Source: Candidatus Woesearchaeota archaeon
GTDB taxonomy: Archaea > Nanobdellota > Nanobdellia > Woesearchaeales > WAPJ01
Reading direction: 5' to 3'
NCBI GenBank assembly: GCA_047602765.1
Contig: JBLKOL010000002.1
Span: 10,597-74,596, forward strand
Length of the DNA stretch: 64,000 nt
The number at the start of each line of letters is the position of its first letter. Position 1 is the stretch's first letter. Shown in pieces: positions 1 to 64,000 of this stretch. Position numbers and translations under genes: made by a program. The notes beneath the pieces are model-generated. The model worked only from the letters and a program-made list of their open reading frames with translations, was not told where the DNA came from and did no database searches.

Positions 1-3000
1 GCTCACTCCCCATCCGGCAACGCCGAAACGGTAGTCAGCTCCACAGCCACCGAGGTGGTCGAGGTCGAAGGTCACGCTGAACGTGTCCATTCCGCTCTCC
101 GAGACACTGACCCACGTGGGCAGTACCATCCACGACGTCCAACTTCCGCCAACGACTTCTCGGTAACCCCAGTAGTCGCCATCGTAGTGGCTTCCCTGAT
201 CTGCGTGGTACGACATCTGGAAGTTGGCTTCGCCATCGTTGTTCGCGTCGAACGTGAAGGCGACGTTGTCCTGGCTCCCGTCGACGAACGTGATGGGCGT
301 CGTTGCGGTGAAGGTCACCATACCATCGGTTCCGTAGAGAACCTCGACTTCGAGGTCTTCGTCGTAGGGGGTTTCTGCGCTGTACTCATGGGCGGTGTCT
401 ACGAGCAGGCACGTTCCAACGTCCTCCATCGTTGCTTCTCCCCAGCAGTACGCATCATCTACGAGTGCCCACGCATAGTACGTCCGGTTCACTCCGCTCG
501 GGTGCGGTTCGGGATCGTACGCGTCGAGTTCATAGCGCGTCTCTGTGTCCGTCCAGGTCACACCGTCCGCAGTGTACTGGGGTCCGGTGATCTCGAGTTC
601 GGTCACAGGCGGTACCGTTTCGACATAGTAGAACTGGTCTGCCATGTCCTTGCGGTTGCCGAGTGCGTCTTCACAGTACCACTTGAGCACGTGCTCCGAG
701 TCCTCGTTGAAGTCGAACTCGTAGCTGACGCCTGCAAAGCCCTTCGCCAGGAGTTCTGCTTCACGGAGCATCATTCCGGTTACGAGGCAGTACTCACCAT
801 CGTACTCCATACCAAAGCCCGGGAACTCGACGACCTTCTCGCAGAAGTCACCGTCGCATTCTTCGCGACCCAGGTTGCAGTAGCTCTCCGTGATGTCTTC
901 TCCGTCGTTGTAGACCTTGAAGCCGATCACTTCGCCACCGACCGGGTGGGGCATGACATCCTCACAGCTCAGGGTGATCGGAGTGTCTTGCGTGACGTAC
1001 GTGTAGTAGTCGAAGCAGACGCTTCCCGGCTCGGTGCTGCCACCGTTGCCGTTCTCACCGTTATACTCGGGAGAGGCTTCGAGGCTTGCGATCGCATCTG
1101 GTGTGATGCCATCAGCGGTACCAGCGAGCGCTTCGTCTACCTCTACGCTTCCGGAGGCGACCGGTGCGGTGTTCGAGCAGAGCCAGGTCACAGTAGTGCT
1201 GAGAAAGTTCTCATTGGTGTATCCGGTACCGTCGTAGTGTTCGAGACCCCCGCTTCCGCAGTATCCGCACACGGTTCCACACGTTCCACCCCAGTCGGCG
1301 AGGTACGTGTAGCCGAGCGAGTTGCAGATGTTCAAGGCATCATACTGACCTCCGCTGTTCGCCGAAACCCATGCGGTCTCAGTGTCAGCGCGGCAGACGA
1401 TGTAGGGCGAACCATACGAGGATTCTCCCGTCTGTCCATCGAAACCAGCTCCCGATCCGGGCGCATCATCGACGATGCAGATCTCGTCTTCAACAACGAT
1501 CTTCGGCTCGCCGACAATCTTGGTTCCATTGGGTGCCTGGTTGTCGACCATGACAAACTGCTGCTGCATCTCTTCTTCGTGACCGAACTTGTCGACCGCG
1601 AAGTAGCGGATCACATGGCAGCTCGTCTCGTCGATGGTGAACTCGACCGATTCTCCCTCGACCATAGTCCACTCCGGAGCCACATCAAACCGAACCCAAT
1701 CAAAGTACCAGTCGCTTTCTGCACCAACAGAAACACGAACTTCCACATAACCATCTGCCTCAACTTCCAAAATCGCAGAGTCCGGACCTGTAAGGCAGGT
1801 AAAGTGCGGAGCTGTGTTGTAGTAGTCCGGAATATCATACCAAGGGTTAGAACCGCTTGACAGACTTGTATCTCCATCAGGTCTGACCTCAAAGCAAGAC
1901 ATCAGAGGACCTCCATAATTGACTTCAAGGACTACATGTGTCGAGTTTGCATCCAACATAACCACATGCGGTCTATTAGTACCTATGTTTTCCTCATTAG
2001 TGGACTTAAACTCAAACGTTCCACCAGATACGTCAGCAACGGGCCCTACCACATCCGGATAGGCTTCACACACATCATCGCTTACCCATTCAACACTATA
2101 GTTGATGTAAGCGACTCCGATCTTCTCATCATCTGCTTCGAGGGTGATCGGGGTGCTAGAGGTAATCCAGCGGTACGTTCCGTCAAAGACCATGGGTTGT
2201 CCGTAGTCCTTGTCGGTAACCGGCGGCGTGCCGTCGACGAGGAAGCGTTCGACATCACTCATGGTGTTTCCGAGCAGGTCTTTGCACGTTACCGAGAGGA
2301 TGTGCTCGCTGTCGTACTCGAATACGATGACTGCGGGGTTGTCTTCGTCGAAGTAACCACCGTCATAGTGTTCGTAGACACCATCGTACTTGATCGTGTA
2401 CGTACAGTAGGCACCGCCAGAGTAGTGGACTGCTGCGTCTCCTTCCATGAAGTCTTCGACCGAGAGGTGTACTTCGGTCTCTCCCATCTTGAGGTAGCAC
2501 TCAGCTTCCATGTCTCCGTTATCGGGGACTTGGTCGGTTCCTGCAGGGCAGTCGGGTCCATCGTGCGGTCCGACAAGCGTCTTGGTGAGAACCGGAGCTT
2601 CATCGTCGATCTTGAAGTATTCGACGTCCTGCTCGCTCATCTTATCGACAGCATCGATGCACCACGCAGAGAGCCTGTGCAGGCTCGTCTGATCGAACGT
2701 GACGGTGTCTTGGTTCCGCGTGACGCCTCCGTCAACCTGTTCCCAAGTCTCTCCATCTTCCGTGCGGTGGAGTGCCCAGTGGACTACTTCCCCTCCTGAC
2801 GGGTGGGGTCCGACGTCTTCACAGACGAGCGTGACGACCGTGTCGGTGGTACCGAAGAAGTTGAGCGTCTCGTGGTATGCTCCGTTCGCGGTCCAGCGCG
2901 TCCAGTCAGCCGGGAAGTGCTTCTGGCTGCTGCCAGCTGTGTCCTTCCAATCAGCTTCAGCATTGACAGCCCAACCAAGCGTACTTGTATCGCCAAGAAT

Positions 3001-4658
3001 CGCATTGAGAACAGCTAGGTCAACCGAAATACTGAAATCAGTGCCTCCAGCAACGCCGGTAACGGTTACTCCTGGAGGAAGGGCTTCGGCATCTCCCCAA
3101 CCATTATCCCATTCCTTAATGTATGGAACACCGCCAAACTCAGCATCGTTTATACCAACGAGACCGATGGGCTCAGCACCGTTCGTGAGAACGACTTGGA
3201 TGCCGCTTGCAGTCACATCATCTTCCGTTTTGTCTAGACCGAGTTCAACATCAATCGTGACGCCTTCACAGGTGAAGGTACGTGTCATTGTTAGGTCGAA
3301 GTCGTCCTTGTTGCCAACACTAAAGTCAGCACCAGTCCAGGTGTCCACAACATCCTCACGGTCGAGATCGCACAGGTGCGGGATCGCATCCTCTACGGTC
3401 TTCGTGAGCTCCGGAGGAGTCTTGTCGACAAAGAATCGGAGGTACTGAACGTTCTCGTGGTTCTGGAGCTTGTCGTAGCTCTTGAACTCGATGACGTTGC
3501 AGCTCTCGTTGAATCCGCCGATCGTCTCTCCTTCGTATTCGATCCAGTCGCCATCGTAGGGTCCGGCAACGTGACCGTTTCCGAGAGGGTTGAGTGCGTT
3601 CTCATGATCGAAGCACTCGTGGTAGTCCGCCGGATCATCGAAGTAGTGGAGGCGGTATTGCGTCGTGACACCTGATGCATCGAACTTGTTGTCCTCTGCG
3701 CTCAGGGTGAATGTCGTACCACCGTTGGCGTACCATGCGTCGCGGAGCGTTCCGGACTGGTAGGTGCCTTGGTAGAGCGGACCGTCGTGGGACCAGCTCG
3801 TTACGGGCGCGGTTCCATCAACGATGTACTCTTCAGTGACCTGGTCCGCTTGGTTACCGGCGACATCCCAGCAGTCGACGACGAGCTCGTGATCGGAGTC
3901 ACGGTCGAAGTAGACGTTCCACGTGATCGAGGGCTCGCCACTACCGTATTCGGTTCCGCTGTCTTCGACTTCGCCGTTTCGGTAGAGCGTCCAGTCACAG
4001 TAGTCGATGCCGCTCTGGCAGTCGACATCAGCGACGTCGTTCGCCGTTATTTCAACGTACGAATCGCTGGGGTGAACATAGAGATCACCGTTGTGGGTCA
4101 CGTTCGTTCCGAAGAGCTCGGTCGTGATCACAGGCGGCGTCACATCGATGCTCGTGAAACCGTGGTTCATGTTAGCGTCTCCGCCAATCTCACCGGGATA
4201 CGTGTCGACCGTCTGAACATACCACTTCAACTCACACACATCTCCGGCACCCGCAGGAGTCTTAGCGGTGAAGGTGAAGTCCTTGCTCGTATCGTCATCG
4301 AAACCGTCGGTGAGTCCTGCTTGTGCGACCCACTGGCACGCATCGGTGACGATCTGGTTCGTTCCTGGTTGGTACACGTTGTGGTAGTTCAAGTTCCATC
4401 CGGTTATTGGATCACACACGAAATCCTCGTAAAGAGGATTCTTGTAGATCCAGACCTGTTGGATGGGGTCTGAATCAGCTTCGTTCGTTATTTTGAACGT
4501 ATAATCGATCACTTCATCGGGCTGCGACCACTCGGGGCTGAGCTCGACCGTCGCGGTATGTGCGAGCGGCGCGATCCCTCTGCGCTCACCGCGGTTGCGA
4601 CGAGAAGCAGAGCGAGCAGTGCGGCCGTGAAGCGCGTTACTCTTGTATGTTCTACCAT
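1..4658 (-). CDS. Giant secreted Cys/Asp/Trp-rich surface protein, partial (continues past the window start). The signal-peptide exon is in a different frame from the body (frameshift near 4577).
   Basis: Triplets at window positions 1-3, 4-6 and so on, complemented, contain no stop from position 1 to 4803 (checked triplet by triplet). ATG at 4658 has a GGAGGA Shine-Dalgarno sequence 7 nt upstream and encodes MVEHTRVTRFTAALLALLLVATAVSAEG, a classic signal peptide, but that frame stops after 49 codons. The long open frame is offset by one base. Confidence 0.6.
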
Positions 4659-4876
4659 TGTTGTTTCCTCCATATACAAATGGGAACTGATTGATGATCA
4701 TGATGATCAGGAATCGATTCGTGTACCGGGCTGTTGGGGTAGTCCGATACTTCGGGGCATACGAGAACCAGCAAAGACTGAAACGTACCCCCCAACTGTG
4801 CGTTCAAACGCATAACGCCTTGGAAGCGCACCCACAGTTATAAACCTTGCCCGGATGTGACCACTAATGGTGAGTA

Positions 4877-7800
4877 TCACGACGAGAAAACAGAATATTT
4901 TCGTCCCGCAAAAAGGACAAACATAACGAGTGCGAGTGATGCGATGAGGAGCACGAGCGACACCGGCTCGTCTTCGATCGGTCGCGGTTCTTCGGGCAAC
5001 GGCAGATCAACGAGCGGCATGTCAACGACAGCTCCAATCCGTTCTTCGGCGACCCCTATGACGAACACACTCAGTCCCGGTGCAACAGCCACATAATAGT
5101 AGAACCCCTCCGAAAACCGAACCATCTCAGTTTCAAGCAACTCCCAGCCAGTAGCGAACCTATACAGGCCTATAGCATCAGGATGTACTCCTTCGGTTTC
5201 GATCCACACAGCGGGAACCCTGAAAGAGAATTCGACCTCGCCCGCTTCTTCAACACGGATTTCGGCGATCTCATACGTGCGACCACGGAACGGTTCGACG
5301 TGTTCAGGCACCTGTGCGAGTTCTCGGATCTCGATACGCGGTTCGATACGCGGAGTGGACAATCGCGCTTCGATACGCTCGAATGATCCGGCGCGCTCAA
5401 CGCTCACGACGTCGACCGGTTCGGATTCGGGTTCTCGATCGGGTTCGTGCGGTTCGCTCGTCGTCGCCATGCCACCGCCACCTCCTCCACCCCCACCGCT
5501 CGGAGCACCACCCGTGCTCGGCTGCGTGATTTCGATGGTGAATTCGTTGCTCTCTACCGTCACACCATCGCGTTCTGCTACGATCCGTGCGGTTCCGCTT
5601 CCCGAATACGCGCTTGGAGCGTTCAGCGTTGCGCTCGAGCCGCTGATGGTCATCGTGACGGGAAGAGTCGTGTTGAGCGAGAACGAAACATCGTTCGCAG
5701 TGGTGAAGTACGAGAGAAGATCGATCGTCCGACTCGACCCTTGATTCCATGTTTGAGCAGGGATGGTGCTCGTGGTTTCGAGCGGTACGGGTTCGGGCGA
5801 TACGATGATATCCCACGCGACGTCTGTTTCCGCAAGGCTGTTGGTTGCGCTCAGTACGAGCGTTCCGCTCTCAAACGCGTTGAAGAGGAATTCGCTCTGT
5901 GATCCCGTGGTCGGGAAGGGTCCGATGAGGTGTCCTGCTTGGGAGACTTTGTCGAGCCATACGTCGTATTCGTCTTCTTCGGCGCTGCACGGCACAGGGT
6001 CTGATCCGAAGAGCGCCGTGTTATCGGTCCATGAGGTTGCGTCAGGAGTCCACCAGTTGTTTCGAACGGTTGGCGTGCTCATCCATCCGATCGCGTTCCC
6101 GCGTCCGCTGTTGTTCTCGAAGTCTGCGCTTGCGTGCAGGTTCCAGATGTATGCTCCGACGTTCTGCGAGTCGACGAACACCAGGTCTCCTTCGGGGTTC
6201 GTCACGTATCCGCATGAGATGATCGTGTTGTTCTCGATGCGGTTGTGTGCTCCTGCGCTGATCGCGATGCCATAGTTGCTCGTCGATACGACGTGATTGT
6301 TGTATGCGTGGAGGTATCGGTTCTCGCTCGTTCCGTCTCCGAGCATGATCCCACCACCCGAGTACGATCCGTGTTCGGGGTCGAGCGGGTAGGCTCCTTG
6401 GAAGTAGTTGTCGTGTATCCGGATCGGATCACCTGTTCTTCCCGAGGTTCGGTAGAGGCTGACGATGTCTTCGACGAAGCTCTCGTACGGCTCGTTGATG
6501 ACCTGGTTCCATGCGACTCGGGTGTTCGTCATGTTCCTGCTCTGGTCGAATTGGACGAATTGGACGTAGTGGACTCCTGAGAACCCTCCACTCCCATCGG
6601 ATATGCGTCCGTCGATGTTGCGCACCGTGTTCTTGAGGATCTGTACGGTTCCTCCGTGGGTTGAAGGGTGCATGTGCAGGTAGACTCCGCTCGTGTTCTC
6701 GAGGTGTGAGTGTTCGAGGAGCAGGTACGTGTAGCTGTCGAGGGCGATGAACCGCCCAGGGTACCTTCCTGCCTGTTCGGGTCTCACGCCGATGCCTTCG
6801 ACGTTTCGTACCGTTACGTTAGCGACGTATTCCGGTGGCGAGTAGATGTGGGTTGCGACGCTTCTCGTTCTCGAGTTCTCGATGGTTACGGGCTCGCTTG
6901 TTGCGATCGTTACGGCAGCAACGTCCGGGTCGGTGCTCTCCCACGATCCGCTGTAGGTTCCTCTTTCGGTGATCGTGATCGGCGAATCATAGGATTGTGC
7001 GCTCGTGGTCGTGAACGTCCAGTCGAACGTGACGGTTCGTCCTTTGACGTCGCTCGCGTTCGCACTGAACGTGCGTGTTTCGTTGTGTTCGAGTTCGATC
7101 GTTCCCGGCTGTGGATGTGCTTGGACGATCGGCCCCACAGCTTCTATGGTGAGGTCCCACGATTCTGTTACGTTCGAATCCTGGTTGGCGACTACCACGC
7201 GCACCTCGTAGAGAGCAGGGTCGAGGTCCATGCCATCGATCGTGACGTTCGACTCGTTCCCGAGCGGTGTTCCGTTGAGCGTCCACGTATAGTTGAGTCC
7301 TTCTTCGTACGGGTCGAAGGCTTCGACGGAGAAGGTGATCGTTTCGTTCTCGAGGACCGATACGCCACCATCTTCTTGGCTGCGGCTCGTGATGAAGGGT
7401 GAGGGGTCGATGATCGTGATCGTATATTCCTGTTCAGCAGATCCGTGTGTCTCAGTCTCATCGTGTCTGACCCGAACCGAGTACGAACCGGGTGCCATGA
7501 ATGCTTCGGTGTGGTTGATCGTCGTATTCGAGGCGTTGATGAACACGTCGTCGATGAAGAGTTCTATGATGGATCCGCTCGTCAGGTTCGCATGGATCGT
7601 TGCGTTGACAACTCCCACGTGTGTCAGGTTCGAAGCGTTGCCGTTGATCGTAACGTCGAATAAGGATTCGTATCGAGCGTGGAACGTTTCGGTGACGTGC
7701 GATTCTGTGCCGCTCGTCGTGTTCGCATATACTGTGATCGTGTACATGCCTGCGGTGAGGTTCTCGACCGTGAGGGTTCCTGTCGGTTCGCTGCGGATGA

Positions 7801-9193
7801 TCGTCTCGTTCGGTGTCGTAAGGTTCACTCGTGTCGTATCGAGTTCTCCTCCTGTTGTGATGCTCCACTCGAACGTCCAATCGGAATCGGGTTCGGGCGT
7901 GCTATCATACTCGAGGAGTATGGCTGGCGAGAACGTATCGAACGCTGATACGAGTCCGAATGCGTCGATCCGATGGTACGTTGTATCCGAGGCGCTGTCG
8001 TAGACGGGTACACCGGTTGCGATGAGTGTGTAGAGCGCTTCTGCAGGCGTCACGCTCAGATTCTGCCAACGCACGTATTCGTCGAGAAGCGCAAGGGCTC
8101 CGGATACGTGCGGTGTTGCCATGCTCGTTCCCGACTTGCTCTGTATGCCGCCGGGCACGGTCGAGCTGATAAGCACGCCGGGAGCGAGGATGATGTCGTC
8201 GAATGTTGCTGCGCGATTCGTGAATGCTGTGATCGCGTCGTTCGAGAGCGTTGCGCCTACGCGCATCGAATTGCTCGCGCACGCAGGGAATGAGATGCTC
8301 GAGTTCGAACCGGTGTTTCCCGTCGCTGATACAACGCTGATGTTCTGAGCGACCGCATCATTGATCGTGGCGACCCATGAAGACACCCATCCATCACATG
8401 GGCTCATGAACCGCTGTCCGGTTCCAAGACTCATACTGATGACTGAGATGTTGTACTCGTCTTTGTACGTCGTACACCATTCGACGCCGTGCATCGCGTC
8501 CGAGATGAAGCCATCGCCGTTCTCATCGAGGGATTTGATCGCGATGATCTTCGCTCCGGGAGCCACTCCCGTGACGGATCCGTTCGCGGCGATGATGCCG
8601 GCGACGTGGGTTCCGTGACCCTCATCATCCCACGGGTCATCGTCATCGTTGACGAAGTCGTATCCTCCGATGACTTTACTACACTCGCCTGCGAGGAACT
8701 CGGCGCTCGTACATCCTCCGAGCGACGGATGCGTATAGTCGACGCCGCTGTCGATCACGCACACCGTGCTTCCGGCTCCCGAGAGGGTGACGCCCTCAAA
8801 ACCCAGATCCCATACGGCGCTCGTGTTGATGATCTCGCGACTCGTCGAGAGCATGGTGCTCACGCGTACATCTTCGAAGATGCTCTCGATCCCAGGGTCC
8901 TTGCTGAGCTGTTCGAGCTGCGAGCGGGTGACCATCCGTGCTTCGAACCGCGACGCGAAAGCGCGAGGAAGCCGCTCACTCATGATTCGCATTCCTCGAT
9001 CACGTGCGTTTTCGCGGTACGTGATGACGACGCGTACCTCGTCTTCTGCTTCGAGGGTTTCGACGAGTGCTGGATCCACAGAAGCTACGAGTCCGGTCGG
9101 CTCTGGCTCGGAGTAGTAGACGAGCACGGCGGCTCCTGCGATGAGGAGAAGCAACGCGACGCGCACACCCCGATTTACGACTGACGAGCCCAT
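4877..9193 (-). CDS. Secreted S8 subtilisin-like serine protease with I9 propeptide, Ig/PKD-like repeats, a right-handed beta-helix (pectate-lyase/CASH-like) region, a Gly9 linker and a C-terminal transmembrane anchor.
   Basis: N-terminal signal peptide. Catalytic triad motifs VIDSGVD, HGTHVAG and GTSMATPHVSG. Beta-helix-like NxxxxS/T-rich repeats. C-terminal LVLLIASLALVMFVLFAGRKY transmembrane segment. Confidence 0.85.
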   Translation of the reverse strand: MGSSVVNRGVRVALLLLIAGAAVLVYYSEPEPTGLVASVDPALVETLEAEDEVRVVITYRENARDRGMRIMSERLPRAFASRFEARMVTRSQLEQLSKDPGIESIFEDVRVSTMLSTSREIINTSAVWDLGFEGVTLSGAGSTVCVIDSGVDYTHPSLGGCTSAEFLAGECSKVIGGYDFVNDDDDPWDDEGHGTHVAGIIAANGSVTGVAPGAKIIAIKSLDENGDGFISDAMHGVEWCTTYKDEYNISVISMSLGTGQRFMSPCDGWVSSWVATINDAVAQNISVVSATGNTGSNSSISFPACASNSMRVGATLSNDAITAFTNRAATFDDIILAPGVLISSTVPGGIQSKSGTSMATPHVSGALALLDEYVRWQNLSVTPAEALYTLIATGVPVYDSASDTTYHRIDAFGLVSAFDTFSPAILLEYDSTPEPDSDWTFEWSITTGGELDTTRVNLTTPNETIIRSEPTGTLTVENLTAGMYTITVYANTTSGTESHVTETFHARYESLFDVTINGNASNLTHVGVVNATIHANLTSGSIIELFIDDVFINASNTTINHTEAFMAPGSYSVRVRHDETETHGSAEQEYTITIIDPSPFITSRSQEDGGVSVLENETITFSVEAFDPYEEGLNYTWTLNGTPLGNESNVTIDGMDLDPALYEVRVVVANQDSNVTESWDLTIEAVGPIVQAHPQPGTIELEHNETRTFSANASDVKGRTVTFDWTFTTTSAQSYDSPITITERGTYSGSWESTDPDVAAVTIATSEPVTIENSRTRSVATHIYSPPEYVANVTVRNVEGIGVRPEQAGRYPGRFIALDSYTYLLLEHSHLENTSGVYLHMHPSTHGGTVQILKNTVRNIDGRISDGSGGFSGVHYVQFVQFDQSRNMTNTRVAWNQVINEPYESFVEDIVSLYRTSGRTGDPIRIHDNYFQGAYPLDPEHGSYSGGGIMLGDGTSENRYLHAYNNHVVSTSNYGIAISAGAHNRIENNTIISCGYVTNPEGDLVFVDSQNVGAYIWNLHASADFENNSGRGNAIGWMSTPTVRNNWWTPDATSWTDNTALFGSDPVPCSAEEDEYDVWLDKVSQAGHLIGPFPTTGSQSEFLFNAFESGTLVLSATNSLAETDVAWDIIVSPEPVPLETTSTIPAQTWNQGSSRTIDLLSYFTTANDVSFSLNTTLPVTMTISGSSATLNAPSAYSGSGTARIVAERDGVTVESNEFTIEITQPSTGGAPSGGGGGGGGGMATTSEPHEPDREPESEPVDVVSVERAGSFERIEARLSTPRIEPRIEIRELAQVPEHVEPFRGRTYEIAEIRVEEAGEVEFSFRVPAVWIETEGVHPDAIGLYRFATGWELLETEMVRFSEGFYYYVAVAPGLSVFVIGVAEERIGAVVDMPLVDLPLPEEPRPIEDEPVSLVLLIASLALVMFVLFAGRKYSVFSS

Positions 9194-9407
9194 ACGGTTC
9201 TAGAGCACGCTCAGGTTATAACGTTTGGGTATCATCCGCAGAGCTTCTTGCGCATCCATGGACCGTGGTATCAGTGAACCGATCGATCCTTAGACAGCGG
9301 TGTCTGTAGATCGCTGCATCCATACCACTCGCTCGCAGCGACACGCTACGACCACGCACAGATGCTCAACGGCTCGTTAAGAACTCATACGCACGCTTCT
9401 TATAGGA

Positions 9408-11765
9408 GTGGTATGCTCAAAGCCTATGGTACGCGCATTCCTCGGTGAAGCGAACTCGAAGCGCTTCTCGTACGAACTCTCTAAACTCACACGGCATGCG
9501 GCGATCCTCGGGACGACGGGTTCGGGCAAGACGGTGATGGGCAAAGTCCTCATCGAAGAAGCCCTCGCCTCGGGCGTTCCGGTGATCGCCATCGATCCGA
9601 AGGGTGATCTCGGCTCGCTCGGGGTGGTGCATAAGGACTTCGACTTCCGTCCGTACGGCAAGCTCACTACGTCTCGCGCGCTCAAAGTGCGCGACCACTA
9701 CCGCCAAGCGAACATCCCATCAGGACTTGTGGATTCGCTCACGAAGGTTACGACGACGGTCTACACGCCAAAATCACAAGTGGGGCGTGCGGTGAATCTC
9801 ACGCCTGATCTCTCAGCGCCCAAGCGGTTCGCCCATCTCTCAGCGTCCAATCCGATCGCAGCCGCAGGATTCGTCGAGCCGATCGCCGCTTCGCTCCTCT
9901 CCCTTGCAGGGATCAGCGGGTCGCTCGAAGAACGTGCCGAGTCGTTCATCGCAGCGCTCATACTCCATTCGTGGAATGAGGGTCGTGATCTTGACATCCC
10001 TGCGCTCATCGCACACGTCAAGGATCCGATGATCGATGGTATCGGATCGCTGAGCGTCGGAGAAGTCGTATCGGATAAGGAGCGTACGCGTATCGCAGCT
10101 CAGCTCAATACGATCATCTCGTCTCCGGCCAAGCGCGCGTGGTCGCTCGGTGATCCGCTCGATATGGAGTCGATGCTCTCGAAAAAGACGCTTTCGGTCT
10201 TCGATCTTCGCTGGGCGACGAGCCAGTCTGATAAGCAGTACGTCGCTGAGCGTATCATGAGTGAATTGTATCGCGCACTGCTCAGCCGTGGAGGCTCTTC
10301 GAGGCTGCGTTACGTGCTCTATATCGATGAACTCGCAGGACTTCTCCCACCACCGCCGGCGAGCCCGCCGTCCAAGCGAGCCCTCGAACTCCTCGTACGA
10401 CAGGCGCGGGCCTTCGGTCTTGGTATCGTCGTAGCGACGCAGAACCCTGGTGATATCGATTCGCGTCTCTTCGGTAATATCGGAACGCGTTTCATCGGAC
10501 GCCTGCGTACGAGCATGGATATCGAGAAGGTTGCGATCGCCATGGACCTTCCTCCTTCACAGTTGCGCGAAGAGGTCTCGGCCTTGACGGCCGGAGGGTT
10601 CGTCGTGAACGATGCCGTCGACAATCGCATGAGCGTCTTACGCTGCCGTTGGCTCGCCTCGTTCCACGAAGGTCCGCTCAGCGAACGCGAGGTCGGATGG
10701 GTGAACGATGGTGCACCGGCACCGGCAGAGCCGCTTCCCAAGCCTTCACGGTCCGCTGCGGCTTCGAAGGATGCGAAGACGTCCGCGAAGGGTGCGAAGG
10801 GCCGGACGACAAGGGGCACGAACAAGAGCGGAGCAGGGAAAGCGGAGCCTTCGCGTATCGCCGGTAAGAACATCGTACGCGATGCGAAACGCGCGAAACA
10901 CACGACGGTTTCTCGTACGCAGCACCTTGCGCCTTCGGTGGACAAGCAGATCAAGAATCTGATCGGACTCGTCAAGAAGCATGCTGATGACGTACAGCTC
11001 AAGGTCGAGATATCCGAGCGACCTGCGCAGTCGTATACGCCACACCTGCGTCTTGTCGTAGCGCCCAAGCCGCTGCGCGGACTCGAGCTTCCGATCCAAG
11101 GACCGTTCGTCTTCGATATGACGAGTCGTCTCATCCCGATCGGAAACTACCTGAAGGGCAAGACGTTCTCAACGTACGTTCCATCCGATATCTCGATCGA
11201 GAAGCACGCGCGTTCGGTGATGAAGGCCGTAACCTATGCGCGTCACGAGGCGAAACGCGAACTCGCAGGTACGTTCTACGAGTCCAAGCTCACCGCCTTC
11301 GCATCACCATCACGTTCGGAGGTCGAGGATATGAACCACCGCTTCCTCTCTGAGGAGCTCACGCCGTTCTTGCGTCAGATCGATGCGAAGGCCCGGCGTG
11401 ATATCGACGATCTCAAGGCGCGTATCTCAGCCCTTCGGACCAAGCGTTCGAGCCTCAACCGCGAGCATACGATCCACCGCGCTCGTCGAGCCATGAGGCG
11501 CGTGCTCACCGATCAGAAGCTCAAGAAGCGTACGGCACAGATGCAAGAGCGCGAACGACGCATGGCGATGATCGACAAGGAGATCGCACAGCTCAAAAAA
11601 CGCATCGAAACAGTCAAAGAGCGCGCATCAGAGCAGAAGGAACGCCGCAAGGCACGCGTGTACGAGAAGGCGCACTCACAGGTACGCTCGATCCGCTATC
11701 GTCCGACGAACGACGATCTGCGCATCCACGCACAGGTGTTGCTCGTACGCAGCCGCGGACGATAA
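9408..11765 (+). CDS. HerA-like / DUF853 (YjgR)-family P-loop ATPase with a ~340-aa Lys/Arg-rich coiled-coil C-terminal extension.
   Basis: Walker A AILGTTGSGKTV followed by VPVIAIDPKGD. Walker B VLYIDELAG. VVATQNPGDIDSRLFGNIGTRFIGRL motif. GTG at 9408 or ATG at 9426 as start. Confidence 0.75.
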   Translation: MVCSKPMVRAFLGEANSKRFSYELSKLTRHAAILGTTGSGKTVMGKVLIEEALASGVPVIAIDPKGDLGSLGVVHKDFDFRPYGKLTTSRALKVRDHYRQANIPSGLVDSLTKVTTTVYTPKSQVGRAVNLTPDLSAPKRFAHLSASNPIAAAGFVEPIAASLLSLAGISGSLEERAESFIAALILHSWNEGRDLDIPALIAHVKDPMIDGIGSLSVGEVVSDKERTRIAAQLNTIISSPAKRAWSLGDPLDMESMLSKKTLSVFDLRWATSQSDKQYVAERIMSELYRALLSRGGSSRLRYVLYIDELAGLLPPPPASPPSKRALELLVRQARAFGLGIVVATQNPGDIDSRLFGNIGTRFIGRLRTSMDIEKVAIAMDLPPSQLREEVSALTAGGFVVNDAVDNRMSVLRCRWLASFHEGPLSEREVGWVNDGAPAPAEPLPKPSRSAAASKDAKTSAKGAKGRTTRGTNKSGAGKAEPSRIAGKNIVRDAKRAKHTTVSRTQHLAPSVDKQIKNLIGLVKKHADDVQLKVEISERPAQSYTPHLRLVVAPKPLRGLELPIQGPFVFDMTSRLIPIGNYLKGKTFSTYVPSDISIEKHARSVMKAVTYARHEAKRELAGTFYESKLTAFASPSRSEVEDMNHRFLSEELTPFLRQIDAKARRDIDDLKARISALRTKRSSLNREHTIHRARRAMRRVLTDQKLKKRTAQMQERERRMAMIDKEIAQLKKRIETVKERASEQKERRKARVYEKAHSQVRSIRYRPTNDDLRIHAQVLLVRSRGR

Positions 11766-11863
11766 CCAGAGCACGCTCTGCTCGAAGCGCTCTCGCTCGG
11801 TGAAACCATCACGTCGGATCATCACGCAGAGATTCTTAAGGAACTCCCGTCATCCGAAAGCGT

Positions 11864-12280
11864 ATGGCTCGATTCGTCGACATCGAAACGCCCTACTCAG
11901 CAAGGAGCGACGAGGAAATCAGAAGGAATCTCCTCTATGCAAGAGCGTGCATGAGAGATAGCATGCTGCGCGAAGAGATCCCGTTCGCGTCACACCTCAT
12001 CTACACCCAGCCAGGGATCCTCGACGACGAAGTCCCGCACGAGAGGGATCTGGGGATCATCGCCGGCAAAGAACTGATCGAAGCGCTTCCCGGAGTCGTC
12101 ACCGTAGTCTACCAGGACCTCGGGATCTCTTCGGGGATGCAGTTCGGGATCGACCGTGCACACGAACAGGGAAGAAGAGTGGAGTATAGAACGCTCAGAG
12201 ACGATTGGGAAGCGAACGAACGCGAAATCGCAGCGAAGCACGCTCATGCGCATCTGTGGGGCCTCGACGCAGAACGCTAA
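11864..12280 (+). CDS. Hypothetical 138-aa cytoplasmic protein.
   Basis: Clean ORF with native acidic composition, sited between the HerA-like and MoxR genes. No confident family recognised. Confidence 0.55.
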   Translation: MARFVDIETPYSARSDEEIRRNLLYARACMRDSMLREEIPFASHLIYTQPGILDDEVPHERDLGIIAGKELIEALPGVVTVVYQDLGISSGMQFGIDRAHEQGRRVEYRTLRDDWEANEREIAAKHAHAHLWGLDAER

Positions 12281-12373
12281 GATCTATCGGAGCGTGTTCT
12301 CCTCAGCACACCGATACACAGGTTCTGTGTTCGCGATGAAGCGTTCCTTCTTTCCGGTGGCAGCAAAGCATAT

Positions 12374-12700
12374 TTGAATGGCGAGCGGCTTAGGAGTCGT
12401 ATGGCGGATGCGTTCCACATGCACGCAGGCGGTTCGTTCGACGATATCGACTCGTTCGAGCTCGCACTCATCCATATGGACGAACACGTCTTCGCCCATC
12501 ATACCGACGGGCGCAACGACTTCGCGAGTTGGGTTGAGAGTTCGCTCAAAAAGCCGCTTCTCGCCGCGCTCCTGCGCGAATGCCGCAGTGCTCATGAAAT
12601 GGCGATGGTACTCGAGACCTATCAGCTCGTAAGCCAAGCACCCGAACAAGAGGTGCTCGTCTCTGATGTCGTGCGTCGGCTCGTCGGACGATTCTCATAA
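12374..12700 (+). CDS. Hypothetical protein carrying an NDFASW-motif domain, paralogous to the N-terminus of the downstream MoxR protein.
   Basis: FHMHAGGSF..ELALIHMD..FAHHTDGRNDFASWVESSL aligns with MoxR residues 9-70 (FVLHDGRQV..ELVSVLESMD..YAHYCNEYKNDFASWIRTAL). Confidence 0.6.
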   Translation: MNGERLRSRMADAFHMHAGGSFDDIDSFELALIHMDEHVFAHHTDGRNDFASWVESSLKKPLLAALLRECRSAHEMAMVLETYQLVSQAPEQEVLVSDVVRRLVGRFS

Positions 12701-12762
12701 CAACATATTTAAACGGATGTCTGATTGGTCTGCACGGGGATTCCAGGGTCGCGGCTCCTCAC

Positions 12763-14337
12763 GTGATACTCATGACAGCAGGCGGATTCGTACTACACGA
12801 CGGAAGACAGGTGCATTCGATCTCAGAGCTCGTATCCGTGCTCGAATCGATGGATCCTACTACGTATGCTCACTATTGTAACGAGTACAAGAACGATTTC
12901 GCGTCGTGGATCCGCACGGCGTTGCACGAGTCCCAACTCGCCGATATTCTCGAAGAGACACAGAATCGTGAAGCTGCGATCAGCGTTCTGCGCACGTACG
13001 TGAGACTCCACGCTCCAGAGGACCCGTTCCGGGTCGAACACTCCGAATCGGATCGCAAGAAGTTCTTCTTCCACAAGAAGCCATCCCGCTCTGAGCCAGA
13101 TGACCCTGCACGTGTCGCACCGCCTGAACCTCCACAACCCGTCTCGATGGACAAGCAGATGTTCAAGGAAGCCGACATAAGGTTCGAACCCGAGCAGCCG
13201 ACACAACCGGTACAGGAACCAACCCCTCCGGCAGAGCCGCAGCCGACACCACCACCAGTTCAACCCTCTCCACCACCTGTAGGCAGCAATCCTGATGCTC
13301 CGTACGAGCCGCACGCCGCGAAGGGCGCTACGCAGTTCACGGATTCCGGAGAAGAGGTACTCACCGAGACCGTGGTCGAAGAGTATGCTGAGACGCTCCA
13401 TGCCATGCGCTCTGAGATCAACAAGGTCTTCATCGGTCAGGAGGAGATCGTCGAACAGGTGCTCTTGTGCCTCATGTGCGATTCCCATTCGCTCCTCGAA
13501 GGAGTACCTGGACTTGCGAAGTCGCTCCTCGTAGAGACGCTCACGCACGTCGTCGACGGGACGAAGTTCAACCGTATCCAGTTCATCCCCGACCTGCTCC
13601 CTTCAGATGTCATCGGAGGTCAGATCTACAATCCGAAGACGCAGGAGTTCACTGTTATCAAAGGTCCGATCTTCGCGAATTTCGTGCTCGCAGACGAGAT
13701 CAACCGTGCCCCTCCCAAGACACACGCAGCGGTCATGGAGGCGATGCAGGAGAAGAAGATCAACATCGACAAGGAGGAGTTCGACCTCGACCCGCCCTTC
13801 CTCATCATCGCAACACAGAATCCGCTCGAGAACAAGGGAACGTACGAGCTTCCCGAGGCCGTTCTCGACAGGTTCATGTTCAAGCTCGATCTCGACTACC
13901 CGTCGCGCAAAGATGAGAAGATCATCATCACCGAGAACGCTACGACGAAGAAGTACGAGAAGCAGGCGGTCCAGAAGGTCGTCACCAAAGAGCGCTTCTT
14001 GCAGATGCAGCGCAACGTGAAGAACGTGTACCTCTCTGAGCGTATCCGTGACTACATCCTCGACCTCGTAGAAGCCACTCGTGGTATCAATAAGGACATC
14101 GAAGGATACCAGTTCGTCAAGTACGGTGCTGGTCCGCGTGCGTCGATCTACCTCGGTATCGGTGCGAAGGCTCGTGCGATCATGCAAGGCCGAAACTACG
14201 TCTTGCCCGACGATGTGAATTTCGTGGCGAAGCCGATCATGAGGCATCGCGTCGCGCTCAACTTCAAAGGTAAGGCTCACGGTATCAAGTCGGATCGCAT
14301 CGTCGAGGAGATCCTTCATAAGGTCACGACTCTTTGA
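12763..14337 (+). CDS. MoxR-family AAA+ ATPase with a ~200-aa N-terminal extension (NDFASW domain plus Pro/Gln-rich linker).
   Basis: C-terminal 320 aa carry MoxR hallmarks (GVPGLAKSLL Walker A, FVLADEINRAPPKTHAAVMEAMQEKKI, ATQNPLE). The N-terminus is paralogous to the 12374..12700 ORF. Confidence 0.85.
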   Translation: MILMTAGGFVLHDGRQVHSISELVSVLESMDPTTYAHYCNEYKNDFASWIRTALHESQLADILEETQNREAAISVLRTYVRLHAPEDPFRVEHSESDRKKFFFHKKPSRSEPDDPARVAPPEPPQPVSMDKQMFKEADIRFEPEQPTQPVQEPTPPAEPQPTPPPVQPSPPPVGSNPDAPYEPHAAKGATQFTDSGEEVLTETVVEEYAETLHAMRSEINKVFIGQEEIVEQVLLCLMCDSHSLLEGVPGLAKSLLVETLTHVVDGTKFNRIQFIPDLLPSDVIGGQIYNPKTQEFTVIKGPIFANFVLADEINRAPPKTHAAVMEAMQEKKINIDKEEFDLDPPFLIIATQNPLENKGTYELPEAVLDRFMFKLDLDYPSRKDEKIIITENATTKKYEKQAVQKVVTKERFLQMQRNVKNVYLSERIRDYILDLVEATRGINKDIEGYQFVKYGAGPRASIYLGIGAKARAIMQGRNYVLPDDVNFVAKPIMRHRVALNFKGKAHGIKSDRIVEEILHKVTTL

Positions 14338-15245
14338 GGGAACGCATGGAGAAGAATGATTCGAGCATTCCGGTCAACATGTTCGATTTCGAAACGCTCA
14401 TGCGCGAGACGGTACGCGAGTCCGTCAAGCTCCTCGAATACTTCCGCCTCAGCCTCATCTACTACCAGCTCGTATCGGGTAAGGGTCTTGAGTTCGACCG
14501 TATCCGCGAGTACCACCCCGGTGCCGATCCGCGTCGTATCGACTGGAAGATCTTCGCCAAACGAGGAGAGCTCAAGATCCGCGCGTTCAAGGAAGAACGC
14601 CATTTCGACATCATTATCGTGCTCGACGTTTCGGATACGATGCTTCTGGGTACGACGTCGATGACCAAGAACGAGTATGCTGCGATCGTGGCCGGAGCGT
14701 TGACGTTCGCGGCGATCGAAGCGTCGGATAACGTGGGGCTCGTGATGAACTCTTCGAAGGTTTCGCTCGCTACGGATCCGACATCGGATTTCGCCAAGAT
14801 CATGGCGGAGGTCGCGAACACGGATAACTATGGTGGCGAGAAGGACTGGGATAATCTCGTGCTCAACCTCACCGGTAACTACACGGAGGATTCGATCGTC
14901 TTTGTGATATCGGATTTCATCGATACGAATCCCGAACGGTTCTTGCCCGAACTCTCAGGCCACTTCACGAAGGTATATGGTATCATGGTCCGTGATCCTT
15001 CGGATAACGAGATCCCCCCAGGTGTGGGACGCATGTACCTTCAGGATGCCGGTGGCAAGAAGATGTACCTCACGGACTTGGACCACGTGCGCGAGGAGTA
15101 CGCACTGCTCGCTCGCCGGCAGATCGATCTGATACGCGATTCGTTCCACAGCTACGACCAGCTCTTCTTCGAGATCACGACGCTCGGAGAGTTCGCTGAG
15201 GAGTTCATCAAAGCCCTCGGATCCGAAGAGGTGATCGTATCGTAA
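14334..15245 (+). CDS. DUF58 family protein (MoxR partner).
   Basis: 4-bp overlap with the moxR stop (ATGA). Typical DUF58 length and position between MoxR and the VWA protein. Confidence 0.75.
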   Translation: MRERMEKNDSSIPVNMFDFETLMRETVRESVKLLEYFRLSLIYYQLVSGKGLEFDRIREYHPGADPRRIDWKIFAKRGELKIRAFKEERHFDIIIVLDVSDTMLLGTTSMTKNEYAAIVAGALTFAAIEASDNVGLVMNSSKVSLATDPTSDFAKIMAEVANTDNYGGEKDWDNLVLNLTGNYTEDSIVFVISDFIDTNPERFLPELSGHFTKVYGIMVRDPSDNEIPPGVGRMYLQDAGGKKMYLTDLDHVREEYALLARRQIDLIRDSFHSYDQLFFEITTLGEFAEEFIKALGSEEVIVS

Positions 15246-15265
15246 CCGCACAACTCGGAGGATTC

Positions 15266-16216
15266 GTGCTCGACCTGTACAATCCGTTCGAGAACCTCAT
15301 GCTCCTCGTCTTGCTCTTGGTATTCACCACGCTCGCCTTCTACAGTTTCACGTTCCTGCGTAAGAAGCGCGCGTCGCGCTTCGGGAACATCAAGACGCTC
15401 GAACGCGTCCACGGCTTCAAACGCTTCCACATCTCTCCGGGCATCTTGATCATCAAGCTCTTCGTGGTAAGCCTGCTCTTTCTCGTCGCGACGGATTCGG
15501 TGCAGGTCTCGCGGTTCCAGCCGACTGCTGATACGGATTACGTCCTCTTGCTCGACACGTCTCCTTCGATGACCCAGACGGATCTCAATCCGAGCAGGCT
15601 CGGAGCAGCTAAGAACATCGCAACCGACTGGCTCAGAGTCGTTCCCAACGGAACCCGTGTGGGCCTCGTATCCTACAGTCGCGAACTCGGATCCACGGTA
15701 GACCCGACGTTCAACAAGGAGCATATCCGCTCCGAGATCGCTCGTGTGGAGGTCGATCTCAACCAGACGGATACGTCTCCGGATTTCGCCATCCAATACG
15801 CTACGAACATGCTCAACGATTCTACGAACAAACGCGCGGTGCTCCTCTTCACCGATGGAACGCAACCGGTTGATCCTTCGACCATCCGTCTCGCCCAGAA
15901 CCTGAACGTTCGTATCTATGCGTTCGGTATCGGAACCGAAGAGACGCGCGAGTTCGACCTCTCGGACATCCCCGAAGAGTTGTGGGATACGTTCGATCGC
16001 CTCGAGTTCAACTTCTCACGCCTCCAATCCCTCTCCGAAGCGACGAACGGAACCGCATACCACATCGGCAGCCAAGACGACCTTCGCCAAGCCTTCCGCG
16101 ATGCGACGTACGAGGAAGCGGCTATCCAACTCAACAGCGCCTTCTACGTGCTCATCCTCATAGCCCTCATTTCGATCCTCGAACTCTTCGTCTACGCACA
16201 CTTGGGTGGAATCTAA
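15266..16216 (+). CDS. VWA-domain membrane protein (BatA-like).
   Basis: N-terminal and C-terminal transmembrane segments. VWA MIDAS-like LLLDTSPSMTQTD motif. Completes a MoxR-DUF58-VWA operon. Confidence 0.8.
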   Translation: MLDLYNPFENLMLLVLLLVFTTLAFYSFTFLRKKRASRFGNIKTLERVHGFKRFHISPGILIIKLFVVSLLFLVATDSVQVSRFQPTADTDYVLLLDTSPSMTQTDLNPSRLGAAKNIATDWLRVVPNGTRVGLVSYSRELGSTVDPTFNKEHIRSEIARVEVDLNQTDTSPDFAIQYATNMLNDSTNKRAVLLFTDGTQPVDPSTIRLAQNLNVRIYAFGIGTEETREFDLSDIPEELWDTFDRLEFNFSRLQSLSEATNGTAYHIGSQDDLRQAFRDATYEEAAIQLNSAFYVLILIALISILELFVYAHLGGI

Positions 16217-16221
16217 CATCT

Positions 16222-16494
16222 TTGAACGTCACGCAGTCCCCCTATGGTATCTTTCGACAACCGGATGCTACGCTTGAGGAGCGCGCTGAGAAGCTGAGAT
16301 TCTACTTCAGGGATACGCGCACAGGCGAGAAGTGTGAGGGCACGGTCACGATCGACGAGTCGCTCCGGCTGATCGGCGTTCCCGATGAGTTCACCCACTT
16401 CCATCTTCTCCCCGAATACGTCCAAGACGTGCTCAGAGCCTCCTATGAAGCAGCGATCGATTCGGGATGGTATATTCCTAACGAAACGACGTAG
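16222..16494 (+). CDS. Possible small acidic protein (~90 aa) with no ATG. TTG start, or the tail of a frame-shifted transcript.
   Basis: Open frame in the -1 frame relative to batA with protein-like composition (…EERAEKLRFYFRDTRTGEKCEGTVTIDESL…). The only start candidate is TTG. Confidence 0.25.
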   Translation: MNVTQSPYGIFRQPDATLEERAEKLRFYFRDTRTGEKCEGTVTIDESLRLIGVPDEFTHFHLLPEYVQDVLRASYEAAIDSGWYIPNETT

Positions 16495-16582
16495 ATCCAC
16501 ATTCCTCGTAGTCGCACTCTCATGCCCGTAGCATCTGCGCGAACAGGGAACGTTCTTAAGCCGTATCAGCGCAACCAATGGT

Positions 16583-17137
16583 ATGCTCGCTCGGCGTGTG
16601 CTTGCAGGATTGATGGTCGCTTCGTTCGTCTTTCTTCTCATAACCGTCTTCGTGATAGCGGCTCGTATGGATGAGGCGAACCGGCTCGACCCGCTCGAAC
16701 TCGAGACGATGACGCACGATCAGATCATCGCTCGCGTCTATGAGGTGAACGGACGCTCGACGCTCGGACGCTCTTTCCTGATGCCTGCCTTCGGTTTTTT
16801 CGGCGTGGTTGTGGGTGCGATCGCCTACTTCCTCCTCGAAGGGCACCAATCCAAGAGTCGGAGCGATGATCGGGCTGTGCTCACGCTCGTGCGCGGTATG
16901 CTCTCGGATCAAGAACGCCAGGTGTTCGATCTTCTCAGGACTCGGGGTTCGCTCTTCCAATCGGAAGTATCATCCATGAAGGGATTCACGAAGGTCAAGG
17001 CGCACCGAGTCATCTCGGATCTCGAACGCAAGGGCATCGTGACCCGTACGGCTGCGGGCAAACAGCGCGTCATCCGGCTCCACACCGCGCTCGCTGCGCT
17101 CATAGAAGAGGTTCACGACGATGGTTTCACGAGATGA
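16583..17137 (+). CDS. Membrane-anchored winged-helix transcriptional regulator (2 transmembrane segments plus C-terminal MarR/TrmB-like wHTH).
   Basis: Two hydrophobic helices, then LSDQERQVFDLLRTRGSLFQSEV…KAHRVISDLERKGIVTR, a wHTH signature. Confidence 0.6.
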   Translation: MLARRVLAGLMVASFVFLLITVFVIAARMDEANRLDPLELETMTHDQIIARVYEVNGRSTLGRSFLMPAFGFFGVVVGAIAYFLLEGHQSKSRSDDRAVLTLVRGMLSDQERQVFDLLRTRGSLFQSEVSSMKGFTKVKAHRVISDLERKGIVTRTAAGKQRVIRLHTALAALIEEVHDDGFTR

Positions 17138-17228
17138 TACGATGGTTTCACGAAAGGTTACGTATGGTTTCAGGCATAAGAAGGGGTGTGGTGAACCTCG
17201 AACGAGGGGATCTACGGAGGAACAGCAC

Positions 17229-17624
17229 ATGAAGACAACAACGGTATTCGCAACAGCTCTGGGAGCCGTGCTCGTGCTCAGCATGGCATCGCTCGCCGTA
17301 GCAGCCTTCGGGAACGGAAACGGAGCGAACTATGATGCTGATGTGCACGAAGCGCTCGTCGAAGCGATGGAGCAAGGCGATTTCGAGTCGTGGCGTACGA
17401 TCCGCAAGGAGAACGGCCTGCCGATGCGCGGCAGGGTGCTCACGAACATCGATGCTGAGAACTTCGAGCGGTTCGTCCAGATGCGACGCGCCTACCACGA
17501 AGGAGATGTCGATCGGGCCTCTGAGTTGCGCGAGGAATTGCGCGGCGAGAGGCTCCAGCAACATTCGCAGCAGCTCCGAAAGAGGCTCCAGAAACGCATG
17601 GGAGCATGCGGTGCGTGGAACTGA
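17229..17624 (+). CDS. Small secreted protein (signal peptide).
   Basis: GGAGG 8 nt upstream of ATG 17229. MKTTTVFATALGAVLVLSMASLAVAAFG signal peptide. Confidence 0.55.
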   Translation: MKTTTVFATALGAVLVLSMASLAVAAFGNGNGANYDADVHEALVEAMEQGDFESWRTIRKENGLPMRGRVLTNIDAENFERFVQMRRAYHEGDVDRASELREELRGERLQQHSQQLRKRLQKRMGACGAWN

Positions 17625-17678
17625 ACAGACAGCAAAACCATTTAAACCCCTTTCTTCCTGTTCGTCATAGGTGTTCCG

Positions 17679-18110
17679 ATGGCCCTCTATATGACGTGGA
17701 TGGATGCGATCCTGCTCGCACTGCTCCTGCTCTTTGCCGGCTTTCTCGGATTCTTCGTTCGTAGGCTCTGGGTCTGGGAGGTGAAGATCCAAGACCAGCT
17801 CGAACAGTTGCGTACCGAAACGCGGCTTGCGGACATGTTCTCGGGTCAGGGAACCTCTGAGAACGTCTTTGCGCTCGCGAATAACCTCTTCCGGACGGTC
17901 AAACAACAGTTCAAGCTCGAAGCCACTTCGTATACCCAGGTCATCCGCGAGCTCGAACACGCTCATATCTCGACGGACCTTCGCGAGGCGCTCATCGACT
18001 TCTTCGAACACATGGTTCTCATCTCGTATAAGGATCATGAAGTCTCAGGCCAGGAACGCGAGCAACTCAAGTCCAAGATACGCTTGATCATGAAGAAAAT
18101 CGAGACGTAA
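17679..18110 (+). CDS. Hypothetical protein with N-terminal transmembrane anchor.
   Basis: N-terminal hydrophobic helix. Native composition. Co-directional with the neighbours. Confidence 0.5.
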   Translation: MALYMTWMDAILLALLLLFAGFLGFFVRRLWVWEVKIQDQLEQLRTETRLADMFSGQGTSENVFALANNLFRTVKQQFKLEATSYTQVIRELEHAHISTDLREALIDFFEHMVLISYKDHEVSGQEREQLKSKIRLIMKKIET

Positions 18111-18605
18111 GGCTTCCGAGCTGATTGGTTTACGCGTCTTGAGGATCGGGTGTTCATCGATGCTCTGTGCGCGAAGTTCGTTCTATCCGGGGAAGTGGAT
18201 GGAACTCGCCGGTAGACTAATCTGCTCATCCCTCCTTTTATCGGATGGCTTTCGATCGCCGCTCTCCGAGCTGGCTCTATCGGATACTCGTTTGCGCAGA
18301 TCGGGGAATCTCGATTGCTTATCGACTGAAGGCGTCTCACAAGTGTGGTTCTCGATAGAGGTGGATGTGCTCTACCGGGCCGATGAGGCGATCCTGCTGA
18401 TGTCGGTACGAGTTGAGAGTAGACCGGGAGGACGTGCGCATCGGCCCAACTCTATCATACCGGAACAGAACCACACGTGGGTTTGTGAAGTGGCGGTCAC
18501 GAGGTGCCGCATCGTTTGCGCTGCCTGCTCCTGCGCAGGGTACTCGAGTGGATGTCATCACGTGGATGAGCGGCCGGTCAACCGAGGCTCGTACGCACCT
18601 ACCCT

Positions 18606-18806
18606 TCAGAATAACGGTACGACGTTAGCTATGACGAGGATCGTGTAGGTTACGAGTCCGACTTCGACTGCGATGATCAGGTACTCCCACCATGCGAATG
18701 AGAGTTTCGGTCGCTCTTCGTCTTTAGGTGATGCTCCTGCTTTTCCGTAGAACCCTCCTTTGACGTCGGTGTCGAAGAGATCCGGTTTGTCGTCGTAGAA
18801 TCCCAT
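18606..18806 (-). CDS. Small membrane protein (66 aa), last gene of the surface-protein operon.
   Basis: GGAGGAGG immediately upstream of ATG 18806. C-terminal transmembrane helix. Start abuts the stop of the upstream gene. Confidence 0.5.
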   Translation of the reverse strand: MGFYDDKPDLFDTDVKGGFYGKAGASPKDEERPKLSFAWWEYLIIAVEVGLVTYTILVIANVVPLF

Positions 18807-21260
18807 CTAGTACCTCCTCCTGCGGATCACCCATACGGTGAGCAGCGTCCATGCGGCGAGTATGATCATGAGGATGGAGAAGCTGAGCGGGCGGTCGAGG
18901 AATCCTCGTTCTTGGATGAGGAGGGTTACGGGTACGAATCCTACGAGTCGTCCTTCTCCGTCTTCGAATCGCAAGTGGTAGTCGCATACGTCTGATCCTG
19001 CCGATCGGAACGTGTAGGTGAGTGCTGATCGTTCTCCGACTTCGAGCGAGCCCGATCCAGTGATGTCGCTGAGGCACGGTGTCGGGTCGAATCTGATGGT
19101 GATGTCGTCGAGCGGGTTGTCTCCGATGTTCTCGATGAGGAAGCTTACGTCCTGTCGGGCGTTGGGAGGCATGCGTATGACCGGTGGATACTCGATGACT
19201 CTGAGTCGGTAGAGGTCTCCTCGGGGGAGTACGATGACGCGTAGTACGTCTCTGAGGACGCGGTTGCGGCTCAGCCCGTCTGCGGAGTCGACGTATACGT
19301 CTACGGGTATGAAGTATTCTCGTGGTGTCGCTCGAACGTCGGGTGAGAGCAGGTACGAGTCTGACACGCGCTCTCCCGGAGGGAGCTGGAGGAGTCGGAA
19401 TATCTCAGCTTCCCATTCTCGTGGTACTTGGGTTTCGATCGAGATGTTGCGTGCGCTCGTTCCTCCGACGTTCGTAAGGTTGAAGTCTACGCTTCCGATC
19501 TCTCCTTGTCGGAGCGTGATGTTCTCTGGGAGTTCGAGTTCGAGTTCTACGATCTCGGGGAATACGTCTACTTCCGGTATCTCTACGGGTGCGCTCGGCG
19601 TTCCTCCCGCTCCTGTGCCGCTTCCTGCCTGTGGTTGGGGCTGTGGTTGAGGTTCTGGTTCGGGTTCTGGTTGTGCGAACGTCGATTCGAAGGCGTACGG
19701 TGCGAATACGGAGAAGTCTGTGATGTTGGTGGGTGAGAATACGATGCTCATCTGTGGTGCTACGAGTGTGAAGAGCTGTTCCCACTCTCCATCGGTCCAC
19801 GAGCTGTGGTTCGACTGGTTCGACTGGTTCGTCGCGTTGCCGTTCGTCACGTTACCTATCGTTTGGTTGACCGGTCCGATGTAGGTTCCGTTGAATTTGA
19901 AGATGCTCACGTTGTCGATGACCGCGTCGTTGGGAAGCGGTTCGCTGTACTTGAAACCGATCTGTACCCACGAGTTAGGTCCGTTCCTGATGAATTCGAC
20001 CCAGTGGCCTATGTCTGTGATGTTCGTGATGTTAGGTGGTGGTGGCGGGTCGGGTACGGGTCGTACGAGTGCGTCTGCGAAGGAGGCGTTGAGTACGGAC
20101 GTTGAGAAGTTCGTTTCGAAGAGCCTGACCCTCGAGTTGCCGGATGCGTTGATGTCGTTGTCTTCGTTGGAGAGGATCATGGCTTCTGCGATGAGTACGT
20201 CGGATTGGTTTCTGATGAGCACGCCGGTATTGTGGAATACGGCTGACTCTCCGAATATGGCGACCGAGCTGTTCGTCACGCAGAGTCCGTAGCGGAACTG
20301 TGCGGTCTTCAGGTTCTCAAAGGTGATACCTTGGCTGTTGCGCACGTCGACCGGGCATCGTCCAGGGGCTTTGCTCCCTGCCGGATCGTTGTCTCCGTGG
20401 ATCTGCTCTCCGACGAAGTTGAGTACGATGTTCGATGCGTTCTCTACGATGACGCACGTTTCGTTGACGTTGTTGATCGACTTGTTGAGGATGTAGTATC
20501 CTGATTCGTTGAGCGGTTCGCATGGCTCGTATACGAGTACTTCGAGGCTCAGGATGCCGTTGACGTAGATGCGTTCTCCTCCTTGGAAGCTTCCGTCGAA
20601 GAGTATGAAGTCGTCTTGGTTCATGATCGAGCGTTCGATGACCGAGTCGTTGGCTGCTACGATGGAGGTGACCATCTGGCGTTCGTTTCGCGTGATCGGC
20701 ATGCCGGTCTCGTCGAATACGGTGTCGATCGTGATGAAGTACTGTTTGGGAGGTCCTCGTACTTCGATGCCGATCCGGAACGAGCCGTTGAGCAGCGTAT
20801 CGAGGGGTTCGAAGTCTGAGATGACCGTCTCGTTCGTCGCGTTCTTTCTGATGATGAACGGTGTCGGATAGCCGGGGTAGAGGCTGTTGAGGCTTGAGAG
20901 GTCGACGTCTACCGACGAGCAATACTCGGTGCCTACGAGCGTCACTTCGTGTACGCGGGGTTTGAAGTTGAGCAGGCTCCATTCGAGTTCTTTGTCTTCT
21001 GATACGAATCGCAAATCGATGCGATCATCGACTTGGAGGTCCGGATGGCATATGTCGAGTACGACGTCCGGGTTCGTCGGGCTCTGGTCGATGTAGGCGT
21101 CAGCTCCGAAGGTCGCAGGGTACGATGCGTTGTAGACCGATCCTGAACGGTCGTATCTGAGTTCCAATACGGGTGTGCCGTCCTGGGTGACGAGGCTCGC
21201 GTTCGCTGCGAGCGCGGTGGGTACGAGGAGCAGTACGAGCACGAGCCATTTCATGGTCAT
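18807..21260 (-). CDS. Secreted cell-surface glycoprotein with beta-helix (NosD/CASH-like) repeats, very many N-x-S/T sequons, a PEPEPEPQPQPQ linker and a C-terminal transmembrane anchor with RRRRY tail.
   Basis: Signal peptide MTMKWLVLVLLLVPTALAANA. More than 30 N-glycosylation sequons. C-terminal LSFSILMIILAAWTLLTVWVIRRRRY. Confidence 0.8.
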   Translation of the reverse strand: MTMKWLVLVLLLVPTALAANASLVTQDGTPVLELRYDRSGSVYNASYPATFGADAYIDQSPTNPDVVLDICHPDLQVDDRIDLRFVSEDKELEWSLLNFKPRVHEVTLVGTEYCSSVDVDLSSLNSLYPGYPTPFIIRKNATNETVISDFEPLDTLLNGSFRIGIEVRGPPKQYFITIDTVFDETGMPITRNERQMVTSIVAANDSVIERSIMNQDDFILFDGSFQGGERIYVNGILSLEVLVYEPCEPLNESGYYILNKSINNVNETCVIVENASNIVLNFVGEQIHGDNDPAGSKAPGRCPVDVRNSQGITFENLKTAQFRYGLCVTNSSVAIFGESAVFHNTGVLIRNQSDVLIAEAMILSNEDNDINASGNSRVRLFETNFSTSVLNASFADALVRPVPDPPPPPNITNITDIGHWVEFIRNGPNSWVQIGFKYSEPLPNDAVIDNVSIFKFNGTYIGPVNQTIGNVTNGNATNQSNQSNHSSWTDGEWEQLFTLVAPQMSIVFSPTNITDFSVFAPYAFESTFAQPEPEPEPQPQPQPQAGSGTGAGGTPSAPVEIPEVDVFPEIVELELELPENITLRQGEIGSVDFNLTNVGGTSARNISIETQVPREWEAEIFRLLQLPPGERVSDSYLLSPDVRATPREYFIPVDVYVDSADGLSRNRVLRDVLRVIVLPRGDLYRLRVIEYPPVIRMPPNARQDVSFLIENIGDNPLDDITIRFDPTPCLSDITGSGSLEVGERSALTYTFRSAGSDVCDYHLRFEDGEGRLVGFVPVTLLIQERGFLDRPLSFSILMIILAAWTLLTVWVIRRRRY

Positions 21261-21559
21261 GACCCGATTACGGTTTCGAGGAACGCGGTGTAGCTGTGGT
21301 AGACGAAGTCGAGGACTTGGCTGATGATTTCGCGGCGGTGGATCGTCTTCGCGGGGTACGGTCCTTGGAAGGCCGGGTCGGCGATGTAGAAGGGATACTG
21401 TTGGGTGAGTACTCCGTCCACGACGAACGTGAATTCTTCTCCGTCCTCTTGGCGTCCGATCATGGAGAGTTCGTATCCGCCGATGTAGTTCTCAAGATCG
21501 GTGTAGTTGTATTGTGGGAGGTAGAGTTTGTTGTAGGTCGGCATGAAGTAGAGCGACAT
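21257..21559 (-). CDS. Small hypothetical ORF, probably the frame-shifted C-terminal portion of the upstream 371-aa secreted protein.
   Basis: Overlaps the 3' end of 21492..22607 by 68 nt in another frame. The open frame continues upstream of its Met with protein-like sequence (…ITFRTDYSGAMSLYF…). Confidence 0.4.
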   Translation of the reverse strand: MSLYFMPTYNKLYLPQYNYTDLENYIGGYELSMIGRQEDGEEFTFVVDGVLTQQYPFYIADPAFQGPYPAKTIHRREIISQVLDFVYHSYTAFLETVIGS

Positions 21560-22607
21560 CGCTCCTGAATAGTCGGTTCTGAACGTGATCGATGTTTGTG
21601 AACGCGAGGGTGTCGATGTTTCCGCGGTTCCGGTACGTTACGAGGAGCACGTTCGCATCCGTGTAGCGCACTACGGATTCTATGACGAGATCAGCGCTCG
21701 GGTAGTCTACGAAGAACGTTTCAAGGTCGAGGATCTGTCCGGTCATGCCCGGAAGGTTCGTGATGGTCCGTCCGTATTTGAGCATGAGCGCGATGTCGCG
21801 TCCTGCTCCTGAGCGGATCTGTTGTCCGAGGTTCGCAGCGTCAGCGCTCACGATCTCGAACCGGTTCACGTTGATGTCTCGTACCGTTGCGATCGTATCG
21901 GCGAGCATACCTGAGTAGACGACGACGGGTTGTCGTTTGAGGAGCGATTCGTAGTCGACGCGGTCGACCCTCATGATCACTCCCCACTCAGCGTTGAAGC
22001 GTTCGGATACCATCCGTGTGATATCATCGGCGTTCGTGGGGCTCAGTTGTTCGTAGCGTTCTTCGGCGTCGATGCCTTCTACGAGCCGGACGGGAAAGCG
22101 TCCTGCGATGATGATGCGCTCTGCGCTGCGCGCTGCGCGTTCGACGTCATCTCGGCTCTCTTCGTCGAGGAAGAAGGGGCGCATCGGCGCGTGTCCTGCG
22201 AGCGGGAGGATCGAGATGGCTTCTGCTCCGAACTTCGGGTCGAGGAGGACGAGCGCTTCGTACCGGTCGGTGAAGTGGTCTCGTTGGAAGTCGCGGAACG
22301 TTCCTGATTCGTGCACCGTGAAGTCTGTGAAGCCGTTCGTGCGCAGTACGGATGCGTAGTTTCGCACGATGGGTCGTGAGGATTCGAATACGACGATCGT
22401 CGAGTTGGGTCTGATCGTCTGTGTCTTGATCTGAGCATCTCCAAGGTTGGTGAACGAGACGATGTTCGCCTCGTGTTGTATCGCGTATACGGTTCCGAGC
22501 GTGACGTCACGCCAGTCTCGGCTGTTCACGACGACGACATCGGTCGCTACTGCTGCGTATGCGCTCACGAGCAGGAGCATGACGATGAGTACGACGCGCA
22601 TAGGCAT
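21492..22607 (-). CDS. Secreted protein with three ~100-aa alpha/beta repeats (CWB2-like cell-wall-binding-type triple repeat), paralog of 22641..24344.
   Basis: Signal peptide. Three internal repeats. N-terminal domain alignable to 22641..24344 (VNSRDWRDV / VSDSREWTDV; TIVVFESSRPIVRNYASVLRTNGFT / TIEVYESSERPFVRNTAQKLRSAGYT). Confidence 0.7.
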   Translation of the reverse strand: MPMRVVLIVMLLLVSAYAAVATDVVVVNSRDWRDVTLGTVYAIQHEANIVSFTNLGDAQIKTQTIRPNSTIVVFESSRPIVRNYASVLRTNGFTDFTVHESGTFRDFQRDHFTDRYEALVLLDPKFGAEAISILPLAGHAPMRPFFLDEESRDDVERAARSAERIIIAGRFPVRLVEGIDAEERYEQLSPTNADDITRMVSERFNAEWGVIMRVDRVDYESLLKRQPVVVYSGMLADTIATVRDINVNRFEIVSADAANLGQQIRSGAGRDIALMLKYGRTITNLPGMTGQILDLETFFVDYPSADLVIESVVRYTDANVLLVTYRNRGNIDTLAFTNIDHVQNRLFRSDVALLHADLQQTLPPTIQLHRS

Positions 22608-22640
22608 CGCTGGCGATTCGTGCTTATTAAACTATGCGGG

Positions 22641-24344
22641 TCAGCGTCTCGTTTTGACGTAGAAGAACATGCCGAGTGCTGCGATGACTAGGAGCGCGAT
22701 GAGTCCTGCGACGGCGGCTCCTGCTCCTCCGGTGACGAGTCCTGCGAGGAGTCCTCCGCTCTTCGTCTGGAAGGGTACATCCTCGGTGATTCTCAGGAGC
22801 AGTGCGTCTTGGCTCGCTCCGTAAAGGATGTCGATCGAGAGCACGTCGTTCTCTTGCATGTCGATCTCGTCGAGGCGTACGGGCAGGTACGTCGTCTTCT
22901 CTTCGCCAGCGCGGATGCGGTCTTGTGAGAAGAGGTCGGTGGGCAGTCCGTTGACGAGGATCTGTTGTACACGTACGTTGTAGTGTGCTTGTTCGCTCCC
23001 GGTGTTCTTGATGGTAACGCCTACGCGTCCGAGTCTCGGGTAGTATGCTGCTTCGACGAGTTCGAGCGATACGTCTCCTGCATCTACGGTCTCGACGGTG
23101 AGCGGGATGGTGAACGGCGGCCCGAACCGGTTTTCCATGGTGAGGAAGGTGTCGAGTTCGCTCGGAGTGAGTCCGAAGGACGTGAAGAATTCCGCTACGG
23201 TCGAGTCATCGATACGATCGATCGGTATCGAGACGGGGTAGCGCTTTGCGAACACCTCTCCGGTTCCCAGGTAGTTGATCTCATCATCGGATACGGCTGC
23301 GACTTCTTCATCTCCGGTTTTGACCGAGATGGTCGTCGTCTCGTATAACCCGATGTTTCCGATGTTCTCGAAGAATGCGATGAGTTCTTCGGTCGAGGGG
23401 TCGTATACGGCTCTCTGGATGGTGAGTCCGAGGAGCGGTTGGGGCAGTGGGAACATGGTGAGCGCATAGATGCGTCCGCTCGCCTGCGTATCTGACTGTC
23501 CGAATTTGATGAACACACCGATGCGGCGTTCTGATCGTTCTCGGATCTGTTCCCCTACGACGGCGAGCCGGTTCCCTATGACGACGACGCTCCTCACATC
23601 ACGCGAGAGGATCCATTCGTACGTCTGTTCGGATACGCGATTGTATCCTACGATGATCACCGGTGATTTCGCGGTGAAGAATTCTGATTCGATGCTGAAT
23701 CCGTCTGCGAGTATGATGTTGCTGTGCGAGTCGTATCTGTCGGCGAGGATCTGTGATTCTGCGAATACCGAGTCTTCGCGGATCCACTCATCGAAGGTGC
23801 CTTCGATGCGGCTGAGCAGGTCTCGTCTGAAGCTTCCGACGGCTACGACGCTCTGTGCGCCTTCGAGCCGTTGTGCGATCTCGTCGATGTTGCGATCGTT
23901 CGCGATGAGTACCCATCTATCTTCGGCGACGGCTATGGGTGCTACGGCTACGCCGATGCGATAGTAGTCTTCGCTGATGACGAAGTAGCGTCCGTTCTGC
24001 GGGTCGAGGTCGAGGTTGAACGATGCGCTGCGCGTATCATCCGCTACGGTGTATCCTGCGCTGCGCAGCTTCTGAGCGGTGTTTCTCACGAAGGGGCGTT
24101 CGCTCGATTCGTAGACTTCGATGGTGGCTCGCTCACTCACCGTGCGCAGAAGGCCCGTGAGCGTTTCTGAGTTGAGGAATACGGCTCTTCCGTCGTTCAT
24201 CGTGCTGTGGAGCAGGACGCTGTAGACGTCCGTCCACTCGCGCGAGTCTGAGACGGCGATGGTATCGGCGGTTACAGCGGGGAGGATGAGAAGTCCAGCG
24301 AGGAGCATGACGGCTAACAACCCTCCTCGTCCGTTTTTAACCAT
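22641..24344 (-). CDS. Secreted triple-repeat surface protein with C-terminal Gly/Ala-rich transmembrane anchor (KTRR tail).
   Basis: The track start is GTG 24419. The likely true start is ATG 24344 (MVKNGRGGLLAVMLLAGLLILPAVTA signal peptide). TTTATAA box ~37 nt upstream. Confidence 0.75.
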   Translation of the reverse strand: MVKNGRGGLLAVMLLAGLLILPAVTADTIAVSDSREWTDVYSVLLHSTMNDGRAVFLNSETLTGLLRTVSERATIEVYESSERPFVRNTAQKLRSAGYTVADDTRSASFNLDLDPQNGRYFVISEDYYRIGVAVAPIAVAEDRWVLIANDRNIDEIAQRLEGAQSVVAVGSFRRDLLSRIEGTFDEWIREDSVFAESQILADRYDSHSNIILADGFSIESEFFTAKSPVIIVGYNRVSEQTYEWILSRDVRSVVVIGNRLAVVGEQIRERSERRIGVFIKFGQSDTQASGRIYALTMFPLPQPLLGLTIQRAVYDPSTEELIAFFENIGNIGLYETTTISVKTGDEEVAAVSDDEINYLGTGEVFAKRYPVSIPIDRIDDSTVAEFFTSFGLTPSELDTFLTMENRFGPPFTIPLTVETVDAGDVSLELVEAAYYPRLGRVGVTIKNTGSEQAHYNVRVQQILVNGLPTDLFSQDRIRAGEEKTTYLPVRLDEIDMQENDVLSIDILYGASQDALLLRITEDVPFQTKSGGLLAGLVTGGAGAAVAGLIALLVIAALGMFFYVKTRR

Positions 24345-24380
24345 TCGCACGTGCCCCTTGGGTGTTCTCGCCCTTCGACC

Positions 24381-24388
24381 TTTATAAT
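24381..24388 (-). promoter_or_regulatory. TATA-box-like element (TTTATAA) for the minus-strand surface-protein operon.
   Basis: AT-rich hexamer in a GC-rich context, ~37 nt upstream of ATG 24344. Confidence 0.35.
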
Positions 24389-24825
24389 CGTTTCGTCGCC
24401 CAGCGAGAGCAACACTCACGAGTAGTGACGATTAGGACCTTATATATGTTTGGGGGACGCTGATCGGTCGAACCACGAGGTGTGCGCCCCTCGAAACGAT
24501 CCGAAACCAAGCCGAGCCCTATCAGTGCTCACAGACCACGCAGATTTCAAGACCTTGCTTCGAGAAGCCGACACACTGCGCCCGTATCTCTACAGGTTAG
24601 CCTCTCACGCGACAGCTGCAGGTACGAAACCGCCTCTTCAGCGTATCTAACACTAAGATACGCAGGGACGCGTTCAGAATACGAGTGGAAGGCCTGCAAT
24701 ACGTTCAGCCATGTGAATACGTATCCGGCAAGGATCATGAAGTACCGTTTCACGAACTGCGAGCAGAAGAACCGTCGGATCGGAGAAGGATGAGAAAGGG
24801 TTGAAGAAAAAGGTTTCACACAGCA

Positions 24826-25095
24826 CTACGGCAGTTCGAGGTAGAAACTGTACGTTTCGATTCCGCTGTCAGCTGGTGCGAGGAGCTGGTAGTCGATCGT
24901 GCTTCCATCGAATCCGACTCCGTCGCCTACGGCAACCGCTGCATAGACGTTCCGACCGTCTGCTGTCAGTGCGAACGTGTTCCATACGGTCGTGTCGTTG
25001 CTGAACGTCGTCACGAATGGAGCGTCCGCGATACTTAAGGTGGCGGACGTGAACGTATCCGTGTCATGCACCTCTTTGTTCGTCAACCCAACCAT
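24826..25095 (-). CDS. Hypothetical 89-aa protein.
   Basis: Protein-like composition (beta-rich, Asp/Thr/Val). TTATAAATA box ~75 nt upstream on the minus strand. Confidence 0.35.
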   Translation of the reverse strand: MVGLTNKEVHDTDTFTSATLSIADAPFVTTFSNDTTVWNTFALTADGRNVYAAVAVGDGVGFDGSTIDYQLLAPADSGIETYSFYLELP

Positions 25096-25350
25096 ACGGG
25101 TCGGGCAAACACTGTTTTATGCAGTTTAATACACTTTTTTGTATATCAGTAATGCTTCTATTTATAACAGTTTGTTTTTATCACACTATATTTCCAGAGA
25201 ATCAGCCCGTCGACAGGTCGAGTACAGCGGATCAACACACCAGGATACACACACTTCTACACCCACTCACCGTCGAGAACCACAACTCAGAGGCACAGAT
25301 TACGTCACCTACCGATACACACGAGAATACTCACGACGAGACGAACACCA

Positions 25351-25809
25351 TCAACAACCAGAACACTCGGCGACGCTGACGAGACATGCGTTAAGGTTGG
25401 CTCGCATGCGCTCAGTGATGAGCTCGAGCGCTTGGACGCGGGATACGACATCGTCGCGTTCCCGTCGGATCTCGAGCCACGCATCTCGTTCGGTCGTCGC
25501 GCGCTCTTCTGCTTCGCTCCGCTGGACCCGTAGTTCTTCGATCTCGTCGCGGACCATGGCATAGGCTTCCTCAAAATCTCGAGCTCCAGCGGTTGTGATG
25601 AGTTCTTCGATGACACGTTGTTCTTGGAAGGAGCGTTGACGCATCTCGGCTTCGAGCAGGGCCGTGCGAGCCGAGAGGCGTTCTTGTCGTTCGAGACGCT
25701 CGTCGAGTACGATGCCCCGTAGTACGAATATGAGCATGCCGGTGACGAGCGTATAGATGAGGAGGAATACGAGTATGTACGTCACGAGGTGCGGATCACT
25801 GCGTTTCAT
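25351..25809 (-). CDS. Membrane protein with N-terminal transmembrane segment and coiled-coil.
   Basis: N-terminal LVTYILVFLLIYTLVTGMLIFVL hydrophobic segment, then a heptad-rich Glu/Arg region. 4-nt overlap with the upstream regulator gene. Confidence 0.55.
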   Translation of the reverse strand: MKRSDPHLVTYILVFLLIYTLVTGMLIFVLRGIVLDERLERQERLSARTALLEAEMRQRSFQEQRVIEELITTAGARDFEEAYAMVRDEIEELRVQRSEAEERATTERDAWLEIRRERDDVVSRVQALELITERMRANLNACLVSVAECSGC

Positions 25810-26096
25810 GGCAGGAGCCGGTACGCCGCGGTGAGGTGTTCGGCGATGCGTTCACCTTTCGCTGTGAGGGAGAGCAGCTTGAGCCGTCCTTTCTTCTTGA
25901 ACGATACGAGTCCGTGCTCTTCGAACTCTTTGAGGATCTTGACGACGTGCGAGTATGTGCAGTCGACTTTTTTGGCGAGGTTCGACGCGTAGAGCACCTG
26001 TACGTTGCTATCGTGCTGATCTTGGAGGAGGTGTATGAGCATGAGTGCCGGTTTCTCCCTGAAGATCGTGTCGAAGAGTTGTGGTGCTGTCGTCAT
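25806..26096 (-). CDS. Winged-helix transcriptional regulator (~97 aa).
   Basis: wHTH pattern NVQVLYASNLAKKVDCTYSHVVKILKEFEEHGLVSFKKKGRLKLLSLT. ATG 26096 has a TATA-like element 25 nt upstream. The N-terminal part of the track ORF is R-rich and rejected. Confidence 0.6.
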   Translation of the reverse strand: MTTAPQLFDTIFREKPALMLIHLLQDQHDSNVQVLYASNLAKKVDCTYSHVVKILKEFEEHGLVSFKKKGRLKLLSLTAKGERIAEHLTAAYRLLP

Positions 26097-26166
26097 GCGG
26101 ATACCTTCTGCGATATAGAGGTTTGAGGAACCATTTAAGTGTGTTCCTCCGGTTCGAAGCCGGATT

Positions 26167-26916
26167 TCACCCCCAGTTCGGCTCTGCGCGCTCCCTTGAT
26201 TTAAAGCTTTGGGATACGTGTTCGATGATCGCATCCGCACCCATCGCGTATCCGAACCGTGCGAGATCCGAGGAGAGGTTGTGTGCGTCGCGTTCGAGGA
26301 GTTCGCGTGCGTTGGGAGCGTCGAGCGGAACCGCTTGGCTGAAGTCTATGAAGACCGGCTCGCCGCGGTCGACGAGGATGTTGAAGCGCGAAAGATCACC
26401 ATGGCTGAGCCGCGCGTCGCACCACAATCGTGTGAGCATCGCGATGATCGCATCACCCATACGCTGCGCGTCCTCGACCTCGACGTCTTTGAGCTGCGGT
26501 GCAGGTCTCGATCCTCCGATGGATTCCATGACGAGGATGTTCGCCCGATTAGCATAGACCGCCGGAACCGCGATGCCGGCGGTGCGTGCCTTGAGCAGGT
26601 TGGCGTATTCGCGGCGGCACCATGCGAAGATCGTCTCGCGACGGTTCTTGGTGAGCGAACCGTACCGTGGGTCGACGATGAGGTATTCGTGCATGCGGTT
26701 GAAGTCGCACGTCTCAAGGCGGTAGATCTTGATGATCACCCATCCCTTCTCGCTCTTGGCTCGGAAGATGTTCGCTTCCTTGCCGATCATAACCGGACTG
26801 AGCGTTTCCTCGTCGAAGAGCCCTCGGCTCGCGAGCATGAACAGGTTGCGTTCGGTGAACGCATCGAAGACGTCGTTGCGCGTCTTGTGCTTCTCGCGGC
26901 TCGGCCGGCGACCCAT
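26167..26916 (-). CDS. rio1: RIO-type serine/threonine protein kinase (Rio1-like).
   Basis: GKEANIF ATP-binding motif and catalytic LSHGDLSRFNILV. ~250 aa. Confidence 0.85.
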   Translation of the reverse strand: MGRRPSREKHKTRNDVFDAFTERNLFMLASRGLFDEETLSPVMIGKEANIFRAKSEKGWVIIKIYRLETCDFNRMHEYLIVDPRYGSLTKNRRETIFAWCRREYANLLKARTAGIAVPAVYANRANILVMESIGGSRPAPQLKDVEVEDAQRMGDAIIAMLTRLWCDARLSHGDLSRFNILVDRGEPVFIDFSQAVPLDAPNARELLERDAHNLSSDLARFGYAMGADAIIEHVSQSFKSRERAEPNWG

Positions 26917-26953
26917 ACCATTGAGCACGACTCCCCCTATATATAGGAGCGCG

Positions 26954-27604
26954 TCACGTTCTGCGGGCTCGTTCGTACACCGCTCTGATGTCGAGTTCAG
27001 GTGTGGTGAACGCTTCTTCGTCGAGTCCGAGTTCGTGACTGATGATCGCGCGTATGCGGTGCGCGTGTCTGCTCGTCGCGTCCGTTTCGTGATCTTGCGC
27101 CCACGTCGCTGCAGCCACGGCGAGGCCTGCTACGTGTTCGGCGTTGAGACGTGACGTGTTGATCGTCACATCGAATCCGGTATGATCGTCGATGTCGATC
27201 CCGTAGAGTTCGAGGTATCGTTGTCTGTTCTCGCGGTCGCGTACGATCGTCTTGGCGAGCACATCACCTGCTGATCCCCCTTCACGTGCGAAGATGCGTT
27301 CTGCACGTGCTTCGACAGGTGCGTCGAGCCAGATGCGCAGGTCGGCGTCGAAGATCCACCCTGCAAGGCGCGTTCCGATCACAACGTTCTCGCGTGAGCC
27401 TGCTCTGATGAGCATCAGATCAGTGAGATAATCGTAGAGCGGGTCGTTGAGGCTCTCCTCTTGGATGTCTTCGAACGATAACCCGAGGTCTTCGGCGAGG
27501 TTTCGGAACGTGTAGTTGACGACGTCAAGGTCGAGTTCGCTTCCGACGGCGCGCGTAACCGTCGTGTTTCCGCATCCGCTGTGTCCTGAGATGGCGATTC
27601 GCAT
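26954..27604 (-). CDS. cmk: Archaeal-type cytidylate kinase.
   Basis: N-terminal P-loop MRIAISGHSGCGNTTV, typical of archaeal Cmk. Confidence 0.75.
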   Translation of the reverse strand: MRIAISGHSGCGNTTVTRAVGSELDLDVVNYTFRNLAEDLGLSFEDIQEESLNDPLYDYLTDLMLIRAGSRENVVIGTRLAGWIFDADLRIWLDAPVEARAERIFAREGGSAGDVLAKTIVRDRENRQRYLELYGIDIDDHTGFDVTINTSRLNAEHVAGLAVAAATWAQDHETDATSRHAHRIRAIISHELGLDEEAFTTPELDIRAVYERARRT

Positions 27605-27664
27605 ACGAACGGTCGAGCCCTCGTCCTCTTAACGGTTGCGAGTCCGGTGCGTGAATATCTCTTC

Positions 27665-28801
27665 TCAGAGCCGCTTCGCGATCCTGAGCCAGTTCCGGTA
27701 GGGGTGCGCGTAGAACCGGTCGGCGCTCTCGATGTATGTGCGGCTCAACGAACGTTCGTTGATCGCGCCCCATGCATCGGCGATCCGCTCGTGGTGTGCT
27801 GGGCGTGCGATGCTGCGCCTATCGTGCGATCGGAAGTATGCTGTGTTCGCGGTGAGCCAGAGCGATATTATTCGTGTTTGTATGAAGTGTTCGGGTTTCG
27901 AACCGATGATCGAGGGTATGAGCAGTTTGGGTATGACAAGATCCCAGTCGTCGAGCGCTCCGGTGACGAAGGCGAGGTTCCACGCAACATACAGGCGCAT
28001 CCACTCGTTTCCGACAGGAACATTCAGTATGCGTGTTTCGGGTGATGTTCGGATGGATGGGCTGCATGCGTGGCGCGGGATGATCCTGCCGTCTTCGAAG
28101 GACACCGATGGCTGGTTCTCTTCGATCATCCGGCTCAATGCATGCGCGCACCGTGCGTTCGAGCGTCTGCCGGCTCGGTGGTCGGTGATGCCTGCTTCGT
28201 AGATGTTGAGCGTGATGAGGTCGAGGAGTTCTCGTTCGGGTGACTCGATGAGTCGTCGTTCGAGCTTCGTAAGCCCATGCAAGTCTCCTGTTCGGTGTAC
28301 TCTCAGATACGTCATCGCAGGATCGACGGAGAACGCTTTGATCGTTTTGAAGAGCGAGTGTGTGATGCCGAGTGCGTGGAGGAATGATCGCGCGAAGCGA
28401 CGCGTGTCGATGCCTCGTTCGCGCTCCTTGCGTTTGAGGTGGTCGTGTACCTCTGCGAAGAACGAAGCGTCGTTGTTCATCCCGGATACGAGCGCTTCGA
28501 GGATGTACGTTGTGTGGAGCGCTCTGGTCACATGTGGTGATGGACTGAGCCATTCGAGGGCGTGTTCGAGGAACTCTATGATGGCCGGATGGTTCGAGAG
28601 GTTCGCCCCGATGCATCGGACGAGTGGCATAAGACTCTGTGGTGTGGACCGTGCTCGTCGGAGGAGTCGGCGTATCACCTCGTTCTCTGTTTGGAGGTCG
28701 TGGAGCTGGTAGGTCTCAAGAACGGTTTCTATGATCACCGGATCGCTCGTCTGATCTTCGAGTCCGAGTGCCTTGATCGCTCGCTCGACGGTCGTGTGCA
28801 T
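27665..28801 (-). CDS. Hypothetical alpha-helical protein (378 aa from ATG 28801).
   Basis: Long native-composition ORF. No family recognised. The track start is TTG 28855. Confidence 0.55.
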   Translation of the reverse strand: MHTTVERAIKALGLEDQTSDPVIIETVLETYQLHDLQTENEVIRRLLRRARSTPQSLMPLVRCIGANLSNHPAIIEFLEHALEWLSPSPHVTRALHTTYILEALVSGMNNDASFFAEVHDHLKRKERERGIDTRRFARSFLHALGITHSLFKTIKAFSVDPAMTYLRVHRTGDLHGLTKLERRLIESPERELLDLITLNIYEAGITDHRAGRRSNARCAHALSRMIEENQPSVSFEDGRIIPRHACSPSIRTSPETRILNVPVGNEWMRLYVAWNLAFVTGALDDWDLVIPKLLIPSIIGSKPEHFIQTRIISLWLTANTAYFRSHDRRSIARPAHHERIADAWGAINERSLSRTYIESADRFYAHPYRNWLRIAKRL

Positions 28802-28867
28802 ACAGTCCACCGTGTTCTGAGGTTTATCTGTATGCTGCAATCCTTCTTCACACAAAAAACGGGATTC

Positions 28868-29038
28868 TCACGCCTTCGAGATCTTCGCCTCGAGCCGTCC
28901 GATCGCCTTCTCCATCTCGACCGGGAGGTCGATGTTGCTTCGCTCCGCTACGAGCACGAGGAACACAAGTGCATCGGCGAGTTCTGCGCCGAGGTTCTCT
29001 GGATCGTACTTCTCCGGTCGGTGCTCTTTGTTCCTCAA
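28868..29038 (-). pseudogene. MazG-like nucleotide pyrophosphohydrolase C-terminal fragment (remnant).
   Basis: Translates to …EHRPEKYDPENLGAELADALVFLVLVAERSNIDLPVEMEKAIGRLEAKISKA, the helix-3/4 half of a MazG domain. No ATG, and the upstream stop is at 29138. Overlaps the stop of the TIM-barrel gene. Confidence 0.3.
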
Positions 29039-29808
29039 GTGCCGGGCGACCGCTCTGGTCGCATCGAGAAGTAGTAGTCGTGAAGGTCCTCTGCGCTCGT
29101 GGCGAGGTCTTCGAGCGTGCGTACTTCCATGATGATCTTACGCACACGGTTCGGGTCGAGCAGATCGAGCACGTGCCTCCAGTTGAGCGTGCCGTCGCGC
29201 AGCGCGCGGTGATCGTCGCTCGTTCCCGAATTGTTGTGCGCGTGTACGTACACGATGCGATCACGTACGCGGGTGACGAATTCTTCGATCGTGCATCCGA
29301 GCATTCCTCTCCCATACCCGTTGTTCAGGTGGCCGAGGTCGAGCGTGTAGTTCACATCGGGGAATCGTGCGAGAAAGTCAAGGGCCACATCTGCGACGAG
29401 AATGCCGTTCGATTCATAGAGCATCTCGACCGAACGCTCCTGCGCGAAGTCGACAACGCTTCGGAGGCGATTCGCTTCGTCATCGGTGAGCGGATCGTGC
29501 TTGAGATGGAAGACGAGTTCTTTGGCGCCGAGCATCTCACAGAGCACGACCTCTGATTTGAGCGTCTCGAGCTCGGTGACTGTGAACTGTTCGTTCGACG
29601 TGAAGATTTTCGTGGTTCCCGAGTGCATGCTCACGTCGAACCCGTTCAGAGACGGTGCGATCTTCGCGATCCATTCAGGATCGAGATACATCCGTGCAGA
29701 GCGCCTCCCGATCTCGAGTACGCGGTACGGTTGACTTGCTATCTCTCTGTACCATGACTTCTGGTCGAACGTGCTCGTAGTGATCCCTATTTGGGGTACC
29801 ATCTTCAT
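29035..29808 (-). CDS. Sugar phosphate isomerase/epimerase (xylose-isomerase-like TIM-barrel) family protein.
   Basis: LDLGHLNNGYGR…YVHAHNN motifs. Leaderless-type promoter (CCTATATATTCG ~20 nt upstream of ATG 29808). Confidence 0.7.
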   Translation of the reverse strand: MKMVPQIGITTSTFDQKSWYREIASQPYRVLEIGRRSARMYLDPEWIAKIAPSLNGFDVSMHSGTTKIFTSNEQFTVTELETLKSEVVLCEMLGAKELVFHLKHDPLTDDEANRLRSVVDFAQERSVEMLYESNGILVADVALDFLARFPDVNYTLDLGHLNNGYGRGMLGCTIEEFVTRVRDRIVYVHAHNNSGTSDDHRALRDGTLNWRHVLDLLDPNRVRKIIMEVRTLEDLATSAEDLHDYYFSMRPERSPGT

Positions 29809-29823
29809 GCGGATGCACACACG

Positions 29824-29833
29824 AATATATAGG
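29824..29833. promoter_or_regulatory. TATA-like element (AATATATAGG) in a divergent promoter region.
   Basis: Only AT-rich stretch in the 112-bp gap between the divergent TIM-barrel and APH-family genes. Confidence 0.35.
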
Positions 29834-29920
29834 TAAGTATCCGCGCGGACCGGACCATGCCAGCATTCATGAGTTGATGGTATCGAAACCCTTAACCACC
29901 ACTCCCTCCTTCACACGCAC

Positions 29921-30895
29921 ATGGAACTGAGCCGCGAAGCGCTCGATGGGATCTGGTCGTCGTACGGTCGAGGAGCCATCATCTCGTTCGAAAAGGCACG
30001 TATGGGAGTGGCGAACCACAATTGGATGATCACCACGTCCGAAGGCCGGTTCGTGCTGCGGTGCGTGAACACCGACAAATCCGAATGCGATCTCACCGCA
30101 GAGTTCGATTTCATCAGAACGCTCGAACAAGCCGGCTTTCCCTATGAGATGCCCACGCCGCTCACAGCCGGAGACGGCTCGCGCATCATCGAGCACGAGG
30201 GCAGGAGGTGTTGGAGCTATCCGTACCTTCAAGGCTCTACGATCACAAGTCCCGTCACGCGTTCACAGGCACAGCAGATGGGCGTGATGATCGCACAGAT
30301 GCACGCGATCATTGTATCGTCCGATCTCAAAGAGCGCATCGGCAACCCGACGTTCTCGATCGATCATGTGATCGCTCATGCACGAGAACTGCTCGATGAA
30401 CGCGCTGACGAAACACGAACCAGTTACTATGCGAGAACGCTCCCGGTGTTTCTCGACATCATCGAACGTACACCGTATCCGCAGCTCAACACCTACCCGA
30501 TCCACCGCGACATCAATCCGGAGAACGTCCTCTTCGAGGGTGATACGCTCACTGCGGTGATCGATTTCGATAATGTGAGCGTCTGCGACGAGCCGCTCGT
30601 CAAGGATCTTTCGAACGCGCTTCTCTACTCGTGCACACACGATCGCCGCGCATTCGATTTCGAGCGGTGTGCGGACATCGTGCGATCCTATCGTTCGATC
30701 CGGAATCTCTCACGAGCCGAGATCCAAGCCGTTCCGGATCTCATCGTCCTCGGCTGCTTGGAGGACTTCGCCTACGAGTACTGGCTCGCCATCCACGAAC
30801 CCGAGCGTACGGCTCCTCACAAGCTCGAGAAGCGTTTCGCGATGGGCCGCTGGGTGTTCGAACACCGTGATGAGCTCATCCGTGCGATCATGTGA
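29921..30895 (+). CDS. Phosphotransferase (APH/choline-kinase-like) family protein.
   Basis: Catalytic IHRDINPENVLF and VIDFDNVSVCDEPLVKDLSNAL motifs. Confidence 0.8.
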   Translation: MELSREALDGIWSSYGRGAIISFEKARMGVANHNWMITTSEGRFVLRCVNTDKSECDLTAEFDFIRTLEQAGFPYEMPTPLTAGDGSRIIEHEGRRCWSYPYLQGSTITSPVTRSQAQQMGVMIAQMHAIIVSSDLKERIGNPTFSIDHVIAHARELLDERADETRTSYYARTLPVFLDIIERTPYPQLNTYPIHRDINPENVLFEGDTLTAVIDFDNVSVCDEPLVKDLSNALLYSCTHDRRAFDFERCADIVRSYRSIRNLSRAEIQAVPDLIVLGCLEDFAYEYWLAIHEPERTAPHKLEKRFAMGRWVFEHRDELIRAIM

Positions 30896-30916
30896 AACCG
30901 TACGGCACATCGATTA

Positions 30917-31393
30917 CTATGGTCGTCGTAGGTAGAGGTGTTGTCCGGGGATGCTGTTGCAGATATCGATCGCTTCGAATCCGAATCGTTCGTACGCTCC
31001 GATACCGTCCGGTGTGGGGCTTGCGAGCAGGTGTGCGTCTGAGAGCGATTCGATGAGCGAGCGCAGATGTCCTCGTTTGCGGTCGAAGGATTCGACGAGT
31101 TAGAGGTGGAGGAACGGTTCGCCTCCAGTGATGTCTGCGAGCGTTCCGGTATAGTCGTCACCGTTCGCATCGACGAGCCATAGTCCGAGCACGGAGCCTC
31201 GTTGTACGAGGTCAGATGCGGTGTATGCTGAGATGATGGCGATTGAGCGCGGGCGGTGGAGCGGTCCGCTGATCGCTGCGAACCTGCTCGGAGACGGATC
31301 GTCCACCTCACGTACGAGGTCCGTCGGCGTTCTGCGCTTCGCGTAGTCCGTGACCTTCGCGTAGTCCGGGCTCGTCGAGTCGATGAAGCGCAT
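30917..31393 (-). pseudogene. GNAT-family acetyltransferase interrupted by an in-frame TAA (at 31100-31102).
   Basis: …TGGEPFLHL-TAA-LVESFDRKRGHLRSL…GIGAYERFGFEAIDI… is continuous in one frame (verified codon by codon). GNAT motif A/B-like segments lie on either side of the stop. Confidence 0.55.
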
Positions 31394-31549
31394 GCACTGT
31401 GGTGCGATGAGCGATTCAAAAACGAGAGGGATGAAGAAAGGAGAGGGCCGACCGAAGTCGGCGCCCCACACGCTGGCTCCCATACGAACAGTTGGGGGTG
31501 GTTGGAATGAGAGCCAAGAAAAACCGTTTGGAGAGGGGGATACGGATCC

Positions 31550-32620
31550 TCAGTTGAGGATCTCGATGCCGAGCTCGTCGCTCAACTCCTGGCGCCGGGA
31601 TTCGACGCGCTCGCGCACGTCTTCCTTGCCCAGGATCCACGGGCTCTTGACACCGGTGATGATCGTCATCACGGTGACCTTGCCTTTCATGTCGTCGGTG
31701 ATGCGTGCGCCCCAGATGACGTTCGCATCTTCGTCGAGCTGTTCGGTGACGAGGTCTCCGACCTTGCTCACTTCTTCGAGCGTGAGGTCGTTTCCTCCGT
31801 GCACGTGGATGAGCGCTCCGGTGGCTCCCGCGTAGTCGACGTCGAGGAGCGGATTCGAGAGCGCTCCGTGGACGGATTCTTGGACGCGGTTGGCGGTGTC
31901 CGAGCTTCCGACGCCGATGATGGCGACGCCTCCGTTCGTCATGATCGCCTTCACATCAGCGAAGTCGAGGTTGACGAGGCTGGGCACCGCGATCGTTTCG
32001 ACGATTCCTTTGATCATCGTGGCGATGAGCTCGTTGGCGACGGCGAACGCCTGTTCGATCGGCAGGTTGCCGGCGATCTGTACGAGGCGGTTGTTGTCGA
32101 TGACGATGACCGTGTCGGATACCTGGCGCAGCTGTTGGAGTCCGAATTCGGCTTTGTCGACGCGTGCGCGTTCGATCTTGAACGGCATCGTGACGGTTCC
32201 GATGACGATGGCTCCCATCTCTTTGGCGACTTTGGCGACGATCGGAGCCGATCCGGTTCCGGTTCCGCCACCCATGCCTGCACATGCGAAGACCATGTCG
32301 GCGCCTTTGAGCGATTCGCGGATCTCGGTGAGCGCTTCTTTGGCAGCTTCTGCTCCCTTCTCGGGGAAGCCTCCTGCTCCGAGTCCTCGTGTGACGTCGC
32401 GGCCGATGAGGAACTTCTTGTCCGCTTCGGTGATGTTGAGGTGCTGCTGGTCGGTGTTTGCCGCGATGATCTCTGCACCGCGGATGCCCTTTTTGAAGAG
32501 CCAGGAAACCATGTTGTTTCCTGCACCGCCGCAACCGATGACCTTGATGTTGGCCTGTCCGACGTCGAGTTGTTCTGTGTCTTGGCTCGTTTGAGCTGCC
32601 TTTTGTACGATGAAGTCCAT
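31550..32620 (-). CDS. ftsZ: Cell division GTPase FtsZ.
   Basis: GCGGAGNNM tubulin signature, GGGTGTG T7 loop region. GGGGGA Shine-Dalgarno sequence 9 nt upstream of ATG 32620. Confidence 0.9.
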   Translation of the reverse strand: MDFIVQKAAQTSQDTEQLDVGQANIKVIGCGGAGNNMVSWLFKKGIRGAEIIAANTDQQHLNITEADKKFLIGRDVTRGLGAGGFPEKGAEAAKEALTEIRESLKGADMVFACAGMGGGTGTGSAPIVAKVAKEMGAIVIGTVTMPFKIERARVDKAEFGLQQLRQVSDTVIVIDNNRLVQIAGNLPIEQAFAVANELIATMIKGIVETIAVPSLVNLDFADVKAIMTNGGVAIIGVGSSDTANRVQESVHGALSNPLLDVDYAGATGALIHVHGGNDLTLEEVSKVGDLVTEQLDEDANVIWGARITDDMKGKVTVMTIITGVKSPWILGKEDVRERVESRRQELSDELGIEILN

Positions 32621-33039
32621 TTGTGGTATCCCCCTTGGGTCTTGTTTTCTCTTGCGAGCGTTCGGAGCCAGGCTCCGCTGGTCTACCACGAGAATCTAAC
32701 CGATAACCCTTTTCGACGTGCGATTCATCTCGCCCGTCGCCCCTTTTCCCTTTGGAACGATTCCATGAACGGACAATATATAAAAATATCGCTCTTGGAA
32801 CGATGAAACCGGCGTGGTGTTTACGTTGCCTGCGCATCGCTCATGATTTGTGCGCGTCGATCCTTTAGCACCGTGAAATGAACTCACGATCGGATCCGAA
32901 TAAGGTCTTCAGCGCAATCCAGCGAAGATCGCAAATCCACGCGTCCTCGAGTTCAACACCCAATACAAACACCACAAAACACTCACATTACCACTTTTAA
33001 GTAGCTAAAATAAGTAAGATTTAAGTATGTACACTCCAC

Positions 33040-33237
33040 ATGTTCGAAATCATGTCAGAACTATCAGATAAAATACTCGGGTGGACGATGAGCGCCGTAG
33101 GTGCCGGAGGACTGATTTCGGCGATCGGACTCGTCGCACACAACCCCGAGAACATGCTCGGATACACCGGCGCGATCGCCGGAGCGGGCTGTTTGGGATA
33201 CGGTATCGACTATCTCAAGAAGGCATATTCGAAGTGA
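33040..33237 (+). CDS. Small Gly-zipper membrane protein (65 aa).
   Basis: GxxxG-rich hydrophobic ORF in the AT-richer island. Confidence 0.45.
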   Translation: MFEIMSELSDKILGWTMSAVGAGGLISAIGLVAHNPENMLGYTGAIAGAGCLGYGIDYLKKAYSK

Positions 33238-33369
33238 GGCCGAACGATCAAACCGAGAGATGAACGAGCGTTTAGGCCACACAAGAGAGCGTAATCGAAC
33301 ACAGCGAACAGTTCATCACGGCCAACCCCGAAGACCGAGCATTTAAGTCGAGCATTACCCCCCAACGGT

Positions 33370-33696
33370 ATGACACAGAACGATTCTTTGAACGAAGTCC
33401 AACCGATCGACGGATACGTGCAAGACCTCTTGCGGACCGCTCAAGCGACGTACGGGCTCGACATAGACCTTGACCGTCCGACTCGAGGTCAGCGGCTCGA
33501 AGCCGCACTTGCGATGCAGGATGAAGCACATGGGTTCTATTCGATGGAACTCATGGTTGGAAGACGCGTGGATTCAAGCGAACCGCTCGCAGGAACGTTC
33601 GCCATGCTCAAGATGCTCGACTCAACCTCCGACGTACGAGGGTTCTATAGTGGTTTTGCGCACCACTATTGGCCCAACGATGATCGAGCGCGCTGA
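33370..33696 (+). CDS. Hypothetical protein (108 aa).
   Basis: Clean ORF. No family recognised. Confidence 0.4.
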   Translation: MTQNDSLNEVQPIDGYVQDLLRTAQATYGLDIDLDRPTRGQRLEAALAMQDEAHGFYSMELMVGRRVDSSEPLAGTFAMLKMLDSTSDVRGFYSGFAHHYWPNDDRAR

Positions 33697-33735
33697 ATCG
33701 TCGAGACCAACCACCTATTAATAGATGTAGAGCTC

Positions 33736-33850
33736 TCACGCACCATGACCCTCACTCTCATAGGCCTCGGACTCGATCCGAACGATCTCCCGATACGCGC
33801 ACACGATGGCATCGCAGCGTCGGAGGTCGTGCTCGTCGAGACGTACGCCT
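33736..33850 (+). repeat. Direct repeat copy 1 (dphB 5' end and ~10 bp upstream).
   Basis: Aligned by eye to 34863..34980. Confidence 0.6.
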
Positions 33851-33942
33851 CGCGGCCGACCGGAAAAAGTGCGAAGGCACCGCTTCCGACATATCAAGCC
33901 CATACCAACGACCACACCCAACGTAACACCACTAAACAATAG
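33745..33942 (+). pseudogene. Truncated duplicate of the diphthine synthase 5' end (first ~34 codons), then unrelated sequence.
   Basis: MTLTLIGLGLDPNDLPIRAHDGIAASEVVLVETY matches MTLTLIGLGLDPNDLSIRARDAIAASDVVLLETY of the intact gene at 34875. The nucleotide repeat is ~85% identical over ~115 bp. Confidence 0.5.
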
Positions 33943-33989
33943 TAACAAATCACAACATTTATCTATGTGAAGAACAAGGTACATGTGAG

Positions 33990-34724
33990 GTGCTACCAAT
34001 GTCATCACAGGAATCTTTGGAAAGAAACGAGCTTGAAGATGCGATCCGCACGGCGCTCATCAACAGGACAGCACACGAGTACAGCCGCACAATGAGTAAC
34101 CCAGATCTCCAGAACGGATTCGAAGAACACCTCTACAAGGCAGCGGCAGCAAGAACAGGTTCTGAAGGACTCAGATTCGGCCCCGGTAAAGACGTAGGGG
34201 ATCCTGTGATCGCACAGGTGAGCGCACGGGTACGCGAGATGTTTGCTCCCATCCGAATCAGAACGGGCGCTCTTGAGACTGCCATGAACCAGTACAGGAA
34301 CCCCGAGGAAGCGAGAGCAGAGTTCGAAAACACCTTCGCCACCCCAGAAATGGCAGGACTCGGGGAAGCGATGGAACCGCTCCTCGGATACCTTTCCCGT
34401 ACAGCGCAGGTCGTGTCAGAACTCGGAGAAATCGCCGAACGCGAGGGACTCGATACAGCCCTGGCAAGGGAGACAGAGTATCGAGTACTGCGATCGATGT
34501 TCCCTACTGCACAGGCATACGTTGCCCACGCTCTGCAACCAGTTCAAGCAGCCACGGACTATCTTGCGGCGTTCGAGGAGTTCGTAACCCTCACCGCCCC
34601 GTCGGAAGCAGACAGGGAAGAAGTCGTAGAAAGCATCTCAGTTCAACGAGTTCTCATGGAATGGGCACAGCCATACATTGAACGTATGCTTGAAGAGAAG
34701 GCGTCCGCGATCTACAACGCATGA
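33990..34724 (+). CDS. Hypothetical 244-aa protein encoded between the direct repeats (A-ending codon bias, lower GC).
   Basis: Clean ORF. AT-rich upstream region. Codon usage (aga/aca/gga) differs from the flanking genes. Confidence 0.55.
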   Translation: MLPMSSQESLERNELEDAIRTALINRTAHEYSRTMSNPDLQNGFEEHLYKAAAARTGSEGLRFGPGKDVGDPVIAQVSARVREMFAPIRIRTGALETAMNQYRNPEEARAEFENTFATPEMAGLGEAMEPLLGYLSRTAQVVSELGEIAEREGLDTALARETEYRVLRSMFPTAQAYVAHALQPVQAATDYLAAFEEFVTLTAPSEADREEVVESISVQRVLMEWAQPYIERMLEEKASAIYNA

Positions 34725-34862
34725 ACCACGAAGCACCCATCATGACTTTCACGGAAAGCAGAAAACCGTTTCGTTTCCTCAAGTCATGCGAACCACACCC
34801 CGCTCAAATTCGATACGAGAACCTCGCCGAAGCGCGCCAGCAGAATCTAAAACCCCACCCAC

Positions 34863-34980
34863 TCACCGCACTTCATGACCCTCACCCTTATCGGACTCGG
34901 ACTCGATCCGAACGATCTCTCGATCCGTGCTCGTGATGCCATCGCAGCGTCGGACGTCGTGCTCCTCGAGACGTACACGT
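34863..34980 (+). repeat. Direct repeat copy 2 (native dphB 5' end).
   Basis: See copy 1. Confidence 0.6.
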
Positions 34981-35717
34981 CATACGCTGCGATATCGATG
35001 GAGGAGCTCGTATCCATCGTCGATACCGAGATCACGCCGCTCACGCGCCAGATGGTCGAACACAATGATATCGTCCTCGAAAGGGCTCGCACGCAGCGCA
35101 CAGCGCTCCTCGTCTTCGGCGACCCGCTCGCCGCGACGACTCACCTCGAGCTCGTGTTGCGCGCGCGTGCTGAGGGGATCGGGACGAATATTATCCATGC
35201 GCCGTCGATCTTCTCGGCCATCGGTGAATCAGGTCTTGAGCTCTACCGCTTCGGTCTCACCGCGTCGCTCGTCTATCCGCGTCGCAACTGGCTTCCTGAG
35301 CGAGCGCGGGATGTCATCGCGCTCAACCGTTCGATCAAGGCGCACTCGCTCGTACTCCTCGACATCATCACCGGCGATGAGGAGCTCGCGCTCCTCGACC
35401 GCGACCACGAGGCGTTCGCAGGGCTCGATCGTTCGCGAATCGAACACGAAGCCGTGAGCCTTGCAGGGGAGCCTCAGTTGCTCATGAGTCCGAACGAGGC
35501 GATCGCGCTCCTCGTATTCCAGAAGGTCGTCGAACCTTCTGACCCTCTTATCGTCTGCTCGCGTCTCGGAACCGGCTCCGGAATTGTCTCTCGGGGATCG
35601 GTAGGTGAGCTTCTGGCTCGCTCGTTCGGCCTCGGTCCGCATGCGATCGTGATTCCTGGCGAGCTGCACTTCCTCGAATCCGAGCCTTCGTCTGCGAACG
35701 GGAGCGAATCCTCTTAA
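34875..35717 (+). CDS. dphB: Diphthine synthase (tetrapyrrole-methylase fold).
   Basis: N-terminal MTLTLIGLGLDPNDLSIRARDAIAASDVVLLETYTS. Length and motifs typical of archaeal Dph5. Confidence 0.85.
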   Translation: MTLTLIGLGLDPNDLSIRARDAIAASDVVLLETYTSYAAISMEELVSIVDTEITPLTRQMVEHNDIVLERARTQRTALLVFGDPLAATTHLELVLRARAEGIGTNIIHAPSIFSAIGESGLELYRFGLTASLVYPRRNWLPERARDVIALNRSIKAHSLVLLDIITGDEELALLDRDHEAFAGLDRSRIEHEAVSLAGEPQLLMSPNEAIALLVFQKVVEPSDPLIVCSRLGTGSGIVSRGSVGELLARSFGLGPHAIVIPGELHFLESEPSSANGSESS

Positions 35718-35799
35718 ACGACAGGTCCACCCGAATCGTGGCCCGGCACGAGAGTACCGTGGGGAGCGTACGGCATCGTCCAAGCGATGAACCTCGGGG

Positions 35800-36474
35800 T
35801 TAGTGTCCCGGGCCACATCCAATATCTGCGTCTGAGAGTTTGCAGCGCTTCGGTGCCAGGTCCGATAATCGGTCGTAGAGGTTATGGTGGTCCCCGTAGA
35901 CGCGGTCGAGTCCTGCCACGTGTACGACATGTACGCCAGGGTTCTCGTGGATCACTGCTCGCAGGATCCGTTCTGCGTGTTCGTCTCGTTCTCTGTAGAA
36001 GGTTACGAGTTCGGGGCTGTCTGCGACAGGGTAGGATTCTTGAGCGTATTCTTGTGCGATCTGAGCACGTGCTTTTTCTAATGGGAGACTGAGGAACTGT
36101 TCGAGTTCTGGGTTGAGTAGATACGGGTTGGGGGTGCCCTGTGTGATCCATCGGTCCGTGGAGTCCTCGTCGTCTGCGAAGATGATCGGTACCTCCCAGG
36201 TGTTCCGATACGCTTCGATAGCTTCAGGTACTGCGTGCAGGTTCTCGAACCACCTCATGAACGTGTCATGGTTGAGACTCGGATTGTGCTGTGCGATGCA
36301 GTCCCATTCTTCTCTGACGAGCGTTACGAGTGCTCCGTGGATTGGCCGATCGTATTCGTATCGAGTCTCGACATCTTCAACGCTGATGATGTCCGGTTTG
36401 AGCCGGTTCAGGAGCGTTCGCAGTCTCGTGTGAGCATCGACGTCGAAATGGGACTCCCCTACGAAAGATAACAT
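35800..36474 (-). CDS. TraB/GumN-family protein.
   Basis: GESHFD…KPDIISVE N-terminal pattern and C-terminal VHVVHVAGLDRV, as in the TraB/PrgY family. ATG 36474 chosen; the track start is further upstream. Confidence 0.55.
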   Translation of the reverse strand: MLSFVGESHFDVDAHTRLRTLLNRLKPDIISVEDVETRYEYDRPIHGALVTLVREEWDCIAQHNPSLNHDTFMRWFENLHAVPEAIEAYRNTWEVPIIFADDEDSTDRWITQGTPNPYLLNPELEQFLSLPLEKARAQIAQEYAQESYPVADSPELVTFYRERDEHAERILRAVIHENPGVHVVHVAGLDRVYGDHHNLYDRLSDLAPKRCKLSDADIGCGPGH

Positions 36475-36786
36475 GATACTACTACAAAGTAGCCATTTAT
36501 CTGCCTTTCGTTCGTGTCGCGACGCCATACGACGAAACCCTTCGTCGAGCACCCGTCGGAGCCGACTGAACTCGGCTTAACAATCTTTTTAAGGCACTAG
36601 CGTATAGCCGTACTACGAACGAAAGGGAGTGGTGCAAGCGCTGCCTTGATGACATTCAACCAATCACAACCGCGATGAGCGGCTTTCAGCAACCCATTCA
36701 TCACTCACCAGTCACTGGCGGTCACCCGCCCGTGTCGTCTGTGGCGATCACGTTCTGAGAGCCCTCACGAGAAGGAGGGACCCCAA

Positions 36787-38016
36787 ATGGGCAAAATCAG
36801 TCCAGTATCAGCAAAATACATTATCCACGCACACATCGCCATCGAAGGCGTCGTCGACCGTCCTGATGTCATCGGAGCCGTATTCGGCCAGACCGAGGGA
36901 CTTATCGGTTCTGAACTCGAATTGCGCGAACTCCAACGATCAGGTCGTATCGGTCGCATCGAGGTCATCCTCGATACGAAGAACGGCAAGACGCAAGGGT
37001 CGATCACGATTCCCTCGAGCCTCGACAAGGCTGAGACGTCGATCATCGGAGCGTCGCTCGAGATCATCGAACGTATCGGCCCGTGCAACGCGTCGGTCCA
37101 GGTCAAGAAGATCGAGGACGTGCGCATCAGCAAGCGCGGAGCCGTCATCAACCGTGCCAAGGAACTCTTGCGCGACATGATGGAGAAGACGATGCCCGAC
37201 AGCCAGGAGATCGCTGACGAAGTCACCTCGGCGGTGCGCGTTATGGAGATCACCTCGTACGGCAAGGAGCGCATCCCGGCAGGTCCTGCGATCGACGAGT
37301 CCGATGAGATCATCATCGTCGAAGGACGCGCTGACGTGCTCAACCTGCTCAAGTACGGGTTCAAGAACGCGATCGCGATGAACGGTACCTCGGTGCCTCA
37401 GACGGTCAAGGACCTTGCGGCGAAGAAGACGGCTACGGTGTTCCTCGACGGAGACCGCGGAGGAGACCTCATCCTCAAAGAGCTCCTCGCAACGACCGAA
37501 CTCGACTTCGTATCACGCGCACCCGACGGAAAGGAGGTTGAGGAGCTCACCAAAAAGGAGATCCACAAGGCCCTGCGCGGTAAGATCGCCGTCGAACAGG
37601 CCAAGCTCGAGTCGGAGACGCCTCGGCCTTCGAACACCCAGAAGCGCTCGCGCAAGGAACGCCCTGAGCGCAAGCGCGAGGAACGCGAAGAGGCTCCTGC
37701 AGTTGAGGAGCTCTCTGCGGAGAACCGTGAACGTCTGCGCATCCTCGTCGAGGATCTGATCGGTACGAAGGCCGTGTTCTTCGTCAACGACAAGCTCGAC
37801 GTCCTCGGTAAGGTTCCGCTCTCAGAACTCGAATCGACACTTGCGGATCTTCCCGGAACCTACGCGATCGTCGTCGACAACACGATCGATAAGGATCTGT
37901 GCAAGACGGCTAAGAAGGCGAACGTGCGTATCGTTGCAGGAGCGGACAAGAAGACGACGAACAAGGATGAGGAAGGACTGCTCGTCTTCAGCGCCGCTGA
38001 GCTTACGGAGGCATGA
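36787..38016 (+). CDS. dnaG: Archaeal DnaG-type primase (TOPRIM domain).
   Basis: Conserved N-terminal MGKISPVSAKYIIHAHIAIEGVVDRPDVIGAVFGQTEGL and TOPRIM IIIVEGRADVLNL…DGDRGGDLI. GAAGGAGGG Shine-Dalgarno sequence upstream. Confidence 0.9.
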   Translation: MGKISPVSAKYIIHAHIAIEGVVDRPDVIGAVFGQTEGLIGSELELRELQRSGRIGRIEVILDTKNGKTQGSITIPSSLDKAETSIIGASLEIIERIGPCNASVQVKKIEDVRISKRGAVINRAKELLRDMMEKTMPDSQEIADEVTSAVRVMEITSYGKERIPAGPAIDESDEIIIVEGRADVLNLLKYGFKNAIAMNGTSVPQTVKDLAAKKTATVFLDGDRGGDLILKELLATTELDFVSRAPDGKEVEELTKKEIHKALRGKIAVEQAKLESETPRPSNTQKRSRKERPERKREEREEAPAVEELSAENRERLRILVEDLIGTKAVFFVNDKLDVLGKVPLSELESTLADLPGTYAIVVDNTIDKDLCKTAKKANVRIVAGADKKTTNKDEEGLLVFSAAELTEA

Positions 38017-38672
38017 TGAGACGGATCGCCTGGGGCAAGGTATTCTTCATGCTCGCCGTTGTGTGTATCGTTGCGGCGTTCGCGCTCGTGCGCCTAGGCA
38101 ATCCCGAGTTCCTCTCAGGGTTGGTGGCCGGCGAACGCGATGCGGACGTCTACGGATACGTCGGCTCGAAGCCGGTCTTCATCGACGATGTCGAACGCTC
38201 GTACGAGCAGCGCAGTACGATACAACAGGATCTTTCGATCGGCGAGTTCTTCAACGAGACGTACGCTCCGCGCACGATGCTCCTGCTCGAAGCCGAAGCG
38301 ATCGGCGTCACCGTTACCGAAGAAGAGGTCGATGCGTGGATCACAGTCATCAACTCGTCACTCAAGAGCCGTAACTCAACGTTCGAATCATACCTTGAGG
38401 ACCTCGATGTAACGATGGACCAGCTTCGCAGGGATATCTACGAGTCGACGCTTCTCGATAAGGTGCTCGAAAAGCTCGTAGCTCGAGAAGTGGTGGTCAC
38501 CGCCGAAGAGGTTCGGGAAGCCTACGACGCTGCTGGATACGAAGCGCTCGGGATCTCGCTCGAAGAGGCTCGTAACGAGATCGGTCCGATGATCCTTCGT
38601 GAGAAGCAGGATGCGCACCTGCGCGGGATCGTCGAGGAGTTGCGTGAGCGCTATGACGTCACCTTCGTCTGA
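38013..38672 (+). CDS. Membrane-anchored SurA-N-terminal-like chaperone domain protein.
   Basis: N-terminal transmembrane segment, then an acidic helical domain resembling the SurA_N/PpiC chaperone module. ATGA overlap with dnaG. Confidence 0.5.
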   Translation: MMRRIAWGKVFFMLAVVCIVAAFALVRLGNPEFLSGLVAGERDADVYGYVGSKPVFIDDVERSYEQRSTIQQDLSIGEFFNETYAPRTMLLLEAEAIGVTVTEEEVDAWITVINSSLKSRNSTFESYLEDLDVTMDQLRRDIYESTLLDKVLEKLVAREVVVTAEEVREAYDAAGYEALGISLEEARNEIGPMILREKQDAHLRGIVEELRERYDVTFV

Positions 38673-39078
38673 AGGGTACGCTCTTACCGAGCACCCTGCT
38701 GATATCGGTATCGAGGCTGCGAGCGCGACGCGTGAGGGCATCCTTGAGCATTCGTGCTTGGGATTGATGGCGGTGATGACCGATCCTTCACGCGTACGTG
38801 ACACGTATGAGCGCTCGTTCACCGTAGGCGATGCGGATCCTGCCATCGTCTTGCGTCGTGTTCTGAGCGAGGTGCTCTTCCTCGCGAGCAGTGAGGGACT
38901 CTTCTTCTCATCGTTCGCCATAACCTGGGGAGAGGATGTGCGTGTTGTGTGTCGTGGTGAGCCGATCGACCCGTCGCGTCATGAGCTCCGCGTTGAAGTG
39001 AAGGCTATTACGGATTCGGGCCTTCGTTTCGAGCGTTGCGGCGATTCGTGGGTTTCGTTCGTGCTCGTAGACGTCTGA
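38653..39078 (+). CDS. Archease (RtcB activator).
   Basis: N-terminal GYALTEHPADIGIEA, the archease signature. C-terminal …VSFVLVDV. Confidence 0.8.
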   Translation: MTSPSSEGYALTEHPADIGIEAASATREGILEHSCLGLMAVMTDPSRVRDTYERSFTVGDADPAIVLRRVLSEVLFLASSEGLFFSSFAITWGEDVRVVCRGEPIDPSRHELRVEVKAITDSGLRFERCGDSWVSFVLVDV

Positions 39079-39337
39079 GCGCTCCGCATGGGCAGTGCAG
39101 ATAGATGCTCGCTCCTCGTATGCGCCGCTTCGCGCTCGTAGGATACACGTTCATACACGCAGGACAGTAGAGGATCCGTTCGGATGCGAGTACGGGGACG
39201 CGGTGGCGCAGACTGTAGGCTCGTACGTGTTCGAGGATACGAGCAGCGTCTTCAGGATGCTGTTCGAGCTGTCTGAAGAGGATTGCGATCGCTCGTCGTG
39301 CGCGTTTCGACTTCCGATCCGACCTCACCAGTCTCAT
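39008..39337 (-). CDS. rnp4: RNase P protein component Rpr2/Rpp21.
   Basis: N-terminal ARRAIAILFRQL helix and zinc ribbon CPACMNVY…HCPCG. Overlaps the archease 3' end by 70 nt (convergent). Confidence 0.7.
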   Translation of the reverse strand: MRLVRSDRKSKRARRAIAILFRQLEQHPEDAARILEHVRAYSLRHRVPVLASERILYCPACMNVYPTSAKRRIRGASIYLHCPCGALRRLRARTKPTNRRNARNEGPNP

Positions 39338-39362
39338 GGATGCGAGGATGCACGCGCCTGTT

Positions 39363-39788
39363 TTAACCGTTCCTCAGGTGTCCGAGGAGGTCTTTGACCG
39401 CGTCTTTGAGCTGGTGTATCGTCTGGTTCTGTTGTTCTATCCGCTCGTTCTGGGCTGCGATCCGTGCTTCGAGCGTCTCGAACCGTTTGGCGATGTCCGC
39501 GTGCGATTGTTGTATGGTTCGTGAGAGGTAGTTCACGCTGGGCCTGATGTCGGCGTGCACAGGGGGTTCTGCTGGTCCGCTCATCTTCGAGACGGCTTCG
39601 TAGATCGAACGCAGTTTTCCATCCAGGTTCGGAACGGTTCCGAGCGCTCCGGATGCCATCTGACGTGCGATGAGATCGAGCCGGGTCTTTATGAACTCGA
39701 TATCCGCTTCGAGCTTCTTGCTCGGATCGGAATCAGCGACTCCCAAAACACCCATAGGTCGCTTCACGCACCCCCCGTTTTTAAACAA
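39363..39788 (-). CDS. Hypothetical coiled-coil protein.
   Basis: Heptad-rich ORF. Native composition. Confidence 0.45.
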   Translation of the reverse strand: MFKNGGCVKRPMGVLGVADSDPSKKLEADIEFIKTRLDLIARQMASGALGTVPNLDGKLRSIYEAVSKMSGPAEPPVHADIRPSVNYLSRTIQQSHADIAKRFETLEARIAAQNERIEQQNQTIHQLKDAVKDLLGHLRNG

Positions 39789-39859
39789 TACGCACCTGTG
39801 CGTCTGTTGAGGACCAGTAGCTTTAAAGAAGGCCGCTCGTCCCGTGACTCCGACAGATA

Positions 39860-41095
39860 ATGGTTACATTCGCAGAACTCGGACTCGATGAAGGATTGCT
39901 CCGCGCGATCGACGCGATGGGCTTTACGACACCGACACTCATCCAGGAGCGTTCGATCCCACACGTGCTCGAAGGCAAGGACGTGCTCGCAGGATCGGCG
40001 ACCGGATCGGGTAAGACGCTCGCCTTCGCAGCCGGCATGATCAACACGGTCACCGCCGGTTCAGGGGTGCAGGCGCTCGTACTGACACCTACGCGTGAAC
40101 TCGCCGATCAAGTAGCTGAGCAGATCCGTGCGTTCAGCCGGTTCAAACCCGTTACGGTCGCGACCGTGTATGGGGGTGTGGCGATCGAGCCTCAGATGGC
40201 TCAACTCCGGCTCGCCGATATCGTCGTTGCGACGCCTGGGCGCGTCCTCGACCACATGGAGCGTTCGACGATTGACCTCTCCAAGGTACGCTACCTCGTC
40301 CTCGACGAGGCTGATCGGATGCTCGACATGGGTTTCATCGATGATGTCAAGCGGATCATGAGCCGGTGCCCGAAGGAGCGTCAGACGCTGCTCTTCTCGG
40401 CTACGTTGCATCCTGAGATCGTCTACATCTCGCAGACGTTCATGGCGGATCCGGTCGAGGTTTCGGTCGACAGCTACGTCGATCCGAGCAAGCTGCACCA
40501 GGTCTACTATGACGTATCGGATAAGGGGAAGTTCTCCTTGCTCGTACACTTGCTCCGCGAAGAATCAGGGTTGGTCATGGTCTTTTGCAATTCGCGCGTA
40601 CAGGTCGACTTCGTCGCGAACAACCTGAAGGCGAACGGTATCGACGCGCTCGCCATCCATGGAGGCTTCACGCAGGATAAGCGTTCGAAGACGATGGATT
40701 CGTTCTCAGAGCCGGGTAAGGTGGCGACGCTCGTCTGTACGGATGTCGCTGCGCGAGGCCTTGACATCGCGGGTATCTCGCACGTGTACAATTATGATGC
40801 GCCGAAAGAGCCACGCCAGTATGTGCATCGCATCGGTCGTACGGCGCGGGCCGGTTCTGAGGGTATCGCGGTGAACCTGATCGCTCCGCGCGATCACGAT
40901 AATTTCGACCGTGTACTCCAGCATAACGCTGTTGAGGTCGAACGTGTCGAGACGCCCAAGCATCCGCGTGCGAAGATCACGTGGTTCCCTGAGCGCGACG
41001 AGCGCAACGGTCCCAGAGCTCCTCGTGGCGGAAACCCGCGGGGTCCGCCTCGACGTACACCGGGCAGACGCCCGAGAAGGAGGAAACAATCATGA
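39860..41095 (+). CDS. DEAD-box ATP-dependent RNA helicase with basic Arg/Pro-rich C-terminal tail.
   Basis: Q motif, AGSATGSGKT, PTRELA, DEAD, SAT, ARGLD and HRIGRTAR motifs. Confidence 0.9.
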   Translation: MVTFAELGLDEGLLRAIDAMGFTTPTLIQERSIPHVLEGKDVLAGSATGSGKTLAFAAGMINTVTAGSGVQALVLTPTRELADQVAEQIRAFSRFKPVTVATVYGGVAIEPQMAQLRLADIVVATPGRVLDHMERSTIDLSKVRYLVLDEADRMLDMGFIDDVKRIMSRCPKERQTLLFSATLHPEIVYISQTFMADPVEVSVDSYVDPSKLHQVYYDVSDKGKFSLLVHLLREESGLVMVFCNSRVQVDFVANNLKANGIDALAIHGGFTQDKRSKTMDSFSEPGKVATLVCTDVAARGLDIAGISHVYNYDAPKEPRQYVHRIGRTARAGSEGIAVNLIAPRDHDNFDRVLQHNAVEVERVETPKHPRAKITWFPERDERNGPRAPRGGNPRGPPRRTPGRRPRRRKQS

Positions 41096-41559
41096 AAGCT
41101 AAGAACGGACAGACAGTAACGATCGAGTACCGTGGTACGCTCGACTCCGGTGAGGAGTTCGATGCGTCGAAGAACCATGGCAGGCCACTTGTGTTCACGC
41201 TCGGAGAAGGACAGGTGATTCCCGGATTCGAGAAGGCTGTTGAGGGTATGGAGGTCGGCGAGAAGAAGTCGTTCCGCCTCGAGTCTTCAGAAGCGTACGG
41301 TGATCGTCGTGATGATCTGATCATCGACTTCCCCAAGTCCCAGGTCGAAGAGTCCGATGTGTCGCTCGAAGTAGGAGCGCAGATCGGGTTGCAGACGCCT
41401 CAGGGTCCGATCCCGGCTACGATCGCTGACATCGGAGAAGAGTCTGTGAAGATCGATGCGAACCATCCGCTCGCCGGTCAGCCGCTCAACTTCGAGATCG
41501 AGCTCGTCTCCGCCGAGGACCAGGCTCCTCAGGACGCTGAGTCAGCGAAGTCCGAGTAG
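41092..41559 (+). CDS. FKBP-type peptidyl-prolyl cis-trans isomerase (SlyD-like, with insert-in-flap domain).
   Basis: VTIEYRGTLDSGEEFD…VIPGFEKAVEGMEVGEKK FKBP core. ATGA overlap with the helicase. Confidence 0.85.
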   Translation: MKAKNGQTVTIEYRGTLDSGEEFDASKNHGRPLVFTLGEGQVIPGFEKAVEGMEVGEKKSFRLESSEAYGDRRDDLIIDFPKSQVEESDVSLEVGAQIGLQTPQGPIPATIADIGEESVKIDANHPLAGQPLNFEIELVSAEDQAPQDAESAKSE

Positions 41560-41594
41560 AAAACGCGTTAAACCATTTCGCCATACACGATCCT

Positions 41595-43022
41595 ATGGAT
41601 ATCAAGCCTTCAGATGCGGGCGTTTTCGAGTTCCGAACCGATGCTATGAGGGTTCCCGCCCGTCTCTTCACTTCGGAAGCCTTGCTCGATGCGCTCCGTG
41701 CGGGTGAGACGGGTGAGTGGAGTTCGCTCGCTCAACTACGCGATGTCGCCTCGCTGCCCGGAGTGGTAAGTCATGTATGTGGTCTTGCCGATCTGCACCC
41801 CGGGTATGGGTTTCCCGTCGGAGGTGTTGCCGCTTTCGATGCGCATGACGGTCTCGTCATGGTCGGAGGCGTCGGGTTCGATATCAACTGTGGCGTGCGG
41901 GTGTTGCGCACCGACCTTTCGGTCTCTGATGTGCGTGAACGCCACGAGGAGCTTGCAGATGCGCTCTTCGAAGCGGTGCCTGCAGGTCTTGGTGTTCCTG
42001 GAGAGTTGCGCGTCGAGGTGTCTGAGATGGACGAGCTTCTTCGTGGCGGTGCGCGTTTCGTCGTTGAACGCGGCTATGGGTCTGAGGATGACCTCTCCTT
42101 CATCGAGGATGGCGGCATGCTCGATGCTGATCCGAACGCTGTCTCGTTGCGGGCTAAGCAGCGTAACATCAAGCAGGTGGGTACGCTCGGTTCGGGCAAC
42201 CACTATCTTGAGGTCCAGTATGTCGATGAGATCTTCGATGATGCAGCGCGCATCTTCGGACTTGAGGAGGGGTCGGTGGTCATCATGCTCCATTGCGGTT
42301 CGCGCGGCCTCGGACACCAGGTCGGTCAGGAGTATCTTGATGAGATGAGCGATGCGATGCCGGACTTCAACCTTCAGGTACTCTCGTCCGAACTCGTCGG
42401 CGCTCCCATCTCTTCCGAACTCGGCATGCGCTATCTCAATGCGGTTCGTGCGGCTTCGAACGCTGCTTTCGCGAACCGTCAGATGATCGCTCATCTCACG
42501 CGTCAGGCCGTGGCATCCGTCTTCGAGGGGGCTTCGGTTGAGACGCTCTACGAGGTCGGTCATAATACGGCGAAGCTCGAGTCGCACGTCGTCGGGGGCG
42601 TCGAACGCGAGCTCATCGTCCATCGCAAGGGTTCTACGCGTGCCTTCGGGCCGGGTCACGTCTCGCTTCCCGAACGTTACCGTTCGGTGGGTCAGCCGAT
42701 CCCGGTCGGGGGTACGATGGGTACGGCTTCGTACCTGCTTCGCGCTACGCCTCGTGCGATGGAACTCGCGTTCGGGTCGGCGATCCACGGGGCTGGTCGT
42801 TCGAAGTCTCGTGTCGAGTCGAAACGGACGTACGATGCTGATCGTATCGTCGCTGAGTTGCGTGAGCGTGGTATCATCGTGAAGGGTCGTTCGCTGAAGG
42901 GTATCAGTGAGGAGGCTCCAGGCAGCTACAAGGATATCGAACAGGTGGTTGCGGCTACGACGCTCTCGGGCATCGCTGCTCGGGTCGTAAGGCTCAAGCC
43001 GCTCATCTCGATCAAAGGATAA
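41595..43022 (+). CDS. rtcB: RtcB RNA-splicing ligase.
   Basis: Metal-binding DINCGV, GSGNHYLEVQ and HNTAKLE…HRKG motifs. Confidence 0.9.
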   Translation: MDIKPSDAGVFEFRTDAMRVPARLFTSEALLDALRAGETGEWSSLAQLRDVASLPGVVSHVCGLADLHPGYGFPVGGVAAFDAHDGLVMVGGVGFDINCGVRVLRTDLSVSDVRERHEELADALFEAVPAGLGVPGELRVEVSEMDELLRGGARFVVERGYGSEDDLSFIEDGGMLDADPNAVSLRAKQRNIKQVGTLGSGNHYLEVQYVDEIFDDAARIFGLEEGSVVIMLHCGSRGLGHQVGQEYLDEMSDAMPDFNLQVLSSELVGAPISSELGMRYLNAVRAASNAAFANRQMIAHLTRQAVASVFEGASVETLYEVGHNTAKLESHVVGGVERELIVHRKGSTRAFGPGHVSLPERYRSVGQPIPVGGTMGTASYLLRATPRAMELAFGSAIHGAGRSKSRVESKRTYDADRIVAELRERGIIVKGRSLKGISEEAPGSYKDIEQVVAATTLSGIAARVVRLKPLISIKG

Positions 43023-43054
43023 GCCTGCGTATCGTACGCCCACGAACGCGTGGT

Positions 43055-43618
43055 TCACGTGCTCCGGATCTTGTTGAGTTCGTTCTCGAACTGCCGAGCT
43101 ACGTTGACGCTCGCCTCTTCGGCGGTGTTCACCCATCCTTCGAGTTTGTCGTTCTCGAGTGCTTCTCGTGCTGCTCGTATGATCGGCTCGACGGATCCGG
43201 GCGTGATGGTTTCGAGGGGTAATGCGTCGATGCGTGCTCGTTGTTCGACGAGTGCCGCGCGTGCATCCGAGTCGAATCCTTCGATACGTGCACGGGCGCG
43301 TGCGATCTCCGAGTACGCGGTGTATGCGTGTACGTCGATCATCGTGTCTACATCAGGTCTTTGGCTGTGCCTGCTTCCGAGCAGTTGTCGTTTGGCGCGT
43401 ACGACGTCGAAGGCTACTTTCTCTTCGCTCGATGAGAGGCGCGTGTAGGCTTCTGAGACTCGTGATTCGTGTTCGAGTGCGAGCGCGTTGATCTCGTGGC
43501 GTGCGTCAGTGAGCGTGTTGTGTTGTGCGAACGGTTCGAGCCTGTCGGAGGTGACGTAGTCCGGTTGGCATGCGGTAAGTACGAAGAGTGCGAGTACGAG
43601 TACGACGATGGAGCGCAT
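43055..43618 (-). CDS. Hypothetical lipoprotein.
   Basis: Signal peptide with LTAC lipobox. Confidence 0.55.
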   Translation of the reverse strand: MRSIVVLVLALFVLTACQPDYVTSDRLEPFAQHNTLTDARHEINALALEHESRVSEAYTRLSSSEEKVAFDVVRAKRQLLGSRHSQRPDVDTMIDVHAYTAYSEIARARARIEGFDSDARAALVEQRARIDALPLETITPGSVEPIIRAAREALENDKLEGWVNTAEEASVNVARQFENELNKIRST

Positions 43619-43685
43619 GAGGAATCCTACCCGAGGGTGTTTTTAAGCATTTACATCAGGAAAGGACCGTATACGGATTCCAAGG

Positions 43686-44285
43686 TTAGAGATCGATAAT
43701 CGTCGGTGAGCGTGCGACGTTGATCACTCGTGTCTCTGCGATCCTCTCGACGAGTCCTGCTCCTTCGTGTACATGTCCGCAGATGTGAACGGCTGGTGCG
43801 ACGTCTCTTATGAGCTCTTCGATCGTCGGTGATCCGCGTACGAAGGGCGAGAGGTGTTCCATGAGCGTTCCGGTCGGGTGCGTGTGCGTCATGCTCACGA
43901 TCCGTTCGGCGCGTGCGTAGTGTGCTGCTCTGAGGAAGGATTCGCGCATCTGCTGCGAGCTTTGCCGTGAGCGTCCGATGGTGAGTCCCCGGGTGCCTGC
44001 GAATCCGATTCCTTCGATGACGACTCCGTATCCGTCGAGGTGTATGGCTCCGTAGCGTTCTGCGAGCGCGCGTATGCGTTCGTATTCGTCGTGGTTTCCT
44101 CCTACGATGAGAAGCGGTACTCCAAGGGTTGCGAAGGGTTCTATGATGCCGGTGAACTCGGCTCCGAACGCGCTCACATCTCCTGCGATCATGACGATCT
44201 CGGCTTTGTGCCGCGCTGCCTCTCGCGCTGCGGTTTTCGCGAGCCGCTGATCTGCGTGTAGGTCTGATATGGCGAAGATGCGCAT
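43686..44285 (-). CDS. Metallophosphoesterase (calcineurin-like, MJ0936/Vps29-type).
   Basis: MRIFAISDLHAD, GDV…, GNHD, …GHVHE motif series. Confidence 0.75.
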   Translation of the reverse strand: MRIFAISDLHADQRLAKTAAREAARHKAEIVMIAGDVSAFGAEFTGIIEPFATLGVPLLIVGGNHDEYERIRALAERYGAIHLDGYGVVIEGIGFAGTRGLTIGRSRQSSQQMRESFLRAAHYARAERIVSMTHTHPTGTLMEHLSPFVRGSPTIEELIRDVAPAVHICGHVHEGAGLVERIAETRVINVARSPTIIDL

Positions 44286-44352
44286 CGGTGTGCGGCGTGG
44301 CACGTGGTTTTTGAAGGTAACGCTTATAGAGTGGATGTGGACGTCTGGCGGT

Positions 44353-44922
44353 ATGGAACGTCTCTCGATGACTCAGGCTCTAGACGAGTACGAGCGGATC
44401 GCTGCAGTGCTCGAGTCGGGCGGTCTGATCATCGTACCTACGGATACGATCTACGGCTTGTGTTGTCATGCGTATTCGGAGCCTGGGTTGGCTGCTATCC
44501 GCTCGCTCAAGGAACGCTGGGGTAAGCCGATGAGCATCATCGCTCCTTCCAAAGAGTGGATCGAGGAGCATTTCGTGCTCGGTACGAATAGGGTGTGGCT
44601 CGATGAGCTTCCCGGTCGCTATACGCTCGTGCTCACACCTCGAGAGCCGTTCTCCGAGCAGCTCTCCGTTTCAGGTACGGTCGGTGTGCGTATCCCCGAT
44701 CATCCGATCGCTCGTCTCGTCGAACGCCTCGGATTCCCGATCGCGGCGAGCTCGGTGAACCGGGCTGGGTTCGAGCCGCTCGTATCGATCGATCAACTCG
44801 GCGATTCTGCGTACGAACGCTTCGGTCAGGTCGCGTTCGCGATCGATGACGGGGTCAAGGAGGGTCCTCCTTCGAGCGTCGTCGATGTGACGGGTGAGCG
44901 TCCGGTGTATGTGAGGATGTGA
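44353..44922 (+). CDS. YrdC/Sua5/TsaC-family threonylcarbamoyl-AMP synthase-like protein.
   Basis: IIVPTDTIYGL, and SSVN…G motifs. Confidence 0.7.
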   Translation: MERLSMTQALDEYERIAAVLESGGLIIVPTDTIYGLCCHAYSEPGLAAIRSLKERWGKPMSIIAPSKEWIEEHFVLGTNRVWLDELPGRYTLVLTPREPFSEQLSVSGTVGVRIPDHPIARLVERLGFPIAASSVNRAGFEPLVSIDQLGDSAYERFGQVAFAIDDGVKEGPPSSVVDVTGERPVYVRM

Positions 44923-44933
44923 TGGAGCCTCGT

Positions 44934-45710
44934 TCATTCGATCGTGTAGTCGTTGAGAAACGTTGATCCTCCTGAGTGTTCTACGATGGCTCGTACGCGT
45001 ACGTACTGTTCGAGTCCTGATCCTTTGAGTTTGCGTTTGAGCAGGTAGTCGACTTGGAACACTCCTGCGAGCGTGTTCATGATGATCTCGATCTCGATGG
45101 GTCGCTCTCCTTCTGAGATGCGGACCTTTTCGATGCTCATCGCCGATACGGAGTGGATGTCTTTGTTGCCTTGGTCGAAGCTGATGCGTGCACGTCCCTT
45201 CTCCATGTCGAGTGCGTCTGCGAGCCGCAGGATGCCTCCTTCGAGCGTGAGCGGTCTGATCTTGTCTTCCGAGTGCGATACCATCGCGCTCATGACCTCG
45301 GTCGTGAGGATCTGGCTCTCGCGAGGCGCGTAGTGGGGTGCGAGCAGCTCTTCGATGAATCCGCGTGCGAGGGTAGGTCCGAGTACGTCGTGGATGTCGC
45401 GGTGCACGGCGTTCCCTACGTCGTGGAAGAGCGCTGCGAGGACGACGACGACTTCTGCGTCGTGTGGGGTGAGTTCCCAATCTTTGATGATGCTCGCTTC
45501 GATGCCATGCTTGGCGAGGTTGCGTAAGAGTTTGAGTGCGATGTTCGCGACGATCGCGACGTGTACGGGTCCGTGATCGGACATGCCGAGGCGTTTGATC
45601 GCCATGACGTTGCACGCTTCGAAGAGCGCTTGGATGCGTTCGTCTTCGTTTACGCGTGCCTGGATTGATTCGAGCACAGGGTTGTTCTTTGAGGGTATGT
45701 TGAATGCCAT
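44934..45710 (-). CDS. HD-domain phosphohydrolase.
   Basis: HVAIVAN…LFHDVGN HD motif. Confidence 0.7.
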   Translation of the reverse strand: MAFNIPSKNNPVLESIQARVNEDERIQALFEACNVMAIKRLGMSDHGPVHVAIVANIALKLLRNLAKHGIEASIIKDWELTPHDAEVVVVLAALFHDVGNAVHRDIHDVLGPTLARGFIEELLAPHYAPRESQILTTEVMSAMVSHSEDKIRPLTLEGGILRLADALDMEKGRARISFDQGNKDIHSVSAMSIEKVRISEGERPIEIEIIMNTLAGVFQVDYLLKRKLKGSGLEQYVRVRAIVEHSGGSTFLNDYTIE

Positions 45711-45872
45711 GATCTCTCCTTCTCTCTTTTTTTGTATCGTCGTTCGAGCACCGGCGAGGTGTTTTTAAGCGTGTGCGAAGATACGGATGTATCCAGACAT
45801 CCTACGGGGAAAAGGGGAAGGGCAGCCGAGGCTGCCCCTCGCAGAGGTGGGCGGTTAGAACTCTGGTAAGCG

Positions 45873-46016
45873 TCAGGAGAGTACGGTGATCGTCGGTTCG
45901 TCGGCGAGGATGCTTCTCTTGAACCGGTTCTCGAGTCTGATCCTCGAATGGTAGTAGCTGCGCATCGTTGCGCGTTTGGTTGTTTCGAAGAGCAGGGTTT
46001 GGATGTGTGTTGTCAT
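45873..46016 (-). CDS. Possible small ORF (47 aa) in a 410-bp intergenic gap.
   Basis: GGTGAGGTGG 5 nt upstream of ATG. No other support. Confidence 0.2.
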   Translation of the reverse strand: MTTHIQTLLFETTKRATMRSYYHSRIRLENRFKRSILADEPTITVLS

Positions 46017-46120
46017 GGATACCACCTCACCTACCGTACGTTCGCACGGTATTTAACCAGCCTCCGCGGCTGTCCAGTGGCTCGTGATAAGCGGAGCGTT
46101 TTTGAAGCACAAGAGGCAGA

Positions 46121-47302
46121 ATGGCGTTCATGAAGCCTCATCTGCCCCTCTCGATCGGACTGCTCGCGCTCTCATCAGTGCTCCTCGCGCTTCTCGTGAA
46201 CGGCTACAGCATCCTCGGATTCTCCCTCTTATGGTTGATCGGGCTGCTCGCCTTCGGAGGGCTCGTCTCGGCGTTCCACCACCGAGCGGTCCACCGCTCA
46301 TGGGCGCTCGATACGGTGCTCGTCTCATCTGCGGTAGGCCTCGGATTACTCGCATCGGTGCTCGTCTTCAGCCTGATCGGTTCGCTTCTCCCCGAGGGGT
46401 CTGTGCAGCCTCATGTGCTCATCGGGATCATAATGGGGATCGTCTCATTCATCGGATTGTTCGTCATCCAGCTCTCCTATGAGCTGAATGTGCGCTCGAT
46501 GAAACACGTGGTGGTCCGCTCGCTCATCGGAGCTGGAGCGGTCATACTCATCGCCGTGCTCATCGTGCAGACTGCGGCTACGATCATGATTTATGAACAG
46601 GTTGAGATATCCTTCGAATTCGATCCTGAAGCAGGGCATGACCTTGAACGTCGAGTGGCGTATGAAGCGATCGCAGGCACACCTCTGAGCGAAGCGGTCG
46701 ACTCGTTCAGACTCAGCCGTCATGAGGACTTCAAAGCCGCTCGTGAACCGCTCCGGTCATGCCACGGCATGCTTATCGACACAGTAGTGTGTTCTGAGCT
46801 TGTCGTGGATTCGATCTCCTCCACTGTTGACCTCGTCGTCTTGGAATTACTGGTGCTCTCGTTCGTCGAGGATGCTGCGAATGCGACGATCGATGGTCGC
46901 TCGCTCGACCCCTCTGAGCGTGCGTTGCTCGAAGAGACACGCGTATCGTTCCATGAGCGCTTCTCGCGCGTTACGGGTATGGGGAATCGGCTCGATTCGA
47001 TCAGAACGCGTTTCGAACAAGAGAGCGAGGAAGAACTGAGTCTCGCACAGTTCGTGCGTCCGGAGCAGAGCGTGCTGAGCCGATCGTTCACGGGCGCGGT
47101 TCAGGCAAGTGCGTACGGAGCATCGCTCAGGGATCTGCAGGCGGGTGTCATGGAGCGAACGCACATGTACCGAACATATACTCGTATCGCCGCGCCCGCG
47201 CTCCTCGCTGAAGAGCATCCTGAACTGCTCGATGATCCGCTCTTCATCTCGGTAACGCGCGATCGTATCGAGAAGCACCGTGAGCAGGCCACTACGGAAT
47301 AG
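46121..47302 (+). CDS. Polytopic membrane protein with C-terminal cytoplasmic domain (hypothetical).
   Basis: ~6 hydrophobic helices, then an acidic soluble domain. Confidence 0.6.
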   Translation: MAFMKPHLPLSIGLLALSSVLLALLVNGYSILGFSLLWLIGLLAFGGLVSAFHHRAVHRSWALDTVLVSSAVGLGLLASVLVFSLIGSLLPEGSVQPHVLIGIIMGIVSFIGLFVIQLSYELNVRSMKHVVVRSLIGAGAVILIAVLIVQTAATIMIYEQVEISFEFDPEAGHDLERRVAYEAIAGTPLSEAVDSFRLSRHEDFKAAREPLRSCHGMLIDTVVCSELVVDSISSTVDLVVLELLVLSFVEDAANATIDGRSLDPSERALLEETRVSFHERFSRVTGMGNRLDSIRTRFEQESEEELSLAQFVRPEQSVLSRSFTGAVQASAYGASLRDLQAGVMERTHMYRTYTRIAAPALLAEEHPELLDDPLFISVTRDRIEKHREQATTE

Positions 47303-47352
47303 GCCTCTTAACGGGGCAAACGACTAAATAGCATACCACCACCCCTGAAGTC

Positions 47353-47886
47353 ATGGCGCAGGGTTCGAGGGCGACGGCGATGTTCGCCGGTGGGTGTTTC
47401 TGGTGTATCGAGCATGCCTTCACAAAGGTCGAAGGAGTGCTCAGTGCGATTCCTGGGTATACGGGCGGCGAGACTTCTGATCCGACGTACAACCAGGTCG
47501 CTCAGGGGACCACCGGTCACCGCGAAGCGGTACTCGTAACGTATGATCCGACGATCGTGTCGTACGATGAGCTGCTCGAGATTTTTTGGCGTTCGATCGA
47601 TCCGACGGATGACGGTGGCCAGTTCGCCGATCGGGGCTCGCAATATACGACGGCGATCTTCACCGGGACCGAAGAGGAGAAGCAGAAGGCCGAAGAGTCC
47701 AAACGCAGGCTCGAAGCCTCGAACCGCTTCTCGAAACCGATCGTCACCGAGATCCTTCTTGCAGGACGGTTCTGGATCGCTGAAAACGAACACCACGACT
47801 ATGCGAATACGCATCCGCTCCAGTACCGTGCGTACGCGATCGCCTCGGGACGCGAGGTCTACTGCAAGCGGATGTGGAAGGAGTGA
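47353..47886 (+). CDS. msrA: Peptide methionine-S-sulfoxide reductase MsrA.
   Basis: GGCFWCIE active-site motif. Confidence 0.9.
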
Positions 47887-48320
47887 ACCGCTCGAAGTCT
47901 GATGAGTTGAGGCGAAGGCTCGATCCGCAGGCGTACCGTGTGACGCAGGAGGGAGCAACCGAGCCTCCGGGTTCTTCGCCGCTCGATTCGGAGTTCGGCG
48001 ATGGCATCTATGTCGACATCGTTTCCGGCGAGCCGCTCTTCTCTTCGAAGGACAAGTACGATGCGGGGTGCGGGTGGCCGAGCTTCGCGCGTCCGATCGA
48101 TAATTCTGCGCTCGCCGAGCGCGAGGACCGCTCGCACGGCATGGTGCGTGTCGAGGTCCGTTCCGCTCGTGCCGATTCGCACCTGGGCCACGTCTTCTCC
48201 GACGGTCCTCGTCCGGGTGGTCTTCGCTACTGTATCAATGGAGCCGCGCTTCGCTTCGTCCCGCTCGAGGACCTTGAGCGTGAAGGGTACGGCTCGTACC
48301 GCGCGCTCTTCGATCGGTGA
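47874..48320 (+). CDS. msrB: Peptide methionine-R-sulfoxide reductase MsrB.
   Basis: HLGHVF…RYCINGAAL motifs. Zn CxxC pairs. Confidence 0.9.
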
Positions 48321-48371
48321 GCCGGATGACGAGCACGTAACGGATATAAGGATAGGATCGGTACCGCGACG

Positions 48372-48773
48372 ATGCTACCGCATGAGATCGTACAACGTCT
48401 CCGGTATGAGTCTAGGCGGAATCCTGAGCGCGTCGTAACGCATACCGGTATCTCGAGGTATCGGCTCGGTCGTATGACTGATAGAGCACAAGGGTATCTG
48501 ACGCTACGTGAACTCGAAAGCATCGCTCGCGGTCTCGAACTCGAGCCGCTGGTGATTACCGAACCCTTGGAGCTGAAGGATAAGAAGCCGTTCACCCTTG
48601 TTCATGAACGCAACTCTGAGGGTTTAGAAGGATACATCAAACGCGTAGCCGGCCTCTCAGTCTCACCATCGATCGGAATGCACACGCTCCACGATATGCT
48701 GACAGAGCGCGAATTCGTACTGGTGTACCTCGCGGAGCACGCCGATCCTACGGGTCGATCTGATCTTCGGTGA
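48372..48773 (+). CDS. Putative XRE-like HTH protein.
   Basis: THTGISRYRLGRM…LTLRELESIARGLEL helix-turn-helix pattern. Confidence 0.45.
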   Translation: MLPHEIVQRLRYESRRNPERVVTHTGISRYRLGRMTDRAQGYLTLRELESIARGLELEPLVITEPLELKDKKPFTLVHERNSEGLEGYIKRVAGLSVSPSIGMHTLHDMLTEREFVLVYLAEHADPTGRSDLR

Positions 48774-48920
48774 GCAAGCCTTTGAGGTCGGGACCGCTCC
48801 GTTCGTATCTCTCGAACCGCTCACGAACATCGGAACGGGCAGGACCCGCAGTTATGCGCATGGCCCTGACAAGAGGAAACCTGCATAACTCTCAAAAGGA
48901 GGTCTTCGGCCTCCGCTACG

Positions 48921-49823
48921 ATGCGTGAAACAGAGAAGGACCATGCTGATGATGTGTCGACGACCGGATTGCACCATATCACGGCGGTCTGCTCGGATGG
49001 GAAGAGGAACGTCCGTTTCTACACGAAGGTCCTCGGGCTCTCGTTCGTGAAGAAGACGGTGAACCAAGATGACGTGGGTTCGTACCACCTCTACTACGGT
49101 GATGGCACGGGAAGTCCGGGTACGCTTATCACGTTCTTCACGTGGGATCTGCCTCCCGCTCGCAGCGGCCATCCGTTCGCGACGAGCGTCTCGTTCTCCG
49201 TCGGTGACCTCGATGCGTGGAAGAGCCACCTCACAGAACACAGGATCGCGTTCGACGTGCTCGAACGTTTCGGTGATCGATCGCTCAGGCTTGCGGATCC
49301 TGACGGGCTGACCATCTATCTCTCCGAGCATCCGATGCCTTCTCGCATTTCGAGTGGCACTCCACCGATGCACGGCGTTTCGGGGGCTGGGCTCTCGCTC
49401 GCCGATCCTGGTGTGAGCATCGGCTTGCTCTCAGCGTTCGGATTCTCCGAGGTCTTCGAAGACGGCGATCTGACGCGATACGTACATCCGGCTTCTTCGA
49501 CGTTCGTCGAGATCGCCAAGGATACGACTCGAGGCTCGCTCGGTTCGGGATCGATCCACCACGTAGCCTTCGGCGTCGATCCCGAAGATCAAGAGCGGGT
49601 CAGAGAGGGCATCGCTTCGCGAGGATTCTCTCCGACCCCAATCATCGAGCGGTTCTACTTCCGGTCGGTGTACTTTAGGGAGGCGAACGGGTCGCTTTTC
49701 GAGATCGCGTCGAACGGACCGGGGTTCTTCGTCGATGAGGAGGTTCTCGGCTCTCGACTCGTGCTCCCGCCGTGGCTTGAAGAGCACCGTGAACGCATCG
49801 AGAGGGGGCTTCCTGAACTATGA
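48921..49823 (+). CDS. Two-domain VOC (glyoxalase/ring-cleaving dioxygenase) family protein.
   Basis: Duplicate GLHHI…VRFYTKVLGL and HHVAFGV… VOC modules. Confidence 0.7.
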   Translation: MRETEKDHADDVSTTGLHHITAVCSDGKRNVRFYTKVLGLSFVKKTVNQDDVGSYHLYYGDGTGSPGTLITFFTWDLPPARSGHPFATSVSFSVGDLDAWKSHLTEHRIAFDVLERFGDRSLRLADPDGLTIYLSEHPMPSRISSGTPPMHGVSGAGLSLADPGVSIGLLSAFGFSEVFEDGDLTRYVHPASSTFVEIAKDTTRGSLGSGSIHHVAFGVDPEDQERVREGIASRGFSPTPIIERFYFRSVYFREANGSLFEIASNGPGFFVDEEVLGSRLVLPPWLEEHRERIERGLPEL

Positions 49824-50410
49824 GATCGGTCCGTATCGAGGGGAGTGCTCCGCGGCTCATCGTGTTTCATGGCACGGGTGGTGACGAGCACGATCTGATC
49901 GACCTTGCGCATGCGATCGCTCCTGCACATGCGATCGTCTCGTATCGGGGTATCGTCGAAGAGAACGGTATGCTCCGGTGGTTCCCGCGTCGCGGTCCGA
50001 ACGTCTTCGACGAAGCAGAGGTACGCGAGCACATCGATCGTATCATGGCAGGGCTTCGTGCCGAGTTCTCGGACGACGATCTCGCTTCGAGTGTGTTTCT
50101 CGGGTATTCGAACGGCGCGAACGCGATCGCATCCATGCTCCAACGCGGCCTTCCGATAAGGCGCGCCGCACTTCTGCATCCGATGCTCGTACTCTCCGAT
50201 GAGCGCGTGCTCGATGGTGTCGATGTGTTCGTCTCGACTGGAGAGCATGATGTGATGATCCCTGCTGTCGAGTCCGACAGACTCGTCGGGTTCTTCGAAC
50301 GAGCCGGTGCGAGCGTGTCGTATCATCGATTCGCAGGAGGACATGCGATCAGCCGCGCTGAGGTCGAAGCGATCACGACGTGGTTCACGGGTCGATCCGA
50401 TCCTCGGTGA
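49820..50410 (+). CDS. Alpha/beta-hydrolase (phospholipase/carboxylesterase family).
   Basis: IVFHGTGGDEHDL…GYSNGANAIA (GxSxG-like) pattern. ATGA overlap with the upstream gene. Confidence 0.7.
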   Translation: MRSVRIEGSAPRLIVFHGTGGDEHDLIDLAHAIAPAHAIVSYRGIVEENGMLRWFPRRGPNVFDEAEVREHIDRIMAGLRAEFSDDDLASSVFLGYSNGANAIASMLQRGLPIRRAALLHPMLVLSDERVLDGVDVFVSTGEHDVMIPAVESDRLVGFFERAGASVSYHRFAGGHAISRAEVEAITTWFTGRSDPR

Positions 50411-50708
50411 GCGAGCGTTTGAGGTCGTGGAAGCTTCGTTGGATCGATTTCTCGAGTTCTACGAACCGGTCGTCCTCTTCGGCGAGTCGTACGGCTTCGC
50501 GCAGCACCATGCGCGCGTGCAGGTTCGGTCTGAGCGCATCTGAGAGGAGCGCGACCCGACCTGACGGGTCTGATCCGTCGAGGTAGCGGTCGATGAGGTC
50601 TATGTACGCTGCGAGGAACTCGGGGATCCGATCAGCGGTTTCAGCTTCGTCGAGCATGCTCGTCAGCTCGTTGAGCAGTTGTGCGTGTACGTCCTCTTTG
50701 AAGGCCAT
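50385..50708 (-). CDS. Hypothetical acidic helical protein.
   Basis: Native composition. Convergent 26-nt overlap with the esterase gene. Confidence 0.4.
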   Translation of the reverse strand: MAFKEDVHAQLLNELTSMLDEAETADRIPEFLAAYIDLIDRYLDGSDPSGRVALLSDALRPNLHARMVLREAVRLAEEDDRFVELEKSIQRSFHDLKRSLTEDRIDP

Positions 50709-50804
50709 GTTCAGGGTGCTTCGTGCGGGTTTATCTCACTTGTGCGCGGTTCCGACGCGTGTTTTCGGCGCAAACTACATATACGAGGAGCGCCTCGGAA
50801 GAGC

Positions 50805-51104
50805 ATGTGTGACCCGTTCAAGGGGGACATCGCCGGCTACGTGCAGTTCATGGTCGCACGTGGTATCTCTCCGCGGTTCACTGATGCGCGTGCGTTCTAC
50901 GAATTGCTCGAAGAGGGGTTCATCGGCCCGTATACGTCGATCGGACTCGAGGATGGGGTATCGACGATCGGTATCAGAAGGAAGAACGGCGTGTTCGAGA
51001 CGAGCGGTGGTGTCGAACTCGACAACCTCGATTCGCTCCTCGATGGTCCGTGGTACCTTGAGAGTTTCGATCGTACGCCGCTCTACGAACGCGGCTTCAA
51101 GTAG
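50805..51104 (+). CDS. Hypothetical protein (99 aa).
   Basis: Protein-like plus-strand ORF. The competing 223-aa minus ORF has antisense-like composition. Confidence 0.4.
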   Translation: MCDPFKGDIAGYVQFMVARGISPRFTDARAFYELLEEGFIGPYTSIGLEDGVSTIGIRRKNGVFETSGGVELDNLDSLLDGPWYLESFDRTPLYERGFK

Positions 51105-51107
51105 CTG

Positions 51108-51539
51108 GTGGCGTTCGATATACCAAAGTTTCTTCGATGTGTATTCATAAGGCGTCAGAACGTACTCGGGGCCATGCCATACGCTCGGTGCACGCAGGAG
51201 TCGTACAGCCACCTCGATCACGTGGTTGCTCACAAGCTCTCGGAATTCGAGCGCAGGGGTTCGATGATCCGGTTCGATGGGTCTTCGGGGCTCGAAGGGA
51301 TCTTCAGGTTCCACCACGAGGGTTTGCTCGATGATCGCACCGTAGTCGAAGTGCATCGTCCGAGCGGTGTTTCGGTCGAATTCTATTGGAGTCCAGATGA
51401 TGCTCAGCTCAAGAGGGATCCTCGTGGACCAGGCGTGAGCGTTCAAGATGCGCTCCAGGATTGTAATTCATATACGCTCCACCTGAACATGCCGTACGTG
51501 CGCGATCGCGTCGCACGGCTCCGCTCTGAGCGCAGTTGA
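51108..51539 (+). CDS. Hypothetical protein.
   Basis: Co-directional ORF immediately after 50805..51104. Confidence 0.35.
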   Translation: MAFDIPKFLRCVFIRRQNVLGAMPYARCTQESYSHLDHVVAHKLSEFERRGSMIRFDGSSGLEGIFRFHHEGLLDDRTVVEVHRPSGVSVEFYWSPDDAQLKRDPRGPGVSVQDALQDCNSYTLHLNMPYVRDRVARLRSERS

Positions 51540-51606
51540 ACGTTCCTCGGCTGATCACCGGACAGACGCGGCACAGCTTTAAAACCGACCCGGATACTCA
51601 TGTCTT

Positions 51607-52659
51607 ATGGGAGTCTTCAAGGATATGCTCGGTTCGGGTCAGACGCTCTTCAAGAATCCGAACGCGCTCGAATACGACTTCATACCCAAGCTCATCCCCT
51701 TCCGTGAAGGCGAGCAACGAGAGATCGTCTCGGCCATCATGCCGCTCATGCAACAGCGCAACGGGCGCAACCTCTTCATACACGGAACGCCGGGTATCGG
51801 CAAGACGCTCGCGGTGCGCGCTGTCATGCGCGAGGTCGAAGACGAGACCGAAGAGGTCATCCCGCTCTACGTGAACTGTTGGAACAAGAACACGACGTAC
51901 AAGATCCTCACGCACCTCGTCGAGGAACTCGGCTATCCGTTCACACAGAACAAGCGCACCGAGGAACTCTTCAAGATCCTCAAGGAACGCGTGAACAACG
52001 CATCCGCGGTCTTCGTCTTCGATGAGATCGACAAGGCTGAGGAGCTCGACGTCCTCTACCTGATCCTCGAGGAGATATTCCGCAGTTCGATCATCATGAT
52101 CACGAACCATGAGGAGTGGATCGTACACCTCGACATGCGTATCAAGAGTCGGCTCATGCCCGACCACCTCTCCTTCGAGCCGTATTCGCTCGAAGAGCTC
52201 AAAACGATCCTGCGCGAACGAGCCGAAGCCGCGTTCTACGACGGCGTGATCACCCCTGAACACGTGGGCATCATCGCTCAGAAGACGTTCTCGGCGAAGG
52301 ATGTGCGTACCGGGCTCTTCTTGCTGCGCGAAGCGGGGACGTACGCCGAGTCCGAATCCAAGAAGGCCGTCGAAGCCGAGCACGTCGCTCGTGCCGTTGC
52401 GAAGATCGACGAGTTCAAGATCAAGAACGTCGACGACCTCGACCCGGATCTTCAGAGCGTGCTCTCGCTCATCAAAGAGCACGATGGTGAGCGTATCGGC
52501 TCGCTCTTCGAACGCTATTCGAAGGCTGCGGACGTATCTTACAAGACGTTCCAGCGTCGCGTCGGAAAACTCGAGAAGGGACGCTACATCAGCGTCGATC
52601 ACGTCGAAGGCGGCGAAGGCGGTCGCACGAGCATCTTGCACTACAACGCGAACCGCTAA
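51607..52659 (+). CDS. orc1: Orc1/Cdc6 replication initiator (AAA+ plus winged helix).
   Basis: LFIHGTPGIGKT Walker A, FVFDEIDK Walker B, C-terminal wH (RRVGKLEKGRYISV). Confidence 0.9.
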   Translation: MGVFKDMLGSGQTLFKNPNALEYDFIPKLIPFREGEQREIVSAIMPLMQQRNGRNLFIHGTPGIGKTLAVRAVMREVEDETEEVIPLYVNCWNKNTTYKILTHLVEELGYPFTQNKRTEELFKILKERVNNASAVFVFDEIDKAEELDVLYLILEEIFRSSIIMITNHEEWIVHLDMRIKSRLMPDHLSFEPYSLEELKTILRERAEAAFYDGVITPEHVGIIAQKTFSAKDVRTGLFLLREAGTYAESESKKAVEAEHVARAVAKIDEFKIKNVDDLDPDLQSVLSLIKEHDGERIGSLFERYSKAADVSYKTFQRRVGKLEKGRYISVDHVEGGEGGRTSILHYNANR

Positions 52660-52661
52660 GT

Positions 52662-53681
52662 ATGCGTCCAGAGCCAAGCCCGACGGACGTCCTCACGGAT
52701 GAGGACGTGCGGCGTATCGTGCGCTCGTATGATGAGACGATCTCGATCGAGGAGTACCGCCCTTTGACGTCGGGGAACATGAACCTCCTCTTCGAAGTGG
52801 TCACCGACCGTGGAACGCTCGTGCTCAAGCTCGTCCGCGAAGGATACACACTCGGAAAAGATCTTGTGGTCTATTCGATGCTCGAAGAACGAGGGGTACC
52901 GGTTCCTCGTGTGCTCTTCGTCGATCGCTCGAAGCGCATCGTCTCATTCGAATACTACCTCATGGAGAAGCTTCCAGGGCGCATGCTCCGCTTCACACCA
53001 CTCTCAGATTCTCAGCGCGAGGGACTCTACAGGGTGCTCGGCTCCACGCTCGCACGCATACACTCGATCAGACTCCCCGCGTTCGGATGGCTGCTCGAGG
53101 AGGGAGTCTCGCGTAGGAAGGATCGCTTCGTCGAACCGCTCTCGAACTGGAGGGACACGTTCGTCGAGTGGTACGATACGATCAAACGCGACCTCGGCAC
53201 GTGTGAGAACGCATCTTACGGTTCACTCGATAAGGATTCGTTTCTCGAACTCACCGCTCGTATCGATCGCATCGTTGGGGACCATGCGCATCTTCTCGAG
53301 GATGCAGAGCCTGTCTTGCTCCATAACGATTACACACTGCGAAACGTGCTCGTGATGGACGACCCGTGGCGGGTAACGGGAGTGCTCGATGTCGAATTCG
53401 CACGAGCAGGACACAACGAGCTCGAGCTCGCAGGGCTCGACCACTTCCTCTGTGATCCTGATGATATCCTCGCCTACTCCGAGCAGGCTCATGCGTTCCT
53501 GAAGGTATACACGAGCATACAACCCCTCTCGGATCGTTTCGAAGTACGAAGACCGCTCTACCTGCTCGTCTCGTTGTTCTCGCTCGCGGTATACGAGACG
53601 TTCAAGGAGGGGATCAACGATAATGATGAAGTAGCGTTCCTCTATCGTTCGATCACGCGGATTCTCGATCACTACGAATAG
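52662..53681 (+). CDS. Phosphotransferase (APH-like) family protein, paralog-class of 29921..30895.
   Basis: LLHNDYTLRNVLV…VLDVEFARAGHNELELA catalytic/activation segments. Confidence 0.8.
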   Translation: MRPEPSPTDVLTDEDVRRIVRSYDETISIEEYRPLTSGNMNLLFEVVTDRGTLVLKLVREGYTLGKDLVVYSMLEERGVPVPRVLFVDRSKRIVSFEYYLMEKLPGRMLRFTPLSDSQREGLYRVLGSTLARIHSIRLPAFGWLLEEGVSRRKDRFVEPLSNWRDTFVEWYDTIKRDLGTCENASYGSLDKDSFLELTARIDRIVGDHAHLLEDAEPVLLHNDYTLRNVLVMDDPWRVTGVLDVEFARAGHNELELAGLDHFLCDPDDILAYSEQAHAFLKVYTSIQPLSDRFEVRRPLYLLVSLFSLAVYETFKEGINDNDEVAFLYRSITRILDHYE

Positions 53682-53716
53682 CCTTCAAACACAAAGGCTT
53701 TAACCGCTCAGCAGGC

Positions 53717-54172
53717 GTGGTTCGCATGGATATCAGGCCGTTCTCCGAGGATGATGCGGTGGAGGCATCCGAGTTGATCGGTCGGTGCCTTTCCGAGGTT
53801 ACGAGCAAGCATTATGATGCGCGTGCTATCGAACAGATCCGCGAGGAGTACACGCCTGAGCGGCTCGTCGAGAAGGCTCGGAAGAGCACGATGCTCATAG
53901 CTGAACTCGATGGTCAGGTGGTGGGGACCGTTCGTCTCGAAGGCGATACGATCTTCACGCTCTATGTGGATCCTTCGAAGCATCGGAGCCGTATCGGTTC
54001 GAAGCTCATGACCCAAGTCGAGTCGCTCGCGCGTGAACGCGGATATGCGAGGGTTCGTGTTGAGGCTCTCGTCTCGTCGACCGGCTTCTATGCACGTCGG
54101 GGATACCACAAGGTGCGTGTGATCAGTCAGGTTGGCTTCGGTGACGTCGTCGAGATGGAGCACGTGTTCTAG
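53717..54172 (+). CDS. GNAT-family N-acetyltransferase.
   Basis: QVVGTVRLEGDTIFTLYVDPSKHRSRIGSKLM (motif A) and GFYARRGY. Confidence 0.8.
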   Translation: MVRMDIRPFSEDDAVEASELIGRCLSEVTSKHYDARAIEQIREEYTPERLVEKARKSTMLIAELDGQVVGTVRLEGDTIFTLYVDPSKHRSRIGSKLMTQVESLARERGYARVRVEALVSSTGFYARRGYHKVRVISQVGFGDVVEMEHVF

Positions 54173-54624
54173 TTCACGTACCGTTGGTTCTCATAGGCCC
54201 GTCCGATGTCGAGGTCCTGCATTTGGAACGTTGCGATGCCGCGTGGTCGTTCGCTGTATACGGTGTCTGACATCGCAAGGGTGAGGTGTTCGTACGATGC
54301 GGGCGGCATGTGCCAGTTCGGGATGAGGTAGTGGGTGATTTCGTGTCGTTTCGCCGAGACGCGCATGTCCGGTCTGTCGGCTGCTGCTTCGTTGAGGATC
54401 CAGTAGTCTGATCCGATGATGAATGCTCCGTAGAATCCAGCGGCTGGGTCGTTGATCGTCACATGCGGTATCGCATCATCAACGTAGCCGCCGGTGTAGT
54501 CACGAGGCTCGACCTGATGCGGTTCAGGAGCTGATTCGTACACGACCTGCTCGAGTTCTGAGACGCTTCCTGGAGGATGCGCATCTGTAGTGGGCGCTGG
54601 TTCGAGCGAGTATGGAGTGTTCAT
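54169..54624 (-). CDS. Hypothetical protein with HExxH motif (possible small zinc metallopeptidase-like protein).
   Basis: KRHEITHYLIPNW. Overlaps the serS stop by 4 nt (co-transcribed). Confidence 0.5.
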   Translation of the reverse strand: MNTPYSLEPAPTTDAHPPGSVSELEQVVYESAPEPHQVEPRDYTGGYVDDAIPHVTINDPAAGFYGAFIIGSDYWILNEAAADRPDMRVSAKRHEITHYLIPNWHMPPASYEHLTLAMSDTVYSERPRGIATFQMQDLDIGRAYENQRYVN

Positions 54625-55904
54625 CGCGCGATCCTGTCGAATCCGAGGTAGGGTACGAGTACGTCGGGCATGAGTACGCTGCCATCAGCTTGCTGGTGGT
54701 TCTCCAAGATGGCTGGGATCGCTCGTGAGGTTGCGAGCGCTGTGTTGTTGAGGATGTGCACATGCCTACGTTCTCCTGCTTCGTCATACTTTATGCCGAG
54801 CGGTACGGATTGGTAGTCGGTGCAGTTGCTGCATGAGGTGACTTCTCGGTAGGCTCCGCTCTTCTCGTTCTGTCCGGGGAACCATGCTTCGATGTCGTAT
54901 TGGAGCGCTTGTTTGAGTCCGATGTCGCCTGTGCAGATGTTTACGACGCGGTACGGGATGCTGAGTCCTTCGAAGAGCTCTTCGCTGAACCGTTGTATCT
55001 TCTCGAACCACGCATAGCTCTCTTCGGGTTTGGCGAATACGATCTGTTCGACTTTGTTGAACTGGTGTACGCGGAAGATGCCTTTCGTATCACGACCATG
55101 TGAGCCTGCTTCTTTGCGAAAGCATGATGATACGCCGACGATCTTGTTCGGGAGTTCTGATGGGTGGAACACGTATCCTTCGCGCAGGGCTATGAGCGCG
55201 TGTTCTGAGGTTCCGATGAGGTAGAGGTCTTCGTCTTCGAGCTTGTAGATCGTGTCTTCGAATTCTGAGAGGTTGACGGTTCCAGCGAGGACTTCGCGTT
55301 TGAGTGCGAACGGCGGCATGACGAGTTCGAATTCTTCGGCGCGCAGACGATCGATCGCGTATCGTTGGAGTGCTTGGTCGAGGAGTACGGCTTCTCTCTT
55401 CAAGTAGTACCACCTCGCTCCTGAGACGCGTGCGGCGGTGTCGAGTTCTACGAGGTCGAGCGATTCGAGGAGTTCGATGTGGTCCTTGTGTTCGAAGTCG
55501 AATGCGGGCTTCTCGCCCCATGAGCGCAGTTCGACGTTGTCGTCTTCCGTCTCTCCGGTAGGGACGCTCTCGTGGAGGATGTTTCCGATGGTTTTGAGCA
55601 GCGCATCGCGTTCTTCGAGGAGCTGTTTGGTCCGAGCAGCTTGCTCGTTGATCCGTTTAACATGCGCTTGCATGCGTTCGATGCCCGCCTGTGCTGCCTT
55701 CTCATCCCCGCTCTTCTTCGCGGCATTGATGGATTCGGATACTTCGTTTCTCGTCTTGCGCAGCGTCTGTTCTTCGCGTGCGGACGCCTTCCATGCGTCG
55801 TCGAGTTCAAGGACTTTGTCTACGACGGCAGGGTCTCTTCCACGGCGCGTTTCCGAAGAGCGTACGAGGGTAGGATCCGAGCGGAGTGTTCTGATGTCGA
55901 GCAT
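54621..55904 (-). CDS. serS: Seryl-tRNA synthetase.
   Basis: N-terminal coiled-coil arm. Class II motifs (…FRKEAGSHGRDTKGIFRVHQFNKVEQ…, GLKYDEAGERRHVHILNNTALATSR). Confidence 0.9.
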   Translation of the reverse strand: MLDIRTLRSDPTLVRSSETRRGRDPAVVDKVLELDDAWKASAREEQTLRKTRNEVSESINAAKKSGDEKAAQAGIERMQAHVKRINEQAARTKQLLEERDALLKTIGNILHESVPTGETEDDNVELRSWGEKPAFDFEHKDHIELLESLDLVELDTAARVSGARWYYLKREAVLLDQALQRYAIDRLRAEEFELVMPPFALKREVLAGTVNLSEFEDTIYKLEDEDLYLIGTSEHALIALREGYVFHPSELPNKIVGVSSCFRKEAGSHGRDTKGIFRVHQFNKVEQIVFAKPEESYAWFEKIQRFSEELFEGLSIPYRVVNICTGDIGLKQALQYDIEAWFPGQNEKSGAYREVTSCSNCTDYQSVPLGIKYDEAGERRHVHILNNTALATSRAIPAILENHQQADGSVLMPDVLVPYLGFDRIAR

Positions 55905-55941
55905 GGACGAGTGGTCTTCAGCCGGTTTATATCTGTTCGGG

Positions 55942-56529
55942 TCACGCTGATTCTTGTGTGAGGAAGAGTATGGTGAACGTGGCGATGATGAAGAATACGG
56001 CGAGTCCTATGATCGCTGGGTTGAAGAGGGTTGCTCCCAGATTCTCGCGGAAGCTGTCGGTGTCCGTCGGTGGTACTCCGTTCGATACGGTGGCGTTTCC
56101 GGTGCCCGGCTCGGTGTATTCGAGGAGCGCATCGCCGTATACGGATGCTGCTGCGAATGCGAGGATGATGCCTCCGATGACAATGAAAAGCCAGGTAGCG
56201 CTCTTCCCTTCCGGTCCTCCAAGGCTCTTGAACATCATATCCATGCTCGTGCCTCCCGATATGAAGAGGAATCCGGTTGCTACGAGTACCATGAACAAGA
56301 AGAGGAAGAAGAACCATGGTACGACGAGGATAATGAGCCGTGTGACGTCCGGAAGCGCTATTACGAATATCGCTATGACGAGCGCGATGATCGAGTTGCG
56401 GTTCTTGTTATCCGCGAGCACCGCGGTCTTGCTGAGCAGTGCGAACGAGACGACCCATACGAATATGGCTACGAAGAACGGCAGGGTTGCTCCGAGTACG
56501 GTGCTGATGCCGTCGATCGGTGTCGCCAT
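55942..56529 (-). CDS. Polytopic membrane protein, tandem paralog 3 of 3.
   Basis: N-terminus MATPIDGISTVLGATLPFFVAIFVWVVSFALL is homologous to the next two genes. Confidence 0.6.
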   Translation of the reverse strand: MATPIDGISTVLGATLPFFVAIFVWVVSFALLSKTAVLADNKNRNSIIALVIAIFVIALPDVTRLIILVVPWFFFLFLFMVLVATGFLFISGGTSMDMMFKSLGGPEGKSATWLFIVIGGIILAFAAASVYGDALLEYTEPGTGNATVSNGVPPTDTDSFRENLGATLFNPAIIGLAVFFIIATFTILFLTQESA

Positions 56530-56540
56530 CTATGCTCCTC

Positions 56541-57176
56541 TCAAGTTCTCTCGTTGCCTTGCGATTTGCCAATCTCCTGCAACCCTTTGCCGAGTATTTC
56601 GAAGAAGCCTTTCTTTCCGTCTCCGTCGCCACTGGGAGGATCCGACAAGAGCCATACGAGTAAACCTATGGTAATAGCGACGATGAGGATAACCTGCAGA
56701 ACGCTCTCATCGATGGTATTGAGCCATTCCGAGACACCCCAACTCTCCGGGAACCATCCTGCTGCATGGCCGAATATCGTCGCTACTACGATGACAGATA
56801 CTACGGTGATGAACCCTTGGAAACCCTGTGTCGGCTTTCCGAACGGAACGGGCATCCCAAATGCTGCGAGGAGAAGCCAGAACGCGAAGATCGCAACGAC
56901 CCAGAGCACGACGTTGGGAAGCGCATCTTGCATCATCTTGACCGGGTCGGCTCCGGACGGATAGCTGTTCGTCACCGAGGGTACGACGACCATAAGACCG
57001 ATGATGAGTGCAAGCATGACGTTGAACTTCTTACCCGAACCATCACTATCACCTTTATCGAAGAGCTTGCTCTTCTGCAAGAACGCGAATACGAGGGTGA
57101 ATACCAAAAAGAACGGCAGGAGCGCGTCGTACGCTCCGGACGTCATGAACCACGTGAATATCTGTTCGATCGCCAT
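56541..57176 (-). CDS. Polytopic membrane protein, tandem paralog 2 of 3.
   Basis: MAIEQIFTWFMTSGAYDALLPFFLVFTLVFAFLQK. Shared topology. Confidence 0.6.
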   Translation of the reverse strand: MAIEQIFTWFMTSGAYDALLPFFLVFTLVFAFLQKSKLFDKGDSDGSGKKFNVMLALIIGLMVVVPSVTNSYPSGADPVKMMQDALPNVVLWVVAIFAFWLLLAAFGMPVPFGKPTQGFQGFITVVSVIVVATIFGHAAGWFPESWGVSEWLNTIDESVLQVILIVAITIGLLVWLLSDPPSGDGDGKKGFFEILGKGLQEIGKSQGNERT

Positions 57177-57226
57177 GGGGGTCTCCTCCTGTGATTTCTT
57201 CGGTGATGGTATTTATAAAGATTTGC

Positions 57227-57832
57227 TCACTCATCTCTCGGCGGTACGTTGGGTTTTCCGACGATGAACGCGATCCCTCCTATGATGAGCAGGAGGAGTA
57301 TGACAACGCTCCACAACTCCGATGACGAGCCGGTCAGGCTCGTGCGTACGCCGTCGAATATGATCGAGAGCCAGCTGCGCCCGTCTTCGGTTGTGATCGC
57401 GTTGAGGAATATGAATACGATGGCGGTGACGCTCACCGTGATGAGCCCGTAGAAGAGTACAGGGTTCTGATCTTTGCTGAAGTAGATCCCGTGCTCGGTC
57501 TGCTGCATGAAGCTTCCTATGACGAGCATGATGAGGAAGCTGAGTACGATGAGCAGCACGGTCTGTGCGAGGACTTGGTTGATGATACCGACGAGTTGTG
57601 CTGAGAGTACGACGAAGAGGCCGGTTACGAATGCGACCATCGCGTTGAGGTTCTTCTTGGCGATGTTGATCGGTTCTGAGTCTCCGCTCCGCCAGTACTT
57701 CTCGGTTCCGAGCACGCGCGTCTTGTCGAGGAAGGCGTACATGAGCGTGAAGACGAGCAGGAACGGCAAGATGACGTCGTAGAGTCCGATACTGACGAAC
57801 AGATCGATCGCATTGCGGAGCGCCGATGCCAT
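57227..57832 (-). CDS. Polytopic membrane protein, tandem paralog 1 of 3.
   Basis: MASALRNAIDLFVSIGLYDVILPFLLVFTLMYAFLDK. Shared topology. Confidence 0.6.
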   Translation of the reverse strand: MASALRNAIDLFVSIGLYDVILPFLLVFTLMYAFLDKTRVLGTEKYWRSGDSEPINIAKKNLNAMVAFVTGLFVVLSAQLVGIINQVLAQTVLLIVLSFLIMLVIGSFMQQTEHGIYFSKDQNPVLFYGLITVSVTAIVFIFLNAITTEDGRSWLSIIFDGVRTSLTGSSSELWSVVILLLLIIGGIAFIVGKPNVPPRDE

Positions 57833-57911
57833 ACACGAATCCGTCCGAAGTCGGTTTATATAGTTTTGTAGTATCGGTAGCCTTATAGCATGCGGCCTTC
57901 ACTGCTCGTGT

Positions 57912-58346
57912 ATGGAGCGAAGACTCAAGAAACGCCGTCGAGGCACGGCGATCATCGAGTATGAGAAGGGCGTGCTCGTGGTTACGATGAACGGTCGGGC
58001 GTACATGACGCTCGGCGGTGAGGCGAACCGCAACGAGTCGCGGATGCAAGCTACGATCCGCGAGATCAAAGAGGAGACGGGCCTTGAACCGTACTTTTCG
58101 ATGGCGCTCTTCCGCTACTCGGGCCTCAAGCGAAAGACGCACCAGAACTTGCATACCGTCTATTACGTGAAGGCTACCGGTACGCCGCGGCCCAAGCAGG
58201 AGATCAAACGCATCGCATATCATACGCCTGGTTCATCGCTGATCCTCTCAACGGAGACGCGTGAGATCCTCACGCGGTTCTACGCCTTCAAAGAGAAGCA
58301 TGCGGAGCTCTTCGATACGATCAATGCGTATGCGTTCGCACGTTAG
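57912..58346 (+). CDS. NUDIX hydrolase.
   Basis: Nudix box GGEANRNESRMQATIREIKEETG. Confidence 0.8.
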   Translation: MERRLKKRRRGTAIIEYEKGVLVVTMNGRAYMTLGGEANRNESRMQATIREIKEETGLEPYFSMALFRYSGLKRKTHQNLHTVYYVKATGTPRPKQEIKRIAYHTPGSSLILSTETREILTRFYAFKEKHAELFDTINAYAFAR

Positions 58347-59131
58347 ATCCTGAAGAGGCGTCGTGCGTTCTCGTAGAGTATGAGTTCGCAGTCGCGCGCT
58401 TCGAGTCCTTTGAGCTCTGCGATGATCGGGATCGCACGGGCGATGTGCGCTGGCTCTGAGCGGTCTTCTCCTTTGGGTGCGAGGAACGGTGCGTCGGTTT
58501 CGGTGAGCAATCTTGATTCGGGTACCATGCGTACGAGGTTCTGGAACTGTTCGGAGTGTTCGACGATGACCGGTACGGAGAACCACGTGCGTGCGCGTTC
58601 GAGCGCGCGGGTGATGAGTTTCTTCTTGCCGCTGAAACAGTGGAGTACGGCTTTGACATCGCGGTGGTGTTCGAGGAGTTCGATGATCCGCTCTTCTGCT
58701 CTGCGCGAGTGTATGATGACCGGCAGGTCTCGTTCTCGTGCGATCACCAGGACCTCTTCGAAGAGTTTCTCGTCGCGTAGACGGGTTTCTTCGGTTGTCT
58801 GCGTGAAGTCGAGTCCTACCTCTCCGATCGCGACGATGCCGTCTTGTTCTCTGAGCAAGGAGAGGTTTCGCTGTATATCGAGTTCTGCTTCTTCGAGGAA
58901 TCCTGCCACAACGTCCGCTTCGAGTCCTGCGAGCGGGTAGAATCCTACGGCGCGGTGGAGCCGTACGGGTCCTGCATAGGCGCTCGTGATGCGCGTGGCT
59001 GTTTCGAACGTTGTTGTCTCAAGGCTGTTGAGGATGATGTCAGTGACGCCTACTGCGTGTGCGCGTTCGAATACGTCGATGAGCTCAGCGGTCGTGAACC
59101 TCTCGAGGTGGACGTGGATGTCGCAGATCAT
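58343..59131 (-). CDS. TatD-family metal-dependent hydrolase/DNase.
   Basis: MICDIHVHL… and conserved E/H/D series. Confidence 0.8.
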   Translation of the reverse strand: MICDIHVHLERFTTAELIDVFERAHAVGVTDIILNSLETTTFETATRITSAYAGPVRLHRAVGFYPLAGLEADVVAGFLEEAELDIQRNLSLLREQDGIVAIGEVGLDFTQTTEETRLRDEKLFEEVLVIARERDLPVIIHSRRAEERIIELLEHHRDVKAVLHCFSGKKKLITRALERARTWFSVPVIVEHSEQFQNLVRMVPESRLLTETDAPFLAPKGEDRSEPAHIARAIPIIAELKGLEARDCELILYENARRLFRI

Positions 59132-59176
59132 GCTATTCGGAACCGAGCCGATTATAAAAGGATACGGGCTTGGGAT

Positions 59177-59863
59177 ATGATGCGTATCGTGAGCGTGAAT
59201 ATCGAAGGATCACGACACCTCGATCGTGTTTCTGAACTTCTCGACGAACTCGATCCGGATGTCGTGTGTATGATGGAGCTCTTCGAACGCGACCGTTCGA
59301 TCCTCACCGAGCGGTTCGAGCACACGTTGTTCGCAACGGGCGTTCTCCAAGCTCAGGATGATCATCCGATCGGAGGTGTTGGCTTGGGCTTCGCCTCGAA
59401 GGAGCCGTTCGAGCCTTTCAGCTTCAAGTATTCGGGTCCTGACGCTCCCGGCGAGTACGTGAAATTCGACGAATCGGTACAACAGCACTGGCTCATCGGA
59501 GGAGTGGTACGAGGCGTTGCGATCGCAACGACGCATATGATGGTGACGCGTGATGCGACGATCGTAGCGCAACAATTCGTGGATTGCGAACGCATCATCC
59601 GGTTCCTTGAACGCTACGAACGCGTCGTGTTCTGCGGCGATCTCAACACGCATCGCGGCGGTATCATCTTCGAACGCTTCGCATCTGCATTCACGGACAC
59701 GATACCTGCTGAGGTGACGACGACGCTCGATCAGACGTTGCACCGGTCCGCTCCGATCCACCTTGTTGTTGACGGTGCGTTCACGCGCGGCATCGAAGCA
59801 AGAACGACGCTTCGCTTCGGCGTCTCCGACCACGCAGCACTCGTCATAGAAACTTCAGAGTAG
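59177..59863 (+). CDS. Endonuclease/exonuclease/phosphatase (EEP) family protein.
   Basis: MMRIVSVNIEG…CMMEL…FCGDLN…VSDHAAL pattern. The upstream part of the track ORF is antisense to tatD and rejected. Confidence 0.65.
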   Translation: MMRIVSVNIEGSRHLDRVSELLDELDPDVVCMMELFERDRSILTERFEHTLFATGVLQAQDDHPIGGVGLGFASKEPFEPFSFKYSGPDAPGEYVKFDESVQQHWLIGGVVRGVAIATTHMMVTRDATIVAQQFVDCERIIRFLERYERVVFCGDLNTHRGGIIFERFASAFTDTIPAEVTTTLDQTLHRSAPIHLVVDGAFTRGIEARTTLRFGVSDHAALVIETSE

Positions 59864-59889
59864 CAACGCACCTTTAAAAGACTCTCGAC

Positions 59890-60318
59890 GTGCCCTCCTC
59901 TATGTTCGGTCCTCGGATCGCGCGCGACCTCTTCAATCTGCGGTCGACGCGCAAAGCGGAAGAGAAGACGCTCGTCATCTCCCGCGGAACTAAGACGTAC
60001 ATCGAATCGAACGGTCGTTCGATCAGGCCGCTCGTTGAAGCGATCGCACTGCTCGATCGGCTCGAAGGATGCACGATCTTCGATCGTACCGTCGGGCTCG
60101 CAGCCGCCAAACTCCACCTCGAACTCGAGCCGGGTTCGGTGTATGCGCACGTCATGTCGCGTGAAGCCCAAGAGTTCTTCGAGGCGCACGGCATCCCCTT
60201 CTACGCGCACCGGACGGTCGAGACGATCATCGCGAACGAACGCACGTGCCCGCTCGAAGTCCTCGCCCGCCGTCACGAAGCCGACGAATTGCTCGAGATC
60301 CTCAGCGAATTCTCGTAA
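59890..60318 (+). CDS. Hypothetical protein (possibly DUF1893-like).
   Basis: …GRSIRPLVEAIALLDRLEGCTIFDRTVGLAAAKLHLEL… pattern. Tentative. Confidence 0.45.
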   Translation: MPSSMFGPRIARDLFNLRSTRKAEEKTLVISRGTKTYIESNGRSIRPLVEAIALLDRLEGCTIFDRTVGLAAAKLHLELEPGSVYAHVMSREAQEFFEAHGIPFYAHRTVETIIANERTCPLEVLARRHEADELLEILSEFS

Positions 60319-60361
60319 GGCCGAAACCTATATAACCGGTCCGCCGCGCCGACGACGCTAT

Positions 60362-60434
60362 GCCTCTGTAGCTCAGTGGCCAGAGCGGTTGCCTCGTAAG
60401 CAACAGGTCCGGGGTTCAACTCCCCGCAGAGGCT
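60362..60434 (+). tRNA. tRNA-Thr (anticodon CGU).
   Basis: Manual fold of 73 nt. Acceptor GCCTCTG/CAGAGGC, D-arm GCTC-AGTGGCCA-GAGC, anticodon stem GTTGC/GCAAC with loop CTCGTAA, T-arm CGGGG-TTCAACT-CCCCG. Confidence 0.85.
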
Positions 60435-60600
60435 TGGCCAACAAAGTCTCGTTTCTTTGAGTCTCCCATACACAATCTCGTCGCGGAGGTCGGACTGTAT
60501 CGTTAAGGCACCTTCATCATGCTCCTACCTAGGCGGACTCCAACTAAAGACTCTCAGAAGGACCGAAGCACTCTAATACTCGAATCGCGAAGAATCGCCT

Positions 60601-61431
60601 ATGGCGCGCCGGAAAAAGAACTACACGACCAATCCAATAACCGGAAAGCAAGAACGGGTCCTGCGCTCAGATGAAACCCAGAATCCGTGGACCGGAAAGG
60701 TCAGTAGAAGAAGAACCGGAAAGCGTAGGCTACCAACCAAGAAAAGCGCCCGCTCGAGTAAGCAAGAAATCGACCCTGCCTTCATTCTATTCGTTCTCGT
60801 GGCAGTAGCACTAGCAATCGTGTACCAATGGGCTGTCAACAACCCAATCCTATTCTGGAGCATCATAACTTTGATTGTCGTGGGAACCGGAGTAGCGCTT
60901 TGGAAGATACCAAGCATAAGACCTAGATTCCTGAACAACGTTTTGGGATCAGCGACTTCACACCCGAAATCAGACGAGGCATCAGATCTGGAAGACCCGT
61001 ATGGGAGCATCGTACAAGCCATCAGAGAGACAGAACTCGAACCCGTACGAAACGAGGAGGACTTCGAGAAACAACTCTATCAGTGGCTCAAGGCCAAAGG
61101 ATTCAAAGTACAACGACAAGTCAATGACAGGACCCGTTCACCAGTCGATATAGTCGTAGACGGACAAGTTGCTATAGAGTTGAAGATCGCAGAGTCACTC
61201 AACAGCGTTAGGACCTTAGTCGGTCAAGTAGCTGATGACGTGGACGAATACGACAATGTCATAGGAGTAATCCTCGATGCTGGCAAACTATCAGGAGTAG
61301 AAGAGTACGCTGAGAAGATCAAGCGCGTCAACCCTGAGAAGGTCGACAGCGTAATCCTCAAAGCACCCTTGAACCGAAGGAAGCGAAAGGACAAGTACTT
61401 CCAAGTACGACAGAGCACGACGTACAAGTAA
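60601..61431 (+). CDS. Low-GC gene for a membrane-anchored PD-(D/E)xK nuclease-like protein (basic N-terminal tail, 2 transmembrane segments, restriction-endonuclease-like core).
   Basis: …EEDFEKQLYQWLKAKGF…PVDIVVDGQVAIELK… (E…D…ExK). Codon usage (gga/aca/aga/ata) and ~48% GC differ from the flanks. Directly 3' of the tRNA. Confidence 0.65.
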   Translation: MARRKKNYTTNPITGKQERVLRSDETQNPWTGKVSRRRTGKRRLPTKKSARSSKQEIDPAFILFVLVAVALAIVYQWAVNNPILFWSIITLIVVGTGVALWKIPSIRPRFLNNVLGSATSHPKSDEASDLEDPYGSIVQAIRETELEPVRNEEDFEKQLYQWLKAKGFKVQRQVNDRTRSPVDIVVDGQVAIELKIAESLNSVRTLVGQVADDVDEYDNVIGVILDAGKLSGVEEYAEKIKRVNPEKVDSVILKAPLNRRKRKDKYFQVRQSTTYK

Positions 61432-61436
61432 GAATC

Positions 61437-61979
61437 ATGAAAGCGCTCATCATCATCGATATGCTCGAAGGGTATGCGCAGCAGTGCTACAACCGTGACG
61501 AGGTCGTTGCGAATCAGCTCGCGTTGATCGGTGCGTTCCGAGATCGGAGGCTTCCGATCATCATCGTGAGTGCTGATCTGAGCGCGCCGCCCAATCCGGT
61601 CATGGTTCGGTTGTGGGGTGTGGAGTTCGCTGATGAACCTGAGAAGGCTCGGCTCATCGGTGAGCTCGAGAACGTCGAAGGCGCGACGTACTTCTCCAAG
61701 ACCGAGTACTCTGCGTTCTTCAGAACGCCGCTCGAATCCTTCTGTGAGGAGCACGGTATCGATGAACTGTTCTTCTCTGGTTACGCTTCGGGCGTGTGCG
61801 TGTTCTTCTCGGCGGTTGATGCGGCGATGCGTCGTATCCTTCCCGTGCTCGTCTCTGATGCGTCTACGACGAACGAGCGCTCATGGCACGAGAAGACTTG
61901 TGAGCGTTTCGAGGAGGTCCTCGGTCCGGTGTTGGATACTCAGCAGATTCTCGTGAATCTCGATAATCCGAAAGGGTGA
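61437..61979 (+). CDS. Isochorismatase-family cysteine hydrolase.
   Basis: MKALIIIDMLEGY… and …GYASGVCVFFSAVDA (catalytic Cys region). Confidence 0.75.
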   Translation: MKALIIIDMLEGYAQQCYNRDEVVANQLALIGAFRDRRLPIIIVSADLSAPPNPVMVRLWGVEFADEPEKARLIGELENVEGATYFSKTEYSAFFRTPLESFCEEHGIDELFFSGYASGVCVFFSAVDAAMRRILPVLVSDASTTNERSWHEKTCERFEEVLGPVLDTQQILVNLDNPKG

Positions 61980-62024
61980 CCACACCGTCTCTGATGTGGA
62001 TGGTTTGTGGTCACCTGTGTGACC
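61975..62024. terminator. Three-copy GTGACC/GGTCAC palindrome set between convergent genes (putative bidirectional terminator or regulatory site).
   Basis: GTGACCACA(61975-83)…TGTGGTCAC(62006-14) and GGTCAC-ctgt-GTGACC (62009-24). Confidence 0.35.
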
Positions 62025-62067
62025 TACACCCTTTCATCGTCTGAACCTGCGGGTAGAAAGAATCGTT

Positions 62068-62262
62068 TTACTCGTCGAACACGAACACGTCATCGATTTT
62101 CGAATCGAGTTCTCGTGCGATCCGGTATGCTAATCGCAGTGAGGGGTTGTATTTGCCCGATTCGATGAATACGATGGTCTCTCGCCTCACTCCCACTTTA
62201 TCGGCGAGCTGTTCTTGGGTGAGGGTGTGCCGCGCGCGCAATTCTTTGATCCGTGTTCTCAT
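62068..62262 (-). CDS. XRE-family HTH transcriptional regulator (64 aa).
   Basis: [45 protein letters not shown], a Cro/C1-type HTH. Confidence 0.75.
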
Positions 62263-62582
62263 CGTTCATAGAGGCTCAGCGAGAAGCTGAACGTGAGTAC
62301 CTGGAGTACGAAGAGGCTTGCGATCCCGACCGCTGCCATCTCCATGCTCTCAAGCATGATGAGGGCCACCATGAGCGTTGCGAGTCCGATGGTTGATACG
62401 ACGAACGCGTTTCGTGCGGCTTTTCCGATGTTCTCTGTGAGCATCTCGTCATCCTTCATGCGTGCGAGCGCGAGGAATCCGAAGAAGCCGAAGAAGCCGA
62501 ACAATCCGTAGTTCTGGGTCGGTATGCCGATCAGGCCTACGAGGCCGAGCAGTGCGAGGAGCGCGAGTCGATTCATCTTCAT
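62259..62582 (-). CDS. Small membrane protein co-transcribed with the XRE regulator.
   Basis: Start ATG 62582 ([13 protein letters not shown]…) with GGAG 9 nt upstream. 4-nt overlap with the regulator gene. The AT-rich 62590-62636 is promoter, not coding. Confidence 0.55.
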
Positions 62583-62728
62583 AGCCATCATCTCCGTGTT
62601 CGTTATTTCTAACGTAATGTTAGGTATGTATAACATCCACGTATTTGAATGTTTCGCTTCGAGATACGCTCTTAAGCCCAGAGAGCCGCATCACACGTGT
62701 TATGGCACAACCGAAGCGAAGCGACCCC

Positions 62729-62869
62729 ATGAATACCTACGAGTACCGGTGCATCGCGATCATCGGATCCGGTGAGAAGACCGCTCGTATCCTCAACAGG
62801 TACGGCAACGAAGGCTGGGAGCTCGTATCCGTGGTGTGGATATGGCACTATCTGAAGCGAGCGCGCTGA
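62729..62869 (+). CDS. DUF4177-like small protein (46 aa).
   Basis: MNTYEYRCIAIIGSGEKTARILNRYGNEGWELVSV matches the DUF4177 pattern (M.YEYK…LN.yG.eGWELV). Confidence 0.45.
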   Translation: MNTYEYRCIAIIGSGEKTARILNRYGNEGWELVSVVWIWHYLKRAR

Positions 62870-63201
62870 TGCTTCTCAGCGGAGCAGGGCTCTTCGTGCT
62901 CGGACTGGTCATCAGACGCTACAAGCTGAGCGTTCTGATCGCCGGATACAATACGGCTTCCAAAGCAGAGAAGGAACGCTACGATGAAGAGAAGCTCGTA
63001 CGAACCGTCGGAGGCTTCCTCATGTACGCTGCGATCCTTCTGGTGTTCGGCGGCTTGGTCTCAATGCTCCTCGTACCGTACGCGTCGTACATCGCTACGG
63101 CATCATGGATCGTCTTCTCTGTTGCGCTGCTCATCTGGCTCGTGTATATCAATACGGGCGGGCTGTCTTCTGAAACGATACACACGCATATAAACGCGTG
63201 A
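62836..63201 (+). CDS. DUF3784-like membrane protein.
   Basis: IAGYNTASKAEKERYDEEKL motif flanked by transmembrane helices. Confidence 0.6.
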   Translation: MDMALSEASALMLLSGAGLFVLGLVIRRYKLSVLIAGYNTASKAEKERYDEEKLVRTVGGFLMYAAILLVFGGLVSMLLVPYASYIATASWIVFSVALLIWLVYINTGGLSSETIHTHINA

Positions 63202-63216
63202 GCGCTCGATATCGGT

Positions 63217-63780
63217 GTGGAAACGCTCTTCACAAGCGATCTCTTCGTGTACGTGTTCGTTCCTCTGCTCATCATGCTCTCACGCGTCGTTGATGTGAGT
63301 CTGGGTACTGTTCGGATCATCTTCGCGAACAAAGGTATCAAGGCGTACTCGGCGATCATCGGGTTCTTCGAGGTGCTCGTCTGGCTCGTTGTGATCACGG
63401 CGGTCGTCAACAACCTGAACAACGCCGTCTCGTACGTGGCGTACGCTCTGGGTTTCTCGCTCGGAACGTATCTGGGCATCATGCTCGAAGAGCGCATCGC
63501 GGTCGGCCAGGTGCGTATGAGGATCATCACGAAGAAGAACCTGACGAAGATGATCGATGATCTCAAGCCGACGCGGTACGTGTTCGTGAGCGACTCGACG
63601 GACAGCTCTGAGGGTACGATCAAGATCATCAATGCGTTTCTCGATCGTTCGGACCTCAAGAAGGTCGTAGCGAGGGTGAAGGAGCGCGATCCCGAGGCGT
63701 TCTATACGGTGGAGGATCTCAAGATGATCAAAGAAGAGTACAAGGAGCGCAAGCGCTTCTTTTTCGCGAAACGCAAGTGA
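63217..63780 (+). CDS. DUF2179/UPF0316-family membrane protein.
   Basis: N-terminal transmembrane segments, then a C-terminal domain of UPF0316-like length with basic tail. Confidence 0.6.
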   Translation: METLFTSDLFVYVFVPLLIMLSRVVDVSLGTVRIIFANKGIKAYSAIIGFFEVLVWLVVITAVVNNLNNAVSYVAYALGFSLGTYLGIMLEERIAVGQVRMRIITKKNLTKMIDDLKPTRYVFVSDSTDSSEGTIKIINAFLDRSDLKKVVARVKERDPEAFYTVEDLKMIKEEYKERKRFFFAKRK

Positions 63781-63842
63781 ATATACTCCTTCCTACACCC
63801 ACCAAGAAAGCCTCTTAAACGGTTCTTCGGACAGCCCACCTG

Positions 63843-64000
63843 GGTGGTTGGATGTACCGATACATCAGTGTGTTGCTGATCGCAGTGTTCTCTCTGAGCG
63901 TCGTATCTGCGCTCGAAGTCGATCTTTCGGCGAGCGACGTGCGCTATGGTCAGCCGATCGTATCGGGCTGTATCGAGTCGTCGATCGGTTGTTCTCGTAT
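63843..64000 (+). CDS. Start of a secreted protein (partial, signal peptide).
   Basis: MYRYISVLLIAVFSLSVVSALE signal peptide. Runs off the window. Confidence 0.3.

Follow-up and report, generated by a model that had tools for sequence, protein, structure and literature searches.

Archaeal antiviral defences are poorly charted, above all those of DPANN. To our knowledge, the discrimination of self from non-self by the location of a membrane-bound nuclease was shown only recently and in bacteria only (Shield 2023, SNIPE 2026), and we know of no archaeal counterpart to the interaction of SNIPE with phage tape-measure proteins. In Pseudomonas, the Shield nuclease ShdA sits in the membrane and has its PD-(D/E)xK RmuC domain on the cytoplasmic side, and the single gene is enough for defence (PMC10270631). 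ShdA without its anchor appears toxic, and one model has ShdA activated by envelope changes, with immunity at the population level (PMC10270631). SNIPE is likewise membrane-bound and cuts phage DNA during injection, while its delta-TM form cleaves the host chromosome (PMC13190303). The N-terminal anchors of SNIPE homologs comprise one transmembrane (TM) helix in 59%, two in 7% and other membrane-targeting domains in 34% (PMC13190303). Thermococcus prieurii virus 1 (TPV1) is an integrating virus (PMC12934983) and carries a gene annotated as 'putative nuclease RecB family' (AEY69074.1). Here, we analyse a gene in a 64 kb stretch of DNA (the window) from a Ca. Woesearchaeota metagenome-assembled genome. 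We suggest that a foreign, membrane-tethered nuclease might cut DNA as it enters the cell, and give this explanation as a whole a probability of roughly 0.45, slightly short of even odds.

A low-GC gene directly behind tRNA-Thr

The locus consists of three parts:

60362..60434, + strand: tRNA-Thr, anticodon CGT (CGU), intact, without encoded CCA (ARAGORN; Rfam RF00005, 70.4 bits, E = 2.3e-14)
60435..60600, + strand: spacer of 166 bp from tRNA to ORF, in which GC begins dropping (composition profile; sequence read)
60601..61431, + strand: complete ORF of 276 aa, predicted membrane-anchored PD-(D/E)xK nuclease-family protein (ORF list)

A first-pass annotation made from the sequence had described tRNA-Thr(CGU) followed by a single low-GC gene of foreign composition, and ARAGORN, Rfam, the ORF list and the GC profile confirm this arrangement. 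The ORF (60601-61431; NCBI locus tag ACMXYM_01080, 'hypothetical protein') is a real gene, and its start codon is supported by an N-terminus, 'MARRK...NPITG', common to homologs. The spacer 60435-60600 presumably holds the putative promoter of the ORF. It has no Rfam match and contains no repeat of the tRNA. Since Rfam over 58-64 kb detects the tRNA alone, a riboswitch or sRNA is absent from the spacer. The neighbours of the ORF in the window are a TM1506 gene and an isochorismatase-family gene (Pfam matches), and the latter, of native composition, lies downstream with its start at 61437, 5 bp after the ORF.

With a GC content of 49.1% versus 56.7% on average across the window (sd 2.2%, same-size windows; z = -3.4), the ORF is the lowest-GC stretch in the whole 64 kb. 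Several codons are used far more often than in other genes, including AGA (0.26 vs 0.08), GGA (0.77 vs 0.38), ATA (0.37 vs 0.10), CTA (0.24 vs 0.02), TCA (0.44 vs 0.13) and CAA (0.77 vs 0.35). The preference for A-ending codons reported earlier thus holds for AGA, GGA and ATA but fails for ACA, which is unenriched (0.07 vs 0.12). Synonymous-codon likelihood ranks the ORF as the second most atypical gene in the window. The low GC and the atypical codons support a composition that is foreign for this genome. Homologs in chromosomal contexts elsewhere also lie 0.03 to 0.11 below their surroundings in GC.

The odd composition could alternatively reflect the Lys/Arg-rich and hydrophobic amino-acid content of a native housekeeping nuclease for repair or recombination. 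Such a nuclease would fit the lowish GC at first and second codon positions, the mere 5 bp to a native downstream gene, and the fixation of the gene in the population, where a single synonymous SNP is seen. However, amino-acid content cannot explain the composition because synonymous third-position usage deviates too, with A at third positions (0.33) being 4 SD higher than in other + strand genes (0.13 +/- 0.05) and a GC3 of 0.55 vs 0.67. The family is also sporadic, never found in a conserved neighbourhood and common to a virus. The first-pass annotation would have been contradicted had profile searches put the protein in a housekeeping family and had relatives carried native-like homologs at this locus; no housekeeping family is matched in Pfam or NCBIfam. 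We consider a native housekeeping origin very unlikely.

The protein is found as an exact match on 25 contigs. Among contigs read with the exact downstream gene, 23 of 23 also carry the ORF, no empty site appears among these 23, and the ORF is invariant apart from the one SNP. Selection is therefore not readable from the population data, the ORF being fixed and almost invariant there. The locus comparison in relatives proposed earlier yielded only these population contigs; searches of JGI metagenomes and GTDB representatives turned up no closely related genome. The sole match of the flanking isochorismatase gene among GTDB representatives was an unrelated bacterial fragment, and the TM1506 neighbour together with the tRNA 3' half had no match in JGI metagenomes.

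Predicted fold and membrane topology

The encoded protein divides into five parts, with four putative catalytic residues in the nuclease core:

60601..60771, + strand: residues 1-57, Lys/Arg-rich tail containing an 'NPxTG' beta-hairpin repeat at residue 11 and another at residue 28 (composition; AF2)
60772..60906, + strand: residues 58-102, predicted transmembrane helical hairpin with TM1 58-80, a loop NPI of 3 residues and TM2 84-102 (hydropathy; AF2; charge)
60907..60993, + strand: residues 103-131, flexible linker of roughly 30 residues (AF2; alignments)
60994..61365, + strand: residues 132-255, predicted PD-(D/E)xK nuclease core, alpha-alpha-beta-beta-beta-alpha-beta-alpha-beta (AF2; profiles; conservation)
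61054-61056, + strand: putative catalytic residue E152 (conservation)
61147-61149, + strand: putative catalytic residue D183 (conservation)
61177-61179, + strand: putative catalytic residue E193 (conservation)
61183-61185, + strand: putative catalytic residue K195 (conservation)
61366..61431, + strand: residues 256-276, basic C-terminal tail and stop codon (composition; alignments)

The domain at residues 132-255 is acidic, with a predicted alpha-beta-beta-beta-alpha-beta core. The AF2 model of the domain reaches a pLDDT of 88 and a pTM of 0.81, and domain pLDDT exceeds 90 in the full-length model. The modelled elements are helices at 152-165, 200-213 and 233-243, and strands at 170-174, 182-186, 190-196, 219-226 and 248-254. 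E152 lies in helix alpha1, D183 in beta2 and E193-L-K195 in beta3, so that the PD-(D/E)xK catalytic signature is present. The helix 'EEDFE' corresponds to residues 152-156 and the stretch 'PVDIVVDGQVAIELK' to residues 181-195. Among the best 150 of 763 relatives, E152 is conserved in 147, D183 in 149, E193 in 148 and K195 in 138. Only these residues and L163 are conserved at 90% or more, the four catalytic positions being the polar ones. The window protein matches the phage and virus profile phrog_28707 'nuclease' (E = 4.3e-12, 46.8 bits, residues 137-263 on profile positions 103-228 of 244), which is also matched by 145 of the 150 relatives (best 4e-95). The top structural match in BFVD is a viral PD-(D/E)XK nuclease (E = 5e-5, TM 0.55/0.56). 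The restriction-endonuclease-fold signature recognized in the first pass is hence borne out, and conservation, profile and model together support that the C-terminal domain is a PD-(D/E)xK nuclease with an intact E...D...ExK site.

Matches to described structures and curated families are sparser. Foldseek searches of the PDB, run with models of the entire protein and of the domain, returned nothing at E <= 1e-3, and compact nucleases superposed at a best TMq of 0.42-0.46. The RFC/AAA+ proteins among the top Foldseek matches were rejected as generic alpha/beta likeness with an rmsd of 8-11 Å. Sequence searches of the PDB with the single protein, a 10-sequence profile and a 150-sequence profile found no nuclease match. 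The sole significant match there was to the SAP domain of Ku70, in the N-terminal part of relatives. The first-pass annotation had proposed NERD, Mrr, Hjc and NucS as families to search, yet none is matched by the window protein at E <= 10 or figures among the 25 families commonest in the 150 relatives. EndoMS/NucS shows a weak structural resemblance to the domain (TMq 0.42), and hhalign against a single Hjc protein gave a probability of 0.8%. PDDEXK_1 and Cas_Cas4 are unmatched by the window protein and also missing from the 25 commonest families. Against a single Cas4-like protein, hhalign gave 0.2%, and the window protein has no Cys cluster. The family does share a motif GQxxxY, with Q in 134/150 and Y in 132/150 relatives. 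The window protein reads GQVADD, keeping Q209 and replacing the Tyr by D213 as in 4/150 relatives, and its activity could be altered because of this replacement.

The window protein reaches no Pfam or NCBIfam curated cut-off. Below threshold, it resembles MTES_1575 (E = 0.018), GxxExxY (0.026) and PDDEXK_3 (0.058). Among the 150 relatives, Pfam matches were to DpnII-MboI (17), MTES_1575 (12), PDDEXK_9 (5), PDDEXK_3 (4), Tox-REase-9 (two members), PDDEXK_4 and HSDR_N, seven families that all have the restriction-endonuclease fold, and no enzyme family of another fold was matched. The nearest sequence profiles are DpnII-MboI (PF18742), MTES_1575 (PF18741), PDDEXK_9 (PF08011) and PDDEXK_3/GxxExxY (PF13366, TIGR04256). 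Their alignments cover the catalytic core from alpha1 to beta3 (residues 151-205 of the window protein), and each is matched by 4-17 of the 150 relatives with E down to 4e-6, the window protein itself staying below cut-offs. An orphan Type II restriction endonuclease of the DpnII/MboI kind, with its methyltransferase elsewhere or lost, could explain why DpnII-MboI and MTES_1575 are the commonest, though sub-threshold, Pfam matches in family members. Yet the window protein itself has no DpnII-MboI match, and the domain is small (about 125 aa) with no recognizable specificity domain. The TM, SAP and amphipathic-helix N-termini of the family are atypical of Type II enzymes, and the DpnII-MboI, MTES_1575, PDDEXK_9 and PDDEXK_3 families have neither TM or SAP N-termini nor a basic C-tail. 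No methyltransferase gene adjoins the ORF in the window (Pfam, +/-10 kb) or any homolog in the contexts examined, and we regard an orphan restriction enzyme as highly improbable.

The Lys/Arg-rich N-terminal tail noted earlier is present, with a length of 57 rather than 60 residues. It contains 18 K+R (net +14, pI 11.9) and four short strands at 8-36 (AF2, pLDDT 63-76). The NPxTG motif is kept in eight numbered homologs (P0003-5, P0015, P0017, P0025, P0058, P0084) and in SAP-type relatives. The tail is predicted to be cytoplasmic, and its probable ligands are nucleic acid or the head groups of lipids. Both transmembrane helices seen in the first pass, 58-80 and 84-102, are recovered by hydropathy (2.55 and 2.20), charge and AF2 (helices 59-80 and 82-102, pLDDT 86-88), and the protein is predicted to be membrane-anchored. 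By the positive-inside rule, both hairpin ends are predicted to face the cytoplasm (N-in/C-in), and the strongly positive flanks of the hairpin place the nuclease in the cytoplasm. An extracellular scavenging nuclease was rejected on this topology. The linker has a pLDDT below 50 at residues 109-130, is poorly conserved and varies in length in alignments. The C-tail carries 8 K+R among 21 residues, with 'RRxKxK' conserved in the family. The combination of a nuclease fold with a membrane anchor is accordingly modelled with considerable assurance and very probably correct.

Family, genomic contexts and origin of the gene

The family comprises at least 763 clusters at 50% identity and has no Pfam or NCBIfam model. 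We analysed 161 sequences, namely the window protein, first-search homologs and the 150 best deep-search representatives of the 763. At least one TM helix is found in 55 of the 161. The N-terminal modules are interchangeable: some members have one TM helix or a TM hairpin, others an amphipathic helix with a SAP DNA-binding domain. Members without TM helices have strongly amphipathic N-termini (muH 0.49 vs 0.34, p = 2.5e-16) and also SAP/HeH DNA-binding domains. Named carriers are all archaea or the virus TPV1. A tblastn search of PLSDB plasmids gave no match, and a scan of IMG/VR gave TPV1 itself only. No conserved partner gene recurs across the contexts examined. The family is an uncurated, solitary single-gene module in archaea and one archaeal virus. 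In one context, a Methyltransf-family gene is situated about 3 kb from the homolog and is unlinked.

The closest relatives of the same architecture stem from small, low-GC, DPANN-like contigs. Many DPANN are without nucleotide biosynthesis, and an episymbiotic cell could use the nuclease for DNA import and salvage, degrading host DNA at the inner membrane face for nucleotides. The assignment of the organism to Woesearchaeota (DPANN), these nearest relatives and the predicted location at the membrane would suit such a role. However, members of the family occur just as much in Thermococcus, Pyrococcus, Aeropyrum and Archaeoglobaceae, which are free-living, and in a virus. The gene is moreover compositionally foreign and part of no uptake operon, and no competence or transporter partner is conserved among contexts. 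Nucleotide salvage is consequently improbable, if marginally less so than a restriction or housekeeping enzyme.

A homolog with the same architecture (P0017) has a tyrosine integrase two genes away, another lies beside a Y1 transposase, and another at a strain-variable border. Further homologs are located beside ParE, MazE/SpoVT-AbrB, HicA, PIN, DUF3800 and plasmid MJECL genes, and the TPV1 gene adjoins regulators. Of 9 long contexts, 3 have a tRNA gene within 2 kb on the upstream side. The Thermococcus camini homolog directly follows tRNA-Arg, and that of Pyrococcus NA2 belongs to an island that follows tRNA-Phe/Gly. The occurrence of the solitary family gene close to tRNAs, integrases, toxin-antitoxin genes and sites that vary between strains supports an origin from mobile elements. 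A horizontal or mobile origin of the gene in the window is probable.

The first-pass annotation had offered a relic of an integrated element as one explanation, and the case for it is circumstantial. The gene would then be a passenger or remnant of a decayed integrated virus or plasmid, with a nuclease that once served the element's own life cycle through genome processing, recombination-dependent replication or host-DNA degradation and now has little or no host function. The foreign composition and the position directly 3' of tRNA-Thr, paralleled in T. camini and Pyrococcus NA2, favour such a history, as do the integrase near P0017 and the other mobilome contexts. So do the homolog beside regulators in the integrating virus TPV1 (PMC12934983), its annotation as 'RecB family nuclease', which suggests a role in the element life cycle, and the RecB-type QxxxY motif of the family. 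In the window, however, the tRNA 3' end is unique, as stated earlier: no second copy was found with a 23-mer allowing <=3 mismatches, with shared k-mers down to 12-mers or by repeat search. The same k-mer and pattern scans detected no att repeat of the tRNA 3' end at the T. camini and Pyrococcus NA2 loci, leaving all three tRNA-adjacent genomes without one. The absence of an integrase reported in the first pass also holds for +/-10 kb around the ORF, where no integrase or recombinase has a Pfam match. The ORF is intact, retains the four catalytic residues and is fixed in all 23 contigs read, and there is no evident use for a membrane anchor in the replication of an element. Across the family, the intact solitary gene persists in many chromosomal contexts, which suggests that it is retained for its own sake. 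A relic is thus a serious but rather unlikely explanation. If the gene is a mere element relic, it would be an ordinary case of a foreign gene beside a tRNA.

The toxin-antitoxin neighbourhoods invite a different explanation. An abortive-infection or toxin effector might be held inactive at the membrane until perturbation of the membrane by infection or proteolysis of the linker frees or activates it, whereupon the nuclease would degrade host and viral DNA and kill the cell. The disordered linker 103-131 would be open to proteases, homologs often sit beside ParE, MazE/SpoVT-AbrB, HicA and PIN, and two family members match Tox-REase-9. The activation of ShdA by envelope changes in the Shield model, with its population-level immunity, offers a precedent (PMC10270631). 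Against this, the ORF has no adjacent cognate antitoxin or immunity gene, its neighbours in the window being TM1506 and the isochorismatase-family gene. No sensor domain is detectable in Pfam, NCBIfam and PADLOC searches, and the SpoVT/AbrB neighbours of homologs are divergently transcribed and missing from most contexts. We consider an abortive-infection effector improbable. More generally, with regard to the candidate role as defence or abortive-infection effector raised in the first-pass annotation, the protein has no PADLOC match, no known defence genes lie within +/-10 kb of the ORF in the precomputed Pfam annotation, no defence island is seen here, and no partner gene is conserved.

A putative tethered nuclease among known systems

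We favour the explanation that a horizontally acquired single-gene module encodes a Mg2+-dependent PD-(D/E)xK DNA nuclease. The two-helix hairpin, N-in/C-in, would hold this nuclease at the cytoplasmic membrane face. The basic N-terminal tail flanks the hairpin, and the catalytic domain would hang on the flexible linker of ~30 residues and end in a second basic tail. By analogy with Shield ShdA and SNIPE, tethering might keep a non-specific nuclease off the nucleoid. The position at the membrane could let the nuclease meet foreign DNA from virus, plasmid, vesicle or symbiont-host traffic and cut it on entry. Traffic of DNA and metabolites is intense at the membranes of DPANN episymbionts. The outcome would be entry-point restriction or superinfection exclusion. 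We infer the topology, the DNase activity, the spatial logic of self and non-self and the defence role. Entry-point defence, taken as a function by itself and drawn from the analogy, is a tentative suggestion that we hold more doubtful than not.

The TPV1 protein and phrog_28707 belong to the same C-terminal domain family as the window protein. The TPV1 gene shows 35% identity in the domain (tblastn), and the E...D...ExK site and the basic C-tail are found in both. The TPV1 protein is soluble, has no TM helices, and carries an N-terminal DPxTG motif and a HeH/SAP-like region. In the window protein, by contrast, a basic tail bearing two NPxTG hairpins precedes a TM hairpin, and the QxxxY Tyr is lost. 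PADLOC gave no match for the window protein, which is therefore not assignable to Shedu, Shield, PD-lambda-1/SNIPE or other catalogued systems.

ShdA resembles the window protein in its N-terminal anchor, in its single gene and in a cytoplasmic domain of the PD-(D/E)xK superfamily, the cytoplasmic placement being a prediction here. Tethering of ShdA has been proposed as a restraint on a non-specific DNase. ShdA differs in being bacterial, longer than 500 aa and anchored by one TM helix, and in having an RmuC domain (PF02646). The window protein has no RmuC match at E <= 10, and RmuC is absent from the 25 Pfam families commonest in the 150 relatives. Shield ShdA is an analogue in the same superfamily, and the window protein is not a Shield member.

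SNIPE (PD-lambda-1) of E. coli combines TM, DUF4041 and a GIY-YIG nuclease (PMC13190303). The SNIPE family is like the window family in having a conserved C-terminal nuclease facing the cytoplasm, a DNA-binding module and a variable membrane-targeting N-terminus. SNIPE differs in its GIY-YIG rather than PD-(D/E)xK fold, its bacterial host and its DUF4041, which is absent from the window protein; neither DUF4041 nor GIY-YIG has a Pfam or PADLOC match there. The analogy with Shield and SNIPE spans bacteria and archaea and, in the case of SNIPE, two different nuclease folds.

The locus leads to a nuclease family of considerable size, archaeal and viral, that has no Pfam or NCBIfam model. If the family is a defence or superinfection-exclusion module, it would represent a new single-gene immune mechanism for archaea and also offer for study a small nuclease domain, of about 145 aa, that may be thermostable. 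The architecture of the family varies as that of SNIPE does, with a conserved nuclease and swappable membrane-targeting N-termini. A bolder and rather unlikely extension of the analogy is that the whole family does in archaea what the membrane-bound defence nucleases Shield and SNIPE do in bacteria. A TM hairpin, one TM helix or an N-terminal amphipathic helix, as exchangeable devices, may then bring the nuclease to the inner membrane face, where it would destroy incoming DNA, and a SAP domain or basic NPxTG tail may serve as the DNA-binding module. Self and non-self may be told apart by location, not by sequence or modification, and viruses such as TPV1 may carry the nuclease for superinfection exclusion. 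If true, archaea, DPANN episymbionts among them, would gain their first system of this kind, alongside Shield and SNIPE in bacteria.

Position and composition of the predicted nuclease gene

A single long ORF follows the only tRNA gene that ARAGORN recognises in the window. A spacer of 166 bp separates the two, and 5 bp lie between the stop codon of the ORF and the next gene.

60362-60434, + strand: tRNA-Thr(CGT) (ARAGORN; Rfam 70.4 bits)
60601-61431, + strand: the nuclease gene, a single long ORF of 276 aa (ORF list)

The ORF is the lowest-GC stretch of all 64 kb, with 49.1% GC compared with a window mean of 56.7% (sd 2.2%, windows of equal length; z = -3.4). The frequency of A at third codon positions is 0.33, against 0.13 +/- 0.05 in other + strand genes, and synonymous-codon likelihood ranks the gene second most atypical in the window (LL -1.253). 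The first-pass annotation had named aga, aca, gga and ata as favoured codons, which holds for all but aca (0.07 vs. 0.12).

Codon shares in the ORF and in the other window genes
Codon, ORF, other window genes
AGA, 0.26, 0.08
GGA, 0.77, 0.38
ATA, 0.37, 0.10
CTA, 0.24, 0.02
TCA, 0.44, 0.13
CAA, 0.77, 0.35

The genome is strand-biased at third positions and the ORF has the skew of an opposite-strand gene, which would fit a recent arrival or an inversion. Frequencies in the window are A3 0.13, T3 0.18, G3 0.31 and C3 0.37 in + strand genes, and A3 0.24, T3 0.09, G3 0.22 and C3 0.45 in - strand genes. The + strand excess of G over C and of T over A is a bias of the replication-strand type, and few archaea would be expected to show it so clearly. 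About 9 kb upstream of the nuclease ORF, at 51607-52659, lies an Orc1/Cdc6 gene. The most atypical synonymous codon usage belongs to a 162-aa ORF (18160-18648, +; LL -1.345). A 241-aa ORF (33999-34724, +), without match in a Pfam search, is a second candidate foreign gene of similarly odd composition (A3 0.31 and GC3 0.56, vs. 0.13 and ~0.69 in other + strand genes).

The neighbouring TM1506-family and isochorismatase-family genes are both of native composition. Within 10 kb on either side, neither an integrase nor a known defence gene was found, and no methyltransferase gene adjoins the ORF. The ORF is intact and is fixed in the population, being present in all 23 contigs read that carry the exact downstream gene, and varies by one synonymous SNP. 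A native housekeeping nuclease could be fixed in this way, yet the foreign composition makes such an origin very improbable. Searches of GTDB representatives and JGI metagenomes found no close relatives for a same-locus comparison. Population contigs also differ by ~20 SNPs within 360 bp (63597-63960, from the 3' end of a DUF5698 gene into the beginning of the ORF after it), with at most 4 in the other ~11 kb compared. A tract of recombination, or a gene end that is hypervariable, would look like this.

Protein organisation and probable nuclease family

The protein is composed of the following segments.

Residues 1-57: basic tail (18 Lys/Arg, net +14, pI 11.9) with two NPxTG repeats, modelled by AF2 as two small beta-hairpins
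Residues 58-80 and 84-102: two hydrophobic helices with a 3-residue loop between them
Residues 103-131: linker, disordered in AF2
Residues 132-255: acidic domain, modelled with confidence (pLDDT 88 and pTM 0.81 when modelled by itself)
Residues 256-276: second basic tail (8 of 21 residues Lys or Arg)

The initial observation of a tRNA-Thr followed by a low-GC single gene encoding a tail, transmembrane (TM) helices and a nuclease-like domain was borne out, with a Lys/Arg-rich tail of 57 rather than 60 aa. The positive-inside rule would put the two ends of the hairpin in the cytoplasm, with the catalytic domain hanging from the inner membrane face.

Matches of the window protein alone were all below Pfam and NCBIfam thresholds, and these weak matches all belong to the PD-(D/E)XK clan (MTES_1575 0.018, PDDEXK_3 0.058, GxxExxY 0.026). 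A word-indexed search retrieved only 12 homolog clusters. An exhaustive HMM search with the C-domain profile retrieved 763 cluster representatives at E <= 1e-3 (265 at <= 1e-10), and the best 150 of these 763 underlie all alignment, Pfam and PHROGs counts below. Only E152, L163, D183, E193 and K195 are conserved in at least 90% of members (E152 in 147, D183 in 149, E193 in 148 and K195 in 138 of 150). The modelled domain has the order alpha-alpha-beta-beta-beta-alpha-beta-alpha-beta, and the conserved polar residues fall on the first core helix, the start of beta2 and beta3, the canonical E...D...ExK arrangement. Phrog_28707, annotated as nuclease, matches 145 of 150 members and the window protein itself (4.3e-12, residues 137-263).

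Recurrent Pfam matches were DpnII-MboI (17 members, best 4e-6), MTES_1575 (12), PDDEXK_9 (5), PDDEXK_3 (4) and Tox-REase-9 (2), as well as PDDEXK_4 and HSDR_N; among the 25 commonest families, no enzyme fold other than the restriction-endonuclease type recurred. A Type II restriction-modification pair was rejected as no methylase adjoins the ORF, and an orphan Type II enzyme is very improbable.

Foldseek found no PDB match at E <= 1e-3. The top matches, to RFC, were dismissed as generic alpha/beta resemblances (rmsd 8-11 A), and the compact nuclease matches were weak (TMq 0.46 for Card1, 0.44 for FokI, 0.42 for EndoMS). Among predicted viral structures, the best match was a PD-(D/E)XK nuclease domain-containing protein (E = 5e-5, TM 0.55/0.56), followed by a haloarchaeal virus PD-(D/E)XK nuclease, endonuclease I and MmcB-like proteins. 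The domain is thus very probably a PD-(D/E)xK nuclease with a predicted intact active site. The RecB-type QxxxY motif is widespread in the family (Q in 134, Y in 132 of 150), but the window protein's own sequence does not match it. Here, as in the closest relative, Asp (D213) stands in place of the Tyr, a substitution found in 4 of 150 members.

In nearly all members, the conserved domain lies at the C-terminal end. Across 161 sequences (the window protein, the word-search homologs and the best 150 of the 763 representatives), 55 have at least one TM helix, 34 of them two. A small subgroup (P0003-5, P0015, P0017, P0025, P0058, P0084) has exactly the architecture of the window protein, the two-NPxTG basic tail and TM hairpin. 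Proteins P0170-P0180 are slightly closer in the domain (44-47% identity) and keep the basic tail and hairpin, with NPxTG absent. Most members without TM helices start with an MGFxDKxKK segment of high helical hydrophobic moment (0.49 vs. 0.34 in internal segments, p = 2.5e-16; 52% exceed the internal 90th percentile). A DLKKICKxYGIGEPS motif follows, which in several members matches the Pfam models SAP, SAP_new25 or Rho_N (best 2.5e-13) and which the family profile aligns with the Ku70 SAP domain; an NPxTG turn often comes after it. These N-termini, shared by TM-less relatives (P0009-P0161) as amphipathic helix, SAP/HeH motif and NPxTG turn, could combine a membrane-targeting helix with a DNA-binding module. 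We found no description of this combination in nucleases in the literature searched.

Genomic contexts of the family

Named carriers are all archaeal or, in the case of Thermococcus prieurii virus 1 (TPV1), a virus of archaea. The archaea are several Thermococcus species, Pyrococcus sp. NA2, Aeropyrum pernix, Archaeoglobaceae and the Woesearchaeota MAG of the window. No partner gene recurs across the contexts examined.

TPV1: homolog annotated as putative nuclease RecB family, adjoining a C2H2 zinc-finger gene and a SpoVT/AbrB regulator
L008 (T. camini): directly 3' of tRNA-Arg, ahead of a ParE toxin-antitoxin pair
L016 (Pyrococcus NA2): island beginning after tRNA-Phe/tRNA-Gly, with SpoVT/AbrB, DUF3800 and PIN genes near
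L013: amid MJECL32/33 plasmid genes, MazE-like and HicA genes and a CoiA nuclease
L011: adjoining a Y1 transposase
L018 (same architecture as the window protein): tyrosine integrase two genes away (31.3 bits vs. cut-off 27.1)
L028/L029 (~1.09-Mb, DPANN-sized contig): solitary homolog, the two strains diverging 276 bp downstream
L021: lone insertion amid metabolic genes

Chromosomal homologs are usually GC-poorer than their flanks (window -0.076, T. camini -0.114, L010 -0.087, Pyrococcus -0.034, L028 -0.048, L021 -0.041), whereas those on viral, plasmid or integrase-linked contigs are not. Of 9 long contexts, 3 have a tRNA gene no more than 2 kb upstream of the homolog (rough chance estimate ~4%), so a tRNA association of the family is suggestive only. 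The first-pass annotation had seen no second att copy, and a repeat of the tRNA end was likewise absent from the window and the two Thermococcales loci. The latter are small, tRNA-started islands (L008 9667-10978, L016 8090-10999) without att repeats or integrase fragments within 10 kb, holding toxin-antitoxin or SpoVT/AbrB genes that resemble the neighbours of the TPV1 homolog. L028 and L029 are 99.5% identical on both sides of ~0.9-1.4 kb of non-homologous sequence starting right after the homolog, from position 10891, which places this family member at the edge of a hotspot of strain variation.

Against this mobile background, the gene might be a relic without activity or might encode a nuclease that serves the life cycle of the element itself. 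This reading is possible though unlikely, and a relic would have to accommodate an intact predicted active site. A nuclease for DNA import or nucleotide salvage by a DPANN symbiont is less plausible still; the membrane anchor might suit it, but carriers include free-living Thermococcus and a virus.

Proposed function and known membrane-bound nucleases

The protein may act as a metal-dependent DNase, fixed at the cytoplasmic membrane face via a flexible linker, whose two basic tails might bind DNA or acidic lipids. Anchoring would prevent a non-specific nuclease from reaching the chromosome and would station it where foreign DNA enters. Such spatially restricted cleavage is the best-supported functional hypothesis, if a tentative one drawn by analogy; for the full reading, in which fold, anchor and origin are counted as well, we put the probability at roughly 0.45. 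Carriage by TPV1, a temperate virus, beside regulators would fit superinfection exclusion. A family-wide archaeal role in location-based immunity or superinfection exclusion is doubtful. Release from the membrane as an abortive-infection or toxin effector seems improbable, even with toxin-antitoxin genes near some homologs. The initial interpretation is partly supported. It holds for the fold of the nuclease, the anchoring in the membrane, the foreign origin and the link to the mobilome, and is hypothetical for a defence or abortive-infection function and for a relic of an integrated element.

The logic of spatial restriction has experimental support from two bacterial systems, Shield ShdA and SNIPE. 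ShdA protects as a single gene and degrades DNA in vitro, and its anchor-less form could not be cloned (PMC10270631). The membrane-bound SNIPE cleaves the DNA of phages while it is being injected; without its TM helix, SNIPE attacks the host chromosome (PMC13190303). The window protein lacks the RmuC domain of Shield and the DUF4041 and GIY-YIG domains of SNIPE. PADLOC returned no match, which excludes Shedu and its other systems, and no profile match places the protein in NERD, Mrr, Hjc or NucS. Like the present family, SNIPE proteins carry a conserved nuclease behind variable N-termini (59% one TM, 7% two TM, 34% other membrane-targeting domains; PMC13190303). A 2014 survey of archaeal dark matter (PMC4158269) lists PD-(D/E)XK nuclease arCOGs that are associated with viruses or plasmids (arCOG07102, arCOG09441). 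The window protein very probably belongs to the PD-(D/E)xK superfamily, and it is a member of the family that includes phrog_28707 and the TPV1 gene annotated as RecB family nuclease. Within this uncharacterised archaeal and viral family, it represents a form with an NPxTG tail and a predicted membrane anchor, analogous to the recently described bacterial membrane-bound defence nucleases.
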